From: Chthoniobacterales bacterium
Lineage (GTDB): Bacteria; Verrucomicrobiota; Verrucomicrobiia; Chthoniobacterales; Chthoniobacteraceae
Reading direction: 5' to 3'
Assembly: GCA_038207335.1 (NCBI GenBank)
Contig: JBBQZX010000002.1
Location: 1 to 64,000, forward strand
Length of the DNA: 64,000 nt
Shown here one piece after another: positions 1 through 64,000 of the stretch. The first letter of the stretch is position 1; every line of letters starts with the position of its first letter. The notes under the pieces were generated by a model, which had not been told where the DNA came from, did no database searches, and was given only the letters and a program-made list of their open reading frames with translations. Position numbers and translations under genes: made by a program.

Positions 1-603
1 CTCGTTCTGCATGCCGGGCACGCGCCGGTTGCGGAAAAATGGATGCTCCATCCGATCCACTGCCGGCACGAGCACAGTCGCCCGCGATGGCACATCCTCG
101 CCCATCGGACCGGGGAGCAGCCAGCGGACATCGAGGTAATCTTCGATGAATGTATAGACACCATTGAGCGTGCCGGTGCTCGTGCCGCCTTCGGGCGTTA
201 GCTCTTTGTCGGGTGTGTCAGGTCCGGCGATGAAGAGATTGCCGCCACGGCTCACGAGGCGATACCCTTCGAGCGGCACATCGCTCACGCTGAGGCCAGC
301 CGCGCGCCCCTCCGGCGTGTCGCCCAGCGCGATGAACGGACTCTGCACCGGTGCGTTGCCTGCCACGATTGCCAACTTAGCTTTCGTGGATTTCTCAATG
401 TAGCGCTGCAGCTCTTGAGCCGCCTTGCGGACGGACCCCGGCGCGTCCGCCGCATGCACGATGACAAAATGGCTGCGGCTTTCCTGGACGAGCGCGAGTT
501 CGACTTCCGCCGCATGCGCGCAGCCGCATCCGAAAGCAGCCAGCGCGAGGGATGCGAGGAAGATGAATAGTGAAGTGATGCAAAGTGGGTGGGTCGCTTT
601 CAT
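1..603 (-). CDS. DUF4838-family secreted glycoside-hydrolase-like protein, N-terminal part (runs off the left edge)
   Basis: Not in the ORF track; read manually from ATG at 603. MKATHPLC... signal peptide, then AAQELQRYIEKST, EGYRLV..GNLFIAG, GTLNGVYTFIEDYLDVRWLLPG, a GH67/GH20-like N-domain typical of DUF4838 proteins. Similar to 14912-17314. Confidence 0.75.
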   Translation of the reverse strand, partial: MKATHPLCITSLFIFLASLALAAFGCGCAHAAEVELALVQESRSHFVIVHAADAPGSVRKAAQELQRYIEKSTKAKLAIVAGNAPVQSPFIALGDTPEGRAAGLSVSDVPLEGYRLVSRGGNLFIAGPDTPDKELTPEGGTSTGTLNGVYTFIEDYLDVRWLLPGPMGEDVPSRATVLVPAVDRMEHPFFRNRRVPGMQNE

Positions 604-735
604 GATTTGCCCTCCGCGCTCGGGGTATTCTCGCTCGACAGGCTGAAGAGCTGATATTGTTTCATTGCCAAGATGATTCGCACGGGACGATCCGTCGGCA
701 CGGACGCGGTCGGGCAGATTTCCCGACCTTGAAGC

Positions 736-2906
736 TCACTTTTTCGGCACACCGATATCGATGCGCGTGATGTTGTCGTCGCCCGCGCCGTGAACGGTGA
801 TGATCACGCCTTCCTTGATCTTGGGCAAAACCGTCGCCGGGTTCCCTGCAAACTCAAATGCTCCGCCATCGATGCTTTCGTAAACGGGCACATCATCGGC
901 AAACTTGTTCATGTGAAGCTGATTGCCGTATTTTTTGGTGTAGGCTGGGCCGAGGTCTTTGCCGAGCATCAGCAGCCGCTCATTCTTGAACGAGATGAAG
1001 GTGCCGGTGGTGCTGCCTTTTCGCGCACCGACACGGACGAGCGCCTTGTTCCCGCCGACGATGATCCACGTTCCAGCTTCCACCTTGCTCAAGACTTCAG
1101 CGGTGCCTGCAGAGATGTAGGAGTTGGAGGCATTGTCCCAGCTCACGACTGGCGTTTTCTCTGCAATGTTATTCCAGACCAATCCGCCGTAGTTGCCCTT
1201 GAGCGTCAGCGTGCCGTCCTTGAACGACACGAATTTGCCGTATCCGCCCTTCTCATTCTGGCGGGCCTTGTCCGGTGCTGCGGTGGTCTCCGATGCCTTG
1301 CCCGCCGGCGGCCCATTCTTCACGCCGATTTCGATGCGCGTGAAGTTTCCATCGCCCGGCCCGAAGTGAACGGTGACCAGCGTCCCTTCCTGGATCTTCG
1401 GCAAAGCGGCGGAGGGCGTGCCCGCCCGCACATAGTCACCGCCATCAATGCTTTCAAAGACCGGGAGTTCCTCGGCAAACTTTTGGAACTTAAGCTGGTT
1501 GCCGTATTTCTTGGTGAAGCTGTTGGAGTGAGATCTTTTCCCAGCAGCAGCATCTGGTCGTCTTTGAAAGACACGAAGGTGCCGGTGACGCTGCCATTTT
1601 TCCCGCCGACATAAATTTTCTCCCGGCGTCCATTTTCCATCGCGGGGACGCCGATCCATGTCCCTCGCTCCACTTTATTCATGCTCTCCACGGTGCCAGA
1701 CGGCAGGTTCGCATTTGCGGCATCGTTCCAAAGAACGACCGCCGTGCTCGCGGGAATGTCATGCCAGACCAATCCGCCGGACTTGCCTTTGAGCGTCAGC
1801 GTGCCGTCTTTGAATGACACGAACGCGCCTCCTCCGGCCTTGTTCTTCTGGTCGGTGCTCTCCAGTGCCGGAGCCTCTTTCGGCTGCTCGGCTTTGACCT
1901 CTTGCGCACGCGTTGCACCCACCAGCGTGAGCGCGGCAATCATGAATGCGGCAGCCAGGCCCCACGCGGGATGTGTTCGGCGATGAGTGGCGATGGCGCG
2001 AATGCGCGAGCGCATCCCGGCGCGCTCGAAGATGCCGACGAAGGCGAGGCCAAGCGCGGAGTGCGAAACGGAGTTTTGCAGCTTCAGCAACGCATGGCCG
2101 TAGTCGGCACGGCGGTCTTCCGCATCGGCACCGAGCACCTGCGCATCGCACGCCGTTTCGCGGTCCGCCCTCATGCGGGCAAAGGCCAGCCAGAGCAGCG
2201 GATTGAACCAATGCAGCGCCTGAAGCACGCACAGCAGCCAGTTCAACGGCAGGTCGTGGCGTTTGAGGTGCGTGAGTTCGTGCAGCAAGACCATGCGTGC
2301 CTCACCAGCGGAAAATCCCTTTGGAAAACTCGCCGGAAGCAGCAGCACCGGACGCAGCAGACCCGCCACCGCCGGGCTGTCCACTGCTGCGGACACAATC
2401 ACGCGCGGCAAACGTTTCACGCCGAGTTGCTGCGCGGCCCGCGCGACCGACTCTTCGATTTCCGCGCTTGTCACCACCGCATCACGCGCGATCCGGCGCA
2501 GGCTCCGCCGATACCCGACGCCACCGACGACCAGCACACCACAAGCCCCGAGCAACCACGCCGCGAAAACGATTTGCCACCCGCCCGTCCGCCACGATGC
2601 CGGCTCTGCTACCGCCGTGATGTCGGCAAACGCTTCCTGCTCCACCGCGGACTGTGCCTCGGCGGACGATGCGACCGCTTGAACGATGAGCGGCTTTGAA
2701 AGAAAACCATTCTCCGCGCTGAAGCGGCTCGCAGGCAGCACCGGCACGAGGAGCACCAGAACCACCGGCAGCCACAGTGCATGACGCCACCGTGCGGGCA
2801 GCCAGCGACTGAATGCGAGTTGCAGCCCCAGCACCGCGAGTGCGAGCACGGATGCGCGCAAGCTCGCGGACAGGAGCCATGGGATGAAAGAATCGAGGGT
2901 GTTCAT
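736..2906 (-). pseudogene. BlaR1/MecR1-type M56 metallopeptidase with two tandem C-terminal extracytoplasmic repeats, frameshifted at ~1522-1532
   Basis: ORF 1320-2906 has TM helices, SPAVAGLLRP, HELTHLKRHD (HExxH), ALHWFNP and ETACD. The repeat motif GKDL....TKKYGNQL is broken across frames and continues in ORF 736-1659. Confidence 0.8.
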
Positions 2907-2924
2907 AAGGTTGTCGTGGAGGGT

Positions 2925-3308
2925 TCAGGATTGGTTCTTGAGAGATTTATCGAGCATCTTTTTCAACTCGCGCACCTCTGCCGGCGTGAGCTGCGCGTTT
3001 TGCGCGAAGTGGACGAGCAGCGGCTTCGACGCCCCGCGGAAAATGCGCTGCATGAAGGACTCGCTCTCCGCGCCCACACACGCCTCGCGCTTCACCGCAG
3101 GTGAGAAGACACGTGTGCCGCTGGCATTCTCGCCCGTCTTCAGCGCGCCTTTGTACACCAGTCGCGTCAGTAGCGTGCGGACCGTGTTCTCCGCCCAGTT
3201 CATGGTGGGGCGCAGGGTTTTGGTAATCTCCGAAGCAGTCTGTGGCGCGCCCTCCCAGATCGCCTCCATCACTACCCATTCAGATTCGGAAATGTCAGGC
3301 GGTTGCAT
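2925..3308 (-). CDS. BlaI/MecI/CopY family transcriptional repressor
   Basis: ISESEWVVMEAIW...WAENTVRTLLTRLVYKG winged helix; immediately upstream of the M56 gene. Confidence 0.93.
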   Translation of the reverse strand: MQPPDISESEWVVMEAIWEGAPQTASEITKTLRPTMNWAENTVRTLLTRLVYKGALKTGENASGTRVFSPAVKREACVGAESESFMQRIFRGASKPLLVHFAQNAQLTPAEVRELKKMLDKSLKNQS

Positions 3309-3313
3309 AAGGT

Positions 3314-3360
3314 CGAGTCACTACTACGTCCGTAGTGACTCGTCAACGACAAATGTAGTG
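3314..3360 (-). promoter_or_regulatory. BlaI-type operator pair overlapping a sigma70-like promoter
   Basis: ACTACGTCCGTAGT (3323-3336) and ACGACAAATGTAGT (3346-3359) resemble the BlaI/CopY box ACTACAnnTGTAGT. There is an 11-bp inverted repeat 3314-3324/3332-3342, and minus-strand TTGACG (3341-3346)-N17-TAGTGA just before the blaI ATG. Confidence 0.7.
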
Positions 3361-3437
3361 ATTGTGGTCAGGGAGTCCGTCTTTGGAACCGCTGGGCGCA
3401 GGGGTTCCGATTGTTTTGGGCGTTTCATCCAGACAAC

Positions 3438-4104
3438 TTACTTCCAGCCAGCTCGTTGGAGAGCGCGTGTCAAAAGGAACTCTGCGCGGCGCTGCATCTT
3501 CTTTCCCTGGATGTTGATGGCCGACTGGATGCGGCGGTCATAGCTCTCCACGTTGGTCACGTATTTCACCGCGTTGGTGAGAATGATGCGGAAGAGGCTG
3601 AACGTGTTGAGCACCGCCGCCGAACTGCGCTTGGAGCCATGACGCGCGACCCACGCAGGCAGCTTCACGCCGAGCTTCTGTGCGCCCGCGTTCCAGCCGG
3701 CGGCGAGTTCGCCGACCCGCTTGAGCGAATCGCGTTTGAGTGCGCGCAGCGCCTAGGCATCCACTGGATACGGGCTCTTGAGACTGCGCGGATTGATGCG
3801 ACCGGAGTGCGGATCGCGCAGGTGTTTGTGGATCGCCACCGGGTCGCCGAGCGTCACGCCTTTGCGCCGCGCTGCTGCGACCATGACGCGGGCAAGGTCA
3901 GCGATGATGGCACCTTCGCCCGCCTTCTTCGCCGCGCTGCCACGCTTGCCTTTCGATGCCGGCGGCGTGATCGCGACGACCTCTTTCACGAAGCCGCGCG
4001 CGGCTTCCTCGGCAAGCTCGCGCCGAGACTTCTTCACATGCGGCGCGAGCGCTTTGATGCCGCGCTGGATCGGTTTTGAGATCAAAACGAACTCGTGTGT
4101 TCAT
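3438..4104 (-). pseudogene. Degraded phage tail-region gene (basic, possibly HK97 gp10/minor-capsid-like)
   Basis: ATG 4104 (MNTRVRFDLK), frameshift in AAAA at ~4075-4078, then PIQRGIK...VVAITPP, an in-frame TAG at 3753-3755, then ...GELAAGWNAGAQKLGVKLPAWVARHGS to TAA 3438. Lies inside the tail gene string. Confidence 0.55.
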
Positions 4105-4311
4105 CGGGTCGCCAGTTCGTCAGCAGGGCTTCAAGCTGAGTGGTCGCGGGCGGTGCGACCGGCACCGTCCACACGTCATGCGCCCGCAGCGCGCAGTGCT
4201 GGTATTGCAGGAGCCGCGCGAGCGGCAGCTCCCAGAAGATGAAGTGTTCCGACCAGCCCGTTTCTCACGCCAGTGTGAAGACGAAGCTCGCCGTCCACAC
4301 CGGCTCGATCA
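4082..4311 (-). pseudogene. -1 frame extension (gpGT/GpE'-like) of the tail assembly chaperone, interrupted by TGA at 4265-4267
   Basis: -1 frame after CCCAAAC reads LIEPVWTASFVFTLA*ETGWSEHFIFWELPLARLLQYQ... with no own start codon; the GW...I..LPL pattern resembles GpE-like T segments. Confidence 0.6.
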
Positions 4312-4752
4312 GTTTGGGGGAGGCTGCGCCTCTTTTTTACCGCCATTTGGCCGGCTGATAACTTCGATCTGCGCGGCCTCGATGGCGGTGAGGTTGTTCT
4401 CGAGTTGCTGCATCGCCGTGAACATCGCAGTCACCGGAAGTTCCAACTCGAAGGGCAGCAGATACTCGTCCTCGAATGCCTGGCGGTTTTCGCGTGCGAG
4501 CTTCACCGCTTTCTTCACCACGTCGAGCGGCTGCGATTGGATGAAAAGGAACGTCGTGAGCTGGCGCTGCTTGTCATCGGCGGAGAGCGCTTCGACCTGC
4601 TCCTTGTCGCCGCCCACGACCATCGTGAGGCCGAGCGCCCGGCAGATCGTGAGTGTGCCCGCCGAGAATGGCCGCAGAGTGATGCCGCCTGCTTCGGGCG
4701 CGGGCGTGATGAACGTGTCGATGTTGGTCTGAGTCCGTTCGTCAGTGTTCAT
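4309..4752 (-). CDS. Phage tail assembly chaperone (gpG-like), 147 aa
   Basis: MNTDERTQ...GITLRPFSAG...QPPPN*; ends in the slippery heptamer C CCA AAC directly before TGA; downstream of a tube-like gene. Confidence 0.65.
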   Translation of the reverse strand: MNTDERTQTNIDTFITPAPEAGGITLRPFSAGTLTICRALGLTMVVGGDKEQVEALSADDKQRQLTTFLFIQSQPLDVVKKAVKLARENRQAFEDEYLLPFELELPVTAMFTAMQQLENNLTAIEAAQIEVISRPNGGKKEAQPPPN

Positions 4753-5191
4753 TTTTCGAGAGCGGTGAGGAGTTTCTGTCGGCGTTCTGGCGTCGCATCG
4801 AAGGGAACGAGCACGAACCGTTTGCCTTTGCGGATCAGCGCGACGGGAGCGAGTCGCCCAATCTCCGCTGCGAGCAAGCCCGCGTTGCGGAAAGCCGTCG
4901 CGATATAGGCGAACGGATGCTCGTTGTTCTGAGTGGCCCACACCGGATCGTGCCATGCTTCGATAAGCTTCCGGGCGTCGTGCTGGCCGCAAATGCTCTT
5001 CGCCTTGAGCGTCCACGTCACGAGCCGTCGCTCCGTGTTCTCGACCAGTTCGCGGGTTTCAAGATACGGGCAATCGTCATCGAGCGGATGCCGATGGCGG
5101 TGAGCGCGGCCACGAGCCGCAGGAGATTGAGCGCGTTGGCTTCGGTTTTCACCTCGGCGCGCAGGATGCAGAGTTGGTCGCCTTTTTTCAT
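4749..5191 (-). pseudogene. Uncharacterised prophage gene, frameshifted at ~5085
   Basis: ATG 5191 MKKGDQLCIL...AALTAIGI / frameshift / LDDDCPYLETRELV...VTWTLK...EHPFAYI...; the stop overlaps the chaperone ATG (ATGA). Confidence 0.55.
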
Positions 5192-5194
5192 AAA

Positions 5195-5527
5195 TCAGTT
5201 CACCGCCTCCGCGGTTGGGTAGTGCTTGAAGCTGTATTCCCAGCCGTCGAAGTCCTCGTTGTTCTCGCTCTGCCTCACGTTGGTGATGACGGTCACTCCG
5301 CCATTTGGAAGCCCGCTCACGCCCGGATCGCCGACACCCGGCACCACCGCGAGCGCGCCGTGGCCTTTCACACTGCCCTCCGTCATTTTGCGATACGGCT
5401 TCACGCGGGCGATCTCGCCATCGCTGCCGGGTAGTTCCTTGACCTGCACGCTGTCGTCGGTTTCCACCGAATCAATGAGCGTACCGGTGTGGCGGCTGAT
5501 GCCGAATTTTACGTCGTTGGCGGGCAT
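5195..5527 (-). CDS. Putative phage major tail (tube) protein, 110 aa
   Basis: Short beta-rich protein (VKFGI, VITNVRQSENNEDFDGWEYSFKHYP) located between a terminator-like fragment and the chaperone genes; call rests mainly on synteny. Confidence 0.5.
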   Translation of the reverse strand: MPANDVKFGISRHTGTLIDSVETDDSVQVKELPGSDGEIARVKPYRKMTEGSVKGHGALAVVPGVGDPGVSGLPNGGVTVITNVRQSENNEDFDGWEYSFKHYPTAEAVN

Positions 5528-5549
5528 GACATCGGATCGCTGTCAACGC

Positions 5550-5705
5550 TCAGACCGGGCCGAAGCCGAACCGATACTTCAGCTTCGTGGCGAAACGAGC
5601 CTCGCCCGCCGTAGGTTCTGTGCCGAGTGGGGCGTAGCCATAGATGTGAAGCCTCCCGGTGGCGTTGAGCGCGGCGATGACGACCGCACGACTCGCCAGA
5701 GTAGC
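5550..5705 (-). pseudogene. 3' fragment of an upstream phage tail completion/terminator-like gene
   Basis: ...VIAALNATGRLHIYGYAPLGTEPTAGEARFATKLKYRFGFGPV*; its 5' part is replaced by opposite-strand host gene sequence. Confidence 0.4.
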
Positions 5706-6986
5706 TCGCACTATCTCCGCTCGCTCAGCGGCGGCGAGGTTTATCGCGGGAAGAATCTGCCGGAGCTGACGGGCGCGTATGTCTTCGGCGACTTCGGCAC
5801 GGGCCGCGTGTGGGCGGCGAAACACGACGGCACAAAGCTCGAATGGACGCGCGAGTTGCTCGACACGCCGCTCGCGATCACGCACGTCAGCGCCGACGCC
5901 GCGGGCGAGCTGCTCATCGCGGATTACGGCAGCCCGGTTTACGGCGCGGGCGTGAGCGGCGGCATTTATCGCCTCGAGCGCGCGCCTGCGCTGGCGACTG
6001 CGCCGCCCGAGTTTCCGCGCCTGCTCAGCGAGACGGGGCTTTTTTCCGACATGGAAAAACTCGCGCCGCTCCCCGGCGTGCTTCGCTACGAAATCAACGC
6101 GCCCGGCTGGCACGACGGCGCGACCTCCGAGTATCACCTCGCGCTGCCTGGCGACGGCACGCTCGAATTCCGCCCCGCGAAAAGCTGGCAGGCTCCGAAC
6201 GGCACCGTGCTCGCGCAGACGCTCACGCTCGGCGGCAAGCGCATCGAGACGCGCGTGCTGGTGAAGGAGCAGAACGATTGCGCCGCCTACATCTACGTCT
6301 GGAACGCCGCGCAGACCGACGCCGCGCTCGCCGAGAAATCCGGCGCGGACATCGAACTCGCCGACGCGCAGCCGTGGCGCGTCCCGAGCCGAGCCGAATG
6401 CATGATGTGCCATTCGCGGCAGGCGAATTTTTCCCTCACCCTCCACGAAGCGCAGCTCAACCGCGGCGACCAACTCGCGCGCTGGGAAAGCTTTGGCCTG
6501 CTCCGCGCGGACGCTGTCGCTTTTGAGCGCGAACGCAACTTCACCGAAAAACTTCCGCGTCCCGCAGAATCCGCCCCAGACCAGCGCAAGCCCGCGCTAT
6601 CATCGCTTCTTCCGCGCGATCCGGATCGTCTGAAAAAGTTCGCCGCAACCGATGACCTGCACGCCAGCCTCGACGCGCGCGCCCGCGCTTATCTCGGCGT
6701 GAACTGCGCCCACTGCCACACGCTCTACGGCGGCGGCAACAGCGCGATGGACTTCGACTGGCTGCTCCCGCCCGACGAAATGCACGCCCTCGGCGAGCCC
6801 GCGAAGCACGGCGACTTCGGCCTCACCGACGCGCGCGTGATTGCCCCCGGCACCGCCGCGCGCAGCGTCGTCATCCCGCGCGTGAGCATCCGCGGCCCCG
6901 GCCAGATGCCCCCGCTCGGCACCCGCATCGCCGACCCCGACGGCGTGCGCGTTCTCGTCGAGTGGATCGAGTCTCTGCGGAAATAG
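5706..6986 (+). pseudogene. 5'-truncated PQQ/sorbosone sugar dehydrogenase-like beta-propeller + c-type cytochrome protein
   Basis: Begins mid-propeller (RSLSGGEVYRG..LPELTGAYVFGDFGTGRVW), then LSETGLF, CMMCH, NCAHCH and QMPPLG. No signal peptide or N-terminal blades; the upstream part of ORF 5226-6986 is antisense phage sequence. Confidence 0.75.
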
Positions 6987-7119
6987 GGGGGACGAGCGAC
7001 GAGTCGGGATACTTATCGCTTTCGCGAATCGCTCGACGGCGCGATCCACGTCGGCACGGCGACATACAATCACAACGCCTTCCGCGTGGAGTTCGATCCG
7101 CGCACCGGGAAGCAGCGAA
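6954..7119 (+). repeat. Left copy of duplicated island target (matches 12367-12402 and 12566-12693)
   Basis: 6954-6989 vs 12367-12402: 34/36 identical. 6991-7119 vs 12566-12693: about 12 substitutions and one indel by manual alignment. Confidence 0.92.
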
Positions 7120-7293
7120 CCCGATTTCGACGATCAGGCGATAATGCATCGGCATGAGCGCATCCGCGTGGAGGCGCAGCCCAAAGCCCGCGGGCAACTC
7201 GGCGGTGAGCTAAAGTTAATGCTTCAGGTCCCGATCGTCCCGGAAAATGCGGAGAATCATGCGGGTGTTGGCAATTGGTATGGTGGCCGATAG

Positions 7294-8430
7294 ATGAAGG
7301 GCATGTTTCGCCGCACACTTTCATCAGCACCCAAGCCGCAATCGGCGCCGGTGCGGTGGCGTGAGGCTGCCACGGGGAGCGAGTGCACTTTGCATCAACT
7401 CTCGCCCTACATCGGTAAGCTAAAGAGTTCGATCGCGGGCGACCTAATCGCGCAGTTCAGCAAAATCGGTGAATTGATCGTCGATCCGTTTTGTGGCGCG
7501 GGCACAGTGCCGCTTGAGGCTGTGCTTAGGGGCAGGCGTGCATTCGGCGCGGATATCAGCCCTTATGCCCGAGTGCTTTCTTCGGCGAAACTACACCCCC
7601 CCACCTCGATTGAAAGGGCGCTCGCGAAGGCAGTGCGTTTGCATGAGGATTCGGGTGAACTACCAGAGCCGGATCTCCGAACCGTGCCACAGTGGGTGCG
7701 GCGATTTTTTCACCAAGAAACCTTGCGTGAGGCACTGAGGCTCGCCGCCGTCTGCCGGAATCCGGGAAACGAGTTCTACTTCGCGTGTTTGTTCGGGATT
7801 TTGCATCATCAGCGCCCGGGGTTTCTGTCATATCCGAGCAGTCATTTGGTGCCGTATTTGAGGAGCAATAAGTTCCCGCGCGAGCGGTTCCCAGAACTCT
7901 ACGAATATCGGCCAGTGTTGCCGCGACTCCTGGCGAAGGTTCGCCGGAGCTTCCGACGCTCACCGGCAAATGCGAAGTGGTCTGCTGCGTTTCGGGAATG
8001 TGCTGTCGAGAACCTGCGTTTCCCGTCGCGCTTCGACGCCTTGATTACCAGCCCGCCATACATGAACGCGCTCGACTACCAGCGCGACAACCGACTGCGG
8101 CTTTGGTTCATCGACCCACGCCTTGTCGATTCTTCGATGGATGAGGCGACGCGAACTCGCGAGTCTTTCGTCTCAGCGATCGAAAGCGTCGCCACGAAAG
8201 CCGAGCGTGGACTGCGCACCTCGGGCCACTGCGTCTTCGTTGTCGGCGAGCAGTCGAAGCGAAAATTCGAGGCGCACCCGGCGCAGAGCGTAATCGACAC
8301 CATGAGCCAGCACGCACCGTCGCTGCGCTTGCAGCAGGTGATCGCCGACTATATTCCCGACGTGCGCCGGACACGGCGCGAGTGCAGGGGTGTAAAGCGA
8401 GAGATGATTCTCGTCTTCAAGCGCCGCTGA
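7294..8430 (+). CDS. DNA amino-methyltransferase, probably N4-cytosine
   Basis: HQLSPYIGKL, SAM-binding motif I DPFCGAGT, catalytic motif IV ITSPPY. Confidence 0.85.
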   Translation: MKGMFRRTLSSAPKPQSAPVRWREAATGSECTLHQLSPYIGKLKSSIAGDLIAQFSKIGELIVDPFCGAGTVPLEAVLRGRRAFGADISPYARVLSSAKLHPPTSIERALAKAVRLHEDSGELPEPDLRTVPQWVRRFFHQETLREALRLAAVCRNPGNEFYFACLFGILHHQRPGFLSYPSSHLVPYLRSNKFPRERFPELYEYRPVLPRLLAKVRRSFRRSPANAKWSAAFRECAVENLRFPSRFDALITSPPYMNALDYQRDNRLRLWFIDPRLVDSSMDEATRTRESFVSAIESVATKAERGLRTSGHCVFVVGEQSKRKFEAHPAQSVIDTMSQHAPSLRLQQVIADYIPDVRRTRRECRGVKREMILVFKRR

Positions 8431-8434
8431 ACCG

Positions 8435-10917
8435 ATGCGAGCCAACCTGCCCGACAAACAGTATTTCAAAGGGAAGCAGGTTCCCGGTCGTGCCGACCTG
8501 CTCATCACCGAGTATGTGAACAGTGGAAATAACGCACACGTCTTCAAGGCAAGGCAGAGAGCTAGCCGGGACGTAGCGTGCAAGATCATCCCGCGCAAAA
8601 ATCTCGCGGGTGGTGGAGACACCGCACTTTGGGAAGATGAGGTCAGGAAAGCTGACGTCTTGGAGAACTCTGTGGTGGTGAAATGCGAAGGGGTCAGCGA
8701 GTGGAAAGACAGTGAGGCTGGGATTGATTGCATCGTCTTGGTCTTTCCCTTCATTGAAGGACGGAATCTGCGCGATACCCTTGCGGACAAAAGCTCGCCA
8801 ATCACGATGGCGTTCATCTCGGTCTGTCTTGAGACATTACTTGAACTCCTCGCCGAGATGAGTGCCCTTGGCATTTCCCACGGCGACCTCCATACGGGAA
8901 ATATCATCGTCGAGCACAAGCGTTTCGCACTCAGGGACTCACCATATGCATTTCGTGTCACTGACTTTGGAGTAGCCGACGTAACGAGCGATCCGGGACC
9001 CCGCGATGACTTTCATCAAGTCGGCGCCGTCCTGCATGAAATGCTCGCCGCCGTGGATTTTCAGGCACCAGGCGCACCAGAGGACAAATACACCTTCCTT
9101 CAGCTGCGCGATTTGTTCATTCGCAGCCTGACAGACGACGATCCGACCCGCAATCGGTTTGCGAGGCAAGCGGAGCTGCTCTTCACCGAGTTGCGATCGC
9201 TGCCTGCAAAGTTCCGCAACTCCCACGGAGGCAAGGTGGAGATGACTTCGCCCTTCGACTTTCTAAGTTGCGAGCAGATCGGGGATGCCGCGTTGCTTGA
9301 GGCTTTGTATTCTCACCTGTTCCTCGGAATCGAAAAAGTCTGCGGACGCAATAATATGGTCCTGACCGGCCCGCGCGGGTGCGGAAAATCGACGGTCTTC
9401 AAGAGTCTGAGTTTGCCGCACCGCGTCAAGGTTACCGATGCGTCACCCGCAGGCGTGAAATTCATCGGAATCTATTACCGATGCGATGATTTGTATTTCG
9501 CATTTCCGAGCTATCGATTGCCTGAGCGTCGTGAAGCGTGGGACATTCCGCTGCATTTCATCACGACCACGTTACTCGCTCTCCTGCTGGAAGCTGTCGG
9601 CGAATGGGCAGAAATTCACTTCCGAGATGAATTCCATCGGATTCAGCCTTCAGTCTGCGAGCGCTTGTGGGAAGCGATCGGATTGCCACCGCCGCAGCAA
9701 CCAGGGGCGTTCAGCTTCGCCGTTCTCACCCGCGAGCTACAGAAGCAGCGCAAGAAAGCGACCGAGCGCCAGAAGGTCGCACACAAGCTTGATCGCGGCC
9801 TTGGATACAATTGCGGAGTTGGCGTTCTCACCAAAGCCTGCGAGGTGATTTCGGAGGGATTCCCCTTCTTGCGGGAGCGACCGATCTACTTCTTTGTCGA
9901 CGACTATTCATCGCCCAAGATTAGCGTCAATTTGCAGCGGAACCTCAACCGTTTACTTACACAACGGACGTCGTTTTGTTTTTTTAAAATCTCAACGGAA
10001 AGCCCGGTATCGTTTGAGCGAGAGGATGTGGACGGCAAGCATTACCCTGAAGGTCGCGAGTTCGAGCTTCTAAATCTCGGCGTCGTGTTTCTGGCAGCGA
10101 GCGACGATGCAAAGCTCAGCTTTGTCGAGGACGTATTTACGCGTCGCTTTGCGAAAGCTACTGACAAGTTCCCCGTCGCGCATTTGGAGGATTTGCTCGG
10201 TAGCAATCGGCAGCAATCACATAACGACCATGCACGGCAGATTCGGGAGAGTGCGTTGGGCGGTGGACCTAAACTTCTGCTCTGGGGCAAAGAGACACTC
10301 TGCGAACTTTGTAGCGGTGACATCCATTATCTCATCGGGTTGGTTCGCGACATGGTGGTGCGCACTGGCGGCACCGCCGAGATTGAGAAGTCCCTCGCAA
10401 CGCCACGCGTTCCCAAGGAAGATCAGAATCGCGAAATTCGAACTGCAGCGGGCGCCTTCCTAAAAAGCCTTACCGGCATCGTGAAGCACGGGGATCGACT
10501 CAAGAGAATTGTCGAAGCCTTCGGAACCGTCGCTTATACCCACCTACTCTATCGGGATGCGCCGAACCAAAAAATGAGCAATTACCGATTCCGAAGCAGG
10601 CGACAAGAATTGAGCCGCTTGAGGAGCCAAAACTCACTCCCGATGCCGAGCGCATATACAACGAACTCCTGCGCTATTCCGTTTTCATCGAAGATGTGCG
10701 GGGCAAGAGCCGCCGAGGGCACGTCGTGGCGCGACTTTACCTGCGTCGCTTGCTGATTCCCCATTTCAGCCTTACTTTCAGCACGCGTGATTCTATCGAA
10801 TTGGAGCCATCCCAAATCGAAGTGCTGCTCACCGATCCCGAAATCTTTTTGAAGGCGAAGCGCTTGAAGGGTGTATCAGACGATGAGCATCCGACCTTCA
10901 ATTTTGAGCCCACTTAA
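8435..10917 (+). CDS. Ser/Thr kinase fused to STAND/ORC-CDC6-like P-loop ATPase with wHTH-like C-terminus; -1 frameshift at A6 10569-10574
   Basis: Kinase motifs SGNNAHVFKA, VACK, HGDLHTGNII, TDFG; Walker A GPRGCGKST; Walker B YFFVDDYS. The protein-like C-terminus NEQLPIPKQATRIEP...YNELLRYSVFIED..GKSRRG...RLYLRRLLIPHF lies in the -1 frame and ends at TAA 10917, 3 nt before the next ATG. Confidence 0.8.
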
Positions 10918-10920
10918 CTT

Positions 10921-11994
10921 ATGAACATCTCGACGCCCGACGAAACTCTGCTCGCGATCTCAAAGCCGTCTTTAGCGGAACTGGGGGATCTCGTGCTTAC
11001 GGAAGGGGACACTCTTGTGCTCAGCGCAGGTTTTGAAGATCGAGCGTCTGCATTCTTAAATACTGCGTTGGCCAGCGGGCGGAGCTTCCGTGTGATCGTG
11101 GTCGATTATCTCCCGCAAAATCCGCAGAATCGAATCGCTGCCGCACTCTCGGCGTGTGCTGAGCATAAAATCACCGTCGACGTCCTCACCTATGATCGAG
11201 AGAACCCGGCCGGCTTCGGGGATGTGCTTAGTACCTCTCTTGGCGATCGGTCTGGACGAACCTTCATCGACATCTCGGGAATGTCGCGCTTGCTCATCGT
11301 GCAGACTTTGGTCGCGCTGCACGAGTCGGATGAGAGCCTGCAACGCACGTTCGTCATCTACACCGAGGCTGCCGAATATCCGCCGACACTCGAAGTTGCC
11401 CAGGAAGCACTGCGCGCGGCGGAAGAGAACCCCGCCGAACCGATCCATTTTCTGGCCTCCGGCGTTTTTGAAGTAACCGTATTGCCGGAACTCTCTGCGG
11501 TTGGCTTCGCTTCCTCGCCAACGCGGCTGATCGTTTTCCCGACGCTTGACCCCGTCCACCTTACTGCGCTGTTGACCGAGCTTCAGCCAGGCCAACTTAC
11601 CGTCATCGAAGGACAGCCGCCGAGCCCAGCTAATCAATGGCGGCCCGGCATCATCGCGCAAATCAATGAACTAGAACGGCTCCAGACGCAAACCGGCGCC
11701 GAACGCGAGATGACCAGCACGCTAGACTACCGCGACACGCTCGACCGCCTACTCCGTCTGTATGCGAAGCACGGCATCCGCGAGCGGATCGTTCTGTCGC
11801 CAACGGGGAGCAAGATGCAATCGGTCGCAGTGGGGTTGTTTCGAGCATGGGTTCGCGATGTGCAGATTGTCTATCCGACCTCCAGCGGTTTCTGCTCCTC
11901 CGAGAGCTACACTGTTGGTGTAGGTCCTATTCGTCTCTTAGCTCTCACCCCATTTTCAAAAGAAGTGAGTGAAGAAATTCGGGCTGTTGCATGA
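10921..11994 (+). CDS. Uncharacterised tandem Rossmann-like (CARF-like) protein, 357 aa
   Basis: Two alpha/beta halves: LVLSAGFEDRA...FIDISGMSR...YTEAAEYPP and LIVFPTLDP...STLDY...VLSPTGSKMQSVA...IVYP. The DIS/SPxGxK strand-loop motifs resemble CARF-fold proteins (fold assignment is inference). Confidence 0.55.
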   Translation: MNISTPDETLLAISKPSLAELGDLVLTEGDTLVLSAGFEDRASAFLNTALASGRSFRVIVVDYLPQNPQNRIAAALSACAEHKITVDVLTYDRENPAGFGDVLSTSLGDRSGRTFIDISGMSRLLIVQTLVALHESDESLQRTFVIYTEAAEYPPTLEVAQEALRAAEENPAEPIHFLASGVFEVTVLPELSAVGFASSPTRLIVFPTLDPVHLTALLTELQPGQLTVIEGQPPSPANQWRPGIIAQINELERLQTQTGAEREMTSTLDYRDTLDRLLRLYAKHGIRERIVLSPTGSKMQSVAVGLFRAWVRDVQIVYPTSSGFCSSESYTVGVGPIRLLALTPFSKEVSEEIRAVA

Positions 11995-12046
11995 CCGCAC
12001 GGCGACCATTTTTTCGATCGGATCGTCGAAGAGCTTGGAAATCGCC

Positions 12047-12235
12047 TCATGTTTCCCGCACGATCTCTGTAGTCCTTTAATCCTCGCGCATGGGGATGAA
12101 GGTGCAGTGGCGGAGCTTTTCGCAATCGGTCCATTCGACGAAGGCGAGCTGGCAGACCAGCTTGGGCTTTAGCCAGCGGCATTCTTTCATCTTCTCGGTG
12201 GTGAGCGCTTCGCCCCATCGGGAGGCTTTTCTGGC
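12047..12235 (-). pseudogene. ligD: 3' remnant of ATP-dependent DNA ligase (LigD-type OB domain)
   Basis: Manual translation KASRWGEALTTEKMKECRWLKPKLVCQLAFVEWTDCEKLRHCTFIPMRED*RTTEIVRET*, matching the W.kP.LV.ev.F.EWT....LRH..F...R.DK motif; TAA at 12077-12079. Confidence 0.8.
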
Positions 12236-12342
12236 GAAGGAGTTAGGTCTTTGCCTTCAACAAAGGGATGACGCGGGCGGCGAGTTTCTGCAGCGCCTTC
12301 ACGCGCCGCCGTGCGTCGGCTCCAGCGGCTGGCCGTCGTGTA

Positions 12343-12402
12343 GTCGATACTGACGGCATGCACCTACTCGTGGAGTGGATCGTGTCTCTGCGGAAATAGG
12401 GG
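12343..12402 (+). repeat. Right copy of the duplicated target (second copy of the last ~18 codons of the 5706-6986 gene)
   Basis: Encodes VDTDGMHLLVEWIVSLRK* versus ADPDGVRVLVEWIESLRK* at the left flank. Confidence 0.9.
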
Positions 12403-12452
12403 CGAAGAAGCGCGGGCGGCGGCGGTAGTTTGCGTGCCGTCCTTTTTACCCG

Positions 12453-14903
12453 ATGAAAAACCTCCACTACTTTCTCGCTGCACTATCTCTGCTCACGACC
12501 GCTGGCATTTGCGCCGAGCCGCCCGCTTACGTGCCGGCGACGGCGTTTCACATCCTGCAGGAGACGACGAGCGATGAGTCGGGATACTTTTCCCTCTCGG
12601 AATCGCTCGATGGCGCGATCCACGTCGGGACGGCGAAATACAATTTCAACGCCTTCCTCGTGGAGTTCGATCCGCGCACGGGAAAGCAGCGAATCGTGCT
12701 CGATACGAACAAGACGTGCGGGCTGACGGCGACGGGCAACGCGGCGCAGGCGAAGATTCATACGCGCAATTTCACCGGGCCGAGCGGGCGCGTGTATGTC
12801 GGCTCGAAGCAGGGCTATTTCAAAAAGGAAGACCCGTCGGAGTATCCAGGCGGCTACGTGATGACTTACGATCCGCGCACTGGCCGGACGGAGAATCTTG
12901 GGATGCCGATGGCAAAGGAGGGCGTGATCGACGTCGTCGCGGATGAAGCGCGCGGGCGGCTCTATGCGGTGACGTGCGAGGAACAGCACTGGATGCTCGG
13001 CACACTCGCCGGCGCGCCGTGGCGCGAGCTAGGGCCGATGCTCACGCCTTACGCGGCGACGCTCGTGGATGCGCGTGGCGTGGCGAGCGCGTTGACGAAG
13101 GACTTCCAGCTCGCGCAATTTGATCCGGCGACGGAGCGCGTGACGATGCGGCCCATTTCGCTCGACGGAAAAACGTGGGCGCGCGCGGGCACCAGCTCGA
13201 TCCCGATCTGGCAGCTCGACCCGGACGGGCGGCACGCGTGGCTCATCCTGATGAATGATCCGACGCTGCTGCTCATCGACCTGCAATCGCCCGGCGATCA
13301 AGTCGCCGCCGAGAACCGCGGGCTGATGCTCGAGGGGAAGAATCCCGACTGCCGCAGCGCACTGACCATTCATCCCGACGGCAAGATTTACGCTTTCGTG
13401 AAAGTGGACAACACCACCGGCTTCGGCACCGGCTACCTCCACCACCTCGTCCGCTACGATCCCGCGGCGAAGCGGCACGAAGACCTCGGCGTGCTGAAAG
13501 TCAGCAACCCGGATTTCTTCGACTGGTCGCCCGGTGCCGACGGCAAGCCGAAGCCGTGGACGCATGGTTTTCACAAACTCCCGGACGGCACGCTCACGCC
13601 GCTCCACGCGCACATGGCGCTGCTCGCCGCGCGCGACGGCACGCTCTACGCCACGATTCTCTATCCCTACACGCTGCTGAAAATCGACGGCTTCAAATTG
13701 CCCGCGCCCGCGCCGACCGCCGCCGCCAAATATCTCGACGCGCTCGCCACCAAACTCACCGAAGCCGAAGCGCGGCTGCCGGAGATTACGAAACTCGCCG
13801 AGCAACTCGCGGAGCGGCATTTGCGCGGCGGCATGATCGGCTTTCCGTGGATCGGCTCGACGCTCGAACAGGAATTGATCGGCCGCAGCGGCGGGCTGAT
13901 GCACATCGGCTTCGAACGCCCGTGGACAAAGGATCGGACGGCGGAGGAAAAGGCGAACGACGCGATCATTTTCGCGTGGGACGACGCGCCGAAAGCGGCG
14001 GACTTGAAGCGCGTGCAGGACGCGAAGGCGAAGGGTTTGTTCGTCCTCGGATTCGGTGCGCTGAAGTCGCCGCTGCTCGCGGAGCATGCTGCCGCCTGCG
14101 ATGCGTGGATCGACTCCGGCGCGAGCGAGGATGACCGCGCCGTCGATCTCGGCGGCGGACGGCGCGCGGGGAAGACGAACTCTTTCACAAACGCGGTGAA
14201 CGGCTGGCTCTTCACCGGGGAATTCGTCGCCGCGCTCACGCGTCGCGGCAAAATGCCGATCATGCTGAAGAGCGGAATGACGATTGATGGCGTGGCTTGG
14301 AACGCTCGCTACGCAGGCGCGCAATTTCACGACGACGTGACCGTGCCGCCGGTCGCGCCGGGCGAGCTGGGCCGCCGTTATCTCGAGCGCATCCGCTACA
14401 TGGTCGCGCGCCTGCGCAGCACCGAACTTTCCAAGCTGCAAAAGATGGCGGCGAACATTGATGCCGAGCTGCGCGCCGGAAAAAAGACCGTCGTCGCATC
14501 AATGGGCCACATGGGAATGAATTTCATCGGTCGCTTCGACGATGCGCTTTGGGCGGTGAATGACGAAGTGAGCGATGGCCTCGAATCGCAGATGAAGAGC
14601 TACGAAAAAGCACCCGACGGCGCGCTCGTCCTGCGCCTCGGCTACGTCGGCCTACACCGCGATCTGTACGCGCTTTTCCAGCGCAAGCAGCAGCGCGTGA
14701 TGCTCATTGCGGCGGAGAATCCGCGCGCGGAGTTCGCCATCCCCGCGGGCTACGAACTGCGCGCCGATCCGGGCTTCGCCTTCGGCGACGCGTGCGTTTA
14801 CATCCCCGGCTATCCCATTCCGATTCTGCCGCCGAGCGGCGTCATGCAGGTCGCGGCTTACGAGGCGATCAACGTCGAGGTGCAGCAGCGGCACGCGCCG
14901 TAA
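12453..14903 (+). CDS. Secreted protein: N-terminal beta-propeller + C-terminal tandem SIS-like alpha/beta domains
   Basis: Signal peptide; blade repeats (YDPRTG, FDPAT, YDPAAK); PAPAPTAA linker; ELIGRSGGLM and SMGH...PPSGVMQ segments resembling sugar-isomerase folds. Confidence 0.6.
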   Translation: MKNLHYFLAALSLLTTAGICAEPPAYVPATAFHILQETTSDESGYFSLSESLDGAIHVGTAKYNFNAFLVEFDPRTGKQRIVLDTNKTCGLTATGNAAQAKIHTRNFTGPSGRVYVGSKQGYFKKEDPSEYPGGYVMTYDPRTGRTENLGMPMAKEGVIDVVADEARGRLYAVTCEEQHWMLGTLAGAPWRELGPMLTPYAATLVDARGVASALTKDFQLAQFDPATERVTMRPISLDGKTWARAGTSSIPIWQLDPDGRHAWLILMNDPTLLLIDLQSPGDQVAAENRGLMLEGKNPDCRSALTIHPDGKIYAFVKVDNTTGFGTGYLHHLVRYDPAAKRHEDLGVLKVSNPDFFDWSPGADGKPKPWTHGFHKLPDGTLTPLHAHMALLAARDGTLYATILYPYTLLKIDGFKLPAPAPTAAAKYLDALATKLTEAEARLPEITKLAEQLAERHLRGGMIGFPWIGSTLEQELIGRSGGLMHIGFERPWTKDRTAEEKANDAIIFAWDDAPKAADLKRVQDAKAKGLFVLGFGALKSPLLAEHAAACDAWIDSGASEDDRAVDLGGGRRAGKTNSFTNAVNGWLFTGEFVAALTRRGKMPIMLKSGMTIDGVAWNARYAGAQFHDDVTVPPVAPGELGRRYLERIRYMVARLRSTELSKLQKMAANIDAELRAGKKTVVASMGHMGMNFIGRFDDALWAVNDEVSDGLESQMKSYEKAPDGALVLRLGYVGLHRDLYALFQRKQQRVMLIAAENPRAEFAIPAGYELRADPGFAFGDACVYIPGYPIPILPPSGVMQVAAYEAINVEVQQRHAP

Positions 14904-14911
14904 TCCTTTTT

Positions 14912-17314
14912 ATGAAAACCGCACTCCTCATTATTGCACGGACGCTCATCATCCTTTCGCCTGCCGGTTACGCCCAGACCGCGGGCAAGCCGGGTGCCGA
15001 CGATCTCATCATCGCGCAAGGTGGCGCGACTGGGACGACGTTGATTGTCGCTGCCGGCGCTGGGCGTTGGGAGAAACAGGCGGCTGGTGATTTGCAGAAA
15101 TACATCGAGCGGATGAGCGGGGCGAAGGTCGCGATTGCCGATCAGCCGGACACCATCGTCGCGGCGCTCAAGGCTGCCGGACCGCTGATCGTCGTCGGGC
15201 AGGCGGCGATCGAGGCAGAGCCTTCGTTGAAAAGTGCGCTGGCCGCCGTGGCGAAGAAGAACCCGACGGTACGGGCGGATGCGGTCGCAGTGCGGCGGGT
15301 GAACAACCACGTTTACCTCGTCGGGACGAATGACGAGTCGCACTACTTCGCCGCGTCGTGGCTGCTCCAGCAGTGGGGCTGCCGCTGGTATCTGCCGGGG
15401 GACTTCGGCGAGTGCATCCCGGCGCAGCCGACGCTGAAGGTGGGCGCGCTCGACTTTGCGTATGCGCCGCCTTTCGAGATCCGCCACTACTGGCTGAGCT
15501 GGAATGCGGACGGCGTGGGCGTGGAGGATTTTCAGCGGCGCAATTTCATGAGCAGCTCGCGGCTCGCGGGGATGGGTCACGCGCTGGGCCAATACACGAA
15601 GGCGCTGATTCCGGCGGGCAAGACTATGTTTAATGTGCCGCTCGCCGAGGAGGCGACGGCGCAGGAAGTGGCGGCGCGTGTGGAGCCGGAATACGCCAAG
15701 GGCATCGATGGGATTTCCCTCGCGATCGAAGACGGCAACTACGTGAGCGAGTCGGCGTGGGACAAGGAATTGCAGGCCGGCTTCTACGACAAATACACGC
15801 TCCAGCCCTCGAACACGGACGCGATGATCACGCTCTACAACAACGTCGCGCGCACTCTTCGCACGAAATATCCCGCGAGCAAAACGTTGCTCGGCGGGAT
15901 GGCTTACGCGAACGTCACGCTCCCGCCGCAGCGCGTGCTGACGATGGAGCCGAACCTCGTGATGTGGCTGGCGCCGATCGACATCGACCCGAATCACGGC
16001 ATGGACGATCCGCGCTCGCCGCCGCGCCAGGAGTATCGCGAGATGCTTTACCGCTGGGCGAAGATCACGGAGGGGCGGCTCGCGATTTACGACTACGATC
16101 AGAGCCAGCTCGTCTGGCGCGACCTGCCGAATCCGTCGCACTTCGTCTTCGCGAAAGACGTGAAGCACTACGCGAAGGCGGGCATCCTCGGCATCGGCAC
16201 GGAGAGCCGCGGGGCGACGGCGACGACCTTCCTGAATCTCTTTTTCCGCGGGCAGCTCATGTGGAATCCGGACGCCGATATCGCCGCGCAACTCGCTGAG
16301 TTTTATCCGAAATTCTACGGCCCCGCGGCGGCCCCGATGAGCGAATACTGGGGCGCGATCTACGCGGCGTGGGAGCAGACGCTTTCCACGGAGCACGAGT
16401 ATTTCGTCGCGCCGGCGATCTACACGCCGGAGTTGGTGGCCGCCTTGAAAGCAAGTCTGGAAAAGGCGCAGAAGGCGATGGAGCCGCTGCGCGCGAGCGC
16501 GAAACTGGGTGCGGGCGAACAGCTCTATCTCGACCGGCTGCGGTTCACCGAACTGAGCTTTGCCGTGAGCGAGAGCTACATGGCGATGCAGCGCGCGGTG
16601 GGCGATTTGGATTTCAAATCCGCCGTGGCCCATGGCGAGCGCGGCCTCGCGGCGCGCGAGGAATTGACGAAGATGAACCCGGCTTTCACCACCTACAAAA
16701 ACATCGGCGAGCACGGCTCGGCATGGTGGCCGGGCGAGGTGCAGCAATACCGCGATCTTCTCGCGAAGACCGACGGCACGAGCGGCACGATGGTCGCGAA
16801 GACGCCGGTCGAGTGGGCCTTTCGCCGCGATCCGCACGACACCGGCCTGCCGCGCGGATGGGCTTACGCCGAGCCGGATCTGGCCACTTGGAAGAAAGAA
16901 GGCGCGGCCCTCACGAGCGAGCAGCGCAAGGATTATCCCGACGCGTGGGAGATGCTTCGCACCGACATCTACGCGCAGGGCCAGGGCGTGCGACACCCCG
17001 ATGGGCAGAGCTACACAGGCCACTACTGGTATGAGACCTCGGTGGATTTGGACGCCGCGCAGACCGCCAGGAAAGTCAGCCTGATGTTCCCCGGCCTCTT
17101 CAATGAATGCTGGCTCTACGTGAATGGCGCGCTCATCGCACATCGCGCGTTCAACGAGCCGTGGTGGCTGGCCGACTACAAATTCGAATGGGACGTGGAT
17201 CTCACCGGCACGCTCAAGCCCGGACGCAACACGATCACCTTGCGCGGCGTGTGTCCGCATCACTTTGCGGGGATGTTCCGCCGGCCCTTTTTCCACCGCC
17301 CATCGAAGCCGTAG
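14912..17314 (+). CDS. DUF4838-family protein with C-terminal GH2-like sugar-binding domain
   Basis: Signal peptide, AAGDLQKYIERMSGA, GCRWYLPG, AYAN...PP, LMWNP...FYGPAA.PM; C-terminal YTGHYWY...FPGL...LYVNG...LKPGRNTI. Confidence 0.8.
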   Translation: MKTALLIIARTLIILSPAGYAQTAGKPGADDLIIAQGGATGTTLIVAAGAGRWEKQAAGDLQKYIERMSGAKVAIADQPDTIVAALKAAGPLIVVGQAAIEAEPSLKSALAAVAKKNPTVRADAVAVRRVNNHVYLVGTNDESHYFAASWLLQQWGCRWYLPGDFGECIPAQPTLKVGALDFAYAPPFEIRHYWLSWNADGVGVEDFQRRNFMSSSRLAGMGHALGQYTKALIPAGKTMFNVPLAEEATAQEVAARVEPEYAKGIDGISLAIEDGNYVSESAWDKELQAGFYDKYTLQPSNTDAMITLYNNVARTLRTKYPASKTLLGGMAYANVTLPPQRVLTMEPNLVMWLAPIDIDPNHGMDDPRSPPRQEYREMLYRWAKITEGRLAIYDYDQSQLVWRDLPNPSHFVFAKDVKHYAKAGILGIGTESRGATATTFLNLFFRGQLMWNPDADIAAQLAEFYPKFYGPAAAPMSEYWGAIYAAWEQTLSTEHEYFVAPAIYTPELVAALKASLEKAQKAMEPLRASAKLGAGEQLYLDRLRFTELSFAVSESYMAMQRAVGDLDFKSAVAHGERGLAAREELTKMNPAFTTYKNIGEHGSAWWPGEVQQYRDLLAKTDGTSGTMVAKTPVEWAFRRDPHDTGLPRGWAYAEPDLATWKKEGAALTSEQRKDYPDAWEMLRTDIYAQGQGVRHPDGQSYTGHYWYETSVDLDAAQTARKVSLMFPGLFNECWLYVNGALIAHRAFNEPWWLADYKFEWDVDLTGTLKPGRNTITLRGVCPHHFAGMFRRPFFHRPSKP

Positions 17315-18336
17315 GTTCGCCGACGGAAGCGGTGGAACGCGGACTGACTTCTGCACTTTTTACCGTCACGGCGAACGGGCGGTTAGTGGCTGTTTATCGT
17401 GGGCCGAACGAGTGTGTGAACAATTGCTTTGCGTCGCTCTATTTCGGCGGCGAAGCGGTCCAGGTGGAGATCGTGCGGCAACGAAACCCCTGGGGCGGAA
17501 CGCGATGATTCGCCCATGCTCGTCTCTCAGTTGCATCAACACGAACTCGGCCCACCTGTGCAATCCATCGTGGCGCTAACCCGCCGGGCCGGCGCATTTC
17601 TGCACGTTTCTCAAAAGGCTCTGTCCCGTTCCAGAGAACCCAGCGAGCGATAGATCAAGAGCTGCCGCGCCCCAGCGCTGGCAGGCAAGGAAATCTATTT
17701 CGAGCGAGAATCCTCCACTTGGGTTGGGGGACCATCACTCCAATTCTATGAGGATTCGATTTTTGAACCTTCCACTTTTTGCAGGGCAATCTCACCCCCA
17801 TCGCGAGTAGCTCGTGCGCTCCAAAGCCTTATAAATGCAGGCTTTGCGGGCGATACGGCGCGAAACTCACTGCAAAATTGATCGAGTGGAAAAAGTGTAT
17901 TTTGGCCGATTTCACGTGAGTTTCGGCAGCCGCGTCGCACGCGGAGATCGGTGCGGTTTGCGATGACGTTCCGACCGCGAAAGTGAGGATTTCGGCCTGT
18001 GCCGATAAGCCGATGACGGGATACGCCGATGAGCTGTCGCTGTCCGCCGAAGTCACGATTTCCGACGATGTTTTCGGTGACTTTCTAGCCTGCGGGACAT
18101 CGGCATAAGCCGACGTGGTCATATCGGAATCAGCCGATATTGGGATGTGCTTCGGCGACTACGTGAAGCGCTTCCGCAGCTCATCGAGTTCGTCCTCGGA
18201 GAGCCCGATGAGCGTCGCGCGCCCGACGATGCCGAGCGCTGCGGCAAAGGCATCGGCAAGACTGAGTTTGTAGCCGGAAGAAAAACGCACCAGAGTCTCG
18301 GACCCGCTCACACCGCACTCCAAGCGCCGTGCGGGC

Positions 18337-18807
18337 CTACCTTAAAAAGCGTGCGAGATTATCCTCTTCCCAGGATTTCGCACGGCGGAACCAATGAAAT
18401 CTCCGCTCGCGATCGTAGAACTTTGCATGATGCACGATCCGCCGTCCCTGAGCATCGTATAGGTCCTTCACCACTGCGTGACACATCTCGTGATAGATCA
18501 CGTATTCCAAGAACCAGACCGGCACGAATGACCGGTCGAGGAGAGGATGGATGCGGATGATTTTGTCCTCTTCCTGGATCGAGCCGAAGACGATCTCGTC
18601 CTTTGGCCGACCTTTTCTCCGCCTGCCCCACACGATCGTGTAGCTCTTCAGCCGGTTGCGAAAATAGCGCGCGTTGAGCTTCGCGAAGATGATCCGCAGA
18701 TCGAAGTAGCGCCCCTTTTCGTGAAACACAAATTGCCGCTGCATCGGCAGTTTGAGTGTCGAAGTTTTTCGCTTCCGTGCGGGCACGACTCGAGAGATTC
18801 GCGGCAT
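18337..18807 (-). CDS. SprT-like/YgjP-like zinc metalloprotease domain protein
   Basis: LNARYF, IRIHPLLD, VIYHEMCH (HExxH), H..KF. Confidence 0.8.
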   Translation of the reverse strand: MPRISRVVPARKRKTSTLKLPMQRQFVFHEKGRYFDLRIIFAKLNARYFRNRLKSYTIVWGRRRKGRPKDEIVFGSIQEEDKIIRIHPLLDRSFVPVWFLEYVIYHEMCHAVVKDLYDAQGRRIVHHAKFYDRERRFHWFRRAKSWEEDNLARFLR

Positions 18808-18812
18808 GGGTT

Positions 18813-19889
18813 TCAGTCGCCTGTCGCTTTGGAAACAAGCGGTGAAGCAGGTTCGGCGGCTGCTGCGATCTCCGGGTGCGCCTCCTCGAGCCGCTTCACT
18901 CTCGCAAAAAGCTTCGGAAGTCGCCGCATGCAGACGTGCTGCTCTTTAGCGTCGCGGATCGGCACCGCAGGGGAGCCCCACACCACTTCGCCGGGTCCGA
19001 GGTTTTTGCTGACCCCGCTGCGAGCGGCGATCGTCACGCGGTCCCCGATTTCGATGTGACCCACCGCCGCCGTCTGCCCCGCCATCGTCACGTAATTCCC
19101 GAGCTTCGTGCTCCCCGAGATGGCCGCCTGCGCGACGATCACGCAGTGCTTGCCGATCACAACGTTATGAGCGATTTGCACGAGATTATCGATCTTTGTC
19201 CCCTCCCCGATCCAAGTCCTGCCAAAACGCGCACGGTCGATTGTCGTGTTCGCGCCGATTTCCACATCGCTGTCGATTTGCACGATGCCCGTCTGCGGAA
19301 TCTTCACGTGCCGCCCGTTTGAGAACTCGAACCCGAACCCATCGCTGCCGATGACTACTCCGCTGTGCAAGATCGCGCGGTCGCCGACCACGCAGCGCGC
19401 GCCGACGGTCACTCGCGCCGCCAAGTGGCAATCCGTCCCGACCCGCGCGCCGTGCCCCACGTAGCTCTGCGCGCCGATCACACTCCCGGCACCGATGACC
19501 GCGCCCTCTTCGACCACCGCGTTTGGCTGAATGCTCACGCCTTCACCTAGCACGACGTCGATCCCTACGACAGCCGTCGGATGCACCCCGGGAGCAAACT
19601 GAACCGGAGGCGATGCGAATTTTTCGAGTAAGCGCGCAAAGGCAAGCGATGGGTTTTCGACTCGGATCGCAATGGGCGAAATCTCCTCAGAAAAATCAAG
19701 AGGCACGAGCGCCGCAGTCGCCCGACATGCCTTTAGCCCGGCCAGATATTTCGTATTCCCAAAGAACGTCACATCTCCCTCGCCAGCTTCAGCAATCGCC
19801 GCGACACCGGTGACGGCGCGCAAACCATCCTCGCTGGAAGCAAACTGGCCGCCCAAGTGGGCGGCCAGTTCATAAACCGTAAACTGCAC
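18813..19889 (-). CDS. lpxD: UDP-3-O-(3-hydroxyacyl)glucosamine N-acyltransferase
   Basis: Hexapeptide repeats, GSDGFG, KIPQTG, GANTTIDR, KIDNLVQIAHN; skp-bamA synteny. Confidence 0.97.
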   Translation of the reverse strand: MQFTVYELAAHLGGQFASSEDGLRAVTGVAAIAEAGEGDVTFFGNTKYLAGLKACRATAALVPLDFSEEISPIAIRVENPSLAFARLLEKFASPPVQFAPGVHPTAVVGIDVVLGEGVSIQPNAVVEEGAVIGAGSVIGAQSYVGHGARVGTDCHLAARVTVGARCVVGDRAILHSGVVIGSDGFGFEFSNGRHVKIPQTGIVQIDSDVEIGANTTIDRARFGRTWIGEGTKIDNLVQIAHNVVIGKHCVIVAQAAISGSTKLGNYVTMAGQTAAVGHIEIGDRVTIAARSGVSKNLGPGEVVWGSPAVPIRDAKEQHVCMRRLPKLFARVKRLEEAHPEIAAAAEPASPLVSKATGD

Positions 19890-19902
19890 GGAGGAAGCGG
19901 GT

Positions 19903-20541
19903 TTACTTCTTCTTCGCGGGCGCTTTCTCAGGAGCCGCAGCTTCCTTCGCAGGTGCCGCGTCTTCCTTGCCCTTGTTCTTGTTCAACGCCGTGATCACGT
20001 CGTTGGTGAATTCGTACTCATCTTTCGAGTAAAGCACGACCGGCACGCCATTGAGGCTCGGTCCCGACTTGTCGAAGACCATCTGGTAGTTCTCCGCCTT
20101 CACCTTGTCAGTGACGACCTTGTTGATCTCATCGACGATGCCACCGCGCATCCGCACGCTCTGATCCTGAAGCTGCTTCTCGCGCGTCGCGCGGAATTCG
20201 TTGATTTCGCGCTCCATGTTCTTCAGCTCGGAAACCTTCTCGTCACGCGACTTCGACTTCTGGTCTTTCGCCTCCTTGCTCAACTCGGGCTTGTCGATCT
20301 CTTCGTTGAGCTTCTTCACGTCCGCGACGCCCTTGTTGTAAACGTCCATCCGGTCATCAAGTTCTTTCTTCGCGGAGTTCCGCGCCTCATTGATGCGGGA
20401 TTCCGCGTCCTTGGTTTTGTAGTAGCTCTCGAAGACCTTCTTCATGTCCACAGTGCCGACTTTCAAAGTCTGCGCAGTAGCGGAGGAAATTCCGAGCCCG
20501 AGAGTCGCGGCGATGAGTGGGAGGAGGATGTATTTTTTCAT
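19903..20541 (-). CDS. skp: OmpH/Skp periplasmic chaperone
   Basis: Signal peptide, KVGTVDMKKVF, long coiled coil, VFDKSG; between bamA and lpxD. Confidence 0.93.
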   Translation of the reverse strand: MKKYILLPLIAATLGLGISSATAQTLKVGTVDMKKVFESYYKTKDAESRINEARNSAKKELDDRMDVYNKGVADVKKLNEEIDKPELSKEAKDQKSKSRDEKVSELKNMEREINEFRATREKQLQDQSVRMRGGIVDEINKVVTDKVKAENYQMVFDKSGPSLNGVPVVLYSKDEYEFTNDVITALNKNKGKEDAAPAKEAAAPEKAPAKKK

Positions 20542-20602
20542 GTCAGGAATGGTGATGGGTTGCAAATTCGAGTGGCGTCAGACCACGAGGCCATCGGATT
20601 GT

Positions 20603-22906
20603 TCAAAATTGATAGCCGATGTTGAAATTGAATTTGCCGCTGGAATCGTTGTAGCGATCCGATGTGATCGGGATGCCGTAGTCGATGCGGATCGGGCCGA
20701 TCGGCAGGTCGAGGCGAACGCCGATGCCTGCGTCGCTGTTGATATTCCCGCCGAAGCTGTAACTCCCAGAGCTCACGCCGCCGACATCGTAGAACACTGC
20801 GCCGCGCACTTTCTCCACGATCGGAAAGGTATATTCCACGGTCGCGCGGATCAGGCTCTTGCCCCCGATCGGCTCGCCGTGCTCGTCCTTGGGACCGACA
20901 TCGCGGAAGTTAAAACCGCGAAGGTTATTGGCCCCGCCGAGATAGAGCCGGTCGAAGATTGGCACTCCGTCGCCCCCCGCCCATGTGGAGACGCTGGCCA
21001 CCTCCGCGTTCAGCGTCAGAATCGTGTCCCACGGGAGGTGAAAGTATTTCGCCCCTTCGAGGTCGAAGCCGTAAATGTCGGTGTTGCCGCCGAGCGGGCC
21101 GCCGGCGACATAGACCTGCAAGTCCACGCGCTCACCTTTGCGAGTGAGGAAAACGGAGTCGCGTGTGTCGTAAGTGATGCCCGCGGAGATTTGGCTTTTC
21201 AGGTGGTTTCCTTCCTCGCTCTTGATTGTCTGTGACGCATCGTTATCAACATTGTGAATGTCGATTTCCTCGAGCCGATATCCGAAGCGGACAAACGTGA
21301 ATTCGTTCAACGCCTTGCGAGAATTCAGGTCGAAGCCGTAGCGGCGCTCGTCATAGACCGAGCTGACGAACGATGCGTCGCGGTAGAACAGCTCGCCGCC
21401 GAGCGAGATCTTGTAGTCGAGAAAATAAGGCTCCGTGAGCGACACGATGAAATCCTTTCGACTCGTTCCGTATTGCGCGCGGACGCGGAATTTTTGGCCA
21501 CCTCCGGTGAAGTGCGGCCAGTTGGTCACGTCAAAATTGCTCTGCGTGATTTCCGCGAAGCCAAGCAAGTTGTCGATCGAACTGAAGCCCGCGCCGAAGT
21601 TGAGCGATCCCGTACGCTTCTCTTCCACCACGACGTTGAGATCTTTCCGCCCCGGAACCAGCGTGTCCGCAGGATAGCTATCAACCTTTGAAAAGTAGTT
21701 CAGGTTCTGGAGCCGCTGCTTGCTAGCATCGACTCGGACGGTGTTGAAAACATCGCCCGGCGCAACCGCGATTTCGCGACGAATGACTTTATCCTTCGTT
21801 CGCACGTTGCCGGAGATATTGATGTGCTCGAGGTAGCTCTGCACACCCTCGTCGATGCGGTATGATACATTGATGGTACCATTCCCCGCGGGCGTCGGAT
21901 CGGCTGCGGCCTGGAACTCGAGATACCCGCGCGAGCCGTAGAGATCCTGCATCGCGCGCACGTCGGAGCGTACACCCTGCGGCGAATAGATCTCGCCGGA
22001 TTTGATTTTCAGCCCGCGCGTAAGCTCCTCTTGGCTAAAGACCTGCACACCACTGTAATTCACATTTCCGACATGATACTGCCCGCCCTCGCGGATGCTG
22101 AAAAGCACGTCAGCGTATTCGCCATTTCGCGTGATGGAAGGCGCGGCGACTTCGGCGTCGATGTATCCGCGGCTTTGATACAATTCGCGGATCGCAGTGG
22201 CATCCTGGTCGAGCCCCTCGTTGTTGAAGCGCCCGGTCTTGGTGAAGAAGCTGAGAATGTTCTTCGGTTTGGTCTTCACCACTTTCTTGAGTTCTGAATC
22301 CTTGATGACCGAGTTGCCTTCGAACTTCACCGAGCGCAGCGTTACCTTTCCTCCCTCGTTCACATTGAAAATCACACGGCTGGTGCCGAGCTTTTCGTTC
22401 ATCTCCACGTTGTAACGCACATCGACTTCGGTGAAGCCCTTCCCCGCATAGTAGTCGATGATCTTTTGGCGATCGGCCTCCAAGTTCGCCTCGTTCAGAG
22501 TGTCGCCGGGCTTCACGCTGATTTCTTTCCGAATGCGGCTCGGCTTCACTTTACTGACGCCATTCAGAATGACTTCGGTGACCTGCGCCTTGGCCTGCAC
22601 GACGACGATGACTTTCACCCCTTCTGCCTCGGGCTCCCCAAATATTCGGACGTTAGTGATGTTCCCAGTCGCGTAAAGATTGCGGATGTCATCCTCGACG
22701 GTCCGCTCGTCGTAGGGTTTCCCAACGCGCGTCTGCATGTTCGCGAGGATCTTCTCCCTTGCGATCGTACCGCCGCCGGCGTACTGCACCTGGATCGAGC
22801 GAACGATCGGTGCCGCGGGCTGCTGTGCGGATGCCGATAAGGTGCCGATCCACGCGGTGAGAAGCACTGCGAGGAAGGTCTGGATGAGCCTGGAATTCAT
22901 GAGCAT
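20603..22906 (-). CDS. bamA: Outer membrane protein assembly factor BamA
   Basis: POTRA repeats, GNVRTKDKVIRRE, GGANNLRGF, GPIRIDYG, terminal YQF. Confidence 0.97.
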   Translation of the reverse strand: MLMNSRLIQTFLAVLLTAWIGTLSASAQQPAAPIVRSIQVQYAGGGTIAREKILANMQTRVGKPYDERTVEDDIRNLYATGNITNVRIFGEPEAEGVKVIVVVQAKAQVTEVILNGVSKVKPSRIRKEISVKPGDTLNEANLEADRQKIIDYYAGKGFTEVDVRYNVEMNEKLGTSRVIFNVNEGGKVTLRSVKFEGNSVIKDSELKKVVKTKPKNILSFFTKTGRFNNEGLDQDATAIRELYQSRGYIDAEVAAPSITRNGEYADVLFSIREGGQYHVGNVNYSGVQVFSQEELTRGLKIKSGEIYSPQGVRSDVRAMQDLYGSRGYLEFQAAADPTPAGNGTINVSYRIDEGVQSYLEHINISGNVRTKDKVIRREIAVAPGDVFNTVRVDASKQRLQNLNYFSKVDSYPADTLVPGRKDLNVVVEEKRTGSLNFGAGFSSIDNLLGFAEITQSNFDVTNWPHFTGGGQKFRVRAQYGTSRKDFIVSLTEPYFLDYKISLGGELFYRDASFVSSVYDERRYGFDLNSRKALNEFTFVRFGYRLEEIDIHNVDNDASQTIKSEEGNHLKSQISAGITYDTRDSVFLTRKGERVDLQVYVAGGPLGGNTDIYGFDLEGAKYFHLPWDTILTLNAEVASVSTWAGGDGVPIFDRLYLGGANNLRGFNFRDVGPKDEHGEPIGGKSLIRATVEYTFPIVEKVRGAVFYDVGGVSSGSYSFGGNINSDAGIGVRLDLPIGPIRIDYGIPITSDRYNDSSGKFNFNIGYQF

Positions 22907-22956
22907 GTGTGCGGATAGATTCCTCCCCGAAGCATCCCGGGGCGGAAAAGGCGCGG

Positions 22957-22985
22957 ATTAGAGGGACGCGGCCCCGGCGCGTCAA
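22957..22985 (-). promoter_or_regulatory. sigma70-like promoter of bamA-skp-lpxD
   Basis: Minus strand TTGACG-N17-TCTAAT, about 50 nt upstream of bamA. Confidence 0.55.
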
Positions 22986-23013
22986 GCAGGGTTTTCTACC
23001 GCGAACTCGAGCC

Positions 23014-24126
23014 TCACGCAGGGAGCATCTTTCGATGAACCCAGACGCTATTCACCAGCCCGAGACCAAACATGATCATCCAGATGAAGGTGCCGCCATA
23101 GCTGATGAGAGGAAGCGGTAGTCCCGTAATCGGCATGAGTGCGATCGTCATGCCGACATTTTGATAGACGTGAAAAAAAATCTGCGCGGTGAACCCGATC
23201 GTTATCAGCAAGCCAAACTCATCCGCCGCGCTATAAGCCGTGACGAGGCAGGTGAGCAGCAGCACACCAAACGCGCCCAGCAGCACCACTCCGCCGACGA
23301 ACCCCCACTGCTCCCCGATCGCCGAGAAGATGTAATCCGTATGCACGGTGGTGCCGGGAAGAAAGCCCTGCTCGACCTGAGTGTTCGGCGCTTTGAACCC
23401 TTTGCCTGAAAAGCCTCCCGAGCCAATCGCGATGAGCGATTGATTGATCGCCCAGCCGGCACCTTTGGGGTCGATATCCGGGTCCATGAAAGTCACGAGC
23501 CGTTGACGCTGGTACGGCTTCAACACGAAATTCATCGCGATCGGCAGCGCGGCGATCCCGATGAGCAGGATCGCGATGAGGTAACGCTTTGGGATGCCGC
23601 CAAGAAAAAGCATTGCGAGGACCGCGGGAATCCAGACGAGAGTCATGCCAAAATCAGGCTGCTTCAAGATCATCGCCATCGGTCCTCCGACGATCGCGCC
23701 GACGAGACAGAGCTTGATAAATGGGTGCAGCTTACGGAATTGGCTCAGAAAAAGCGCGACGACGATGATTCCCGCGATGAGGCAAAGCTGCGACGGCTGA
23801 AACGTGCCGATGCCCGGCAGCCTCAGCCAGCATTTCGCACCGCCGTGCTCCTCCCCAAGATGAGTGTAAGTCAACCCGACGAAGACGATGCTCACAAGAT
23901 ACAGAGGCAGCGCGATCCATTTGATCCAGCGATAGTCGATGAGGCTCGTGACGAAAAAGACAACCGTGCCGGTAGCCACCCAGATCATCTGTTTCTCCCA
24001 ATACTTCTCGTCGGGCTTGAAAAACGTGGCGCTGTAAACGGCGATGACGCCGAAGACCGCTAGCGCCATCATGGCTGCGAAAAGCAGCCAGTTCATGCCG
24101 ATCAATTTGCGGAGAAAGGGAGTCAC
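23014..24126 (-). CDS. rodA: SEDS family rod shape-determining protein
   Basis: FQPSQ, KQPDFG, QSLIAIGSGG..GKG, HTDYIFS..GEQWG, PITGLPLPLISYGG. Confidence 0.9.
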   Translation of the reverse strand: MTPFLRKLIGMNWLLFAAMMALAVFGVIAVYSATFFKPDEKYWEKQMIWVATGTVVFFVTSLIDYRWIKWIALPLYLVSIVFVGLTYTHLGEEHGGAKCWLRLPGIGTFQPSQLCLIAGIIVVALFLSQFRKLHPFIKLCLVGAIVGGPMAMILKQPDFGMTLVWIPAVLAMLFLGGIPKRYLIAILLIGIAALPIAMNFVLKPYQRQRLVTFMDPDIDPKGAGWAINQSLIAIGSGGFSGKGFKAPNTQVEQGFLPGTTVHTDYIFSAIGEQWGFVGGVVLLGAFGVLLLTCLVTAYSAADEFGLLITIGFTAQIFFHVYQNVGMTIALMPITGLPLPLISYGGTFIWMIMFGLGLVNSVWVHRKMLPA

Positions 24127-24200
24127 GAAATTTGGGATTTAGGATTTAGCGTTTGCACGTTGCCGAATCGACTTGGCAGTTCGCCGCTTCCCGCGCTTCT

Positions 24201-24989
24201 TCACGCGAATGCAGGCACGGCGGCGAGGAGCTTTTTGGTGTACTCGTGCTGCGGGTTTTCGTAGATTTCAGTGGCGGAGGCGGACTCGACGATTTTCCCG
24301 CGATACATCACCAGCACGTGATCCGAGACGTGCTCGACCACCGCGAGATCGTGCGCGATGAAGAGGAAGGTCAGCCCGAGTTCCTCCTGCAAATCCTGCA
24401 ACAGATTCACGATTTGCGCCTGGACGCTCACATCGAGCGCGCTCACCGGTTCGTCGCATACTATAAACTTCGGCTTCACCGCCAGCGCCCGCGCGATGCC
24501 GATCCGCTGCCGCTGGCCGCCGCTGAATTCATGCGGATACCGATGCCGCATCTCCGGCTGAAGCCCGACTTGCCGTAGCAGTTCCGCCACGCGATCCGCG
24601 CGCTCGCTGCGGCTCATTTTTGGAAAGTGTATCTCCAGTGCCTCGCCGACGATTTGATCGATCGGGTGCCGCGGATTCAGCGACCCAAATGGATCCTGAA
24701 AAATCATCTGCATCTCGCGCCGCAGCGGCCGGAATTCCCCCTCGCGCATCGGCAAAATATCGCGCCCCTCGAACAACACTTGCCCGCTCGTCGGAGGCAC
24801 AAGTTTCAGCAGCGTCTTGCCGATCGTCGATTTCCCGCTGCCACTCTCCCCGACGAGCCCCACAGTGGTCCCGGCCTCGACTTGAAAAGAGACGTCATCC
24901 ACCGCCTTCACATCGTCCGTGTGCCGGCGCATAAGCCCGGTGCGGACAGGGAACCAAGTGCGGAGATTGCGGACTTCGAGGAGCGGCAT
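24201..24989 (-). CDS. Oligopeptide/dipeptide ABC transporter ATP-binding subunit (OppF/DppF-like)
   Basis: [42 protein letters not shown]. Confidence 0.93.
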
Positions 24990-25074
24990 GAAATGAAATG
25001 CGAGCGGCCCTCATACTCCGAGCATCCCGGGCTCGCGAATCAAATTCGTGCGCAGCCAGTATCAACCAGCCCGC

Positions 25075-25584
25075 CTACAGCCTCACTCGTCCGTGCTGCT
25101 CGCCCTCTTCCAGCTCCGGCGTCGTGCCCGCCGCGTAGGCTTTCACCGTTTTGAAGAGGTATTTGATCTTGTTGAAGCCTTCGTTATCCCAAAATTCCCC
25201 TTCCTCCGGCTGCACTGCGATCAGTTCGATGTCCGGGTCCTCTTTTCCATTTGGGAACCAGACGCGATACGGCTCCTGCCACAGCTCCGCGATTTTCGCC
25301 CGATCGCGGATAAGCTCCGCATTTCCACTGATTGAGAGATACGCGCTGCGATCATTTTGGCAGACTAGGTGCACACGTGTGTCGGACTCGATCTCGTGCG
25401 CCTTCGAAGTCGCGCCGCTCGTGAAGAACCATACCCGGCAATCTTCCTCCACTTGCGCCACTGCCATCGGTCGCGCCCGCAGCCTGCCGCCGCCGGTGTG
25501 CGTCACGAGCATCGCCGTGTGGAATTGCTTCAGGAGTTTGTGAAAATGCTCGCGCTGGTCGGTCGTGGAGATGGGTTCGCTCAT
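25075..25584 (-). CDS. General stress protein 26 / pyridoxamine-5'-phosphate oxidase-like FMN-binding protein
   Basis: AMLVT...RARPM, VWFFT, YLSISG.A, WFPNGKEDP, EFWD; ATG overlaps the topoisomerase stop. Confidence 0.88.
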   Translation of the reverse strand: MSEPISTTDQREHFHKLLKQFHTAMLVTHTGGGRLRARPMAVAQVEEDCRVWFFTSGATSKAHEIESDTRVHLVCQNDRSAYLSISGNAELIRDRAKIAELWQEPYRVWFPNGKEDPDIELIAVQPEEGEFWDNEGFNKIKYLFKTVKAYAAGTTPELEEGEQHGRVRL

Positions 25585-26726
25585 GCCTTTGAATCGCCGC
25601 ACGCGCGCCGCCCGGACGGCTTCCGGGGCTTCACGAATTCGCTCGCCTTCCGTCCGCCACCTTCCTCGCCCAATCGCTCGCGGAGCATCATCAGCACCGC
25701 GGCTTCCTCCGGCTTGAGTTGCGCCAGCGAGCGCTCGACCTGACGCCCGGCGGCGGCATGCATCGTGGCGATCGTCTGCTTTTGAAAATAGCAATCCAGT
25801 ACCGCCGGATGCACGTAGCATTTGCGGCACACCGCGGGCGTGTTCCCGAGCGTCTTCGCGACGGCCTCCACCGCGCGTGTAATGTTCCGCTTCGCCTCAC
25901 GCGTCGTGGCAAATTCCTCGAACTCCCGCAACGCAATCGCAGCCAGGACGGTCCCAGCCCATGTGCGAAAATCTTTCGCCGAAAATTCCTCACCCGAAAT
26001 CTCGCGCAGATAGGAATTCACGTCGTCGGAAGTCACGTCGCGCGCCTTTCCCTCCGCATCAAGGTAGGTGAAAATCTCCTGCCCCGGAAGCTCCTGGCAC
26101 CGCTTCACGATCGCCGCCAGCTTCGCATCCCGGAGGTCGATCTCGTGCTTTTTGCCGCTCTTCCCGACAAAGGAAAAGTGCACCTTGCCGCCACGCACTC
26201 GAGCGTGGCGGTTCCGGATTGTCGTCAGCCCGTAGCTCCCATTCGCCTCGGCATACTCTTCGTTTCCAACCCGGATCAGAGTCGTCTCCAGCAGCCGAAC
26301 CACTGCCGCGAGCACCTTCTCCCGCGGCATTCCGCGACGCCGCAAATCCCTCGCAACATGCTTTCGGAGCCGCGGCAGCGACCGCGCGAATTTCATCATC
26401 CGACTGTATTTCGAAACGTCCCGCACCTCCCGCCAGCGCGCATGGTATCGGTATTGTTTTCGTCCCCGCGCATCACGCCCCACCGCTTGGATGTGCCCGT
26501 TTTCCCTCGCGCAAATCCAAACGTGCGTCCACGCGGGCGGGATTCCGAGCGCCTTGATCCGCCGAAGGGTTTCCTCTTCGCGGAGAATGCCCCCTTTCAC
26601 ATTGCGATACCGAAACGAGCCGCGCCAAGCCTCTCGCGTAAGACCCGGCTCGGCATCGTTAACGTAGCGCAGCCCCGCCGCCACGGCTGCGTCGGACATA
26701 AGCGGCGCATGCTGGCCACCAGACAT
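25581..26726 (-). CDS. Bacterial DNA topoisomerase IB
   Basis: IPPAW, GRDARGRKQYRYH, IRVGNEEY, FVGKSGK, KDFRTWAGT, LGNTPAVCRKCY (catalytic Tyr). Confidence 0.95.
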   Translation of the reverse strand: MSGGQHAPLMSDAAVAAGLRYVNDAEPGLTREAWRGSFRYRNVKGGILREEETLRRIKALGIPPAWTHVWICARENGHIQAVGRDARGRKQYRYHARWREVRDVSKYSRMMKFARSLPRLRKHVARDLRRRGMPREKVLAAVVRLLETTLIRVGNEEYAEANGSYGLTTIRNRHARVRGGKVHFSFVGKSGKKHEIDLRDAKLAAIVKRCQELPGQEIFTYLDAEGKARDVTSDDVNSYLREISGEEFSAKDFRTWAGTVLAAIALREFEEFATTREAKRNITRAVEAVAKTLGNTPAVCRKCYVHPAVLDCYFQKQTIATMHAAAGRQVERSLAQLKPEEAAVLMMLRERLGEEGGGRKASEFVKPRKPSGRRACGDSKA

Positions 26727-26742
26727 TCGCCAGAAAACAATA

Positions 26743-27303
26743 CTACTTTGCCGCGTCCGTTCCTTGCGCCCGCCGCTTCGCCTCTTCCTTGGAAATCTCG
26801 GCCGCTTTCTCGTTGACCGCAGACGTCCCTGTCGTGGGAACCGGAGTGATCGTCGCGGCGTTCGTCACGGGCGTAGTTACCGTGGTTGTCGTCGTAGTTG
26901 CGGCTCTTGGGATGATATTACTTGCTGGCGAAGTTGCGCCACTGCCGGCTCCGCCCTTTTCAAGGTCGATGATCGTCCCGTCGAAAGTCACCAACTGCGT
27001 TTGCCGAAGCGGAAATTTCGTCCCCTCGGCCGTGGTCACCGTTCCATCCATGCCGACAACTAACCCGTTGGGCAACTTCGTTACTTTTGTCATCTTTTCG
27101 ATCACCCCGTTGCGGGTTATGAGCACATCCGAGCCGGACAGGGTGATGCCATCACGAGCGCCAAGTCCGACAGCACCCGTGTCTGGCACCGCAGGTGCCA
27201 ACGGCTTAACAGGAATGGCAGGCACCGTGATCTGAGCCACGGCGGAGCCAGCAAGAAGACCGGCGATGAAGATGCCGGAGACAGAAGTATAGAGGGTATT
27301 CAT
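26743..27303 (-). CDS. Secreted protein with DUF6799-like domain and Thr-rich tail
   Basis: Signal peptide; DGITL...L.NG..V..DGTV....G....L..Q....DG pattern. Confidence 0.6.
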   Translation of the reverse strand: MNTLYTSVSGIFIAGLLAGSAVAQITVPAIPVKPLAPAVPDTGAVGLGARDGITLSGSDVLITRNGVIEKMTKVTKLPNGLVVGMDGTVTTAEGTKFPLRQTQLVTFDGTIIDLEKGGAGSGATSPASNIIPRAATTTTTTVTTPVTNAATITPVPTTGTSAVNEKAAEISKEEAKRRAQGTDAAK

Positions 27304-27366
27304 ATGATCAGTATCGGCGACCCTGCGGCCGGTGGCCTGCGCGCAGGTGCTCGCCGGCTTTTTGGC

Positions 27367-27666
27367 TTACAGAACCACTCGCACATCGGTGTGCCGCGAG
27401 GCGGGAGCGTTGTGGTAGCCGTTGCTGTGGTAGCCGTTGCTGCGGTAGTATTGGCCATCCCGGTAGTCGTAGCCCTCGCGATAGTGCGAGTCACGGTAGC
27501 CAGGGCGCGTCTCGTAGTAGGTCGTTGAGTGGTGGTCGGAGTATCCGGGCCGCCCGTAGTAACCGGAGTGACCATTGGTCGTGTGTTGTACCGCCACATC
27601 TTCGACGCAGCCCGTCACCGCGAGCATCGAACCCGCAGCAATCATCAGGAGTATCAGCTTTTTCAT
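27367..27666 (-). CDS. Small Tyr/Gly/His-rich lipoprotein
   Basis: Lipobox AVTGC after MKKLILL hydrophobic stretch. Confidence 0.75.
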   Translation of the reverse strand: MKKLILLMIAAGSMLAVTGCVEDVAVQHTTNGHSGYYGRPGYSDHHSTTYYETRPGYRDSHYREGYDYRDGQYYRSNGYHSNGYHNAPASRHTDVRVVL

Positions 27667-27796
27667 GAAAGCGAATCGCGCGAGCCTGCTCTCGCGCGTC
27701 CCCGAGCGGAGACAAATGCACGTGCCGTTTGCCTCAACTCAAAAAAAATTTGAGCGCATCGCAGCCTTCGCTGTCTGAGACTGCCCCGCATTTTTA

Positions 27797-28942
27797 ATGA
27801 CCCTGAGTTGCCTGAAAGTTCGCGTCCTGCTCCCCGCACTTCTCGCGGTGAGCCTCGTTCCGAGTGCGCTGGCGGATAGCTCCCCGTCCAGCGAACCTAG
27901 TGTCCTGGCGGTGAAAAAGGCGTTGCCCGCGGTCGTCAATATCAACACCGAGCGCATCGTGCAGCGGAGCGTTCGCGACCCCTACGAAGAGTTTCTCAAC
28001 AACTACTTCGGCGGCGCCGCCCGGCCGGCGCGCACGCTCCGGCAAAAAGTGCAAAGTCTCGGCTCCGGATTCATCGTCGATCCCGCGGGTTACATCGTGA
28101 CTAATGAACACGTCGTCGAGCGCGCAGCAGACCTGAAAATTTCTGTCACCACTCCCGACGGCAAGACCTACGACGCCAAATACATCACCGGCGCGCCCGA
28201 TTCGGACCTCGCTTTTATCAAGATCGAAAGCAAGACGCCGCTGCCATTCATCAGCCCCACGGATCTGTCGCCAAATCTTTTGGGCCAGACCGTGCTAGTC
28301 CTCGGCAACCCTCTCGGCTATGGCAGTTCCGTCTCGCGCGGCATCCTGAGCGCGAAAGGCCGCTCCATTTCCGTGCAGAACGTCGAATACAAAGACCTCT
28401 TGCAGACCGACGCAGCGATCAATCCTGGGAACAGCGGCGGCCCGCTCGTCGATCTCGATGGCAAACTTGTCGGCATCAGTTCCGTCAAAATGGCCTTCAC
28501 GCCACAAGGCGTGCCGACACAAGGACTGGGCTTTGCGATCTCCGGCGACGTCGTGAAAGCAAAGGTCGCCGAGTTCAAGAAGATCGCCGCGAACAAAGGC
28601 GCGGAAAAGCCTGCAGGCGCGGAGCCATTGGCGCGAAAATACTTTGGCCTGCAGCTACAAGACCTCACTCCCGAGTTGCGCGAGACATTGGGCGAAGGTG
28701 AGACACCGGGCGTCCTCGTCGCCGATGTCGATCCCAAAAGTCCCGCCGAGCGCGCGGGGCTCAAGCGCGGGCTTGTCATTCATCAAGTCGGTCGGTACGA
28801 AGTCACGTCCTTCAAGCAGGTGGAAGACCTGTTGGAGCAAGCCAGCTCGGGCTCCGTGGTGGACTTCACCGTCGGCGTCGTGCGCCGCGTGCGCGGGCAA
28901 AATTTACTCCAGCTCCAGCCCATTCCCCTCACCGCCCGATAG
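27797..28942 (+). CDS. HtrA/DegP-family serine protease with one PDZ domain
   Basis: GSGFI, TNEHVV, DLAFIK, QTDAAINPGNSGGP, PDZ C-terminus. Confidence 0.95.
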   Translation: MTLSCLKVRVLLPALLAVSLVPSALADSSPSSEPSVLAVKKALPAVVNINTERIVQRSVRDPYEEFLNNYFGGAARPARTLRQKVQSLGSGFIVDPAGYIVTNEHVVERAADLKISVTTPDGKTYDAKYITGAPDSDLAFIKIESKTPLPFISPTDLSPNLLGQTVLVLGNPLGYGSSVSRGILSAKGRSISVQNVEYKDLLQTDAAINPGNSGGPLVDLDGKLVGISSVKMAFTPQGVPTQGLGFAISGDVVKAKVAEFKKIAANKGAEKPAGAEPLARKYFGLQLQDLTPELRETLGEGETPGVLVADVDPKSPAERAGLKRGLVIHQVGRYEVTSFKQVEDLLEQASSGSVVDFTVGVVRRVRGQNLLQLQPIPLTAR

Positions 28943-28957
28943 CTCACCCACACTCCC

Positions 28958-29890
28958 ATGATCAAAGTCGAAAACCTGACCAAGCGATACTCCGGGGTCA
29001 CAGCCATCAACAACCTCAACTTCGAGGTCGAGAAAGGTGAGATCGTCGGCTTTCTCGGGCCGAATGGTGCTGGCAAAAGCACGACGATGAAGATTCTCAC
29101 GAGCTATCTTCCCGCCACTTCCGGCAAGGCCACGATCGCCGGCTTCGATGTCTTCGAGCAATCGCTCGAAGCCCGGCGCCACATCGGATACCTCCCGGAA
29201 AACACGCCGCTCTACCACGACATGCGCGTCGATGAGTATCTGAGGTATCGCGCCGCGCTCAAAGGCGTCGCGCGCGGCAAGATGAAGGAGCGCGTCGGCG
29301 ATGTGCTCGAGCTTTGCACGCTGCGACAAGTCGAGCGGAAGCTCATCGGCGCGTTGTCGAAGGGATACCGGCAGCGAGTCGGTCTTGCGGACGCCCTCGT
29401 GAGCGACCCGGACTTGCTCATTCTCGATGAGCCGACAATCGGTCTCGACCCAAATCAAATCCGGCAAGTGCGCGAACTCATCAAGAACCTCGCACACAAA
29501 CGCACCGTGCTGATTTCGACTCACATCCTGCCCGAGGTGGAGATCATGTGCTCCCGCGTCATCGTCATTCACAAAGGCCAAATCCGCGCCTCCGACACCG
29601 CGGAAAATCTCCTGCGAGCCCACCGCACTGCGGGCGCGATGCGGATGGAAGCCAAGGTAAAATCCGACGATGCGAAACAACTCCTCACTCAGATTTCTGG
29701 AGTGAAAGATGTGACCGAGGAGAAAGTGGGCGACTACAGCACCTTCAACCTCCGGCTTGAAGCCAACGCAGACCCGAGCGAAGACGTCATGCGTCTCGTC
29801 ACCGCCCGCAACTGGGGCCTTAGAGAGCTCACCCGCCGCCGCGCGACACTCGAAGACGTCTTCGTCGATCTCACCCACTCCGATAGCTGA
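28958..29890 (+). CDS. GldA-like ABC ATP-binding protein
   Basis: GPNGAGKST, LSKGYRQRVGLA, DEPTIGLDPNQI. Confidence 0.92.
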   Translation: MIKVENLTKRYSGVTAINNLNFEVEKGEIVGFLGPNGAGKSTTMKILTSYLPATSGKATIAGFDVFEQSLEARRHIGYLPENTPLYHDMRVDEYLRYRAALKGVARGKMKERVGDVLELCTLRQVERKLIGALSKGYRQRVGLADALVSDPDLLILDEPTIGLDPNQIRQVRELIKNLAHKRTVLISTHILPEVEIMCSRVIVIHKGQIRASDTAENLLRAHRTAGAMRMEAKVKSDDAKQLLTQISGVKDVTEEKVGDYSTFNLRLEANADPSEDVMRLVTARNWGLRELTRRRATLEDVFVDLTHSDS

Positions 29891-29904
29891 ACCTTTTCCA
29901 TCCA

Positions 29905-30660
29905 ATGAGAACCTTTCTGACACTCCTCGGACGCGAACTGAAGTCTTACTTCTACTCGCCCATCGCTTACGTCGTCATCTTCTTCTTCCTCATCGCGACC
30001 GGATTCAATTTCTACTCCGGCGTGATGTTCTTGAACCGCAGCGAAGCGGAAGTCACCGTCGTCGAGGCGGCGTTCAATACCGTTCTGTTCTGGTTCCCAT
30101 TCATCCTCATATTTCCGCTCATCACGATGCGGACCTACTCCGATGAGTTTCGCATGGGCACCTTTGAAATCGTCACCACTGCCCCTGTGCAGGATTGGCA
30201 GGTGGTGCTCGCAAAGTTCTTCGGCGCGTTCATCTTCTACTGCATCCTCTGGGCGCCGAGTGCCACCTACTTCGCCGCGTTTCAGTTCATCACCGGCAAG
30301 CAGGCCGCCATCGCGGCGGGAGCATACGGCGGGAGCTATCTCCTCCTCGCGCTGCTAGGCATGTTTTATATCTCAATCGGCTGCCTCGCATCCTCTCTCA
30401 CGACCGAGCAAATCAACGCGGCGGTGATGACTTTCGTCGCCATCTTCGGCGTCTTCATCGGCGGATTGGTCACCTTCATTTTCAATGTCACGAACCCGAT
30501 GCTGCGCGACATGATCAGCTACGTCTCGGCGATCGAGCACATGGCCGATTTCTCCCGAGGGCTCGTCGATTCAAGACCCATCGTCTGGTATCTCTCGATG
30601 ACTGCCCTCCTGCTCTTCATCAACTTTCAAGTCTTCCAGTATCGAAAGTGGAAAGCCTGA
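29905..30660 (+). CDS. GldF-like ABC-2 permease
   Basis: RELKSYFYSPIAY, PLITMR..SDE...GT; six TM segments. Confidence 0.88.
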   Translation: MRTFLTLLGRELKSYFYSPIAYVVIFFFLIATGFNFYSGVMFLNRSEAEVTVVEAAFNTVLFWFPFILIFPLITMRTYSDEFRMGTFEIVTTAPVQDWQVVLAKFFGAFIFYCILWAPSATYFAAFQFITGKQAAIAAGAYGGSYLLLALLGMFYISIGCLASSLTTEQINAAVMTFVAIFGVFIGGLVTFIFNVTNPMLRDMISYVSAIEHMADFSRGLVDSRPIVWYLSMTALLLFINFQVFQYRKWKA

Positions 30661-30690
30661 TCCCGTCTCACTGACTCAACTTTTCCTATC

Positions 30691-32223
30691 ATGGCTCAAG
30701 AGACTTCCGCAACGAAACCGGCAAAGACTGTTCGCATCAAACGCATTCAGATCGGTCTAAACGTCGTCGTCCAAATCTTCATCGTGGTGTGCATCATCCT
30801 GATGATCAATTTCATCGCGTTCCGTCAATACAAGCGGTGGGATTTTTCCCGCAACCAAAAGTATGCGCTAAGCCCGATGACCACGAACCTTTTGGCGAAC
30901 CTCCAAAAGCCCGTAAAGGCGGTCGTGTTTTTCAGTCCTAATGTGCCGATCGCGGGCGACGTGAGCCAGTTGCTCCGGGAATACGAGTATTCCTCAAAGA
31001 AGAAGTTCGAGGTCGAATTTGTCGATCCTTACAACAACATTCTGCGGGCAAAGGAACTCGCGTCTAAGTACAAATTCGGCGCCAACGACAACATCGTCAT
31101 CCTCGACTACAACGGCCGCACGAAGTTTGTGAACGCGCAGGACATGGCGGTGTTCGATCAACTCGATCAGATCGCAATGATGTCAGGCCAGCAGCCGCGG
31201 CTGAAAGCTTTCAAAGGAGAGCAAGTCATCACTGCCGCGCTGCTTGAGATCATCGAGGACAAGCAGAACAAGGTTTATTTGCTCTCAGGGCACGGCGAAC
31301 CGGAATTGAATTCGCCGAATGTCGCGACTTTCAAGGCTTACTCGGAGCGGCAAAACATCAAGCTCGACACCCTCAAGCTCAATGATGTGGAGAAGGTGCC
31401 GGATGACGCGACGGCGCTCATGTTATTCGGCCCTCGCGCAGATTTCTCGGACCGCGAGATGAAGTTGCTCGGAGACTTCTGGATCAAGAACGGGCGTCTA
31501 TTCATCCTGCTCGATCCCGAAGGCCGCACACCTCGCCTCGACGCATTCCTTCTTGCGAACGGAGTAGCTCCCACCCATGACCGCGTGCTGCGAACCGGCA
31601 CTGGAATCGGAATGGGCGACAACCAGCAGATCGGCTTGAAAACGATCGTGGTGAGTTCGCCGACGGGAGTGATCGCCGAGCAAAGCCGCGCGATCACCAA
31701 AGACCTCGCGGGAATCGATACCAGCCTTCTCGGGCCGACGGAGTCGCTCCAGATCGATCAAAAGCTGGCCAAGGCGGCGCACTTGCAGATCACGCCGTTG
31801 ATCCTTTCGTCGAAAGAGTTCTGGGGCGAAACCGAGTACACGGGCGGCAAAGAGATTCCTTTCTTCGATCCGAAGAAGGATCATCAGGGCCCGCTGACGG
31901 TCGCCGCAGCAGTTGAAAAAGGCGCGCTCGACGATGCTCGAGTGAAGGTGGACACCCAGCGGATGCTCGTGGTGGGCAATGCGGGGTGGCTCACGGACGA
32001 AGGGTTGCGCATCGCGGAAGTCGGAGTGGATTTTGCGATGGGGAATCTTAACTGGCTCTTGAATCGCGAGCAACTGATCGCCATTCCTCCAAAGGCGAAG
32101 CAGCCGGTGCACCTCGACCTCGATGAAAACAAGCTCACTAAGCTCGCGTTGACTGTCATTCTCATCATTCCGGGCTTGGTGCTGCCAATCGGAATCGGCG
32201 TCTGGCTCATGCGCCGCTCGTAG
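30691..32223 (+). CDS. GldG-like ABC auxiliary protein
   Basis: RWDFS..KYALS, VYLLSGHGE, GPRADFS, NLNWL; N- and C-terminal TM anchors. Confidence 0.85.
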   Translation: MAQETSATKPAKTVRIKRIQIGLNVVVQIFIVVCIILMINFIAFRQYKRWDFSRNQKYALSPMTTNLLANLQKPVKAVVFFSPNVPIAGDVSQLLREYEYSSKKKFEVEFVDPYNNILRAKELASKYKFGANDNIVILDYNGRTKFVNAQDMAVFDQLDQIAMMSGQQPRLKAFKGEQVITAALLEIIEDKQNKVYLLSGHGEPELNSPNVATFKAYSERQNIKLDTLKLNDVEKVPDDATALMLFGPRADFSDREMKLLGDFWIKNGRLFILLDPEGRTPRLDAFLLANGVAPTHDRVLRTGTGIGMGDNQQIGLKTIVVSSPTGVIAEQSRAITKDLAGIDTSLLGPTESLQIDQKLAKAAHLQITPLILSSKEFWGETEYTGGKEIPFFDPKKDHQGPLTVAAAVEKGALDDARVKVDTQRMLVVGNAGWLTDEGLRIAEVGVDFAMGNLNWLLNREQLIAIPPKAKQPVHLDLDENKLTKLALTVILIIPGLVLPIGIGVWLMRRS

Positions 32224-32243
32224 CTCTCACCTTTCAAACACCT

Positions 32244-34190
32244 ATGAAGTTTCGCACGACATTTTTGTTGTTCATCGTAATGGCGGGCATCTTTGCCTAT
32301 GTCTTTTTTGTAGAAAACAAGCGGCCGAACGTCGCGGAAGCCAAGGAGCGGGGCGAGCGCGTGGCGCAAATCGACCGCGACAAGGTCAACAAGATCGTCA
32401 TCAAGAACAGCGAAGCGAAGATCGAACTGGAGCGGAAGGAGGGTTCATGGTTTCTGAATGAGCCAATCAAAGACCGCGCCGATAGCACGGTCATCAATCA
32501 GCTATTCACCACTGCCGAATCTTTAAAACACGACGCGGTGATCGGTGACGACGGGAAAGGTGTCAGCAAGGATAAGTTGAAAGAGTTCGGGCTCACGAAC
32601 TCCGACACGAAGCTGACGCTCTCGGGCGATGAGAAGCCGGTTGAGCTGACGATCGGCAAGGACTCCGCGGTGGAGGGGAAAGTGTATGCGAAGCTGGAAA
32701 GCTCGGGCGCGGTGTATGTCATCTCAAATGAGTTAAAGAATCAGCTCTCCAAGAAGCCTGATGACTTTCGCGATCATCGGCTAACTGAAGTCAATGTGGC
32801 GCAGGTGAAGAAGGCGACTTTCAAGAGCAGTGCAGGTGAGATCGAAGTGGTGAAGAAGGATGGGCATTGGACGCTTTTGAAGCCGATGAAGGCTCGCGGA
32901 GAGGACTCGAAGATCGGAGATTTGATCTCTCAGGCCACGACAGCCCACATCGAATCATTTGTCGGAGACTCGACGAATCTCGCAGCATTCGGACTACAAG
33001 AACCACGCGGCACGGTTTCACTTTCGCTCGAAGATGCGAAGGAGCCTGTGGTGCTGCAGATCGGGGCGAACCCGAAGGACGACAAGGAGAAGGACAAGAC
33101 CTATGCGAAGCTTTCGACGCGTGAATCGGTGGTGGAGTTGCCGAAGACGATCGAGACGCTTTTAACGGTGAAGCCGAATGATCTCCGGGATAAGAATCTC
33201 GTGCGCGTGGAGTCGGACATCGTGGATCGGATCACGATCGAGCCCGCGGGTGGGACTAAGATCGTGTTGGCGCGGAAAGGGGAGGATTGGGTGCGGAAAG
33301 GAGAGAAGGACACCGCGGCGAATGGCGCGCTCGCAGCGGGTTTGCTCTCGACTTTGAAGACGCAGCAAGTCGTGGAATTCGTGGCGGATATTGGGACGGA
33401 CTTGCCAAAGTATGGGCTCGATCAGCCGCAGGTGAAGCTGACGCTGAGTTCTTTTGCCTCGGAAAATACCGCCGAAGAAAAGGCCGGGGAGAAGCCGATC
33501 GTGACGGTGCTTTTCGGGAAGGAAGAGGGCGGGAGTGTTTATGCGAAGCTCGACGATGAGCCTTTCATCGTGAAGGTGGATCGCGCCATTTTGGAAGCCA
33601 TCCCGACGAATGCGATTCGGTGGCAAAGCCTTGAGATTTTCAAAGTAAAGCCGGAGGAAGTCACTTCGATCGAGGTAACGAAGAGCGGGCAGGCGCCGGT
33701 CGCGCTGGAGCGTGAGAAGGATGTGTGGAAGCTGGCGAAAGGCGACGGGGCTGTGAATCAGACGAATGCGAAGTCCCTCGTGAATACGCTCGCGGGGCTA
33801 CGTGCCGTGCGCTGGATTGGACCGACGAAGCCGGAAGACGGGTTCGACAAGCCGGCTTTGGTGGTGAGTTTCAAGGCGGGCGCGACGGCTGGGAAGCTGA
33901 CGCTGGGCGCGCCGTCGCCGGAAGAAATGACGCTGGCGACGGTGGAGGGAGTGGTGGGGACACTTGTGGTGAACGGACCGGATAAGAGCGCGCTCGAGCT
34001 GCCGCTTGTGGATAAGCCTGCGGTGGCTGCGCCTGCGCCAACGGCGATTCCGCCCGCGGCTCCAATGCCGGTCGCGCCCTCAGCACCCGCGCCGCCGGCA
34101 CCTGTCTCTACGCCGCCAGTTCCGGCTCCCGTGCCGGACGATGTGCCGCCGAAACCCGAAGCGCCGGCGACGGAACCGGCGAAGCCCTGA
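32244..34190 (+). CDS. DUF4340 domain protein with tandem repeats and Pro-rich tail
   Basis: Repeated L..FGL..P / YGLDQP units; follows gldG-like gene. Confidence 0.85.
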   Translation: MKFRTTFLLFIVMAGIFAYVFFVENKRPNVAEAKERGERVAQIDRDKVNKIVIKNSEAKIELERKEGSWFLNEPIKDRADSTVINQLFTTAESLKHDAVIGDDGKGVSKDKLKEFGLTNSDTKLTLSGDEKPVELTIGKDSAVEGKVYAKLESSGAVYVISNELKNQLSKKPDDFRDHRLTEVNVAQVKKATFKSSAGEIEVVKKDGHWTLLKPMKARGEDSKIGDLISQATTAHIESFVGDSTNLAAFGLQEPRGTVSLSLEDAKEPVVLQIGANPKDDKEKDKTYAKLSTRESVVELPKTIETLLTVKPNDLRDKNLVRVESDIVDRITIEPAGGTKIVLARKGEDWVRKGEKDTAANGALAAGLLSTLKTQQVVEFVADIGTDLPKYGLDQPQVKLTLSSFASENTAEEKAGEKPIVTVLFGKEEGGSVYAKLDDEPFIVKVDRAILEAIPTNAIRWQSLEIFKVKPEEVTSIEVTKSGQAPVALEREKDVWKLAKGDGAVNQTNAKSLVNTLAGLRAVRWIGPTKPEDGFDKPALVVSFKAGATAGKLTLGAPSPEEMTLATVEGVVGTLVVNGPDKSALELPLVDKPAVAAPAPTAIPPAAPMPVAPSAPAPPAPVSTPPVPAPVPDDVPPKPEAPATEPAKP

Positions 34191-34317
34191 AGGCTGGCTT
34201 GAGTCCCGGCTGTGCTTGAGGCCAGCGAGCATTTTTGATTTTTTAAGCGTCAGTGGTGCCTCGATCAGGTTGCCGCAGACGTGAGTGATCCAGCTATGAG
34301 ACGGCGACGCCAGGACG

Positions 34318-34351
34318 CAAAAACGCCCCGGTTTTTTGGACCGGGGCGCTT
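34318..34351 (-). terminator. Rho-independent terminator between convergent genes
   Basis: Hairpin CGCCCCGG...CCGGGGCG preceded by an A run on + (U tail on -). Confidence 0.75.
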
Positions 34352-34383
34352 GGGCGGGTGTTGGGTTGAGATTTTTTAGAATT

Positions 34384-34953
34384 TCAGCGGTTGCGGGAGG
34401 CCACGGCGCGCTTGGCGGCGATCGCGGCGTATGCGGCGGTCTGGCTGTGGCGATAGGCGCCGCTCTTGTCGTAGGAGTAGAGCGGGATGTAGCGGCTAGC
34501 GGACATCGTGTCGGCGGCGAGCGGGCGGCTCACATTGGTCGGATCGAGGATCCACCAGCGGCCTTCGTTTTTCCACATGACCCACGCGTGGCTGATCTTC
34601 GAGTTGGCGACCGCTTTGCCGATCACGAAGCGCACGTTTTCGTCGCCGAGCTGGTCGCAGAGCCAGAGCGCCTTCGCCTTGCAATCGCCGGCGTGCGTGG
34701 TTGCCGTTTCGCTCGGGAGCGCTGGGGTATAGGGGCTCGTGTAGGAATAGCGGAAGCCGCGACCGATGCGCATGAGCTCCTGGGCGCGCTCCATCGGGGC
34801 GGATTGGCTGGGGATGGCTTGGAGAACTTGCTTCACGGGCTGCATGTGGGCCTCGTAAGGAGTGGCGGCGGCGTGGGTGCCGAGATCGACAACGGCGAAG
34901 GCGGAGAGTTTGGCGAGGAAGAGAGCGGAGAGAGTGAGGAGCGAGAGTTTCAT
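34384..34953 (-). CDS. Secreted transglutaminase-like cysteine peptidase (BTLCP-like)
   Basis: GDCKAKA, HAWV, WILDPT (Cys-His-Asp triad); signal peptide. Confidence 0.8.
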   Translation of the reverse strand: MKLSLLTLSALFLAKLSAFAVVDLGTHAAATPYEAHMQPVKQVLQAIPSQSAPMERAQELMRIGRGFRYSYTSPYTPALPSETATTHAGDCKAKALWLCDQLGDENVRFVIGKAVANSKISHAWVMWKNEGRWWILDPTNVSRPLAADTMSASRYIPLYSYDKSGAYRHSQTAAYAAIAAKRAVASRNR

Positions 34954-34990
34954 GGATGATCAGGAAATGATAATTTCCATAATCTCCATT

Positions 34991-35006
34991 AGCTTCCACT
35001 GTGCCA
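34991..35006 (-). promoter_or_regulatory. Possible sigma54 promoter
   Basis: Minus strand TGGCAC-AGTGG-AAGCT (GG-N10-GC) about 40 nt upstream of the ATG at 34953. Confidence 0.45.
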
Positions 35007-35317
35007 TGGGCGGTGGTTTTGGTGAAAGTTGAGCTTTCGACGAGGCTTCGCGCGGCCTGTCTCGGGAGTGCAGGCGCTCTCGCTGCGAAGGGGATCGAGG
35101 ACTTTCTCAAAAGTGTGGACTTTGAGAAATCTCGCTTCTCAAATTTGCAAAATCTCGCGTAATGCGAGACGCGAACCGGGAGCTGGGGGAAAAGCGTTGA
35201 GCGCTCGGCAGCGCAGCTTCCGCGATCACGCGAGCCTCTGTCGCGGATGAATGCGCGTTTTTGTGGTTGGGGCGGAAGATTGGTTTGCAGGCGACGTTGG
35301 AATGCTCAGAGTGGGGC

Positions 35318-36367
35318 ATGTCTCCCCGACTTGCGTTTGCGGCTTTGGTTTGCGGCGTCGTGGGCTTGTGGACAGGGGCGGCGGTGCGTGGGAAGGAGCC
35401 TTTTTTGAAGGCGGGGGATGTCGTCGCGCTCGTGGGCGGGGAGGACATGGTGTCGGCGAGCGAATACGGATATCTCGAACTCCTCCTCCAGCGCGCTTTG
35501 CCCGATTTTCACCTCAAAGTCCGCAGCCTCGCGTGGGAGGGCGACACCGTCTTCGAGCAGCGGCGCGACCTGAACTACCCGACGCTCGAACAGCAACTCG
35601 ACCAGATCGGCGCGACGGTGGTCATCTGCCAGTTCGGCCAGATGGAGAGTCTCGCGGGGAAAGAGAAGCTGCCCGACTTCATCGCCGCTTATGAGGAGCT
35701 GATCACGCGGGTGAGCGGAGGAGGAAACAGGCGATTCATTTTAATCCGACCGGGCTATTTTGAAAAGGGAGAGCCGCCCTATGTTCGCCCTCCCAACCTT
35801 TATCCCGATCGAACGTTTCCAATTGCCAAGCCCAACCTCGTGCTCGACGCCTACAGGGCCGCCATCCGCACCATCGCCGAAACGCATCACTATCCCGTGG
35901 TTCTAGGTCAACTCAGTGGCGAGGAGCTGCGGGAGACCGGCTACCCAGACGCCATTGAAGGAAAAGAATGGCCGACCATGATGAATACCCGGGATGGGGT
36001 CCATAGGAATGGCAACGGTTACGTGCTCTTGCAGCAGCACCTCCAAGCCACCTTGCCGGAACTCCGACACGCCAACTCCAACCAGACCTTCATCAGTAGC
36101 GGTGAGGTGACGAAACCGCCCGAGTATGAGCCCCTCCGCCAGCTCATCATCCAAAAGAACCGCCTTTGGTATCACTACTACCGCCCCTCAAATTGGGCCT
36201 TCCTCGCCGGCGACCGCACCCACCAGCCCAGCAGCCGCGACTACCTCGACCCCACCAAACGCTGGTTCCCCGCCGAGATGGAGCAGTGGCTCCCCCTCAT
36301 CGGCGCCAAAGAAAAAGAAATCTGGGCCGCTGCCGCAGTCCTTCACCCTGAGGAGGCCGCGAAATGA
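35318..36367 (+). CDS. SGNH/GDSL-hydrolase-like secreted protein
   Basis: VALVGG, RSLAWEGD, FGQMES, DGVH; C-terminal WYHYYRP.NWAFL.GDR typical of PVC GDSL proteins. Block I serine appears absent. Confidence 0.75.
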   Translation: MSPRLAFAALVCGVVGLWTGAAVRGKEPFLKAGDVVALVGGEDMVSASEYGYLELLLQRALPDFHLKVRSLAWEGDTVFEQRRDLNYPTLEQQLDQIGATVVICQFGQMESLAGKEKLPDFIAAYEELITRVSGGGNRRFILIRPGYFEKGEPPYVRPPNLYPDRTFPIAKPNLVLDAYRAAIRTIAETHHYPVVLGQLSGEELRETGYPDAIEGKEWPTMMNTRDGVHRNGNGYVLLQQHLQATLPELRHANSNQTFISSGEVTKPPEYEPLRQLIIQKNRLWYHYYRPSNWAFLAGDRTHQPSSRDYLDPTKRWFPAEMEQWLPLIGAKEKEIWAAAAVLHPEEAAK

Positions 36368-39204
36368 CTGATCCAGCCAACGCCCCGAGCAGCCCTGCGG
36401 AAACTGACAACGACCAAACACACGCGTCGGAAGGCACTGTAAAAACTTGCAGCGGCCAAAGGGACGTTAGGAAAGGCACCTGCAAAACTGCAGGTGGGCA
36501 AAATTGTCTCCGCCGAGCTTTGGCCGGAACCGTGAGCGCCGGCTTTCTGCTCTTCGGCCTTCGCGCCGGGACGGTAGCATCCGAACCAGACCCCGCCGAA
36601 CTCGCCTCCGAACTCGCCTCCTTCAAAGTCGCCCCCGGCTTCGAGGTGAACCTTTTCGCCTCCGAGAAGGACGGGGTGGAAAAGCCGATCCAAATCCGCT
36701 GGGACACCCGGGGGCGCTTGTGGGTCATTGGCTCGACTACCTACCCGCAGATCAAGCCCGGCGAAGTGGCCAACGACAAAGTGCTCATCCTCGAAGACAC
36801 TAACGGCGACGGCCGCGCCGACAAGACCACCGTCTTCGCAGAGGGATTGGAAATCCCCACCGGCCTAGAAATCGCGCCTGCCCGAGAAATCGGCGATGCC
36901 GCGCTGCACGAACGTTGGGCAATCGAGGCCGACGAGCATGTGATCAAAGATTTTCCCCAACGCACCGAGGTGGACGACGCCCGGGCAGACTTGGAGAAGC
37001 ATGAACTGGCCTTGAAAAATGCGCTTTTCTCCAGTTCTTGCTACGTCGGCGAGGGGACGAAGCTCCTCCTCCTCACCGACACCGACGGCGACGGGAAGGC
37101 CGACAAGCGCGAGGTCGTCCTCCGCGGCTTCGGCACGGGCGACAACCACCAGTGCATCAACTCCTTTCGCTGGTCCCCCGGCGGCGAACTCCTCTTCTCC
37201 CAGGGCCTCCACGGTCACGCCCGCGTCGAGACCCCGCACGGCATCGTGAAGCTCGACGAGGCCGGTTTCTTCCGCTACCGCCCCCGCGAGCAGCAGCTCG
37301 ATGCCTTCTACGGCGGGCAGGCCGACCCGCAGAACCCGTGGGGCTTCGTCTGGACCGACTGGGGCCAGATGCTCATGGTCGCTGGCAATAACGGCGGCAT
37401 CTACTACCCCCTCCCCGAGATGATCCGCGGCGTGCAGGGCGGGCGGCGCGAGCAGATTTGGGTGAATGCGCGCGGTCGCAAATGCAGCGGCCCCGACATC
37501 GTCGGCACGGCGCACCTCCCGCCGGAGTGGCAGGGCGTCATGCTCAGCGGCGGCTACATCAACAACACCGTCTGGGCGCTCGACATCGCGGACGAAGGCG
37601 CGGGCTTCAAGATCACCGACCGCGCCCCGCTCCTCACCAGCACCGACACCGCGTTTCGCCCCGTCGATGTGAAAATCGGTCCCGACGGCGCCATCTACCT
37701 CTGCGATTGGTACAACCCCATCATCGGCCACTACCAGGCCAGCTTCCGGCATCCCGGGCGCGACAAGACGCACGGGCGCATCTGGCGGATCACGTATAAA
37801 GGTCGCCCCCTCGTGAAGCCCCCGCGCATCGCCGGCGCGCCGCTCACCGAGCTCTTTGAAAATCTCAAAAGCCCCGAGCGCTGGGTGCGCGAGATGACCC
37901 GGCTGGAGCTCATGGGGAGGGAAAAGGACGCCGTCGTGAAGGGGCTCGACGCTTGGTGGCGCGCGCTCGATATGACATCCAGAGCAGCGCGATCCGACTC
38001 CGACACAGGTAGGGACGACTCTCCGAGTCGTCCCTCGGGCGAACGAAGTGAGGCGGCGGGGGCGGCCTCCGCCTCGCTTGGGGCTCCATCCGCCTCGCTG
38101 CGCTCGCCCGGGATCGGCTCGGAGAGCCGTCCCTACCTGGGGGCTGAGCACGCGCTCGTCGAGGCGTTCGGCGTTTTGGAAGCGCGCGAAGTCAGTGACC
38201 GCGACCTCCTGGAGCGTCTGATTGCAGCCACTGATCCCCGGGTTCGCGCTTACGCTACCGCCGAAATTCCGCGCTTCTGGTCCCGTTTCAGAATTCAGTC
38301 AGGGATCGAAGGGATTCTTATGCGAATGGCGCAAGATCCAGATGCTCGCGTCCGGCTCGCGACGGTTGTGGCCGCAGGCCATTTCGGCCATTTTGCGTCT
38401 GAGTTCCTTGTCGGAGCATTCCTCATCGTCGATGGCGTCGTAGGCAAGCCACCCGATAGCGATCGGCACACGGATCGTTTTATCGATCTCGCCCTGCACA
38501 CTGCCGCCATTGCACTCCTGCCTGCTGCCGAAGCGGACGGGGCTCGGACGCTCAGAAAAGATGACCCCTCTCTTCCAGATGATCTCGTGGATCGCCATTG
38601 GCCAGACGAGTATTATTCGAGGCTCAACGAGCTCGCCGCGCCGCCGCAAGGGTTGTTGGCACGTTCACTCATAAAGTCTCAGACCGCGATCCAAGCCACC
38701 CCTCTCCCTCCCACTGGCAAGCTGCGGGCGACGCCGGCAGTGGTGGCGGGGCTGGTGAAGGAGGTGGGGGAAAAGGGGGACGCGGCGCGTGGGGCGACGC
38801 TCTTCCGCCGGGCGTCGCTGGCCTGCACGGGGTGCCACAGCGTGGGGGATATCGGCGGGAAAGTGGGGCCGCCGCTCGATTCCATCGGCTCCGGGCAGCC
38901 GCTCGACTTCATCATCGGCGCCGTGCTCGAGCCGCAGCGCGAGATCAAGGAGAGCTACGAGGCCATGCAGGTCACCCTCAAGAGCGGCGGCGCGGGCGGC
39001 GCGGGCTACATCGTCCAGCGAAATGCCGACGTCCTCGTCCTGCGCGACCCGGCGACCGGGGCCGAGACGCGCTTCGCCACCTCGGAGATCGCCGACGTGA
39101 AGCCCCTCGGCAGCTTCATGCCCGCCGGGCTGGTCGATCCCCTGCCCCGCGCGGACTTGCTCGATCTCTTCCGATACCTGAGCGAGCTGGGGAAGCCGAA
39201 GTAA
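36364..39204 (+). CDS. PVC-type membrane-bound dehydrogenase / heme-binding CxxCH protein
   Basis: FKVAPGFEVNLFASE, LEDTNGDGRAD, FRPVDVKIGPDGAIY, HEAT region, CTGCH, VGPPL, SFMPAGL. The true start may be downstream of 36364. Confidence 0.9.
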   Translation: MTDPANAPSSPAETDNDQTHASEGTVKTCSGQRDVRKGTCKTAGGQNCLRRALAGTVSAGFLLFGLRAGTVASEPDPAELASELASFKVAPGFEVNLFASEKDGVEKPIQIRWDTRGRLWVIGSTTYPQIKPGEVANDKVLILEDTNGDGRADKTTVFAEGLEIPTGLEIAPAREIGDAALHERWAIEADEHVIKDFPQRTEVDDARADLEKHELALKNALFSSSCYVGEGTKLLLLTDTDGDGKADKREVVLRGFGTGDNHQCINSFRWSPGGELLFSQGLHGHARVETPHGIVKLDEAGFFRYRPREQQLDAFYGGQADPQNPWGFVWTDWGQMLMVAGNNGGIYYPLPEMIRGVQGGRREQIWVNARGRKCSGPDIVGTAHLPPEWQGVMLSGGYINNTVWALDIADEGAGFKITDRAPLLTSTDTAFRPVDVKIGPDGAIYLCDWYNPIIGHYQASFRHPGRDKTHGRIWRITYKGRPLVKPPRIAGAPLTELFENLKSPERWVREMTRLELMGREKDAVVKGLDAWWRALDMTSRAARSDSDTGRDDSPSRPSGERSEAAGAASASLGAPSASLRSPGIGSESRPYLGAEHALVEAFGVLEAREVSDRDLLERLIAATDPRVRAYATAEIPRFWSRFRIQSGIEGILMRMAQDPDARVRLATVVAAGHFGHFASEFLVGAFLIVDGVVGKPPDSDRHTDRFIDLALHTAAIALLPAAEADGARTLRKDDPSLPDDLVDRHWPDEYYSRLNELAAPPQGLLARSLIKSQTAIQATPLPPTGKLRATPAVVAGLVKEVGEKGDAARGATLFRRASLACTGCHSVGDIGGKVGPPLDSIGSGQPLDFIIGAVLEPQREIKESYEAMQVTLKSGGAGGAGYIVQRNADVLVLRDPATGAETRFATSEIADVKPLGSFMPAGLVDPLPRADLLDLFRYLSELGKPK
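38006..38139. repeat. REP/REPIN-like palindromic element inserted in frame within the PVC gene
   Basis: 25-bp terminal inverted repeats CAGGTAGGGACGACTCTCCGAGTCG / CGGCTCGGAGAGCCGTCCCTACCTG (2 mismatches) with the GTAG...CTAC signature. Confidence 0.85.
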
Positions 39205-39283
39205 GGGGGCTAGCAGGGACGGAAGCGACAGCGCGCTTCCCTCAAGCGTGCCCTGGAGGGCACCGCGCGGCCGGTGTTCCAGC

Positions 39284-39462
39284 GTTGCGGGGCGGCCATT
39301 TTGGCCGTCTGGGTCCAGGCGGCGAAGATCGCTGCCCTACAACTGCTCACATAGTCTCTCAGGGGTGGGGGTCAGGGTGTTCAGGGGTGGGGGTCGGGAG
39401 CGTCAGGGCCGGGCCCTGCCAGTGTTAGGGCCGGGCCCTTACGGTCGGGAGGGTCCGGCCCT
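39284..39462. repeat. Intergenic cluster of degenerate GTAG-type REP-like palindromes
   Basis: 39284-39343 imperfect inverted pair ending GCCCTACAAC; 39427-39462 hairpin AGGGCCGGGCCCT...AGGGTCCGGCCCT. Confidence 0.55.
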
Positions 39463-39509
39463 GTGATCGGGAGGGATGAACCCTGCGGGAAGGGGGAGGG
39501 TGCGCTTTT

Positions 39510-40463
39510 CTACTCGGTGCCGGTGGAGACTAGGCGGCGGATGAGGTCTTCCCAGGTGACGATGCCAAGGGGGCGGGCGCCTTCGCCGATGACGGCGGCG
39601 AGGGTGCCGCGGGCGGCGCGGAGTTTGCGGAGGACGGTGTAGGCGGGTTCGCCAGGGGCGATTTTGACGATGCGCCGCTGGAAGGGGTGGATGGGGCCGC
39701 GGCGGCGTCCGTCGAGGGCGATGTCGAAGGTGTCGATGACGCCGATGATTTCGCCAAGCTCGGAGGTGACGGGCCAGCGTGAGATTTTCTCGGATGCGGC
39801 GCGGGTGAGGAGGAGGGGGATGGCGGTGTCGGCGGGGATGGTGCGGACGGCGGCGATGGGGAGCATGATGTCGCGGGCGGTGATGGCGCGGAAGTCGACG
39901 ACGTTGTGGATCATGTGGCGCTCGGCGGGGGTGAGGGTGCCGGTGCGCTCGCTTTCGATGGTGAGGTATTTGAATTCTTCGCGGGCAGCGAAGAGCTTTT
40001 GGGCGTGGCCGTCGGTGCGGTGGGGGAGGCGGCGGGAGACGGCTACGCCGATCCAGCGGAGGGGCGAAAGGAGGAGGTCGGCGAGGCGCAGGGGGCCGGC
40101 AAGGGCGGCGAGGGCGCGGTAGGGGAAGCGGCGGAAGAGGGACTTCGGGAGGAGCTCGAGGCCGAAGAGGTAGATGGGAAGGAGGATGATGAGGGCGGCG
40201 AGGTAGCCGCGGGGGCCGAGGTGGCGGAGGCCCTCTTCGGTGGTGAGGGTGATGGCGAAGATGTTGGCGAGATTGGTGACGAAGAGGACGGTGACGAGGA
40301 GGCGCTCGGGGTGGGCGATGAGGCGCTGGAGGCGGATGGCAGCAGGGTCGCGCATTTTGACGCGATGGCGGAGGCGGATGCGGTTGATGCTGAGGATGCC
40401 GGCCTCGATGCCGGAGAAGATGAAGGAGACGAGGAGGCAGAGGACGACGGCGAGCCAGATCAT
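39510..40463 (-). CDS. CNNM (DUF21) + CBS domain protein
   Basis: FSGIEAG, ELLPKSLF, tandem CBS, GIVTWEDL. Confidence 0.9.
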   Translation of the reverse strand: MIWLAVVLCLLVSFIFSGIEAGILSINRIRLRHRVKMRDPAAIRLQRLIAHPERLLVTVLFVTNLANIFAITLTTEEGLRHLGPRGYLAALIILLPIYLFGLELLPKSLFRRFPYRALAALAGPLRLADLLLSPLRWIGVAVSRRLPHRTDGHAQKLFAAREEFKYLTIESERTGTLTPAERHMIHNVVDFRAITARDIMLPIAAVRTIPADTAIPLLLTRAASEKISRWPVTSELGEIIGVIDTFDIALDGRRRGPIHPFQRRIVKIAPGEPAYTVLRKLRAARGTLAAVIGEGARPLGIVTWEDLIRRLVSTGTE

Positions 40464-41722
40464 GGGGCGGGGTCCTCGTCGTCGCCGGTGTCGGGGGTGT
40501 CCTGCTGGATGAGGATTTCCTCGATGCGCTTGCGGGAGGTGCGGCGGATGGTGAGGGTGAGGCCGGGGAGGCGGAGCTGGGCGCCGGGCTTGGGGAGCTG
40601 GCCGAGGCGGTTCCAGACGAGGCCGCCGATGGTGTCGATGCCGTCCTGCTCGAGTTCGGTGCGGAGGGATTCGTTGATGTCGTCGATGCGTGCGCTGCCG
40701 TTGACGAGAAGTTTTCCGCCGCCAAGGGGCTCGATGTAGAGGGCGTGGTCGGCCTGGGGGACGGCGTCGCTGATGATTTCCTCGATGAGGTCGGCGAGGG
40801 TGACGATGCCTTCCATGCCGCCGTGTTCATCGACGACGACGGCGAGGCCCTGGGGATGGGCGAGGAAGCGGCGGAGGAGATCTATGGCCTTCATGGTCTC
40901 GGGGACGAAGGAAGGCGGGGCGAGGCGCTCGGTGTAGGGTGCGACGTCGGGGGCGAGGAGGAAGTCGGGGACGTCGAGGACGCCGAGGACGTCGTCGGGG
41001 GTGTCGCCATAGACGGGGACGCGGCGGTAGCGGCGGGCGCGGAGGATGGGGAGGAGTTCGGCGGGGGTGAGGTCGTCGGGGATGGAAAAGGCATCGACGC
41101 GCGGGGTCATGCAGTCTTTGGCGGTTTTGTCGCCGAGCTTGATGATTTCCTGGATCATCTCGGACTCGGTCTCGTGGAGGGCACCTTCCTCGGCGCTCAG
41201 TTGGACGAGCGTTTCGAGTTCGTCCTCGCTGAGGAACTGCGTGGGTTGGAATGAGCGCGGCGTGAGGGCATCGGCGGCGCGCTCGCTCCAGCGCTGGAGG
41301 ACGCGCGCGAGGGGGTCGATGACGGGCATGATTCCACTCATGACGCGGACGCCGACGCGTGCGACGCGTTCGGGCTGGGCGCGAGCGAGGAGCTTTGGCA
41401 CGAGGTCGCAGATGAAGACGATGAGGGTGAAGATGAGGAGGGCCTCGAGCCAGAAGGGGACGAGTGTGGTGAAGCGCCGGATGAGGTGGAGGGCGAGGAC
41501 GATGAGGGGAAGATTGACGAGGGCGTCGGTGATGAGGATGGCGCTGAGGAGGCGGCGCGGGTTTTCCATGAGCCGCGAGAGGGCGGTGGCGAAGTCGGCC
41601 TTTCGGGCCTTGAGCCGCTCGATGTGGAAGGGCTGGAGGGAGAAGAGGGCGGTCTCGATGGCCGAGAAGAGCGCGGAGGCAGCGACGAGCAGAAGCAGGA
41701 CGAACGCGACGACGAGAAACAT
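40460..41722 (-). CDS. Hemolysin/CorC-family CNNM-CBS-CorC_HlyC protein
   Basis: FSAIETALFSL, MTPR, RVPVY, VVDEHGG..GIVTL.DLIEEI, DTIGG. Confidence 0.92.
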   Translation of the reverse strand: MFLVVAFVLLLLVAASALFSAIETALFSLQPFHIERLKARKADFATALSRLMENPRRLLSAILITDALVNLPLIVLALHLIRRFTTLVPFWLEALLIFTLIVFICDLVPKLLARAQPERVARVGVRVMSGIMPVIDPLARVLQRWSERAADALTPRSFQPTQFLSEDELETLVQLSAEEGALHETESEMIQEIIKLGDKTAKDCMTPRVDAFSIPDDLTPAELLPILRARRYRRVPVYGDTPDDVLGVLDVPDFLLAPDVAPYTERLAPPSFVPETMKAIDLLRRFLAHPQGLAVVVDEHGGMEGIVTLADLIEEIISDAVPQADHALYIEPLGGGKLLVNGSARIDDINESLRTELEQDGIDTIGGLVWNRLGQLPKPGAQLRLPGLTLTIRRTSRKRIEEILIQQDTPDTGDDEDPAP

Positions 41723-41782
41723 TTCCGAGGGGAGAGTGGCGCGAGCCGAGGGGCTTTCCAAGCCCAAGCTACGACGCGTGGC

Positions 41783-42625
41783 TCAGCGAGGGAGGCAGAG
41801 GATGTTGGTGTAGTCTTCGCCGGGAGCGAGGCCGGTGAAGGGACGGAGGCCGCGGGAGTCGATGCGGTGGATGGCGTAGCCGAGGTCGCGAATGACGGCG
41901 AGGAGTTGGTCGCCGGTGGCGCCGAAGCGGGCGAGCGCGGGAGGGTTCAGCTCGATGAGCATGGCGGGGTGGAAGCGGGTGAGGGTGTCGCGGGCACCGG
42001 CGAGGACTTTCAGCTCGGCGCCCTCGACGTCCATTTTCAAGGCATCGAGGCGGTCGAGCTTTTGTGATTTGGCGAAGGCGTCGAGGGTGACGATTTCGAC
42101 TTGCTCGGTGGCGTCGTTGGCGGCTGCATTGGCGATGTGGCCGCGGCCGCGGTTGGTGGCGTCGGGGAGGGCAAAGGTGACGCGGCCCGCGGAGTCCGAG
42201 AGGGCGATGCGGGAGGCGTGGATTTGGTCGAAGTGGTTGAGCGATTTGTTCGTTTCGAGAAGCGCGAAATTTTCACCCACCGGCTCGAAGGCGAAGACGC
42301 GCGCTCCACGTTCCGCGGCGAGCATGGAGTAGTATCCGAAATACGCGCCAACATCGAAGAAGACACCGCCGCGCGGGACGCGGTCGAGGAGCGCGCGCTG
42401 GTCGTGGATGTCGAAGACGCCGTGGTAATAGAGCTTTCGCTGCAAGGAACAGCGGGTTTCCAAGCGCCACTTCAGCCCAGCGCGCTCGACCTCGAAGACG
42501 CGGCCCTGCTCGGCTTTTTCGATGCCGGAAATCTGGAGCGCGCGCTCGATGATGCGCCATTTGCCGCGGTGGTAGGGCACGCGGGTGGCGTAGAATTCGA
42601 AGAGGCGTTTTGCGAAAGGGATCAT
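41783..42625 (-). CDS. FkbM-family methyltransferase
   Basis: FFDVGAYFG, FAFEP, TLD, LKMDVEGAELKVL.G. Confidence 0.92.
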   Translation of the reverse strand: MIPFAKRLFEFYATRVPYHRGKWRIIERALQISGIEKAEQGRVFEVERAGLKWRLETRCSLQRKLYYHGVFDIHDQRALLDRVPRGGVFFDVGAYFGYYSMLAAERGARVFAFEPVGENFALLETNKSLNHFDQIHASRIALSDSAGRVTFALPDATNRGRGHIANAAANDATEQVEIVTLDAFAKSQKLDRLDALKMDVEGAELKVLAGARDTLTRFHPAMLIELNPPALARFGATGDQLLAVIRDLGYAIHRIDSRGLRPFTGLAPGEDYTNILCLPR

Positions 42626-43758
42626 TTGGAAAGCACGCTGCGATACCACCGCTCGATGTCGGCGGCCATGCGTTCGGAGGTATAGTGCTTTTCGACGCTC
42701 TCGCGGCCCCTCGCACCGAGGCGCTGGCGGAGCGGCGCGTCTTGGAGGAGCCGGAGAATGGCTCTGGCAAAGGATTCCGGATCGCTAGGCGGGACGAGGA
42801 GGCCGTTGATTTCGGGCTCGATGAGTTCATTTATCGCGCTCGTCGCGCAGCCGACAACTGGGATGCTGCGCGCCATCGCTTCGACGAATGTGAGGCCGAA
42901 GGATTCGTAGATGGACGCGGAGGCATAGACCGTCGCGGAGGCGTAGAGCGCGGCGAGTTCTTCGCCCGCGAGGAAGCGGTGGAAGACGACGCGCTCGCGC
43001 GGAATGTGCCGATGCTCGACGCGGAATTGGCGCGCGAGCGGGTGATCATCATCGGCTCCGACAATGACGAAAGTAGTATCCGGCGCGGCGGCGTGGATGA
43101 TCGGAATCGCGGCGAGCAGGGTCGTGCCGCCTTTGCGCGCATTGAGCCGGCCGAGCGTGAGGACGAGCGGCTGCGCGGGTTCGGCGGTACGCGCTTCGGG
43201 CAGATCGATGCCGTGCGGGATGATCTCGATGCCGTCGAGCGCGTAGCTCTTCGCGAGGCGATCGCGGTGCGCGCGGCTGTGCGTGACGACTCCCCTCGCC
43301 TTCCGCGACGACATGCGCTCGGCCCACATCATGAATCGCTCGCCCCACTGCGGCGCGCGATTTTGCACCTCGACGGACTCGGCCATCGTGGTGTGCAGGC
43401 GCACGACGACGGGGACGAAATTCAGCAGCGTCGCGACGAGTGGAATGCCCTCCCAATTTGGGAACTCGACGAGGTCGAAACGGTGCGCGCGGTGCAGCTC
43501 CCGCAACGCTTTCGCGAGGCACCAGCTCTCGCCGAGGGACGGGAATATTTTTCCCAAAAGAGGCAGCCAGCGCACGGGACGCGAGTGGACGTGGACGACA
43601 CCATCCATCGTATCGCGGGGCTCGCCGGGGCGGTCGATGAGGATGTGGCATTCGTGTCCGACCCGCGCCAGCGCTTGCGCGGCGGTCTGCGTGTAAATCG
43701 CCATGCCGCCGAATGGGCGATCGATCGGATACGAGTCGGAGACAAAGCAGAGCGTCAC
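42622..43758 (-). CDS. GT4 glycosyltransferase
   Basis: GG...YT, GRL..RKG, YESFGLTFVEAMA, NGLLVPP.D. Confidence 0.93.
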   Translation of the reverse strand: MTLCFVSDSYPIDRPFGGMAIYTQTAAQALARVGHECHILIDRPGEPRDTMDGVVHVHSRPVRWLPLLGKIFPSLGESWCLAKALRELHRAHRFDLVEFPNWEGIPLVATLLNFVPVVVRLHTTMAESVEVQNRAPQWGERFMMWAERMSSRKARGVVTHSRAHRDRLAKSYALDGIEIIPHGIDLPEARTAEPAQPLVLTLGRLNARKGGTTLLAAIPIIHAAAPDTTFVIVGADDDHPLARQFRVEHRHIPRERVVFHRFLAGEELAALYASATVYASASIYESFGLTFVEAMARSIPVVGCATSAINELIEPEINGLLVPPSDPESFARAILRLLQDAPLRQRLGARGRESVEKHYTSERMAADIERWYRSVLSK

Positions 43759-43783
43759 TTTTCGAGAAAATCGGAGCGAAGCT

Positions 43784-45211
43784 CTACCGAGAGCAAAGCA
43801 GCAGGGCGCGCGGCGACGGGAAGGAGGCGAAGAGTTCGATCGAAGGGAAATGCACGGCCATCGCGGCGCGGAAATTTTCGAGCGAATACCAGCCGAAGCG
43901 GGCGCGGAATTCAGCGTCGCGCGTCTTTAGAAAGTCGCTGAGCGCGCGGTCTTCGGCGGGGACGAATTCGACGACGACATGCCGCGAGCTGAGCGACGAG
44001 AGGATGCTCGCGACGTCTGCGAACGAGATGCGGTGCTGCTTGAAGACGAGGTGATGCACAAGCGCGAGGCAGAGGACGCACTCGCTGCGGAGGCGCTCGA
44101 CGACAGTCGGGAATGGGCGGTCGCGGAGGCCGACGGCTTCGGCGGGCGTAACGGCATTCACGTAGAGCGGGAGCGCGCCGGTGCCGAGTGCGGAGGAGTC
44201 GCGGAACATGGCGTCCAGCGCGCTCTCATCAGTGTCGAGGCCGATGACGCGCGCGCCTTTCAACGCGGCGAGCTGGCTGCACGGTCCGCGATTGCACGCG
44301 ATGTCGAGGACGCTCGCGGGGCGGAGGCGGTCGAGGAGCTGGTCGATGACTTTGTGCTTCGGCGACTTCTCGCGCAGGGCGTCGAGGCTGGCGCGCGTGC
44401 CGTCGTAGTAGCCGACATCGGCGCGGCCGTCGTAGTAGCCGCTCCACATTTCGCCGCCGGGCGCAACATCCATCGCGCGCACCTCGCGAAGCAGCGCGCG
44501 GACTTGATCGAGCGATCCGGCGGCGACGCCGCGCGTGCTGAGCCGCTTGGAAATTTTGCGCGCGAAGTGGCCGATGAATTCGCCGCCCTTTCTCAGCTCT
44601 CGCATTCCGGCGGGCAGTCGCTCGAAGCGCTTGCCGTTGACGACGATCGCATTCGCAAGCGCCGGATCGGGGCCGCCGCGCACCTCGCGGAGGAGCTGAC
44701 GCGCGACGGTCGGGTAGCCTTTTTCCATGAGCCGCAGCGCGCTGATGCAGGTGCGGTAAAACTCGAGCGCTTCGTGCCAACGGCCATCGGCGGGCAGCCG
44801 GACGATCGAGGTGAAATCGACGAAGCACGGCTGAGTGCCGTTGAAGACGATGTTCCAAGGATGCCCATCGACGGTGCAAAAGCCGTGCTCCATGAGACGC
44901 ACGTTCAACTCGAGGATCGCGGCGGCGGCGGCGCGGAACATGGACGCGGGCCACTCGAACGGGAGCGTGAGCGGGTCGATGCGGGCGTGCTCGAGGACGA
45001 GTGGAAAGCCGTCGAGCTTTTCATCTGAAACGCGCGTCTGGACGAGCAGGCCGTCGGCCATGAGCTGCTGGATGCACGGTTCGCGGAGAAGAGACGCCAC
45101 AAAGGATTCGTGGCCCGCGCGGATGCCGCGGAGCACCGCGCCGGGACGCATGAAGATCTGCGCGCGCGGGTCGAGGCCGAGGCCGAGAGTTTGAGGTGGG
45201 CCGGGATTCAT
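43784..45211 (-). CDS. NoeA-like SAM-dependent methyltransferase with kinase-like N-terminal domain
   Basis: P.EW, DGHPWNIVF...P.FVDFTS, WSGYY, VLDIACNRG, CLALVHHL, VEFVP.ED. ATG 45211 overlaps the flippase stop. Confidence 0.75.
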   Translation of the reverse strand: MNPGPPQTLGLGLDPRAQIFMRPGAVLRGIRAGHESFVASLLREPCIQQLMADGLLVQTRVSDEKLDGFPLVLEHARIDPLTLPFEWPASMFRAAAAAILELNVRLMEHGFCTVDGHPWNIVFNGTQPCFVDFTSIVRLPADGRWHEALEFYRTCISALRLMEKGYPTVARQLLREVRGGPDPALANAIVVNGKRFERLPAGMRELRKGGEFIGHFARKISKRLSTRGVAAGSLDQVRALLREVRAMDVAPGGEMWSGYYDGRADVGYYDGTRASLDALREKSPKHKVIDQLLDRLRPASVLDIACNRGPCSQLAALKGARVIGLDTDESALDAMFRDSSALGTGALPLYVNAVTPAEAVGLRDRPFPTVVERLRSECVLCLALVHHLVFKQHRISFADVASILSSLSSRHVVVEFVPAEDRALSDFLKTRDAEFRARFGWYSLENFRAAMAVHFPSIELFASFPSPRALLLCSR

Positions 45212-46716
45212 GAGGTCGCTTTTTGGGGGGAGAGGAGGGCGCGCTCGGCGCTGTCGATGCGGCGGAAGAGCAGCCAATAGACGACGGGCGCGACCACGAT
45301 CGCCTGAGCGAGGACGGCGAGAAAAAGGACGGTGTAATCGGACCGCAGCCATCGCGAAATCAGCGCGTAAAACGCGAGCATCGGTGCTGCGGTGACGAGC
45401 ATCGGGAGCGCCAGCATTTCCAAATAATAAGCGCGAAGAGGAAGACCGGACTCCTGACAGAGGATGTAGGGCTGGACGAAAAGCTTCGTGAGGAGGAGCG
45501 AAATCGCGGTGCCGAGGGCGACGCCGAAGATGCCCAATCGCGTGACCAGCAGGAGGCTGAGCGCGAGGTTGAGAAAGGCCTCGGCGATATTCAGGCGAAG
45601 GAGGCGGTCCTGCTTCGATAGCCCGTAAAGCATGTAAATACCGGGGTTCTGGGCCATCGCGATGAGGAACGGTCCAGCAAGAAGCAGCATGACGAGGTAG
45701 CTGTCGCGGAAGCCGGGGCCGAGCCAGCGGGCGATGAAAAAGTCGCCGTAGAGCGCGAGCGAGCCGGCGACGAATGTGGAGAGGACAGCGCTCGCTTTTG
45801 TCGCAGCGGAGAATTGCGCGCGGAGGCGGTCGCGATTTCCGCTGCCGTCGGCGTGGCTGAAGACGGGCATTAGGACGCCGCCGAAGCACTCGATGAACTC
45901 GCGGAAGTAGCGGATGAGCGACATGCCGATCGAGTAGGCGGGGACTTGCGCCGCGCCGAGGAAGCCGGCGACGACGAGGTTGTCGATGCGGAAACGGACG
46001 AGCTCGATGAGCTTCATCTGGAAGTTTTTCCCGCCGTAAGAGAGGAGCGACGCGCGCGACGCGGCGGCGGAGCGAAGGGGGAAAAGCTTCATGCCGGGGA
46101 GAGTGCGGCGGGCGAAGAAGTAATTGAGCGCGCGCTGCAAAAGGCCGCCGCTGGCGGAAACGAGGACGACGGGCACGAGGCCGCCGCCGGCGCGGAGGAC
46201 AGCGGCGAGCGCGAGATTCGTGAGGACGGTGCGCGCGATGGAGGTGAAGGTGGTGCACTCGTAGCGGACGAATGCCTCGAGCACGCCGGTGAAGACGCGC
46301 GTCGGAAAACTGAGCGCGACGGTGCACCCGAGGATGAGAATAAGGCTGCGCACGGGGCCGGACTGCGCGGCATCGCGAATGAAAAACGGCGCGCCCCATG
46401 CGAGCGCAGCGACGATGAGCAGGCAACCGCCGCCGAAGATCGCTAGGAGCGAAAATGCGGAGCGGACGGTGTCACGTGCTTCGTCGAGGTCGTTGCGGCC
46501 GAGTGCTCGGGACACGTACCGCGTGACGGCGGAGGTGAGACCGAGGTCAAAAATATCGATGTAACTGACGAGCGTGAGGACGATGACCCAGACGCCGTAG
46601 CGCGGCCCGAGCGCGTGGATGAGCAGAGGTGTGATCCACAACGCGGCGAGAACCTGCGTGGCGACATCCGCGCCGCGAAGGACTGAACTCGATGCGAGGC
46701 GGCGAAGCGAAATCAT
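45208..46716 (-). CDS. Wzx-like polysaccharide flippase
   Basis: TPLLI..LG..YGVW, DLGL..AV.RY, ID..VV..FLG; many TM helices. Confidence 0.88.
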   Translation of the reverse strand: MISLRRLASSSVLRGADVATQVLAALWITPLLIHALGPRYGVWVIVLTLVSYIDIFDLGLTSAVTRYVSRALGRNDLDEARDTVRSAFSLLAIFGGGCLLIVAALAWGAPFFIRDAAQSGPVRSLILILGCTVALSFPTRVFTGVLEAFVRYECTTFTSIARTVLTNLALAAVLRAGGGLVPVVLVSASGGLLQRALNYFFARRTLPGMKLFPLRSAAASRASLLSYGGKNFQMKLIELVRFRIDNLVVAGFLGAAQVPAYSIGMSLIRYFREFIECFGGVLMPVFSHADGSGNRDRLRAQFSAATKASAVLSTFVAGSLALYGDFFIARWLGPGFRDSYLVMLLLAGPFLIAMAQNPGIYMLYGLSKQDRLLRLNIAEAFLNLALSLLLVTRLGIFGVALGTAISLLLTKLFVQPYILCQESGLPLRAYYLEMLALPMLVTAAPMLAFYALISRWLRSDYTVLFLAVLAQAIVVAPVVYWLLFRRIDSAERALLSPQKATS

Positions 46717-48188
46717 GCGCGGGCGGCTGCGGGCACCTCAGCCTCCGCAACAGGCGCGCGCATTTTCACGAGCTTCTGCCCGATAACGACGGTCGAGAGG
46801 CCGCTAGTCGGGAGAATGCGATCGAGGATGCGAAAGAGCGGCGTAAGAAAATTGTAGATGCGAAGCTGGAACGGCGTGAGCGCTTTTTGCCCACCGAGGG
46901 TATTTGCGATGTACCAAGCGAAGACGCCGAATTTGTTGAAGAAGAATTGCCTTTCGACTTGGAATCCGGCGGCGGCCATTTTGCCCTCGAGTTCGCCGAA
47001 ATCGTAGCGGCGGAAATGGCCGAGCTGTTTGTCGAAGTCGCTGTAAAGGCGCGGACTGTAGGGGACGAGGACGACGATGCGGCAGTCGGCGGGGACGTTT
47101 GCGAAGAGATTTTGGAGGACGGCGTGGTCGTCTTCGATGTGCTCGAGGACGTTGAGAAAGACGACGCTGTCCGGCGCGAATTCGCGCAGCAGCGCGTAGT
47201 CGGCGGCGAGCGACATGTCGAGTTTGCCGATGCGAAGGCCGGACTGGTGACTCCACTTTGCCTTCAGCTCCTGAAGGTAATCAGTGCGGTAGTCGGTGAG
47301 CAAAACTTCGCCGTGATGCCGGATGTGTTTGCTGAGATTTCCGCGTCCGACGCCCAGTTCCGCGACGCGTTGGCCAAGCCACGGGCGCACGGTTTCATAC
47401 ATCCACTCGTTGAATTTCGGCGCGGCCTCGAGCGCGTCGAGCGTGACCTTTCCGCTGTCGGCGTAGTTGCTCGAAAAGCGGTATTTGAAAATGAACCACA
47501 ACGCCGCGAAGCCGTCGCGCCAGGTGATTTTCTTGCCCTCGTCGTAGCGGCGGCCGTTGTAACTGATCGGCACCTCGAACATCCGCAGCCGGTTGCGCGC
47601 AGCTTTCGCGGTGATCTCGGGCTCGATGCCGAAGCGATCCGACTCGAGCGGGATCGCCCGCAAAGCCTCACCAGTAAAGGCTTTGTAGCACGTCTCCATG
47701 TCGGTGAGGTTCGTGTCGTTGAGCATGTTGGCTAGCAGCGTGAGCGCGCGGTTGCCCATCGTGTGCCAGAAGTAGAGGACCTTGCGCTCCTCGCCGGTGA
47801 AGCGGCTGCCGAACACGACGTCGGCTCGACCCTCGAGGATCGGCCTAAGCATTCGCGGATAATCGCGTGGGTCGTACTCGAGGTCGGCGTCCTGGAAAAT
47901 CGCGAGGTCGCCGGTCATCTCGGCGATGGCGCGGCGGAGCGCGGCACCTTTGCCCATGTTGTGCGGCTGCTGGAAAATGCGGACTTCGGGATGCTCGGCG
48001 GCGAGCTGCTGCATGAGCGAAAATGTGGAGTCGCGCGAACCGTCATCGACAACGACAATTTCGCGCGCGAGACCGGCGGGAAGCCGAGCGGCGAGGACGG
48101 CTTCGAGGCACGGGCGCAGCGATTCCTGCTCGTTGTAAGCGGCGACGAGGATGGAGAGCTTTTGAAATGTCGCAGCGGCGGCGGACAT
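46713..48188 (-). CDS. Bifunctional GT2 (DPM-synthase-like) glycosyltransferase + class I SAM methyltransferase
   Basis: AYNE, VVVDDGS.D, QDADLEYDP, DMETCYK; ELGVGRG, NVLEHI.DD, GHFRRY. Confidence 0.9.
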   Translation of the reverse strand: MSAAAATFQKLSILVAAYNEQESLRPCLEAVLAARLPAGLAREIVVVDDGSRDSTFSLMQQLAAEHPEVRIFQQPHNMGKGAALRRAIAEMTGDLAIFQDADLEYDPRDYPRMLRPILEGRADVVFGSRFTGEERKVLYFWHTMGNRALTLLANMLNDTNLTDMETCYKAFTGEALRAIPLESDRFGIEPEITAKAARNRLRMFEVPISYNGRRYDEGKKITWRDGFAALWFIFKYRFSSNYADSGKVTLDALEAAPKFNEWMYETVRPWLGQRVAELGVGRGNLSKHIRHHGEVLLTDYRTDYLQELKAKWSHQSGLRIGKLDMSLAADYALLREFAPDSVVFLNVLEHIEDDHAVLQNLFANVPADCRIVVLVPYSPRLYSDFDKQLGHFRRYDFGELEGKMAAAGFQVERQFFFNKFGVFAWYIANTLGGQKALTPFQLRIYNFLTPLFRILDRILPTSGLSTVVIGQKLVKMRAPVAEAEVPAAARA

Positions 48189-48228
48189 GAGCGGTGCGAA
48201 ATATGGACGCGAAGAAAGAGGGCGAAAG

Positions 48229-49869
48229 TCAATTTCCGCGCACGATCCTGAAGGCGCGGATCGGAGGGAAATCGGTGCGTCCGCCGCGCACGACCGGGGA
48301 GTCGGCAATGAGATGGAATTGCGCCGGATTTTCCTCGCAGACGCGGTCGAGCATGTCGGCGTGAGCACCGCGCTTTGCGGGCGGCATGGAGTCGTCGAGG
48401 ACGATGGTGGCGATGTCGCTTTTCGTGAGGAACGCCGCGAGTTCGACGTCGGTGGAAAAGCGGGCGCGATAATCCGCGCCGCTCCAGGACATGGATGCGA
48501 GGAGTTTGCTGGCGCGCGCGACGATGTGGCCGGGGCGCTTTTCGCGCATCGCGAGTTCGGAGATGAACATCCCCTCGCCGCTCGCGTCGGAGGATACGAG
48601 GATGGTCGAGTGTGGGGCTTTAGATTCGCTCACCACGACTTCCGCGATAGGCGCGAATCCGCTCCAGAGCTTCGGATAGATGCGGAAAAAGTGGGTCGTG
48701 ATCGAGATGGCGATGACGAGCGGGAGGAGCATCACGCCGAGGATGTGGGCGGTGGAAACGGGTGAGCCGAGATGCTCAGGGACGAATCGACGCGTGAGCG
48801 TTGCCGCGCCCGCGACGGCGAACATGACGGCGGGGGGCAGAGCGGAGATGAGGTGCCGCGCTTCGAGACCGACGGGCATGATGATTTGAAAGAGGAAGAC
48901 GCTGGCGATGAGCGCGGCGGCGGCGTGCCATTGCCCAAGGCGTTTGCAAGGAACCGTGGTGGGCAATTGATTCTTTTGGCGGCACAGCAGCGGGCAGAGG
49001 AAGCCGATGCAGGCGAGGATGGTGACGACGACGCCGAGCGAGATGACAAGTTTGTTCGCGTAAAATGGCGCGGCTTCGCGGGTGAAACTGAACGACGGAT
49101 TTGGCTGGAGCCAGCCGCCTTTCAACCGTCCTTCGTTCCGAAAATACCACGTCCACGGACCGGCGAGGATGGCGGTGAGGGCCGCGGACGCCCATAGAAT
49201 GGGCGTTGCGAGGAGATGCCACTTTCGCGAAAAGCAAATCGCGAGCGGCACCAAGAGAACGAGCGCGACACCGGTGCCTTTCGTAAGAATCGCGAGCGCG
49301 GCGAGGATTCCGAATGCAATGGCGTCGGACTTTTTCTCGCGATCGAGGAAATTTCCGAAGGCGAGCGCGGCGGCGAGCATGAGCCCAGCGGTGAGTGTCT
49401 CGGCCATCACCATCGAATAGTATTCGCGAGCGAGGGGAAGAGAGAGGAAGAGAAGGCCGCCGAGCGCGGCGGCGGTGTGGCCGAATTCGCGACGGAGCGC
49501 GAGGTAGATGAGGGTCGCGACTGCCGCGGCTAACGCGCACAGGAGGAGCAGAATGGAGGTGCGCGAGACACCGAATGGGAGCATCCACGCGGACTGGACG
49601 AGGTAGAAAAATGGGGGCCAGACGCCGAGTCCGATCTTTGGATAATGGGCGTAGTAGTCGTCGGCGAATTTCATCGGCGACCCGGGGAATCCGGCGGCGA
49701 TGTAGTCGCGGATCATGAGGCCGGTGACGTAGTGCGCGGCTTCGTCGGGGTGTGCGCCGAATTCGCTGCGTTCGGCCCGGAGAGTCCGCTGCCACAGGAA
49801 CGCGGCGTCGAAGGCTAGGACGAAAACGAGCGCGGCGATGAGCCACGGGCGGAGCTGGGCGAGGTTCAT
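48229..49869 (-). CDS. GT-C (ArnT/PMT-like) membrane glycosyltransferase
   Basis: HPDE after TM1, WPP.FY, ILTK, RH; multiple TM helices. Confidence 0.8.
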   Translation of the reverse strand: MNLAQLRPWLIAALVFVLAFDAAFLWQRTLRAERSEFGAHPDEAAHYVTGLMIRDYIAAGFPGSPMKFADDYYAHYPKIGLGVWPPFFYLVQSAWMLPFGVSRTSILLLLCALAAAVATLIYLALRREFGHTAAALGGLLFLSLPLAREYYSMVMAETLTAGLMLAAALAFGNFLDREKKSDAIAFGILAALAILTKGTGVALVLLVPLAICFSRKWHLLATPILWASAALTAILAGPWTWYFRNEGRLKGGWLQPNPSFSFTREAAPFYANKLVISLGVVVTILACIGFLCPLLCRQKNQLPTTVPCKRLGQWHAAAALIASVFLFQIIMPVGLEARHLISALPPAVMFAVAGAATLTRRFVPEHLGSPVSTAHILGVMLLPLVIAISITTHFFRIYPKLWSGFAPIAEVVVSESKAPHSTILVSSDASGEGMFISELAMREKRPGHIVARASKLLASMSWSGADYRARFSTDVELAAFLTKSDIATIVLDDSMPPAKRGAHADMLDRVCEENPAQFHLIADSPVVRGGRTDFPPIRAFRIVRGN

Positions 49870-50963
49870 GGGGCGGGGTCGAATCGCGCGACGACGGCGC
49901 GATGCTGGGAGAGTGTGCCGGGCTCGGCGGCGCACGAAATGGGACGCCAGCCGCGGCCGCCGAAAAGGTAGTCGATGCGAATCCAAGGCCCGAGCAGGGA
50001 GGTGGGAAAATGCATTCCACCGGGAAATGTGAAGCCCCAACCGCGTCCACTTTTTGCGAAAGCGTCGGACATTTCATCCGCGAATACGTGGTAGCTGCCT
50101 CCGTGGTCGGGCATGTTGAAATCGCCGCCGACGATGAATGGAAGCGGCTCGAAGCGGAACACTTCGGCGAGGGCGGCGTAGAGTTGGGCGCGCTCGCCAA
50201 TCCATTCGCGGTAGTTGACGAGTTGGTTGGAGGGCTCGCCGTCTTCGATTAGGTCTTTCGCGATGCGCGGGCTGAGAAAGCGGGTGAATTCATGGCGCGG
50301 AGTGGGCATGTGGACGCTGTAGATGGCGAGCGGTTTGCCTTTGAAAATGACGACGTATCGGGCGGCGACCGGGCGGCCCCGCCAGCGCGGCTCGGCGAGA
50401 AGGCGGGTCTCCTGGATGAGGTGATGGCTGACGATGCTAAACTCGCCGCGGCTCTCGATGGAGCTGTCCGGGAAGGCGCTTTGCAACGGGATGCCGCGGC
50501 CACGGGCGTCTTGGAGGAGGATGACGTCAGGCTTTTGCGCGGCTAGGAATCCCGCGAATTGCGGGCGATTTCCCTGGCCGATATTGTGGGTGACGACCGT
50601 AAAGGTCTGCCGCCCGGCCGCGCCGGGGGAATGCCGGCGGAGGCCCATGTAGCCGATGGTGACGAGCGCGACGGCGGCGATGAGCCAGAGGCAAAGCGCG
50701 GGGCGGATGAGCAGCGCGAGCGGCGCGAGGATGGCGACGGGTGCGAGGAAAATCGGCGCCGGGGCGAAGATGAGGAGGCTGAGGAGCCACTGGGACTCGC
50801 CCCACCACTCGAGGGAAATCAGCAGGACAACGAGGACGGCGAGATAGCCGACGGTCGCGAGCGAGAGGAGGGTGCGACTTTTGGCGAAAGGCAGCGCGCT
50901 CCGGCTCAGCGGCGGAGGCTGCTCTGGATGCGCGTGCGGATCGGCTGCAGAAGTTCGTGGCAA
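49866..50963 (-). CDS. Membrane-anchored endonuclease/exonuclease/phosphatase family protein
   Basis: THNI, LLQD, SVH, GDFN, RIDY, SQH. Confidence 0.88.
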   Translation of the reverse strand: MPRTSAADPHAHPEQPPPLSRSALPFAKSRTLLSLATVGYLAVLVVLLISLEWWGESQWLLSLLIFAPAPIFLAPVAILAPLALLIRPALCLWLIAAVALVTIGYMGLRRHSPGAAGRQTFTVVTHNIGQGNRPQFAGFLAAQKPDVILLQDARGRGIPLQSAFPDSSIESRGEFSIVSHHLIQETRLLAEPRWRGRPVAARYVVIFKGKPLAIYSVHMPTPRHEFTRFLSPRIAKDLIEDGEPSNQLVNYREWIGERAQLYAALAEVFRFEPLPFIVGGDFNMPDHGGSYHVFADEMSDAFAKSGRGWGFTFPGGMHFPTSLLGPWIRIDYLFGGRGWRPISCAAEPGTLSQHRAVVARFDPAP

Positions 50964-53000
50964 TTAGCGATCCTCCAGTGGGAGCGAGACGGCGGGTTCC
51001 TCGGTGTCGTCTTCGTCCATGTCGAAATTCGAATCGAAGGGGGCCAAGACCTCGCCGGGTGGGTGTAGTCTGTCGCGCGCGAGGTCGGCGCTGGCTGCGG
51101 CGGTGAGCTCTCGTTCGCCGAGATTGTAGGCTCTCGTGTAGTAACGCTGCGCCGTCTTGTAGCGACGCTGACGGTGCCAGTGGAGGCCGTAATTTGCATA
51201 GACTGCGCCGGAATTTGGATCGGCGGCAATAGCCCGCTCGAAGACTTTGTCGGCGTCGGCGAAGCGCCCGAGATTGTCCAAAGTGCGTCCGAGTTTGAGC
51301 AGGAGGCCGATATCTTGGGGGTAAAGGCGGAGGCCTTCGACGAACGCGGCTGCTGCTGCGTCGTGAAGCCGCAGCTTTTCCGCCGAATCACTGGCATCCA
51401 TCGCGAGGTAATGCTGCGACTCGCCGAGATAGTAATAAAGGTCGGGGTTCTTTTTCTCGGCATTCAACGCCTTTTCAGCCCAGTCTCGCGCCTCACCGTA
51501 TTGAAGGTCCCGCAGCGCGACGCGCGCCTTTTCACCTGCGAATTCACCGGGGATTTTAGGAAGCGTGAGCCCAAGAAGCAGGACTCCAATCGCCGTGGGG
51601 AGCCAGAGCATCCACGCTTTGCGCGGGGCATCGGGCGTCACCATTTCGTTCGCGTCGGTGGGCGTCGCGAGGATTCCGAAGAGGAAGGCGACGAGCAGGG
51701 TGTTGGCCGGGATATGGAGATTGAAATCGACGACGGAGTGGACGAGCAGGGCCACAACGGCGGAAAATGCGCCGATAACGCAAGCGAGTTCGCTGCTTTT
51801 GGTGCGCTTCGCGGGCAGGAGTTTTCGGAATAGGATGGAACGGATGCCGAGCCAGCCGCGACGGAGGTGTGCGGCGAGGAAGAAGAAGATCACGCAAACT
51901 CCGGCGATGCCGTACTCGGCGAGCATTTCGAGGTAGTCGGAATGGACGTGGATTGGATCGCCTTGAACCGAGGCGTCTCGAAGCTGACGACCGAAGTACA
52001 AATAGGTGCCGCTGCCGGTGCCGAATGCGGGCGCGAGGGCGAATTGCCGGAGCGCTGCCTCCCATAGTTGCAGGCGCATGTTGCCGGGGTCGTAGATTTG
52101 CCCGAGGCGGGATTTGAGCGAGGTGCTGTAGAGCATCAGGTAAGCGGCTCCGACCACAATCAACGTGCATCCGGCTATGGTTGCCGCGAGAAGGCGTCCG
52201 AATTTGCGGCGGTTCGTCCGGCGGATGACTCGGAGGGAGAGAAATGAGAAGACGACGAGGCCGATGACCGTGCTGACGTAGGCTCCCCGGCTGCCCGTGA
52301 TCGCTATGCCGCCGACGCAGATGACGACGCCGTAGATTGCGAGGACTCGCTGCCAAACTTTTCCGCGAGCCCAGCAGGCGAAGCCGAGGGCGAGCAGCCC
52401 AAGCATTTCCAAAAGACCGGCGAGATGGTTCGGGCAGATGTAGAACCCGCTCGCCCGCGCCCCGTAGTCGGGCCTGAAGATCGTCGGGACGAGCATGAAG
52501 TTGTTGCCCTCCTTGAATTGGACCGCGCCGACTGCAATGTGAGCCGTTGCGATGCCGAACAGCAACCAGACGATCGCGCGCCGCTGGCGGTTCCGAGGCA
52601 GATGAACCGCGGAAAGGAAGTAAACTAGGAGCGCTCCGACGGCCATAAGCAAGTCCGTGCGCGCGAGATACTCGACAGGTGAGAAAAGGGCTCGCGTGGA
52701 GACGTAAGCCGCTAGAAGCAGCGCCGAAGCCGTACACCAGCGGCCGGGATTTCCGAAATCACGCCCCTTTGCTCCAAACAAAGCGATGAGGCCGGCGACG
52801 CCTAGCAGTGAGTAGGCTGCGAGCGAATAGACGAGCCGCGGCCCTCCGATCAGCACTTGGATCATGCAGAAGGCTAGCCCGATCAGGACGACGATGAGTG
52901 CGCGGGAGAGCGATCTTCTCGGCCTGCGCGAGCCGGACGGTTCGGGAGCGTCGTTTGAGTTCTCAGTTGGAACTTCGGCGCTGTCAGGGGTGGATGGCAT
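50964..53000 (-). CDS. O-antigen ligase/O-oligosaccharyltransferase-like (Wzy_C) protein with TPRs
   Basis: RASG...PNHLAG, TGSRG, R..W, G.G.GT, HVHSDYLE.LAE.G, HS.VDFNLHIPAN, TPR tail. Confidence 0.88.
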   Translation of the reverse strand: MPSTPDSAEVPTENSNDAPEPSGSRRPRRSLSRALIVVLIGLAFCMIQVLIGGPRLVYSLAAYSLLGVAGLIALFGAKGRDFGNPGRWCTASALLLAAYVSTRALFSPVEYLARTDLLMAVGALLVYFLSAVHLPRNRQRRAIVWLLFGIATAHIAVGAVQFKEGNNFMLVPTIFRPDYGARASGFYICPNHLAGLLEMLGLLALGFACWARGKVWQRVLAIYGVVICVGGIAITGSRGAYVSTVIGLVVFSFLSLRVIRRTNRRKFGRLLAATIAGCTLIVVGAAYLMLYSTSLKSRLGQIYDPGNMRLQLWEAALRQFALAPAFGTGSGTYLYFGRQLRDASVQGDPIHVHSDYLEMLAEYGIAGVCVIFFFLAAHLRRGWLGIRSILFRKLLPAKRTKSSELACVIGAFSAVVALLVHSVVDFNLHIPANTLLVAFLFGILATPTDANEMVTPDAPRKAWMLWLPTAIGVLLLGLTLPKIPGEFAGEKARVALRDLQYGEARDWAEKALNAEKKNPDLYYYLGESQHYLAMDASDSAEKLRLHDAAAAAFVEGLRLYPQDIGLLLKLGRTLDNLGRFADADKVFERAIAADPNSGAVYANYGLHWHRQRRYKTAQRYYTRAYNLGERELTAAASADLARDRLHPPGEVLAPFDSNFDMDEDDTEEPAVSLPLEDR

Positions 53001-53017
53001 TTCTCAACAAGGGCGCG

Positions 53018-53058
53018 AAAAAACAAAACGCCCCTGCAACACGCGTTGCAGGGGCGTT
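53018..53058 (-). terminator. Strong Rho-independent terminator of the Ala-rich surface protein gene
   Basis: 14-bp stem AACGCCCCTGCAAC/GTTGCAGGGGCGTT followed on - by TTGTTTTTT. Confidence 0.9.
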
Positions 53059-53075
53059 CGTGAGGAGCACTCGGA

Positions 53076-55856
53076 TTACAGTCCGAAAATGCTGGTGACA
53101 GGTGCCCCAGTTCCGCTGCTGTGTCCGTAGTTGTTGATGCCGGCTGCGCCTGCACCAGGGATCATCGCGACAGCTTGTGATTTACCGAAATCAACCGCTG
53201 CTTGAATTTGCGCGTTGGTTAGTCCCTTTGCGATATTCGCCAAGGCCGTAACGATTCCGGCACCGCTATACAGGCTCGGCGCATCGGAGACGGTCGCTCC
53301 AGCGGTCGCTGCAGCTTGGGCGATCTCCAAGATATACGCTTTCGCAGCTTTGCCTGCGGCGGTGAGAACGGCTTGCACCGCCAAGGGGATATCGGTATCG
53401 CCGCTCTGTGTCACTTGAGCGATGTAACCGGTGACGACACCTGCAGAACCTTGTGAAGGCTGCGAGGTAGCGTTCCCCGCGGCGTCTATTTGACTAATGT
53501 TCGGACCAGTCAGTTTCAGTGCTGCTTTGACTGCGGATGCCACAGCGCCCTTGACTGCCGCGATTTCCTTTTTGCGGTCTGTCCCGGTCTTGGCTCCATC
53601 GAGATTCGCCTCAAGGATGCCGACGGTCGCCCCGGCGGTGATCGCGGCGGCGGCGGCGGGCTTATCGGTCACGAGCGCGGTATCGACGCGGGAGTAAGCG
53701 AAGATCGCAGCGACAGATTTTCCTGCAGCTTTTGGCGCACGGAACGCGGCAGCATGAGCGGTGACGTGGGAATACTGCGGAGCGGCAGCGGTGGCACCGG
53801 TCGCGATGTCCACTGCGAACGCTTGGTTCGTGAAGACGAGGTCGGCGACGTATTCAAACAGATCGGAGGTGCTGGCCGCTACATGCACCGCAGTATCGAC
53901 GGCGATTTGGATATTCGGCTGCGCTTTGTAATTCGCACCGGCGGCGGCAGTCACAATAGCGGCGGCGGAGGCTGGGCTCGCCACGGCGCTGGCTGCCGCA
54001 ATGGCTTGCGCACCTTTGGGATTGGCGCGGGTGCCGGCGTTCGTGACAATCAGCACTTCGTTGGCGTTCGTGGCCGCTGCAAGAGCTTCTTCGACGGCGG
54101 TATAAAAGCTGACTTTCGTGAATTTACCGGGACTTCCAACGACGGGGTCGCCATTCAAAATGCGACTGGCGAGCGCACCGGCTTGGTCGATGTAATTATC
54201 GTTATCGTCCAAGCGCTGGGTCTTCGCACCGTCGATAATGGCAGTGACGTTCTTCTTGTCGCCGACGATACCGGCTGCGACTGCCGCTCCGACGTAGGTA
54301 GCGTTTGTGCTGATATCGATCGCTTGAACGGCTGCTTGGACAATCTCCTTCGAGAGCGCCTTATTCGCCTTGACGGCACCCAAGGTGATCGCACCAATTT
54401 CATTGGGGTTACCGCTTGCCTGCACTGCATTGATGGATTTCGTTACGATGTCGTTAGCCTCGGTGACATCGGAGCCACCCACTGCAATTGCAGCCTTCAG
54501 GCCCGCCGTGATGACTGCCTGGGCAAGAATTGGCGGAGCCGCTTTGATGGCTCCGAGAACGGCCTCACTCGGCTCGTTGGGTGCCGCCAGAACGGATGCG
54601 GTCGTCAATTTTGCAGCCGCCTTCGGATATGCGCGAACCCCGGACTCAGTGATGTCTGCCGTGCCCACAGTGCTCGCATGGCTCGTCGCGTAGCTAATAA
54701 CCGTTCCGAGAACATCAGGGGAATACCTGAGGTAACCCACAACCGCTCCAGCGGCAACGGCGTCCTCATGATTCGCAGGAGCAGTCGCAAGGTAAGCGTT
54801 GACGGCAGCAACTGCGGCTGTCGTATCCGTCGGATTCGCGTCGCGGACGGCAACGTAAGCGTCCACCGCTGTGTCAGCCGCTGTCTTGTTCACATCACCC
54901 ATCGAAACCGCAGCCTTCACATCTGCAGCCGAACTCGTCGGCAGAGCGGAGGCAGCAGCAGCGACAATTTCGATCGTGGTCGCACGCTTAATTGCGGCGG
55001 CGACTGTCGGCGGTTGCATCGGAGGAGCCAGTGCCGCAATAGCCGCGTTGGCTGCGGAAAGTGCCGCTTGCGTGACTTCAGTCGTCGTAGCGGTGGTTTT
55101 CGCAGCGCGAACCGCTGCGTAGGTAATTTCTTCGACGAGATACCCGGCACCGTTGTTGATCGCGGCCGTCACGACGGTAGTCGTGATAGCGAGGGTCTGC
55201 GAGTCACCTCCCTTCAATGCACCGGCAATTGCCGCAGTCGTGATTTTCGCGGCCAACGCGCTGGACGCTATGATCGCTTGCTCGGCGATATTGTCCGCAT
55301 CGACGTTGTCGCCAATTGCCGTGATCGCCTTGATCGCGGCGCCTGCGACGGCTGGCGCGCCCTTTGGCAATGCTTTTGACGCCTCAAAAGTGGCCGCCTC
55401 GAGATTCGCTTCGAGCTGTGCGGCGCTTTGGCTTGTCCCCGGGATTGCGGCGAGCGTTGCCGCGACGTTTTTGATAACCGATGCCGCCTTCGAGGGCAGC
55501 CACTGCGATGCCTCACGAACGAGGCTCGCGACCGTAACGCCAGCGATATCGGACGTTACTTCCTCCTCCACCACGAGCGCAGTTGCGGCGGCGAGTTCTT
55601 TGTCGGTTGCAAGCTCGAAACCTGTCGGCGGCGGGACGATGAGGGTCTTGGTAGGTGCGAACGTATGAAGCTTGTCCTGAATCATCTGGAGATCCAGATT
55701 CCCTGCGACCGGGCTGTTAGGATCCGGGTAGTAGCCTTGCGCAAGCACGGAGGCAGCGCTGAGCCCGAGGGCGAGAGCGATCGCGAAAGCCGACCGTTTT
55801 GCCGATGTGGCGCGAAGTGTTTGGGGGCGGAGTCGTTTGAGTGCGAGCGTGTTCAT
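53076..55856 (-). CDS. Large Ala-rich secreted helical-repeat surface protein (926 aa), S-layer-like candidate
   Basis: Signal peptide ending ASVLA-Q; degenerate repeats (P..A..I...A..A); distinctive GCT/GCA-rich codon use; own terminator. Confidence 0.7.
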   Translation of the reverse strand: MNTLALKRLRPQTLRATSAKRSAFAIALALGLSAASVLAQGYYPDPNSPVAGNLDLQMIQDKLHTFAPTKTLIVPPPTGFELATDKELAAATALVVEEEVTSDIAGVTVASLVREASQWLPSKAASVIKNVAATLAAIPGTSQSAAQLEANLEAATFEASKALPKGAPAVAGAAIKAITAIGDNVDADNIAEQAIIASSALAAKITTAAIAGALKGGDSQTLAITTTVVTAAINNGAGYLVEEITYAAVRAAKTTATTTEVTQAALSAANAAIAALAPPMQPPTVAAAIKRATTIEIVAAAASALPTSSAADVKAAVSMGDVNKTAADTAVDAYVAVRDANPTDTTAAVAAVNAYLATAPANHEDAVAAGAVVGYLRYSPDVLGTVISYATSHASTVGTADITESGVRAYPKAAAKLTTASVLAAPNEPSEAVLGAIKAAPPILAQAVITAGLKAAIAVGGSDVTEANDIVTKSINAVQASGNPNEIGAITLGAVKANKALSKEIVQAAVQAIDISTNATYVGAAVAAGIVGDKKNVTAIIDGAKTQRLDDNDNYIDQAGALASRILNGDPVVGSPGKFTKVSFYTAVEEALAAATNANEVLIVTNAGTRANPKGAQAIAAASAVASPASAAAIVTAAAGANYKAQPNIQIAVDTAVHVAASTSDLFEYVADLVFTNQAFAVDIATGATAAAPQYSHVTAHAAAFRAPKAAGKSVAAIFAYSRVDTALVTDKPAAAAAITAGATVGILEANLDGAKTGTDRKKEIAAVKGAVASAVKAALKLTGPNISQIDAAGNATSQPSQGSAGVVTGYIAQVTQSGDTDIPLAVQAVLTAAGKAAKAYILEIAQAAATAGATVSDAPSLYSGAGIVTALANIAKGLTNAQIQAAVDFGKSQAVAMIPGAGAAGINNYGHSSGTGAPVTSIFGL

Positions 55857-56129
55857 GGATTTAAGCAGGCGGCTGGGTTGGTTGTTCTGTTTCTGGCGGG
55901 GGGGAATGCACTCCGCGGGATGCGGGGGCACGGGGTTGGGCGGGCGCAGAGTCGGTAGGGCATGGAGCCATGTCAACGACTTTTTTCAGACCCTTTGAAA
56001 CTAAATTTCAGGCCTTTGTCCCATGCCCAAAATCGCTTCATTTCGCGAGCTCCCCCGGCGCATCAGCACACGAGAGATTCACGATTCCACAATTGCCAGC
56101 GCGCCGTTCGGCGATAGCTTTCGCGGCCC

Positions 56130-57947
56130 GTGGGAGTTTTCACCGCTATTTTGCTCGCCGCAGCGTTGCTGCTGATCGAAGGACTCGCTGGTGGGACGCG
56201 CCTGATTTTCAGCCTCCCAACGCTCGCGCTGCTCGGCCTTCTGGCATTGCTCGCGCCCCTTCTCCGGCGACGGATCGAGGTCGCGCCGCGCCCCACATGC
56301 CTCGCAGCGACGGCCCTATTCATCGGATACGCGCTTGCCCGCGCCGCAGGCTCATCGGGCGTCTTTCTAGGGTGGGCAGATGGGTTCACGATGCTCGGCT
56401 GCATCGCAGTTTATTTGCTCACGGTTTTTTGCATCCCGGATTCGCGAGATCGGCGTGTCGTGCTCACGGCGCTTTCCCTCCTCGCGCTGGGCGAGATTTT
56501 CCTCGGCCTTCGCCAATACGCGACGGGCGAAACGTGGCTGCCGTTCGGCATGTCGCGTCCGCTCCTTGATACGAAAAGAGCCGCCGGCACACTCATCAAT
56601 GCAAACCACTACGCGGGAATGCTTGAGATGCTCGGCGCGCTCGCGGTGAGCTTCGCGGCGTGGGGCTCGTGGAGCGGCTGGAAGCGCGCGTTTGCGGGCT
56701 ACACGGGGCTTCTCTGCTACGTCGGGATCGTCATTTCGGGGAGTCGCGGCGGCTGGGCGAGCGCGGTATTTTCGCTAGCGATATTTTCGCTGCTGAGCCT
56801 TTACGTGCAGCGCCAGACGCGTCCGAGAAAATTCCCGCTCGGCGTCGCGTTCTCGATTTTTCTCGGCATCGCCGCGCTCGGCGGCGGAGTGAAGCTCATG
56901 CTGAAAAACCCCGCGCTCGAAAATCGCATCGGCAGCCTCGGCGCGCAGTTCGAGGGGAAATATGACATCCGCATTTACAATTGGCAGGCGGCGCTGGACC
57001 AGTTCCACCTCGCGCCGCTCATCGGCACGGGCCCGGGGACTCATCTCTATTACGGACGCCAGTTCCGCCGAGTCGAAGTCCAGTCCGACCCGATCCACGC
57101 GCACAGCGACTACCTCGAGTTGCTCGCCGAATACGGCATCCTCGGCGCCGCCGCTGCCGCGCTTTTTATAATGGCGCACCTCATCGGCGGCTGGCGCGCC
57201 TGCCGCTGGCTCGTGCAAAAGGAACTCCACGACACGCACGAAGCCGTCCGCGTCTGCCACGACGGCCTCGCCCTGCAAATCGGCGCTCTCTCCGGCCTCG
57301 CCGCGCTCCTCGTCCACTCCGCCGTCGATTTCAATCTCCACATCCCCGGCAACGCCCTCCTCGCCGCATTCCTTTGCGGCCTACTCGCATCGCCCGACGC
57401 GCCGCCGCTCGCGGACGCCACGCGCCGTCGCATCGCATGGCTGCGCTGGCTCACGCCCATCGCGGGCTCCGTGCTGATCTTCGTCACGGTCACGCACTGG
57501 CGCGGTGCATTTTTTGGAGAAAAAGCGCGCATCTCACTGCGAGAGGATCAGCTCGGAGACGCGATCAATTTTTCTGAAATAGCAATCGCCGCCGAGAAGC
57601 AGAATCCCGAACTCTACTTCGTGCGCGGCCTCGCTCTCCGCGTAACCGCTCTTCGCTCGACATTCAGCGCCGACCGCGAGCGCCTGCTCACGAGCGCCCT
57701 CGCCGATTTCCGCGAGACGCTCCGCCTTTTTCCGCAGGATGAAAATGCCATGATCCGAATGGCCCAGACGCTTGCTGAACTCCGCCGTTTCCAGGAAGCC
57801 GACGCCGCCTTCCAATCAGCCATCCAGCTTGATCCGCGGCTCTACCGCCTCCGCATCGAATACGCCAATTACCTCCGTCGCATCGGCCGCGAAGCCCGCG
57901 CCGATGACGTCGTAAACAGCTTCCCCGCCCTCCCAGCCGCGAACTGA
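56130..57947 (+). CDS. Second O-antigen ligase/O-OTase-like protein with TPRs
   Basis: RAAGT..NANHYAG, SGSRGG, HAHSDYLELLAEYG, HSAVDFNLHIPGN; paralog of 50964-53000. Confidence 0.88.
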   Translation: MGVFTAILLAAALLLIEGLAGGTRLIFSLPTLALLGLLALLAPLLRRRIEVAPRPTCLAATALFIGYALARAAGSSGVFLGWADGFTMLGCIAVYLLTVFCIPDSRDRRVVLTALSLLALGEIFLGLRQYATGETWLPFGMSRPLLDTKRAAGTLINANHYAGMLEMLGALAVSFAAWGSWSGWKRAFAGYTGLLCYVGIVISGSRGGWASAVFSLAIFSLLSLYVQRQTRPRKFPLGVAFSIFLGIAALGGGVKLMLKNPALENRIGSLGAQFEGKYDIRIYNWQAALDQFHLAPLIGTGPGTHLYYGRQFRRVEVQSDPIHAHSDYLELLAEYGILGAAAAALFIMAHLIGGWRACRWLVQKELHDTHEAVRVCHDGLALQIGALSGLAALLVHSAVDFNLHIPGNALLAAFLCGLLASPDAPPLADATRRRIAWLRWLTPIAGSVLIFVTVTHWRGAFFGEKARISLREDQLGDAINFSEIAIAAEKQNPELYFVRGLALRVTALRSTFSADRERLLTSALADFRETLRLFPQDENAMIRMAQTLAELRRFQEADAAFQSAIQLDPRLYRLRIEYANYLRRIGREARADDVVNSFPALPAAN

Positions 57948-57998
57948 ATCCGCGCTTTCTAATATGACGGGACGTTGAAAGTTGTCTCCACGCGCCCC

Positions 57999-59387
57999 AT
58001 GCCCAGCCACGCCTGCTCCAGCTTTCACTCGACCGCGCTCTCGCGCCGGCATGCGATCAAAGTCGGCGGGCTCGGGATGCTCGGCCTTACACTGCCGGGT
58101 TTGCTGCGCGCGCAGGAGCTCGCGAAAATCAAGGCTCGCGCGAAGTCCGTCATCTTCCTCTTCCAATGGGGCGGCCCATCGCACGTCGATATGTTCGACA
58201 TGAAGCCCGACGCGCCCGAGGGCATCCGCGGCCCGCACAAACCCATCTCCAGCAAAGCCGACGGCATCCAGGTTTCCGAGCATCTGCCGCGCACTGCGGG
58301 CGTCATGGACCGGGTCACGCTCATCCGCTCGATGCATCACTCGATGAAGAATCACAACTCGGCCGGCTACTACGCGCTGACCGGGCACGCGCCGCTGACC
58401 GACGATCAGCGGCTGCGCGATTCGCTCGATCTTTTCCCCGGATACGCCTCCGTCGTGGACCAGCTCGCACCCTCCGGCGGCGTCATGCCGACCGGCGTTT
58501 CGTATCCGCACGTCATCAGCGACGGCTCCGTCACGCCGGGACAGCACGCGAGCTTTCTGGGAAAATCGCACGACCCTCTGCTCGTCGTTCAGGACCCGAA
58601 TTCGCCGAGCTTCGCGCTTCCCGAGCTGAGCCTGCCGGAAGACATCCCATTCGAGCGAATGCAAGCGCGGCGCGAACTCCAGCAGCTCGTCGATGCGCAG
58701 GCGCGCATGATGGATTTCTCCGCCGCTGCGCGTGGAATGGATGGCTACTACGACAAGGCGATCGCGATGCTTCAGTCGCCGAAATTGCGCGAGGCCTTCA
58801 ACATTTCCGCGGAGCCGGAAAAGATGCGTGAGGCTTACGGGCGCTCGACTTACGGGCAGAGCTGCCTGCTCGCGCGGCGGCTTGTCGAGGCCGGGACGAA
58901 GTTCGTCACCGTCTACTTTTCCGACACCATCGGCGGGCAGAAAACCGACGGCGGCGGCTGGGACACGCACGGCTTCAACAACACGCGGATGTTCCCGATC
59001 ATCGAGAAATATCATCTCCCGCAAACCGAGCAGACACTGCCGACGCTGCTCACCGAGCTCGACGAACGCGGCCTCCTCGACACCACGCTCGTCGTCTGGG
59101 CCGGGGAATTCGGACGCACCCCGAACATCAACAAAAACGCGAGCCGCGACCACTGGCCGCAGTGCTACACCACGCTCCTCGCCGGCGCCGGAGTGAAGCG
59201 CGGATACGTCCACGGTGCGTCCGACAAAACCGGCTCCTACCCGAGCGAAAATCCCGTGCGCCCCGACGACCTCGCCGCCACGATTTTTCACTCCCTCGGC
59301 ATCGACCCGCACAGCGAATTGAAGATGGCCTCCGGCCGCCCCGTCCTCGCTGCGGATGGAAAAGCGGTGAGCGGAATCTTCGCGTAA
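57999..59387 (+). CDS. DUF1501 family protein with Tat-like signal
   Basis: LSRR..IKVG, KSVIFLF.WGGPSH.D.FD.KP, ARRLVEAG, WDTH, GEFGRTP, RDHWP. Confidence 0.93.
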   Translation: MPSHACSSFHSTALSRRHAIKVGGLGMLGLTLPGLLRAQELAKIKARAKSVIFLFQWGGPSHVDMFDMKPDAPEGIRGPHKPISSKADGIQVSEHLPRTAGVMDRVTLIRSMHHSMKNHNSAGYYALTGHAPLTDDQRLRDSLDLFPGYASVVDQLAPSGGVMPTGVSYPHVISDGSVTPGQHASFLGKSHDPLLVVQDPNSPSFALPELSLPEDIPFERMQARRELQQLVDAQARMMDFSAAARGMDGYYDKAIAMLQSPKLREAFNISAEPEKMREAYGRSTYGQSCLLARRLVEAGTKFVTVYFSDTIGGQKTDGGGWDTHGFNNTRMFPIIEKYHLPQTEQTLPTLLTELDERGLLDTTLVVWAGEFGRTPNINKNASRDHWPQCYTTLLAGAGVKRGYVHGASDKTGSYPSENPVRPDDLAATIFHSLGIDPHSELKMASGRPVLAADGKAVSGIFA

Positions 59388-59465
59388 CCAGCGCCCGAGT
59401 TCCGGGTCTCACAGCCCACTCCAAATCCGGTCGCTCACTCGGCGACCGACTGGTTAATTCAGCCC

Positions 59466-59663
59466 ATGAAATGGGAATACTACACACTCTCGATCCCCGC
59501 CACCGGCTTCTTTGTCGGCGGCAAAGTGGACTTGAACAAACTCACCGAGAACCTCAACCAGCTCGGCCATGCGGGATGGGAACTCGTCTCCGTTTTCGAC
59601 ACTGCGATGGCGCAAGGAATGACGCGCGATGTGATCGCCGTCATGAAACGTCCGCTCGTGTAA
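59466..59663 (+). CDS. DUF4177 family small protein
   Basis: MKWEY...LNQLG..GWELVS...KRP. Confidence 0.88.
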   Translation: MKWEYYTLSIPATGFFVGGKVDLNKLTENLNQLGHAGWELVSVFDTAMAQGMTRDVIAVMKRPLV

Positions 59664-59756
59664 ATCCGCACGGGCTGGCATCGCGCTGAACCGTAGCGCA
59701 CCGTCAAAACTTCTCCTCCCATTCCAGCGCCGCCTCGCTAGACTCCCCGCCCTTTT

Positions 59757-61580
59757 ATGTTCCGCACCACCACCTGCAACAGCCTGCGCGCTGCACACAT
59801 CGGCCAGACCGTCACGCTCGCGGGTTGGGTCAATTCACGTCGCGACCACGGCGGCGTCATCTTCATCGACCTCCGCGACCGCGATGGCCTCACGCAGGTC
59901 GTCTTCCGTCCCGAGGAAAATGCCGCCGTCGCCGAGGCCTCGCACACCCTCCGCGGCGAGGACGTCATCACGCTCACCGGCACCGTAGCCGCGCGCCTCC
60001 CCGGGAGCGAGAACGCGCGCCTTGCCACCGGCGAAATCGAAGTCGTCGCCACCTCCCTCACCGTCCTGAACAAAGCCGACGTTCCGCCCTTTCCCATCGA
60101 CACCGACGCGGGCAACGAAGACCTCCGCCTCAGCCACCGTTACCTCGACCTGCGCCGCCCCATGATGGCGCGCAATCTCAAGCTGCGGCACCGCGTCACC
60201 AAGACCATCCGCGACTACCTCGACGACGCTGGCTACTTGGAAATCGAGACGCCCATCTTGTCGAAATCCACGCCCGAAGGCGCGCGCGACTTCCTGGTAC
60301 CGTCGCGCCTCACGCCCGGCAGCTTTTACGCGCTCCCGCAGGCCCCGCAGCAGTACAAGCAACTGCTCATGGTGGCGGGCATGGACAAATATTTCCAAGT
60401 CGCCAAATGCTTCCGCGACGAAGACCTGCGCGCCGACCGGCAGCCGGAATTCACGCAGATCGACTTGGAGGCCTCGTTCATCGAGCAGGAAGATATTTTC
60501 ACCCTCCTCGAAGGCCTTCTCGCACGCGTCTTCAAAGTCGCGAAAGACATCGACATCTCCCTCCCCTTCCCGCGCCTCACCTATGCCGACGCGCTCAACC
60601 GCTTCGGCAGCGACAAGCCCGACACCCGCTTCGGCATGGAACTCGTCGCGATCGACGACGTCTTCGCCACCAGCCAGTTCAAAGTCTTTCGCGGCGCGCT
60701 CGACGCGGGCGGCTGCGTGAAGGCGATCAACGCCAAAGGATTCGCCAGCATCACCACCGGCCAGATCGAGGAGCTGACCACGATGGCAAAGCTTTTCGGC
60801 GCGAAAGGCCTCGCCTTCATCAAGATCGAAAACGGCGAGTGGAAATCGCCCATCGTCAAATTCTTCACCGACGCCGAACGCGCTGCGCTGAATGAAAAAA
60901 TGCAACTCGAAGAAGGCGACCTCCTGCTTTTCGGCGCGGACAAATGGGACATCGTCTGCGAAGTCCTCGGCCGCATCCGGCTGCGCGTCATGGAAATCCA
61001 GCGCGGCCAAAAGCGCGCAGGGCGCATGTTGCCCGGCGAGACGCTCCAGCCGCACCAGCACGACGACTTCGACGACAAACTGAACTTCCTCTGGGTCACC
61101 GATTTCCCACTCCTCGCGTTCAGTTCCGAGGACAACAAATGGAACGCCGTGCATCATCCCTTCACCCGCCCGCACGTCGACGACCTCGCGCTGCTCGAGG
61201 CCGGTGATTTTGCAAAAGTCCGCGCCGAGGCCTACGACGTCGTCCTGAATGGCGTCGAGATCGGCGGCGGCTCCATCCGAATCCACGAGCCCGCGTTGCA
61301 GTCGAAGATGTTCGACGTGCTCGGAGTCACCGGCGAGCAGCAGCAGGTCATGTTCGGGCATTTGCTGAAGGCGTTCAGCTTCGGCGCGCCGCCGCACGGC
61401 GGACTCGCGCTCGGGCTCGACCGCCTCATCATGCTCCTCTGCTCCGCCGAGAGCATCCGCGACGTCATCGCCTTTCCAAAAAACAACCGCGGCGTGGACC
61501 TGATGAGCACCTCCCCAAGCGAGGTCGATTTCAAGCAACTCCGCGAACTCTACATCCAAAGCACCGCGAAGAAGAGCTGA
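59757..61580 (+). CDS. aspS: Aspartate--tRNA ligase (likely non-discriminating Asp/Asn)
   Basis: [40 protein letters not shown]. Confidence 0.98.
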
Positions 61581-61642
61581 GCGGCAGGATCAGTCGAATT
61601 GAGACAACCGGCTCAAACGCCGCCACCGATTTCACCAACACT

Positions 61643-62014
61643 ATGATCGATCCCAACCTCGACCCGAACCTCCAACCCGAAGCCAACGACCTCCCTCATC
61701 GCGCGCAAGATGCGTGGTCTGACGCCTCCAATCGCGCAGAGCACGCCATGGAAGATGGCGTCCGGTATGCCCGCGAAAATCCGATCGTCGCGGTCGTTGG
61801 TGCCATTATCGCCGGCATCGTCATCGCGCTCCTCGTCTCGTCGCGCCGCGAGCCCACGGTCCGCGAGCGCTACATCGACGGGCCGCTCGATGACATCCAC
61901 GACCACCTCTCAAACCTCCGCGAGCAAGTTGGCGAAAAAGCCGACAAGCACTTTCACAAAACCGTTTCCGCCATCGAGCGCGCCATCAAACAAGCCCGCA
62001 AGGCGCTCTCGTAA
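61643..62014 (+). CDS. ElaB/YqjD (DUF883)-like membrane-anchored protein
   Basis: YARENP..AV.GA..AG..I..L motif. Confidence 0.6.
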   Translation: MIDPNLDPNLQPEANDLPHRAQDAWSDASNRAEHAMEDGVRYARENPIVAVVGAIIAGIVIALLVSSRREPTVRERYIDGPLDDIHDHLSNLREQVGEKADKHFHKTVSAIERAIKQARKALS

Positions 62015-62066
62015 CTTTGTAACCGGGATCGACTCCCGGTCGCGACCGATTAGCAGCCCAACGAAT

Positions 62067-63329
62067 TTAGCGGGATTCGATCCGATAAAGGTGCGTTTTT
62101 GACCTCAGGAAAAGCGACTTCCCTGACACTGCCGGCGATGACATGAACCCGCCGTCGAGCTTGTTCTCCGCGATCAACTTGAATTCCCGCGCTGGAGCCA
62201 GCGCAGCAATTTTCCCCTCCTCGCTGCTCACATAGATTCGTCCATCCGCCATGAGTGGTGCTGCGGAATAATTTCCCTGCACTCGCTCCGACCACATCAC
62301 CTTGCCGGTCTTCGCCTCCACGCACGTCGCGATGCCGCCGTCGTTGATCATGTAAAGCAACGCACCGTCGAGGATGAGAGACGGCTTGTTCGGCGCACCT
62401 TTCTTCAAACGCCACGCCACCGGCTCAGTCACTGAGATTTGTCCATCAGCCGCGATCGGAATTGCGAGCACCTCGCCTTGCGAAAACCCGCACGAAATGA
62501 AGATCATCCCGTCGCCGAAAACCGGCCGCGTCGCCGCGCTGTGATGATTCGGATCATCCACGCGCCACAATTCCTTTCCCGTCGCGGGATCGTAGCCGTA
62601 GTGAGCCTTCGCACCGCTGCTGAGTAAAATCTGACGCCCTCCGACATTGATCACATGCGGCGTCGAAAACGCCTTTCTATAATCCCCTTCGCCACTGGGC
62701 TTTCCCTCCTTGTCGAAGTCCGCGTAATCCACAGAGCGGTCCGTTTTCCAAACCGTCTTCCCGGTCTTCTTGTCGAGCGCGACGATGAACTGAAAATCGC
62801 TCCCGTCGAAATTCATGATGAGCAAATCGCCCCAAACGATCGGTGAGGATCCCGCGCCGCGGTAGTGATTGCACACGAAGTCCGTGCGCTGCCACAGCAC
62901 CTTGCCCGTCTTCGTGTCGACGCACGCCGTGCCCGGAGAGCCGAAAGTCACATAAATCCGCCCCTCCTCGATCACAGGCGTCGGCGACGCATAGCTGTTG
63001 AATTTGTGGCAGAACTGCGGACTCGAGACGTGGAACAAAGTGTCGTCGCGCAGCACCTTGCCCGACTCTTTGTCGATGCCCATCACCGACAGTTCCGTCC
63101 CGTCCTCCGTCGCTGTGGTGAGCCAAATCTGTGAGCCCCAAATAACCGGCGAAGACCACCCTTTTCCATGAATCGCCGTCTTCCACTTCACATTCTCCGT
63201 CTCGCTGAACTGAGCCGGCAAGCCTGTCGCATCGGAATGCCCGTCGCCATCCGGCCCTCGAAATTGCGGCCAGTTTTCGGATGCGGCTGCGGTGAAGGCG
63301 AAAAGGACAAGAGAGAGAAAGAAACGCAT
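62067..63329 (-). CDS. PQQ-binding-like beta-propeller protein (PVC expanded family)
   Basis: NWPQFRGP.G.G, SSPVI, ASPTP, TGK..W repeats. Confidence 0.9.
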   Translation of the reverse strand: MRFFLSLVLFAFTAAASENWPQFRGPDGDGHSDATGLPAQFSETENVKWKTAIHGKGWSSPVIWGSQIWLTTATEDGTELSVMGIDKESGKVLRDDTLFHVSSPQFCHKFNSYASPTPVIEEGRIYVTFGSPGTACVDTKTGKVLWQRTDFVCNHYRGAGSSPIVWGDLLIMNFDGSDFQFIVALDKKTGKTVWKTDRSVDYADFDKEGKPSGEGDYRKAFSTPHVINVGGRQILLSSGAKAHYGYDPATGKELWRVDDPNHHSAATRPVFGDGMIFISCGFSQGEVLAIPIAADGQISVTEPVAWRLKKGAPNKPSLILDGALLYMINDGGIATCVEAKTGKVMWSERVQGNYSAAPLMADGRIYVSSEEGKIAALAPAREFKLIAENKLDGGFMSSPAVSGKSLFLRSKTHLYRIESR

Positions 63330-63385
63330 GGGATGGAGGGATTGTGTTTTGAAAAGATCGGGATTGCGGCGGGAAAATTAGACGA

Positions 63386-64000
63386 TCAATCGCCGCGCGT
63401 CGCAATGAGTCTCACGACTTCACCCGCGGCCGCGAAACCAAATGCGCCCGTCACAAACGTCGCCGTCCCGAACCCGCTCGAGCAGTCCAGCGACGAGTCG
63501 CTGCCGGGCTCGGGCGTGAGGCACGCGCTGCCATCCGACCAAGGATACACGGGCTTCTCCGGCGAATAGACGCATCGCACGCCGAACTCATTCCCATTCC
63601 CGCGTGGAAAATTACACTCGCGCCGCAGTTTCCGTCGCACCTGCCGCAATAGCTCGTCTTGGGTCGCATCCGCGAGATCGACCACCCTCACCGCACTCGC
63701 CTCGCGCCGCCCGCCCGCCCCGCCAACCGTAAGCACTGGAAGCCCGCAGGCTCTTGCTTTCACGATGATGAGACACTTGTGCGAAAGCTTGTCGATCGCA
63801 TCGACGACAAAATCGAACGCCGGTTCCAGCAGCTGATCCGCCGTTGCCGCCGTGAAAAATTGCGTTACCGCATTCACACGGCACGCCGGATTGATGAGCG
63901 CCACGCGCTCAGCGAGCACTGTCACTTTCGTCCGACCGATTTGCCCGTCGAGCGCGGGCAGTTGCCGGTTCACATTCGTCAGGCACACATCGTCGAGATC
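63386..64000 (-). CDS. tcdA: tRNA threonylcarbamoyladenosine dehydratase (ThiF family), 5' end outside the window
   Basis: DLDDVCLTNVNRQ, VVDAID, GGAGG, DL..T..D.L...VR..LR, VYSPE, G....VTGAFG. Confidence 0.9.
   Translation of the reverse strand, partial: DLDDVCLTNVNRQLPALDGQIGRTKVTVLAERVALINPACRVNAVTQFFTAATADQLLEPAFDFVVDAIDKLSHKCLIIVKARACGLPVLTVGGAGGRREASAVRVVDLADATQDELLRQVRRKLRRECNFPRGNGNEFGVRCVYSPEKPVYPWSDGSACLTPEPGSDSSLDCSSGFGTATFVTGAFGFAAAGEVVRLIATRGD

Follow-up and report, generated by a model that had tools for sequence, protein, structure and literature searches.

A mobile methyltransferase, kinase-ATPase and tandem CARF cassette with a predicted role in defence

Introduction

A protein family combining a Ser/Thr/Tyr kinase, an AAA+ ATPase with an arginine in its P-loop and a CARF domain, encoded away from CRISPR, was catalogued by Makarova in 2014 (PMC4012209). 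In the passages of that article devoted to the family, it is described as a single fused chain that includes a Zn ribbon, signal transduction is proposed as its function and a methyltransferase is given no role. Entries in the supplement include a methyltransferase together with an 847-aa kinase and a 'new_CARF_CARF' protein in Methanocorpusculum labreanum, as well as a split form from B. gladioli that is related to it (PMC4012209).

In Metis, a methyl mark becomes an alarm upon genome degradation, and the output is abortive (10.1101/2025.11.05.686725). A putative type III Metis has its own methylase, and cytosine versions have been predicted (10.1101/2025.11.05.686725; PUA-Cal-HAD, 10.64898/2026.01.15.699771). 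In Metis and PUA-Cal-HAD, m6dAMP is sensed by PUA-like or membrane pockets, NAD or dNTP hydrolases or a membrane protein serve as effectors, and a HAD phosphatase is present. Further points of reference are Can1, with two CARF domains in one chain and one pocket, and BREX type 2/Pgl, in which a methyltransferase, a kinase and ORC/Cdc6-type ATPases share one locus (PMC12839542). Here, we describe a locus of a Chthoniobacterales bacterium that we tentatively read, taking the explanation as a whole, as a horizontally mobile, nuclease-free and Metis-like abortive-defence cassette.

Results

The window analyzed, 64,000 nucleotides of contig JBBQZX010000002.1, contains three co-oriented open reading frames on the plus strand at 7294-8430, 8435-10756 and 10921-11994. 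The coordinates agree with the earlier note in placing 4 nt between the first two genes (8430 to 8435) and 3 nt between the second and third, counted from the shifted-frame stop at 10917 to 10921. The motifs named there (DPFCGAGT, TSPPY, VACK, HGDLHTGN, DFG and Walker A and B) were recovered as well, with GPRGCGKST and FVDDYS present. Codon usage was rightly called atypical, with a GC3 of 0.61-0.69 compared to 0.81 in the two flanking genes, and the description as a repeat-bounded islet holds: the segment at 6939-7119 recurs at 12352-12693 with 86-90% identity. Both copies represent a duplicated gene junction. In the left one (6939..7119), the genuine 3' end of the upstream gene is joined to a degenerate copy, with an internal deletion, of the downstream gene's 5' part. 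In the right one (12352..12693), a degenerate 3' terminus of the upstream gene is followed by the genuine start of the downstream gene. In the congener G832, the two flanking genes are adjacent. The three genes are an islet of foreign origin, and the corresponding site in this congener is empty. According to the window annotation, neither an integrase nor a tRNA is found at the insertion site, and none of the 39 window ORFs is a recognised defence gene. On the minus strand, 12080..12229 holds what is left of the C-terminal domain of an ATP-dependent DNA ligase (PF04679, E 8e-9).

The first gene (7294..8430, plus strand) encodes an intact amino-type DNA methyltransferase (Pfam N6_N4_Mtase, E 1.5e-9; PADLOC MTase_II, E 1e-23). 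Comparison with the related locus L081 places its start probably at the ATG at 7303 instead of 7294. In this 378-aa SPPY enzyme FxGxG precedes SPPY, a motif order that we take to be that of the alpha, m4C-like class. SPPY is invariant across 55 methyltransferases of the family, and the best PDB sequence matches include N4-cytosine methyltransferases, with matching limited to the SAM-binding motif. By its motifs, the protein is a putative m4C enzyme. A type II restriction-modification system was considered, as a methyltransferase with intact motifs is present, but was rejected because there is no cognate endonuclease, the third gene encodes a CARF protein and no neighbouring nuclease is conserved.

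The second gene starts with a Hanks-type Ser/Thr kinase domain with intact catalytic motifs (8435..9230, plus strand; Pfam Pkinase, E 2.5e-10), followed by an ORC/Cdc6-like AAA+ ATPase (9231..10568, plus strand; PF24389, E 5e-34; PADLOC CARF6--CARF_STK_AAA, E 7e-23). The arginine of the P-loop GPRGCGK is present in 62/62 aligned proteins, Walker B reads DDYS, and key motif residues are kept in 59-62 of the 62 kinase-ATPases. Fold searches with the 837-aa model returned kinase matches only, the model of the intact homologue L008 matching S. aureus PknB (Z 19.0, rmsd 3.4, 224 aligned). The kinase domain, which is the predicted effector, is the most variable part of the protein (43% mean identity). 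The most conserved part is the Arg-rich alpha/beta domain formed by the C-terminal ~114-115 residues (59% mean identity), whose secondary-structure pattern suggests a winged-helix-like fold. The earlier term 'kinase-STAND ATPase' was therefore correct as to the fusion of a kinase to an ATPase and has to be revised as to the ATPase, which is ORC/Cdc6-like (PF24389) and lacks TPR-type sensor repeats. An Avs or NLR-like STAND sensor was likewise rejected, as PF24389 is followed by the ~115-aa alpha/beta domain and no C-terminal TPR-type repeats.

In the local copy, the reading frame of the kinase-ATPase is disrupted. Compared to the intact locus L081 (88% identical), an A-run carries a 2-nt insertion at 10569..10570 on the plus strand, so that the correct frame is lost after about residue 713 and the protein continues with 60 unrelated residues to the stop at 10756. 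Alignment with intact relatives, which measure 826-827 aa, locates the out-of-frame C-terminal ~114 residues at 10571..10917 on the same strand. A sequencing or assembly slip is less likely as the cause, since a second assembly has the same letters: in a Logan contig of run X1, the stretch 8392-13000 is reproduced with 0 differences and 0 gaps, although X1 may be the source sample and is then not independent. Programmed frameshifting was rejected because close relatives are in frame and no canonical slippery heptamer was seen by eye. Because of the frameshift, the local cassette copy is probably inactive. Among 62 loci, the kinase-ATPase is broken in 5 and the methyltransferase in 0, as expected of a costly effector.

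The third gene (10921..11994, plus strand) encodes a tandem CARF protein, i.e., a pseudo-dimer (PADLOC CARF6, PDLC01917, E 5e-15). Through its AF2 model (pLDDT 91), the best fold match was Can1 (6sce; Z 15.0, rmsd 3.8, 239 aligned), which together with the CARF6 match bears out the earlier description as 'tandem CARF-like'. Two CARF domains make up the whole protein and fold comparison revealed no effector domain, in line with the earlier statement that no nuclease motif was recognised; a restriction nuclease is ruled out by this fold. A basic pocket residue is kept in both CARF halves (DxSGMSR123 and PTGSK298); the protein may bind a nucleotide ligand, with cyclic oligoadenylate as one candidate. 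While the arrangement of two CARF domains in one chain resembles Can1, the cassette differs from Can1, Can2 and Card1 in lacking a nuclease domain and adjoining cas genes, and a search of the host for Cas10 palm2 found none.

By sequence, the cassette belongs to the catalogued CARF6 / kinase-AAA-CARF family. A Ser/Thr/Tyr kinase followed by an AAA+ domain with a P-loop arginine, and a CARF6-type tandem CARF, are found here as in the 2014 family. However, CARF is encoded by a separate gene, the methyltransferase is a near-constant partner and the aligned homologues have no conserved Cys cluster ahead of the kinase that would form a Zn ribbon. A literature search, mostly at title level, found no work naming or testing the trio. 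The earlier remark that the architecture could not be matched to a named system thus stands as far as names and tests are concerned, but the CARF6 CARF_STK_AAA and CARF_CARF models of PADLOC and the 2014 family place it inside existing catalogues, and the M. labreanum entry of the 2014 supplement is the same trio (PADLOC; Makarova 2014). The absence of a BREX core was also noted correctly: neither PglZ, BrxC/PglY, PglX nor a NERD-kinase PglW occurs among the matches listed or in the 39 window ORFs. Unlike BREX type 2/Pgl, the cassette has no PglZ, BrxC/D or helicase, its methyltransferase is the short SPPY enzyme and not PglX, and its kinase has neither the NERD domain nor the tandem pseudo-kinase of PglW. 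Metis and PUA-Cal-HAD are analogues only in the way they are proposed to work. Their sensors and effectors were not found here, as profile searches gave no calcineurin, PUA or HAD match that would indicate a MisA/MisC sensor-effector or a MisB HAD phosphatase.

Comparative data indicate a widespread, horizontally mobile three-gene unit. The order methyltransferase, kinase-ATPase, CARF is kept in 62/66 CARF-led loci with enough upstream DNA to judge, covering many phyla, and in 44/47 methyltransferase-led loci. The methyltransferase is retained in 63/66 CARF-led loci and is spaced -11 to +2 nt from the kinase gene in all 28 loci with a located kinase start. A fused kinase-ATPase-CARF chain occurs in L090, and pairs of kinase-ATPase and CARF lacking the methyltransferase occur in L054 and R. 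pickettii. Spread is patchy: the cassette occurs in 3/401 genomes of the host phylum and, among the 31 genomes of the relatives search, in the host only. It is carried on prophages and plasmids, and two viral contigs hold divergent full cassettes (L161, L162). A single-sequence scan found no phage carriage of the local CARF clade, and neither the annotated phages nor the E. coli genomes searched gave a match. There is no conserved fourth gene, the two largest neighbour clusters, RM methylases and helicases, covering 9/80 loci each. Counted by hand, with one region of one genome (the 39 window ORFs) as control, 31/73 loci are next to or nested within genes for restriction, BREX-like or other defence systems, including PglW- or BrxC/D-like genes in L006 and L043. 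With homologues co-occurring in conserved order and in such neighbourhoods, the proposal of a three-gene defence unit gains support. Conserved order, patchy spread, defence-type neighbours and a CARF protein without a nuclease make a role in defence highly probable.

Two other readings touch on these neighbourhoods. In one of them, the cassette has no part in defence and is a mobile module for signalling stress or DNA damage, its methylase being an orphan. This would agree with the DNA ligase remnant in the islet and with the often regulatory nature of kinases and orphan methyltransferases. Given the patchy spread, the defence neighbourhoods, carriage by prophages and plasmids, repeated loss of the kinase gene and the exchange with SIR2 and HEPN modules described below, we regard it as very improbable. 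Guard-type systems are exemplified by PrrC and PARIS. The cassette might similarly watch the methylation machinery, with its own methyltransferase as bait, and fire upon inhibition by phage DNA mimics or SAM lyases. Its position between mod and res (5 loci: L042, L045, L049, L052, L055), directly before DUF1156 genes (4 loci: L040, L047, L050, L079) or after type I RM genes (3 loci: L025, L033, L068) would suit such a guard. Still, unrelated cargo commonly nests in RM operons, 42/73 loci, the local one among these, have no recognised defence neighbour, and the CARF protein would be left without an explained role, which renders a guard highly unlikely.

What is new here is that the same methyltransferase also heads other modules and, on its tree, swaps partners. 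It precedes ParA-SIR2 in L152, L153, L164-166 and L173 and DUF262-HEPN in L163, L167 and L178, i.e., in just 9 loci that are partly related to each other. These alternative partners correspond to ParA-sirtuin effector pairs and PD-T4-2/Menshen-like DUF262 modules. An N-terminal extension of P0372 was ruled out as HEPN. Methyltransferase motifs are near-identical across partner types and the types interleave on the tree, a pattern more readily explained by a diffusible link than by an interface that has co-evolved. The main text of the ParA-sirtuin preprint uses the words 'methylase' and 'methyltransferase' 0 times, and the preprint proposes ORC-CDC6 as a DNA sensor (10.64898/2026.10.19.760177).

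The presumed recognition segment of the methyltransferase is near-invariant whatever the partner genes, which would be in keeping with self/non-self discrimination on DNA similar to BREX or type I/III RM. Here, the methyltransferase would mark self sites and, as a subunit joined to the DNA-binding ATPase, detect unmarked sites on incoming DNA, the kinase taking the place of a nuclease and CARF adding another lock. The earlier note took a similar view. The partner NTPases, ORC/Cdc6-like, ParA and DUF262, all come from DNA-binding families, the C-terminal domain of the kinase-ATPase is highly conserved and Arg-rich, and one SIR2-methyltransferase fusion exists, although P0367 is a single sequence. 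On the other hand, a single methyltransferase would have to fit three modules unrelated to each other, as well as kinase-ATPase clades that share only 22-32% identity with the local one, and ParA-SIR2 and DUF262-HEPN modules occur also without it. We therefore consider discrimination on DNA rather unlikely. 'Self-marking by methylation' is only one reading of the methyltransferase; a signal-supplying role fits partner swapping at least as well.

Cas10 palm2 and SMODS were found neither in the host genome (G000, 94.7% complete) nor, over cut-off, in 10/25 cassette genomes, so that no known cyclase seems to be required, within the reach of two models that miss other cyclases. The remaining 15/25 genomes carry one or the other over cut-off. 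These genomes would be compatible with a back-up listener, in which kinase-ATPase and CARF respond to other systems' second messengers (cOA, CBASS nucleotides or RNA fragments with cyclic phosphate) and the methyltransferase co-travels as stabiliser or anchor. The closest folds are indeed cOA-binding CARFs, SMODS adjoins L044, cas1 lies near L057, and RtcR-type CARFs bind RNA fragments (CoCoNuT paper). A listener is nevertheless improbable in view of the genomes, the host's among them, without Cas10 palm2 or SMODS over cut-off and of a methyltransferase that is so tightly coupled and so consistently retained.

Discussion

From partner swapping and the lack of a linked cyclase, we infer that the cassette may be activated by a methylated nucleotide from degradation of the host genome. 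The methyltransferase would label host DNA with a constant mark, which is probably m4C. A nucleotide ligand would appear upon infection and bind between the two CARF halves; most likely, it is released when the phage degrades the chromosome and is a mono- or oligonucleotide bearing the mark. Liganded CARF would switch on the ATPase, which may oligomerise and activate the kinase, and phosphorylation of host targets would halt growth and phage replication. Of these parts, a ligand-gated kinase output is likely, whereas the methyltransferase as source of the signal is a possibility to which we give somewhat less than even weight.

Several observations fit this mechanism less well. With its pseudo-symmetry and two basic residues, the pocket looks closer to those of proteins binding cyclic oligoadenylate, such as Can1, than to a site for a mononucleotide. 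If only the released methyl-nucleotide matters, the recognition segment need not be so invariant. Partner modules occur without the methyltransferase, no ligand-sensor domain is recognised in ParA-SIR2 or DUF262-HEPN, and 15/25 cassette genomes do possess Cas10 palm2 or SMODS over cut-off.

A broader version of the proposed activation by methylated nucleotides, which we hold to be doubtful, would make the methyltransferase family a plug-in alarm source, its cytosine mark being released or exposed on infection and sensed by three or more sensor-effector modules that are unrelated to each other (tandem CARF with kinase-ATPase, ParA-SIR2 and DUF262-HEPN). This would amount to cytosine-based, self-contained Metis-like immunity with a CARF protein reading a DNA-derived ligand and gating a protein kinase effector. 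ParA-SIR2 and DUF262-HEPN would then offer independent read-outs of the same signal, by NAD loss and RNA cleavage, respectively. If the methyltransferase does supply the signal, the predicted extension of genome-degradation sensing to cytosine and a self-methylase would be confirmed, with a protein kinase as CARF output. We know of no ligand source for CARF domains outside CRISPR. As the cassette is compact, widespread and intact in many copies, this question becomes directly testable, and the local copy matters less because it is frameshifted.

Domain architecture and earlier record of the cassette

The cassette consists of three plus-strand ORFs separated by gaps of 4 nt and 3 nt, and every methyltransferase, kinase and Walker motif named in the earlier note was found in the sequence. 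ORF1 (7294-8430) matches Pfam N6_N4_Mtase and the type II methyltransferases (MTases) of PADLOC, and we take it to be of the alpha class. ORF2 (8435-10756, frameshifted) matches Pfam Pkinase and the ORC-CDC6-like PF24389, with CARF6--CARF_STK_AAA as its top PADLOC match (E 7e-23). For the kinase domain, the fold predicted from an intact homologue of the kinase-ATPase (pLDDT 88.6) confirmed a Hanks kinase. ORF3 (10921-11994) gave no significant match in Pfam or NCBIfam profile searches and matched PADLOC CARF6 models (E 5e-15). The closest fold to its AlphaFold model (pLDDT 91) is Can1 (Z 15.0, rmsd 3.8, 239 residues), with further CARF proteins ranking next, and both halves are CARF, in line with the tandem arrangement first proposed. 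A nuclease was ruled out for ORF3, as the two CARF halves leave no space for such a domain.

The claim that the cassette matches no named system did not hold: ORF2 and ORF3 match the CARF6 models, and the trio appears in published tables. In the passages of Makarova 2014 (PMC4012209) consulted, a small family of fused Zn ribbon-kinase-AAA+-CARF proteins is described. Supplementary files 1 and 9 have uncommented entries for M. labreanum in which an MTase stands with a kinase of 847 aa and a 'new_CARF_CARF' gene; we equate these with the cassette by domain labels and lengths, not sequence. The same supplement places fused kinase-ATPase-CARF genes near C5-cytosine methylases in Chitinophaga pinensis and Gordonia, with Vsr also nearby in Chitinophaga, which may point to a wider association with cytosine marks. 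Literature searches found no publication naming or testing the trio. The cassette is real, widespread and catalogued, and a role in defence is probable.

Conservation and neighbourhood of the trio

The three genes form a unit. From a CARF-led GTDB scan the best 80 of 118 relatives were kept, of which 14 with less than 3.7 kb upstream were set aside; the order MTase, kinase-ATPase, CARF was present in 62 of the remaining 66 (exceptions L048, L054, L068 and L069). Among the best 80 of 538 matches of an MTase-led metagenome scan, a kinase followed the MTase in 72/77 loci that have 300 nt or more downstream; where the downstream sequence reaches 3 kb or more, 44/47 loci carry the whole set. The co-occurrence on which the earlier proposal depended is upheld. 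By record title, the CARF-led loci come from Verrucomicrobia, Proteobacteria, Acidobacteria, Nitrospirota, Myxococcota, Spirochaetia, Clostridia and one archaeon. Within single groups the cassette is rare (3/401 genomes of the host phylum, 2/401 of another order). The kinase-ATPase was broken in five of the 62 complete loci and the MTase in none; CARF intactness was not counted, because the CARF gene was the query and hence intact by selection. Comparison of neighbours across the relative loci revealed no conserved fourth gene.

For the neighbourhood, the nearest ORFs of 150 aa or longer were scanned, at most two per side and trimmed to 700 aa (119 upstream ORFs plus one extra query, 127 of 133 downstream). 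In a hand count excluding plain toxin-antitoxin genes and unassigned helicases, 31 of the 73 loci with any scanned neighbour had a defence-type gene among these neighbours (RM, BREX-like, CBASS, CRISPR or another kind), in line with the suggested location in defence islands; at the other 42 loci, and at the window cassette, no such neighbour was recognised. As a crude control from one region, defence-type genes made up 0/39 other ORFs of the window. The cassette lies between type III mod and res at five loci, immediately upstream of DUF1156 genes at four and downstream of type I RM genes at three. Signalling without a defence role is in our view very improbable.

Intact-looking, co-oriented ThyX genes directly adjoin the cassette in four unrelated hosts (L031:4194-5177; L039:826-2259; L044:1353-2279; L174:10973-11896; 58-60% identical to that of L031). 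A fifth lies about 1 kb away (L046:11057-11989), and L068 has two ThyA-like genes downstream. The ThyX-linked cassettes may represent a subtype connected with pools of pyrimidine nucleotides.

The methyltransferase is shared by different modules

A new and testable lead is that one methylase is common to different modules. In the MTase-led scans, relatives of the window MTase from its own family (40-48% identity) directly precede ParA and SIR2 (L152, L153, L164-L166 and L173, the loci including prophage contigs L164-L166 and a Salmonella plasmid record) or DUF262 and HEPN (L163, L167 and L178, the HEPN of L178 being truncated and matched by eye to L163). No description of either three-gene cassette was found in the literature searched. 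The catalytic motifs and an HHQRPGFLS segment are near-identical whatever the partner. In a midpoint-rooted FastTree tree, built from all alternative-partner and divergent loci and 35 of 111 close ones after removal of 12 duplicates and of 14 loci that were short or unassigned, ParA-SIR2 partners appear at two separate positions, with divergent kinase-ATPase clades dispersed among close ones.

Fusions were also seen: at L090 the MTase precedes a single 1224-aa kinase-ATPase-CARF protein, and one sequence, P0367, joins SIR2 of the type described above and the MTase in a single 665-aa chain, a fusion that may result from stop-codon loss. MTase-free modules (more distant ParA-SIR2 and DUF262 pairs, L054 and R. 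pickettii) count against a strict link of MTase and partner. At L097, and also L096, the MTase stands head to head with a divergent kinase-ATPase-CARF module on the opposite strand, another sign of cassette parts recombining. The MTase frame of L071 (2348-6448) spans 1366 aa, and its 1000-aa N-terminal part had no Pfam, PADLOC or PHROG match.

Candidate ligand and mechanism

A basic pocket residue is kept in both CARF halves (R123 in 75/77, K in the other two; K298 in 77/77). As judged from these residues, the pocket suits a phosphate-rich ligand, so that an oligonucleotide would fit better than a lone base. We tentatively favour, at somewhat less than an even chance, an abortive mode of action: the mark would come from the MTase, infection would give rise to a nucleotide or oligonucleotide bearing it, CARF would bind this ligand, and the ATPase switch would then turn the kinase on. 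The sole argument is that the methylase is swapped among unrelated modules, for which a diffusible product would be an easier link than a protein interface; beyond gene content and fold, we infer every step. Direct reading of self and non-self on DNA is somewhat unlikely. It is quite improbable that the cassette guards methylation, for which PrrC and PARIS serve as comparisons.

The cassette might also listen to messengers of other systems. Over the cut-off, Cas10 palm2 was present in nine and SMODS in ten of 25 cassette genomes (either in 15, neither in ten), and neither was found in the host genome (94.7% complete); these models leave other cyclases undetected. We consider such listening distinctly unlikely.

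The window copy and its islet

The window example is a frameshifted copy of the cassette, by its sequence broken in the kinase-ATPase. Relative to L081 (88% identical DNA), two nucleotides are inserted in an A-run at 10569-70, and relatives at 83-91% identity are uninterrupted proteins of 826-827 aa. The roughly 114 residues lost are the most conserved section of the kinase-ATPase (mean identity 0.59 over 56 loci, where the MTase averages 0.53, the ATPase 0.52, CARF 0.44 and the kinase 0.43). A Logan contig of run X1, which is possibly the source sample itself, has the same letters, so that a slip of the assembler is unlikely.

The islet is an insertion. Its atypical codon use (GC3 0.61-0.69 vs 0.81 in flanking genes) and bounding repeats (two copies of one gene junction, 86-90% identical) were as initially described. 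The two flanking genes are adjacent in the congener G832, and the kinase-ATPase was absent from all 30 related genomes searched. In order come the complete gene A, a scrap of gene B, the cassette, a scrap of A and the complete B, an arrangement that single-crossover integration of a circle would be expected to leave. No tRNA or integrase was found at the islet, which also holds a decayed C-terminal fragment of an ATP-dependent DNA ligase (12080-12229, minus strand).

To its left lie several short ORFs of unassigned function without Pfam or PHROG match (3750-5530, minus strand; 5226-6986, plus strand). The cytochrome c-like gene beside them apparently lacks the N-terminal part present in G832, and this seeming shortening suggests an older rearrangement immediately left of the islet. 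Elsewhere, a BlaI/BlaR1 (M56)-like pair occupies 736-3308 (minus strand); the M56 ORF ends at 1320 and a repeat-containing ORF in a different frame extends to 736, which may reflect another frameshift in the window. A bacterial type IB topoisomerase is encoded at 25584-26726 (minus strand).
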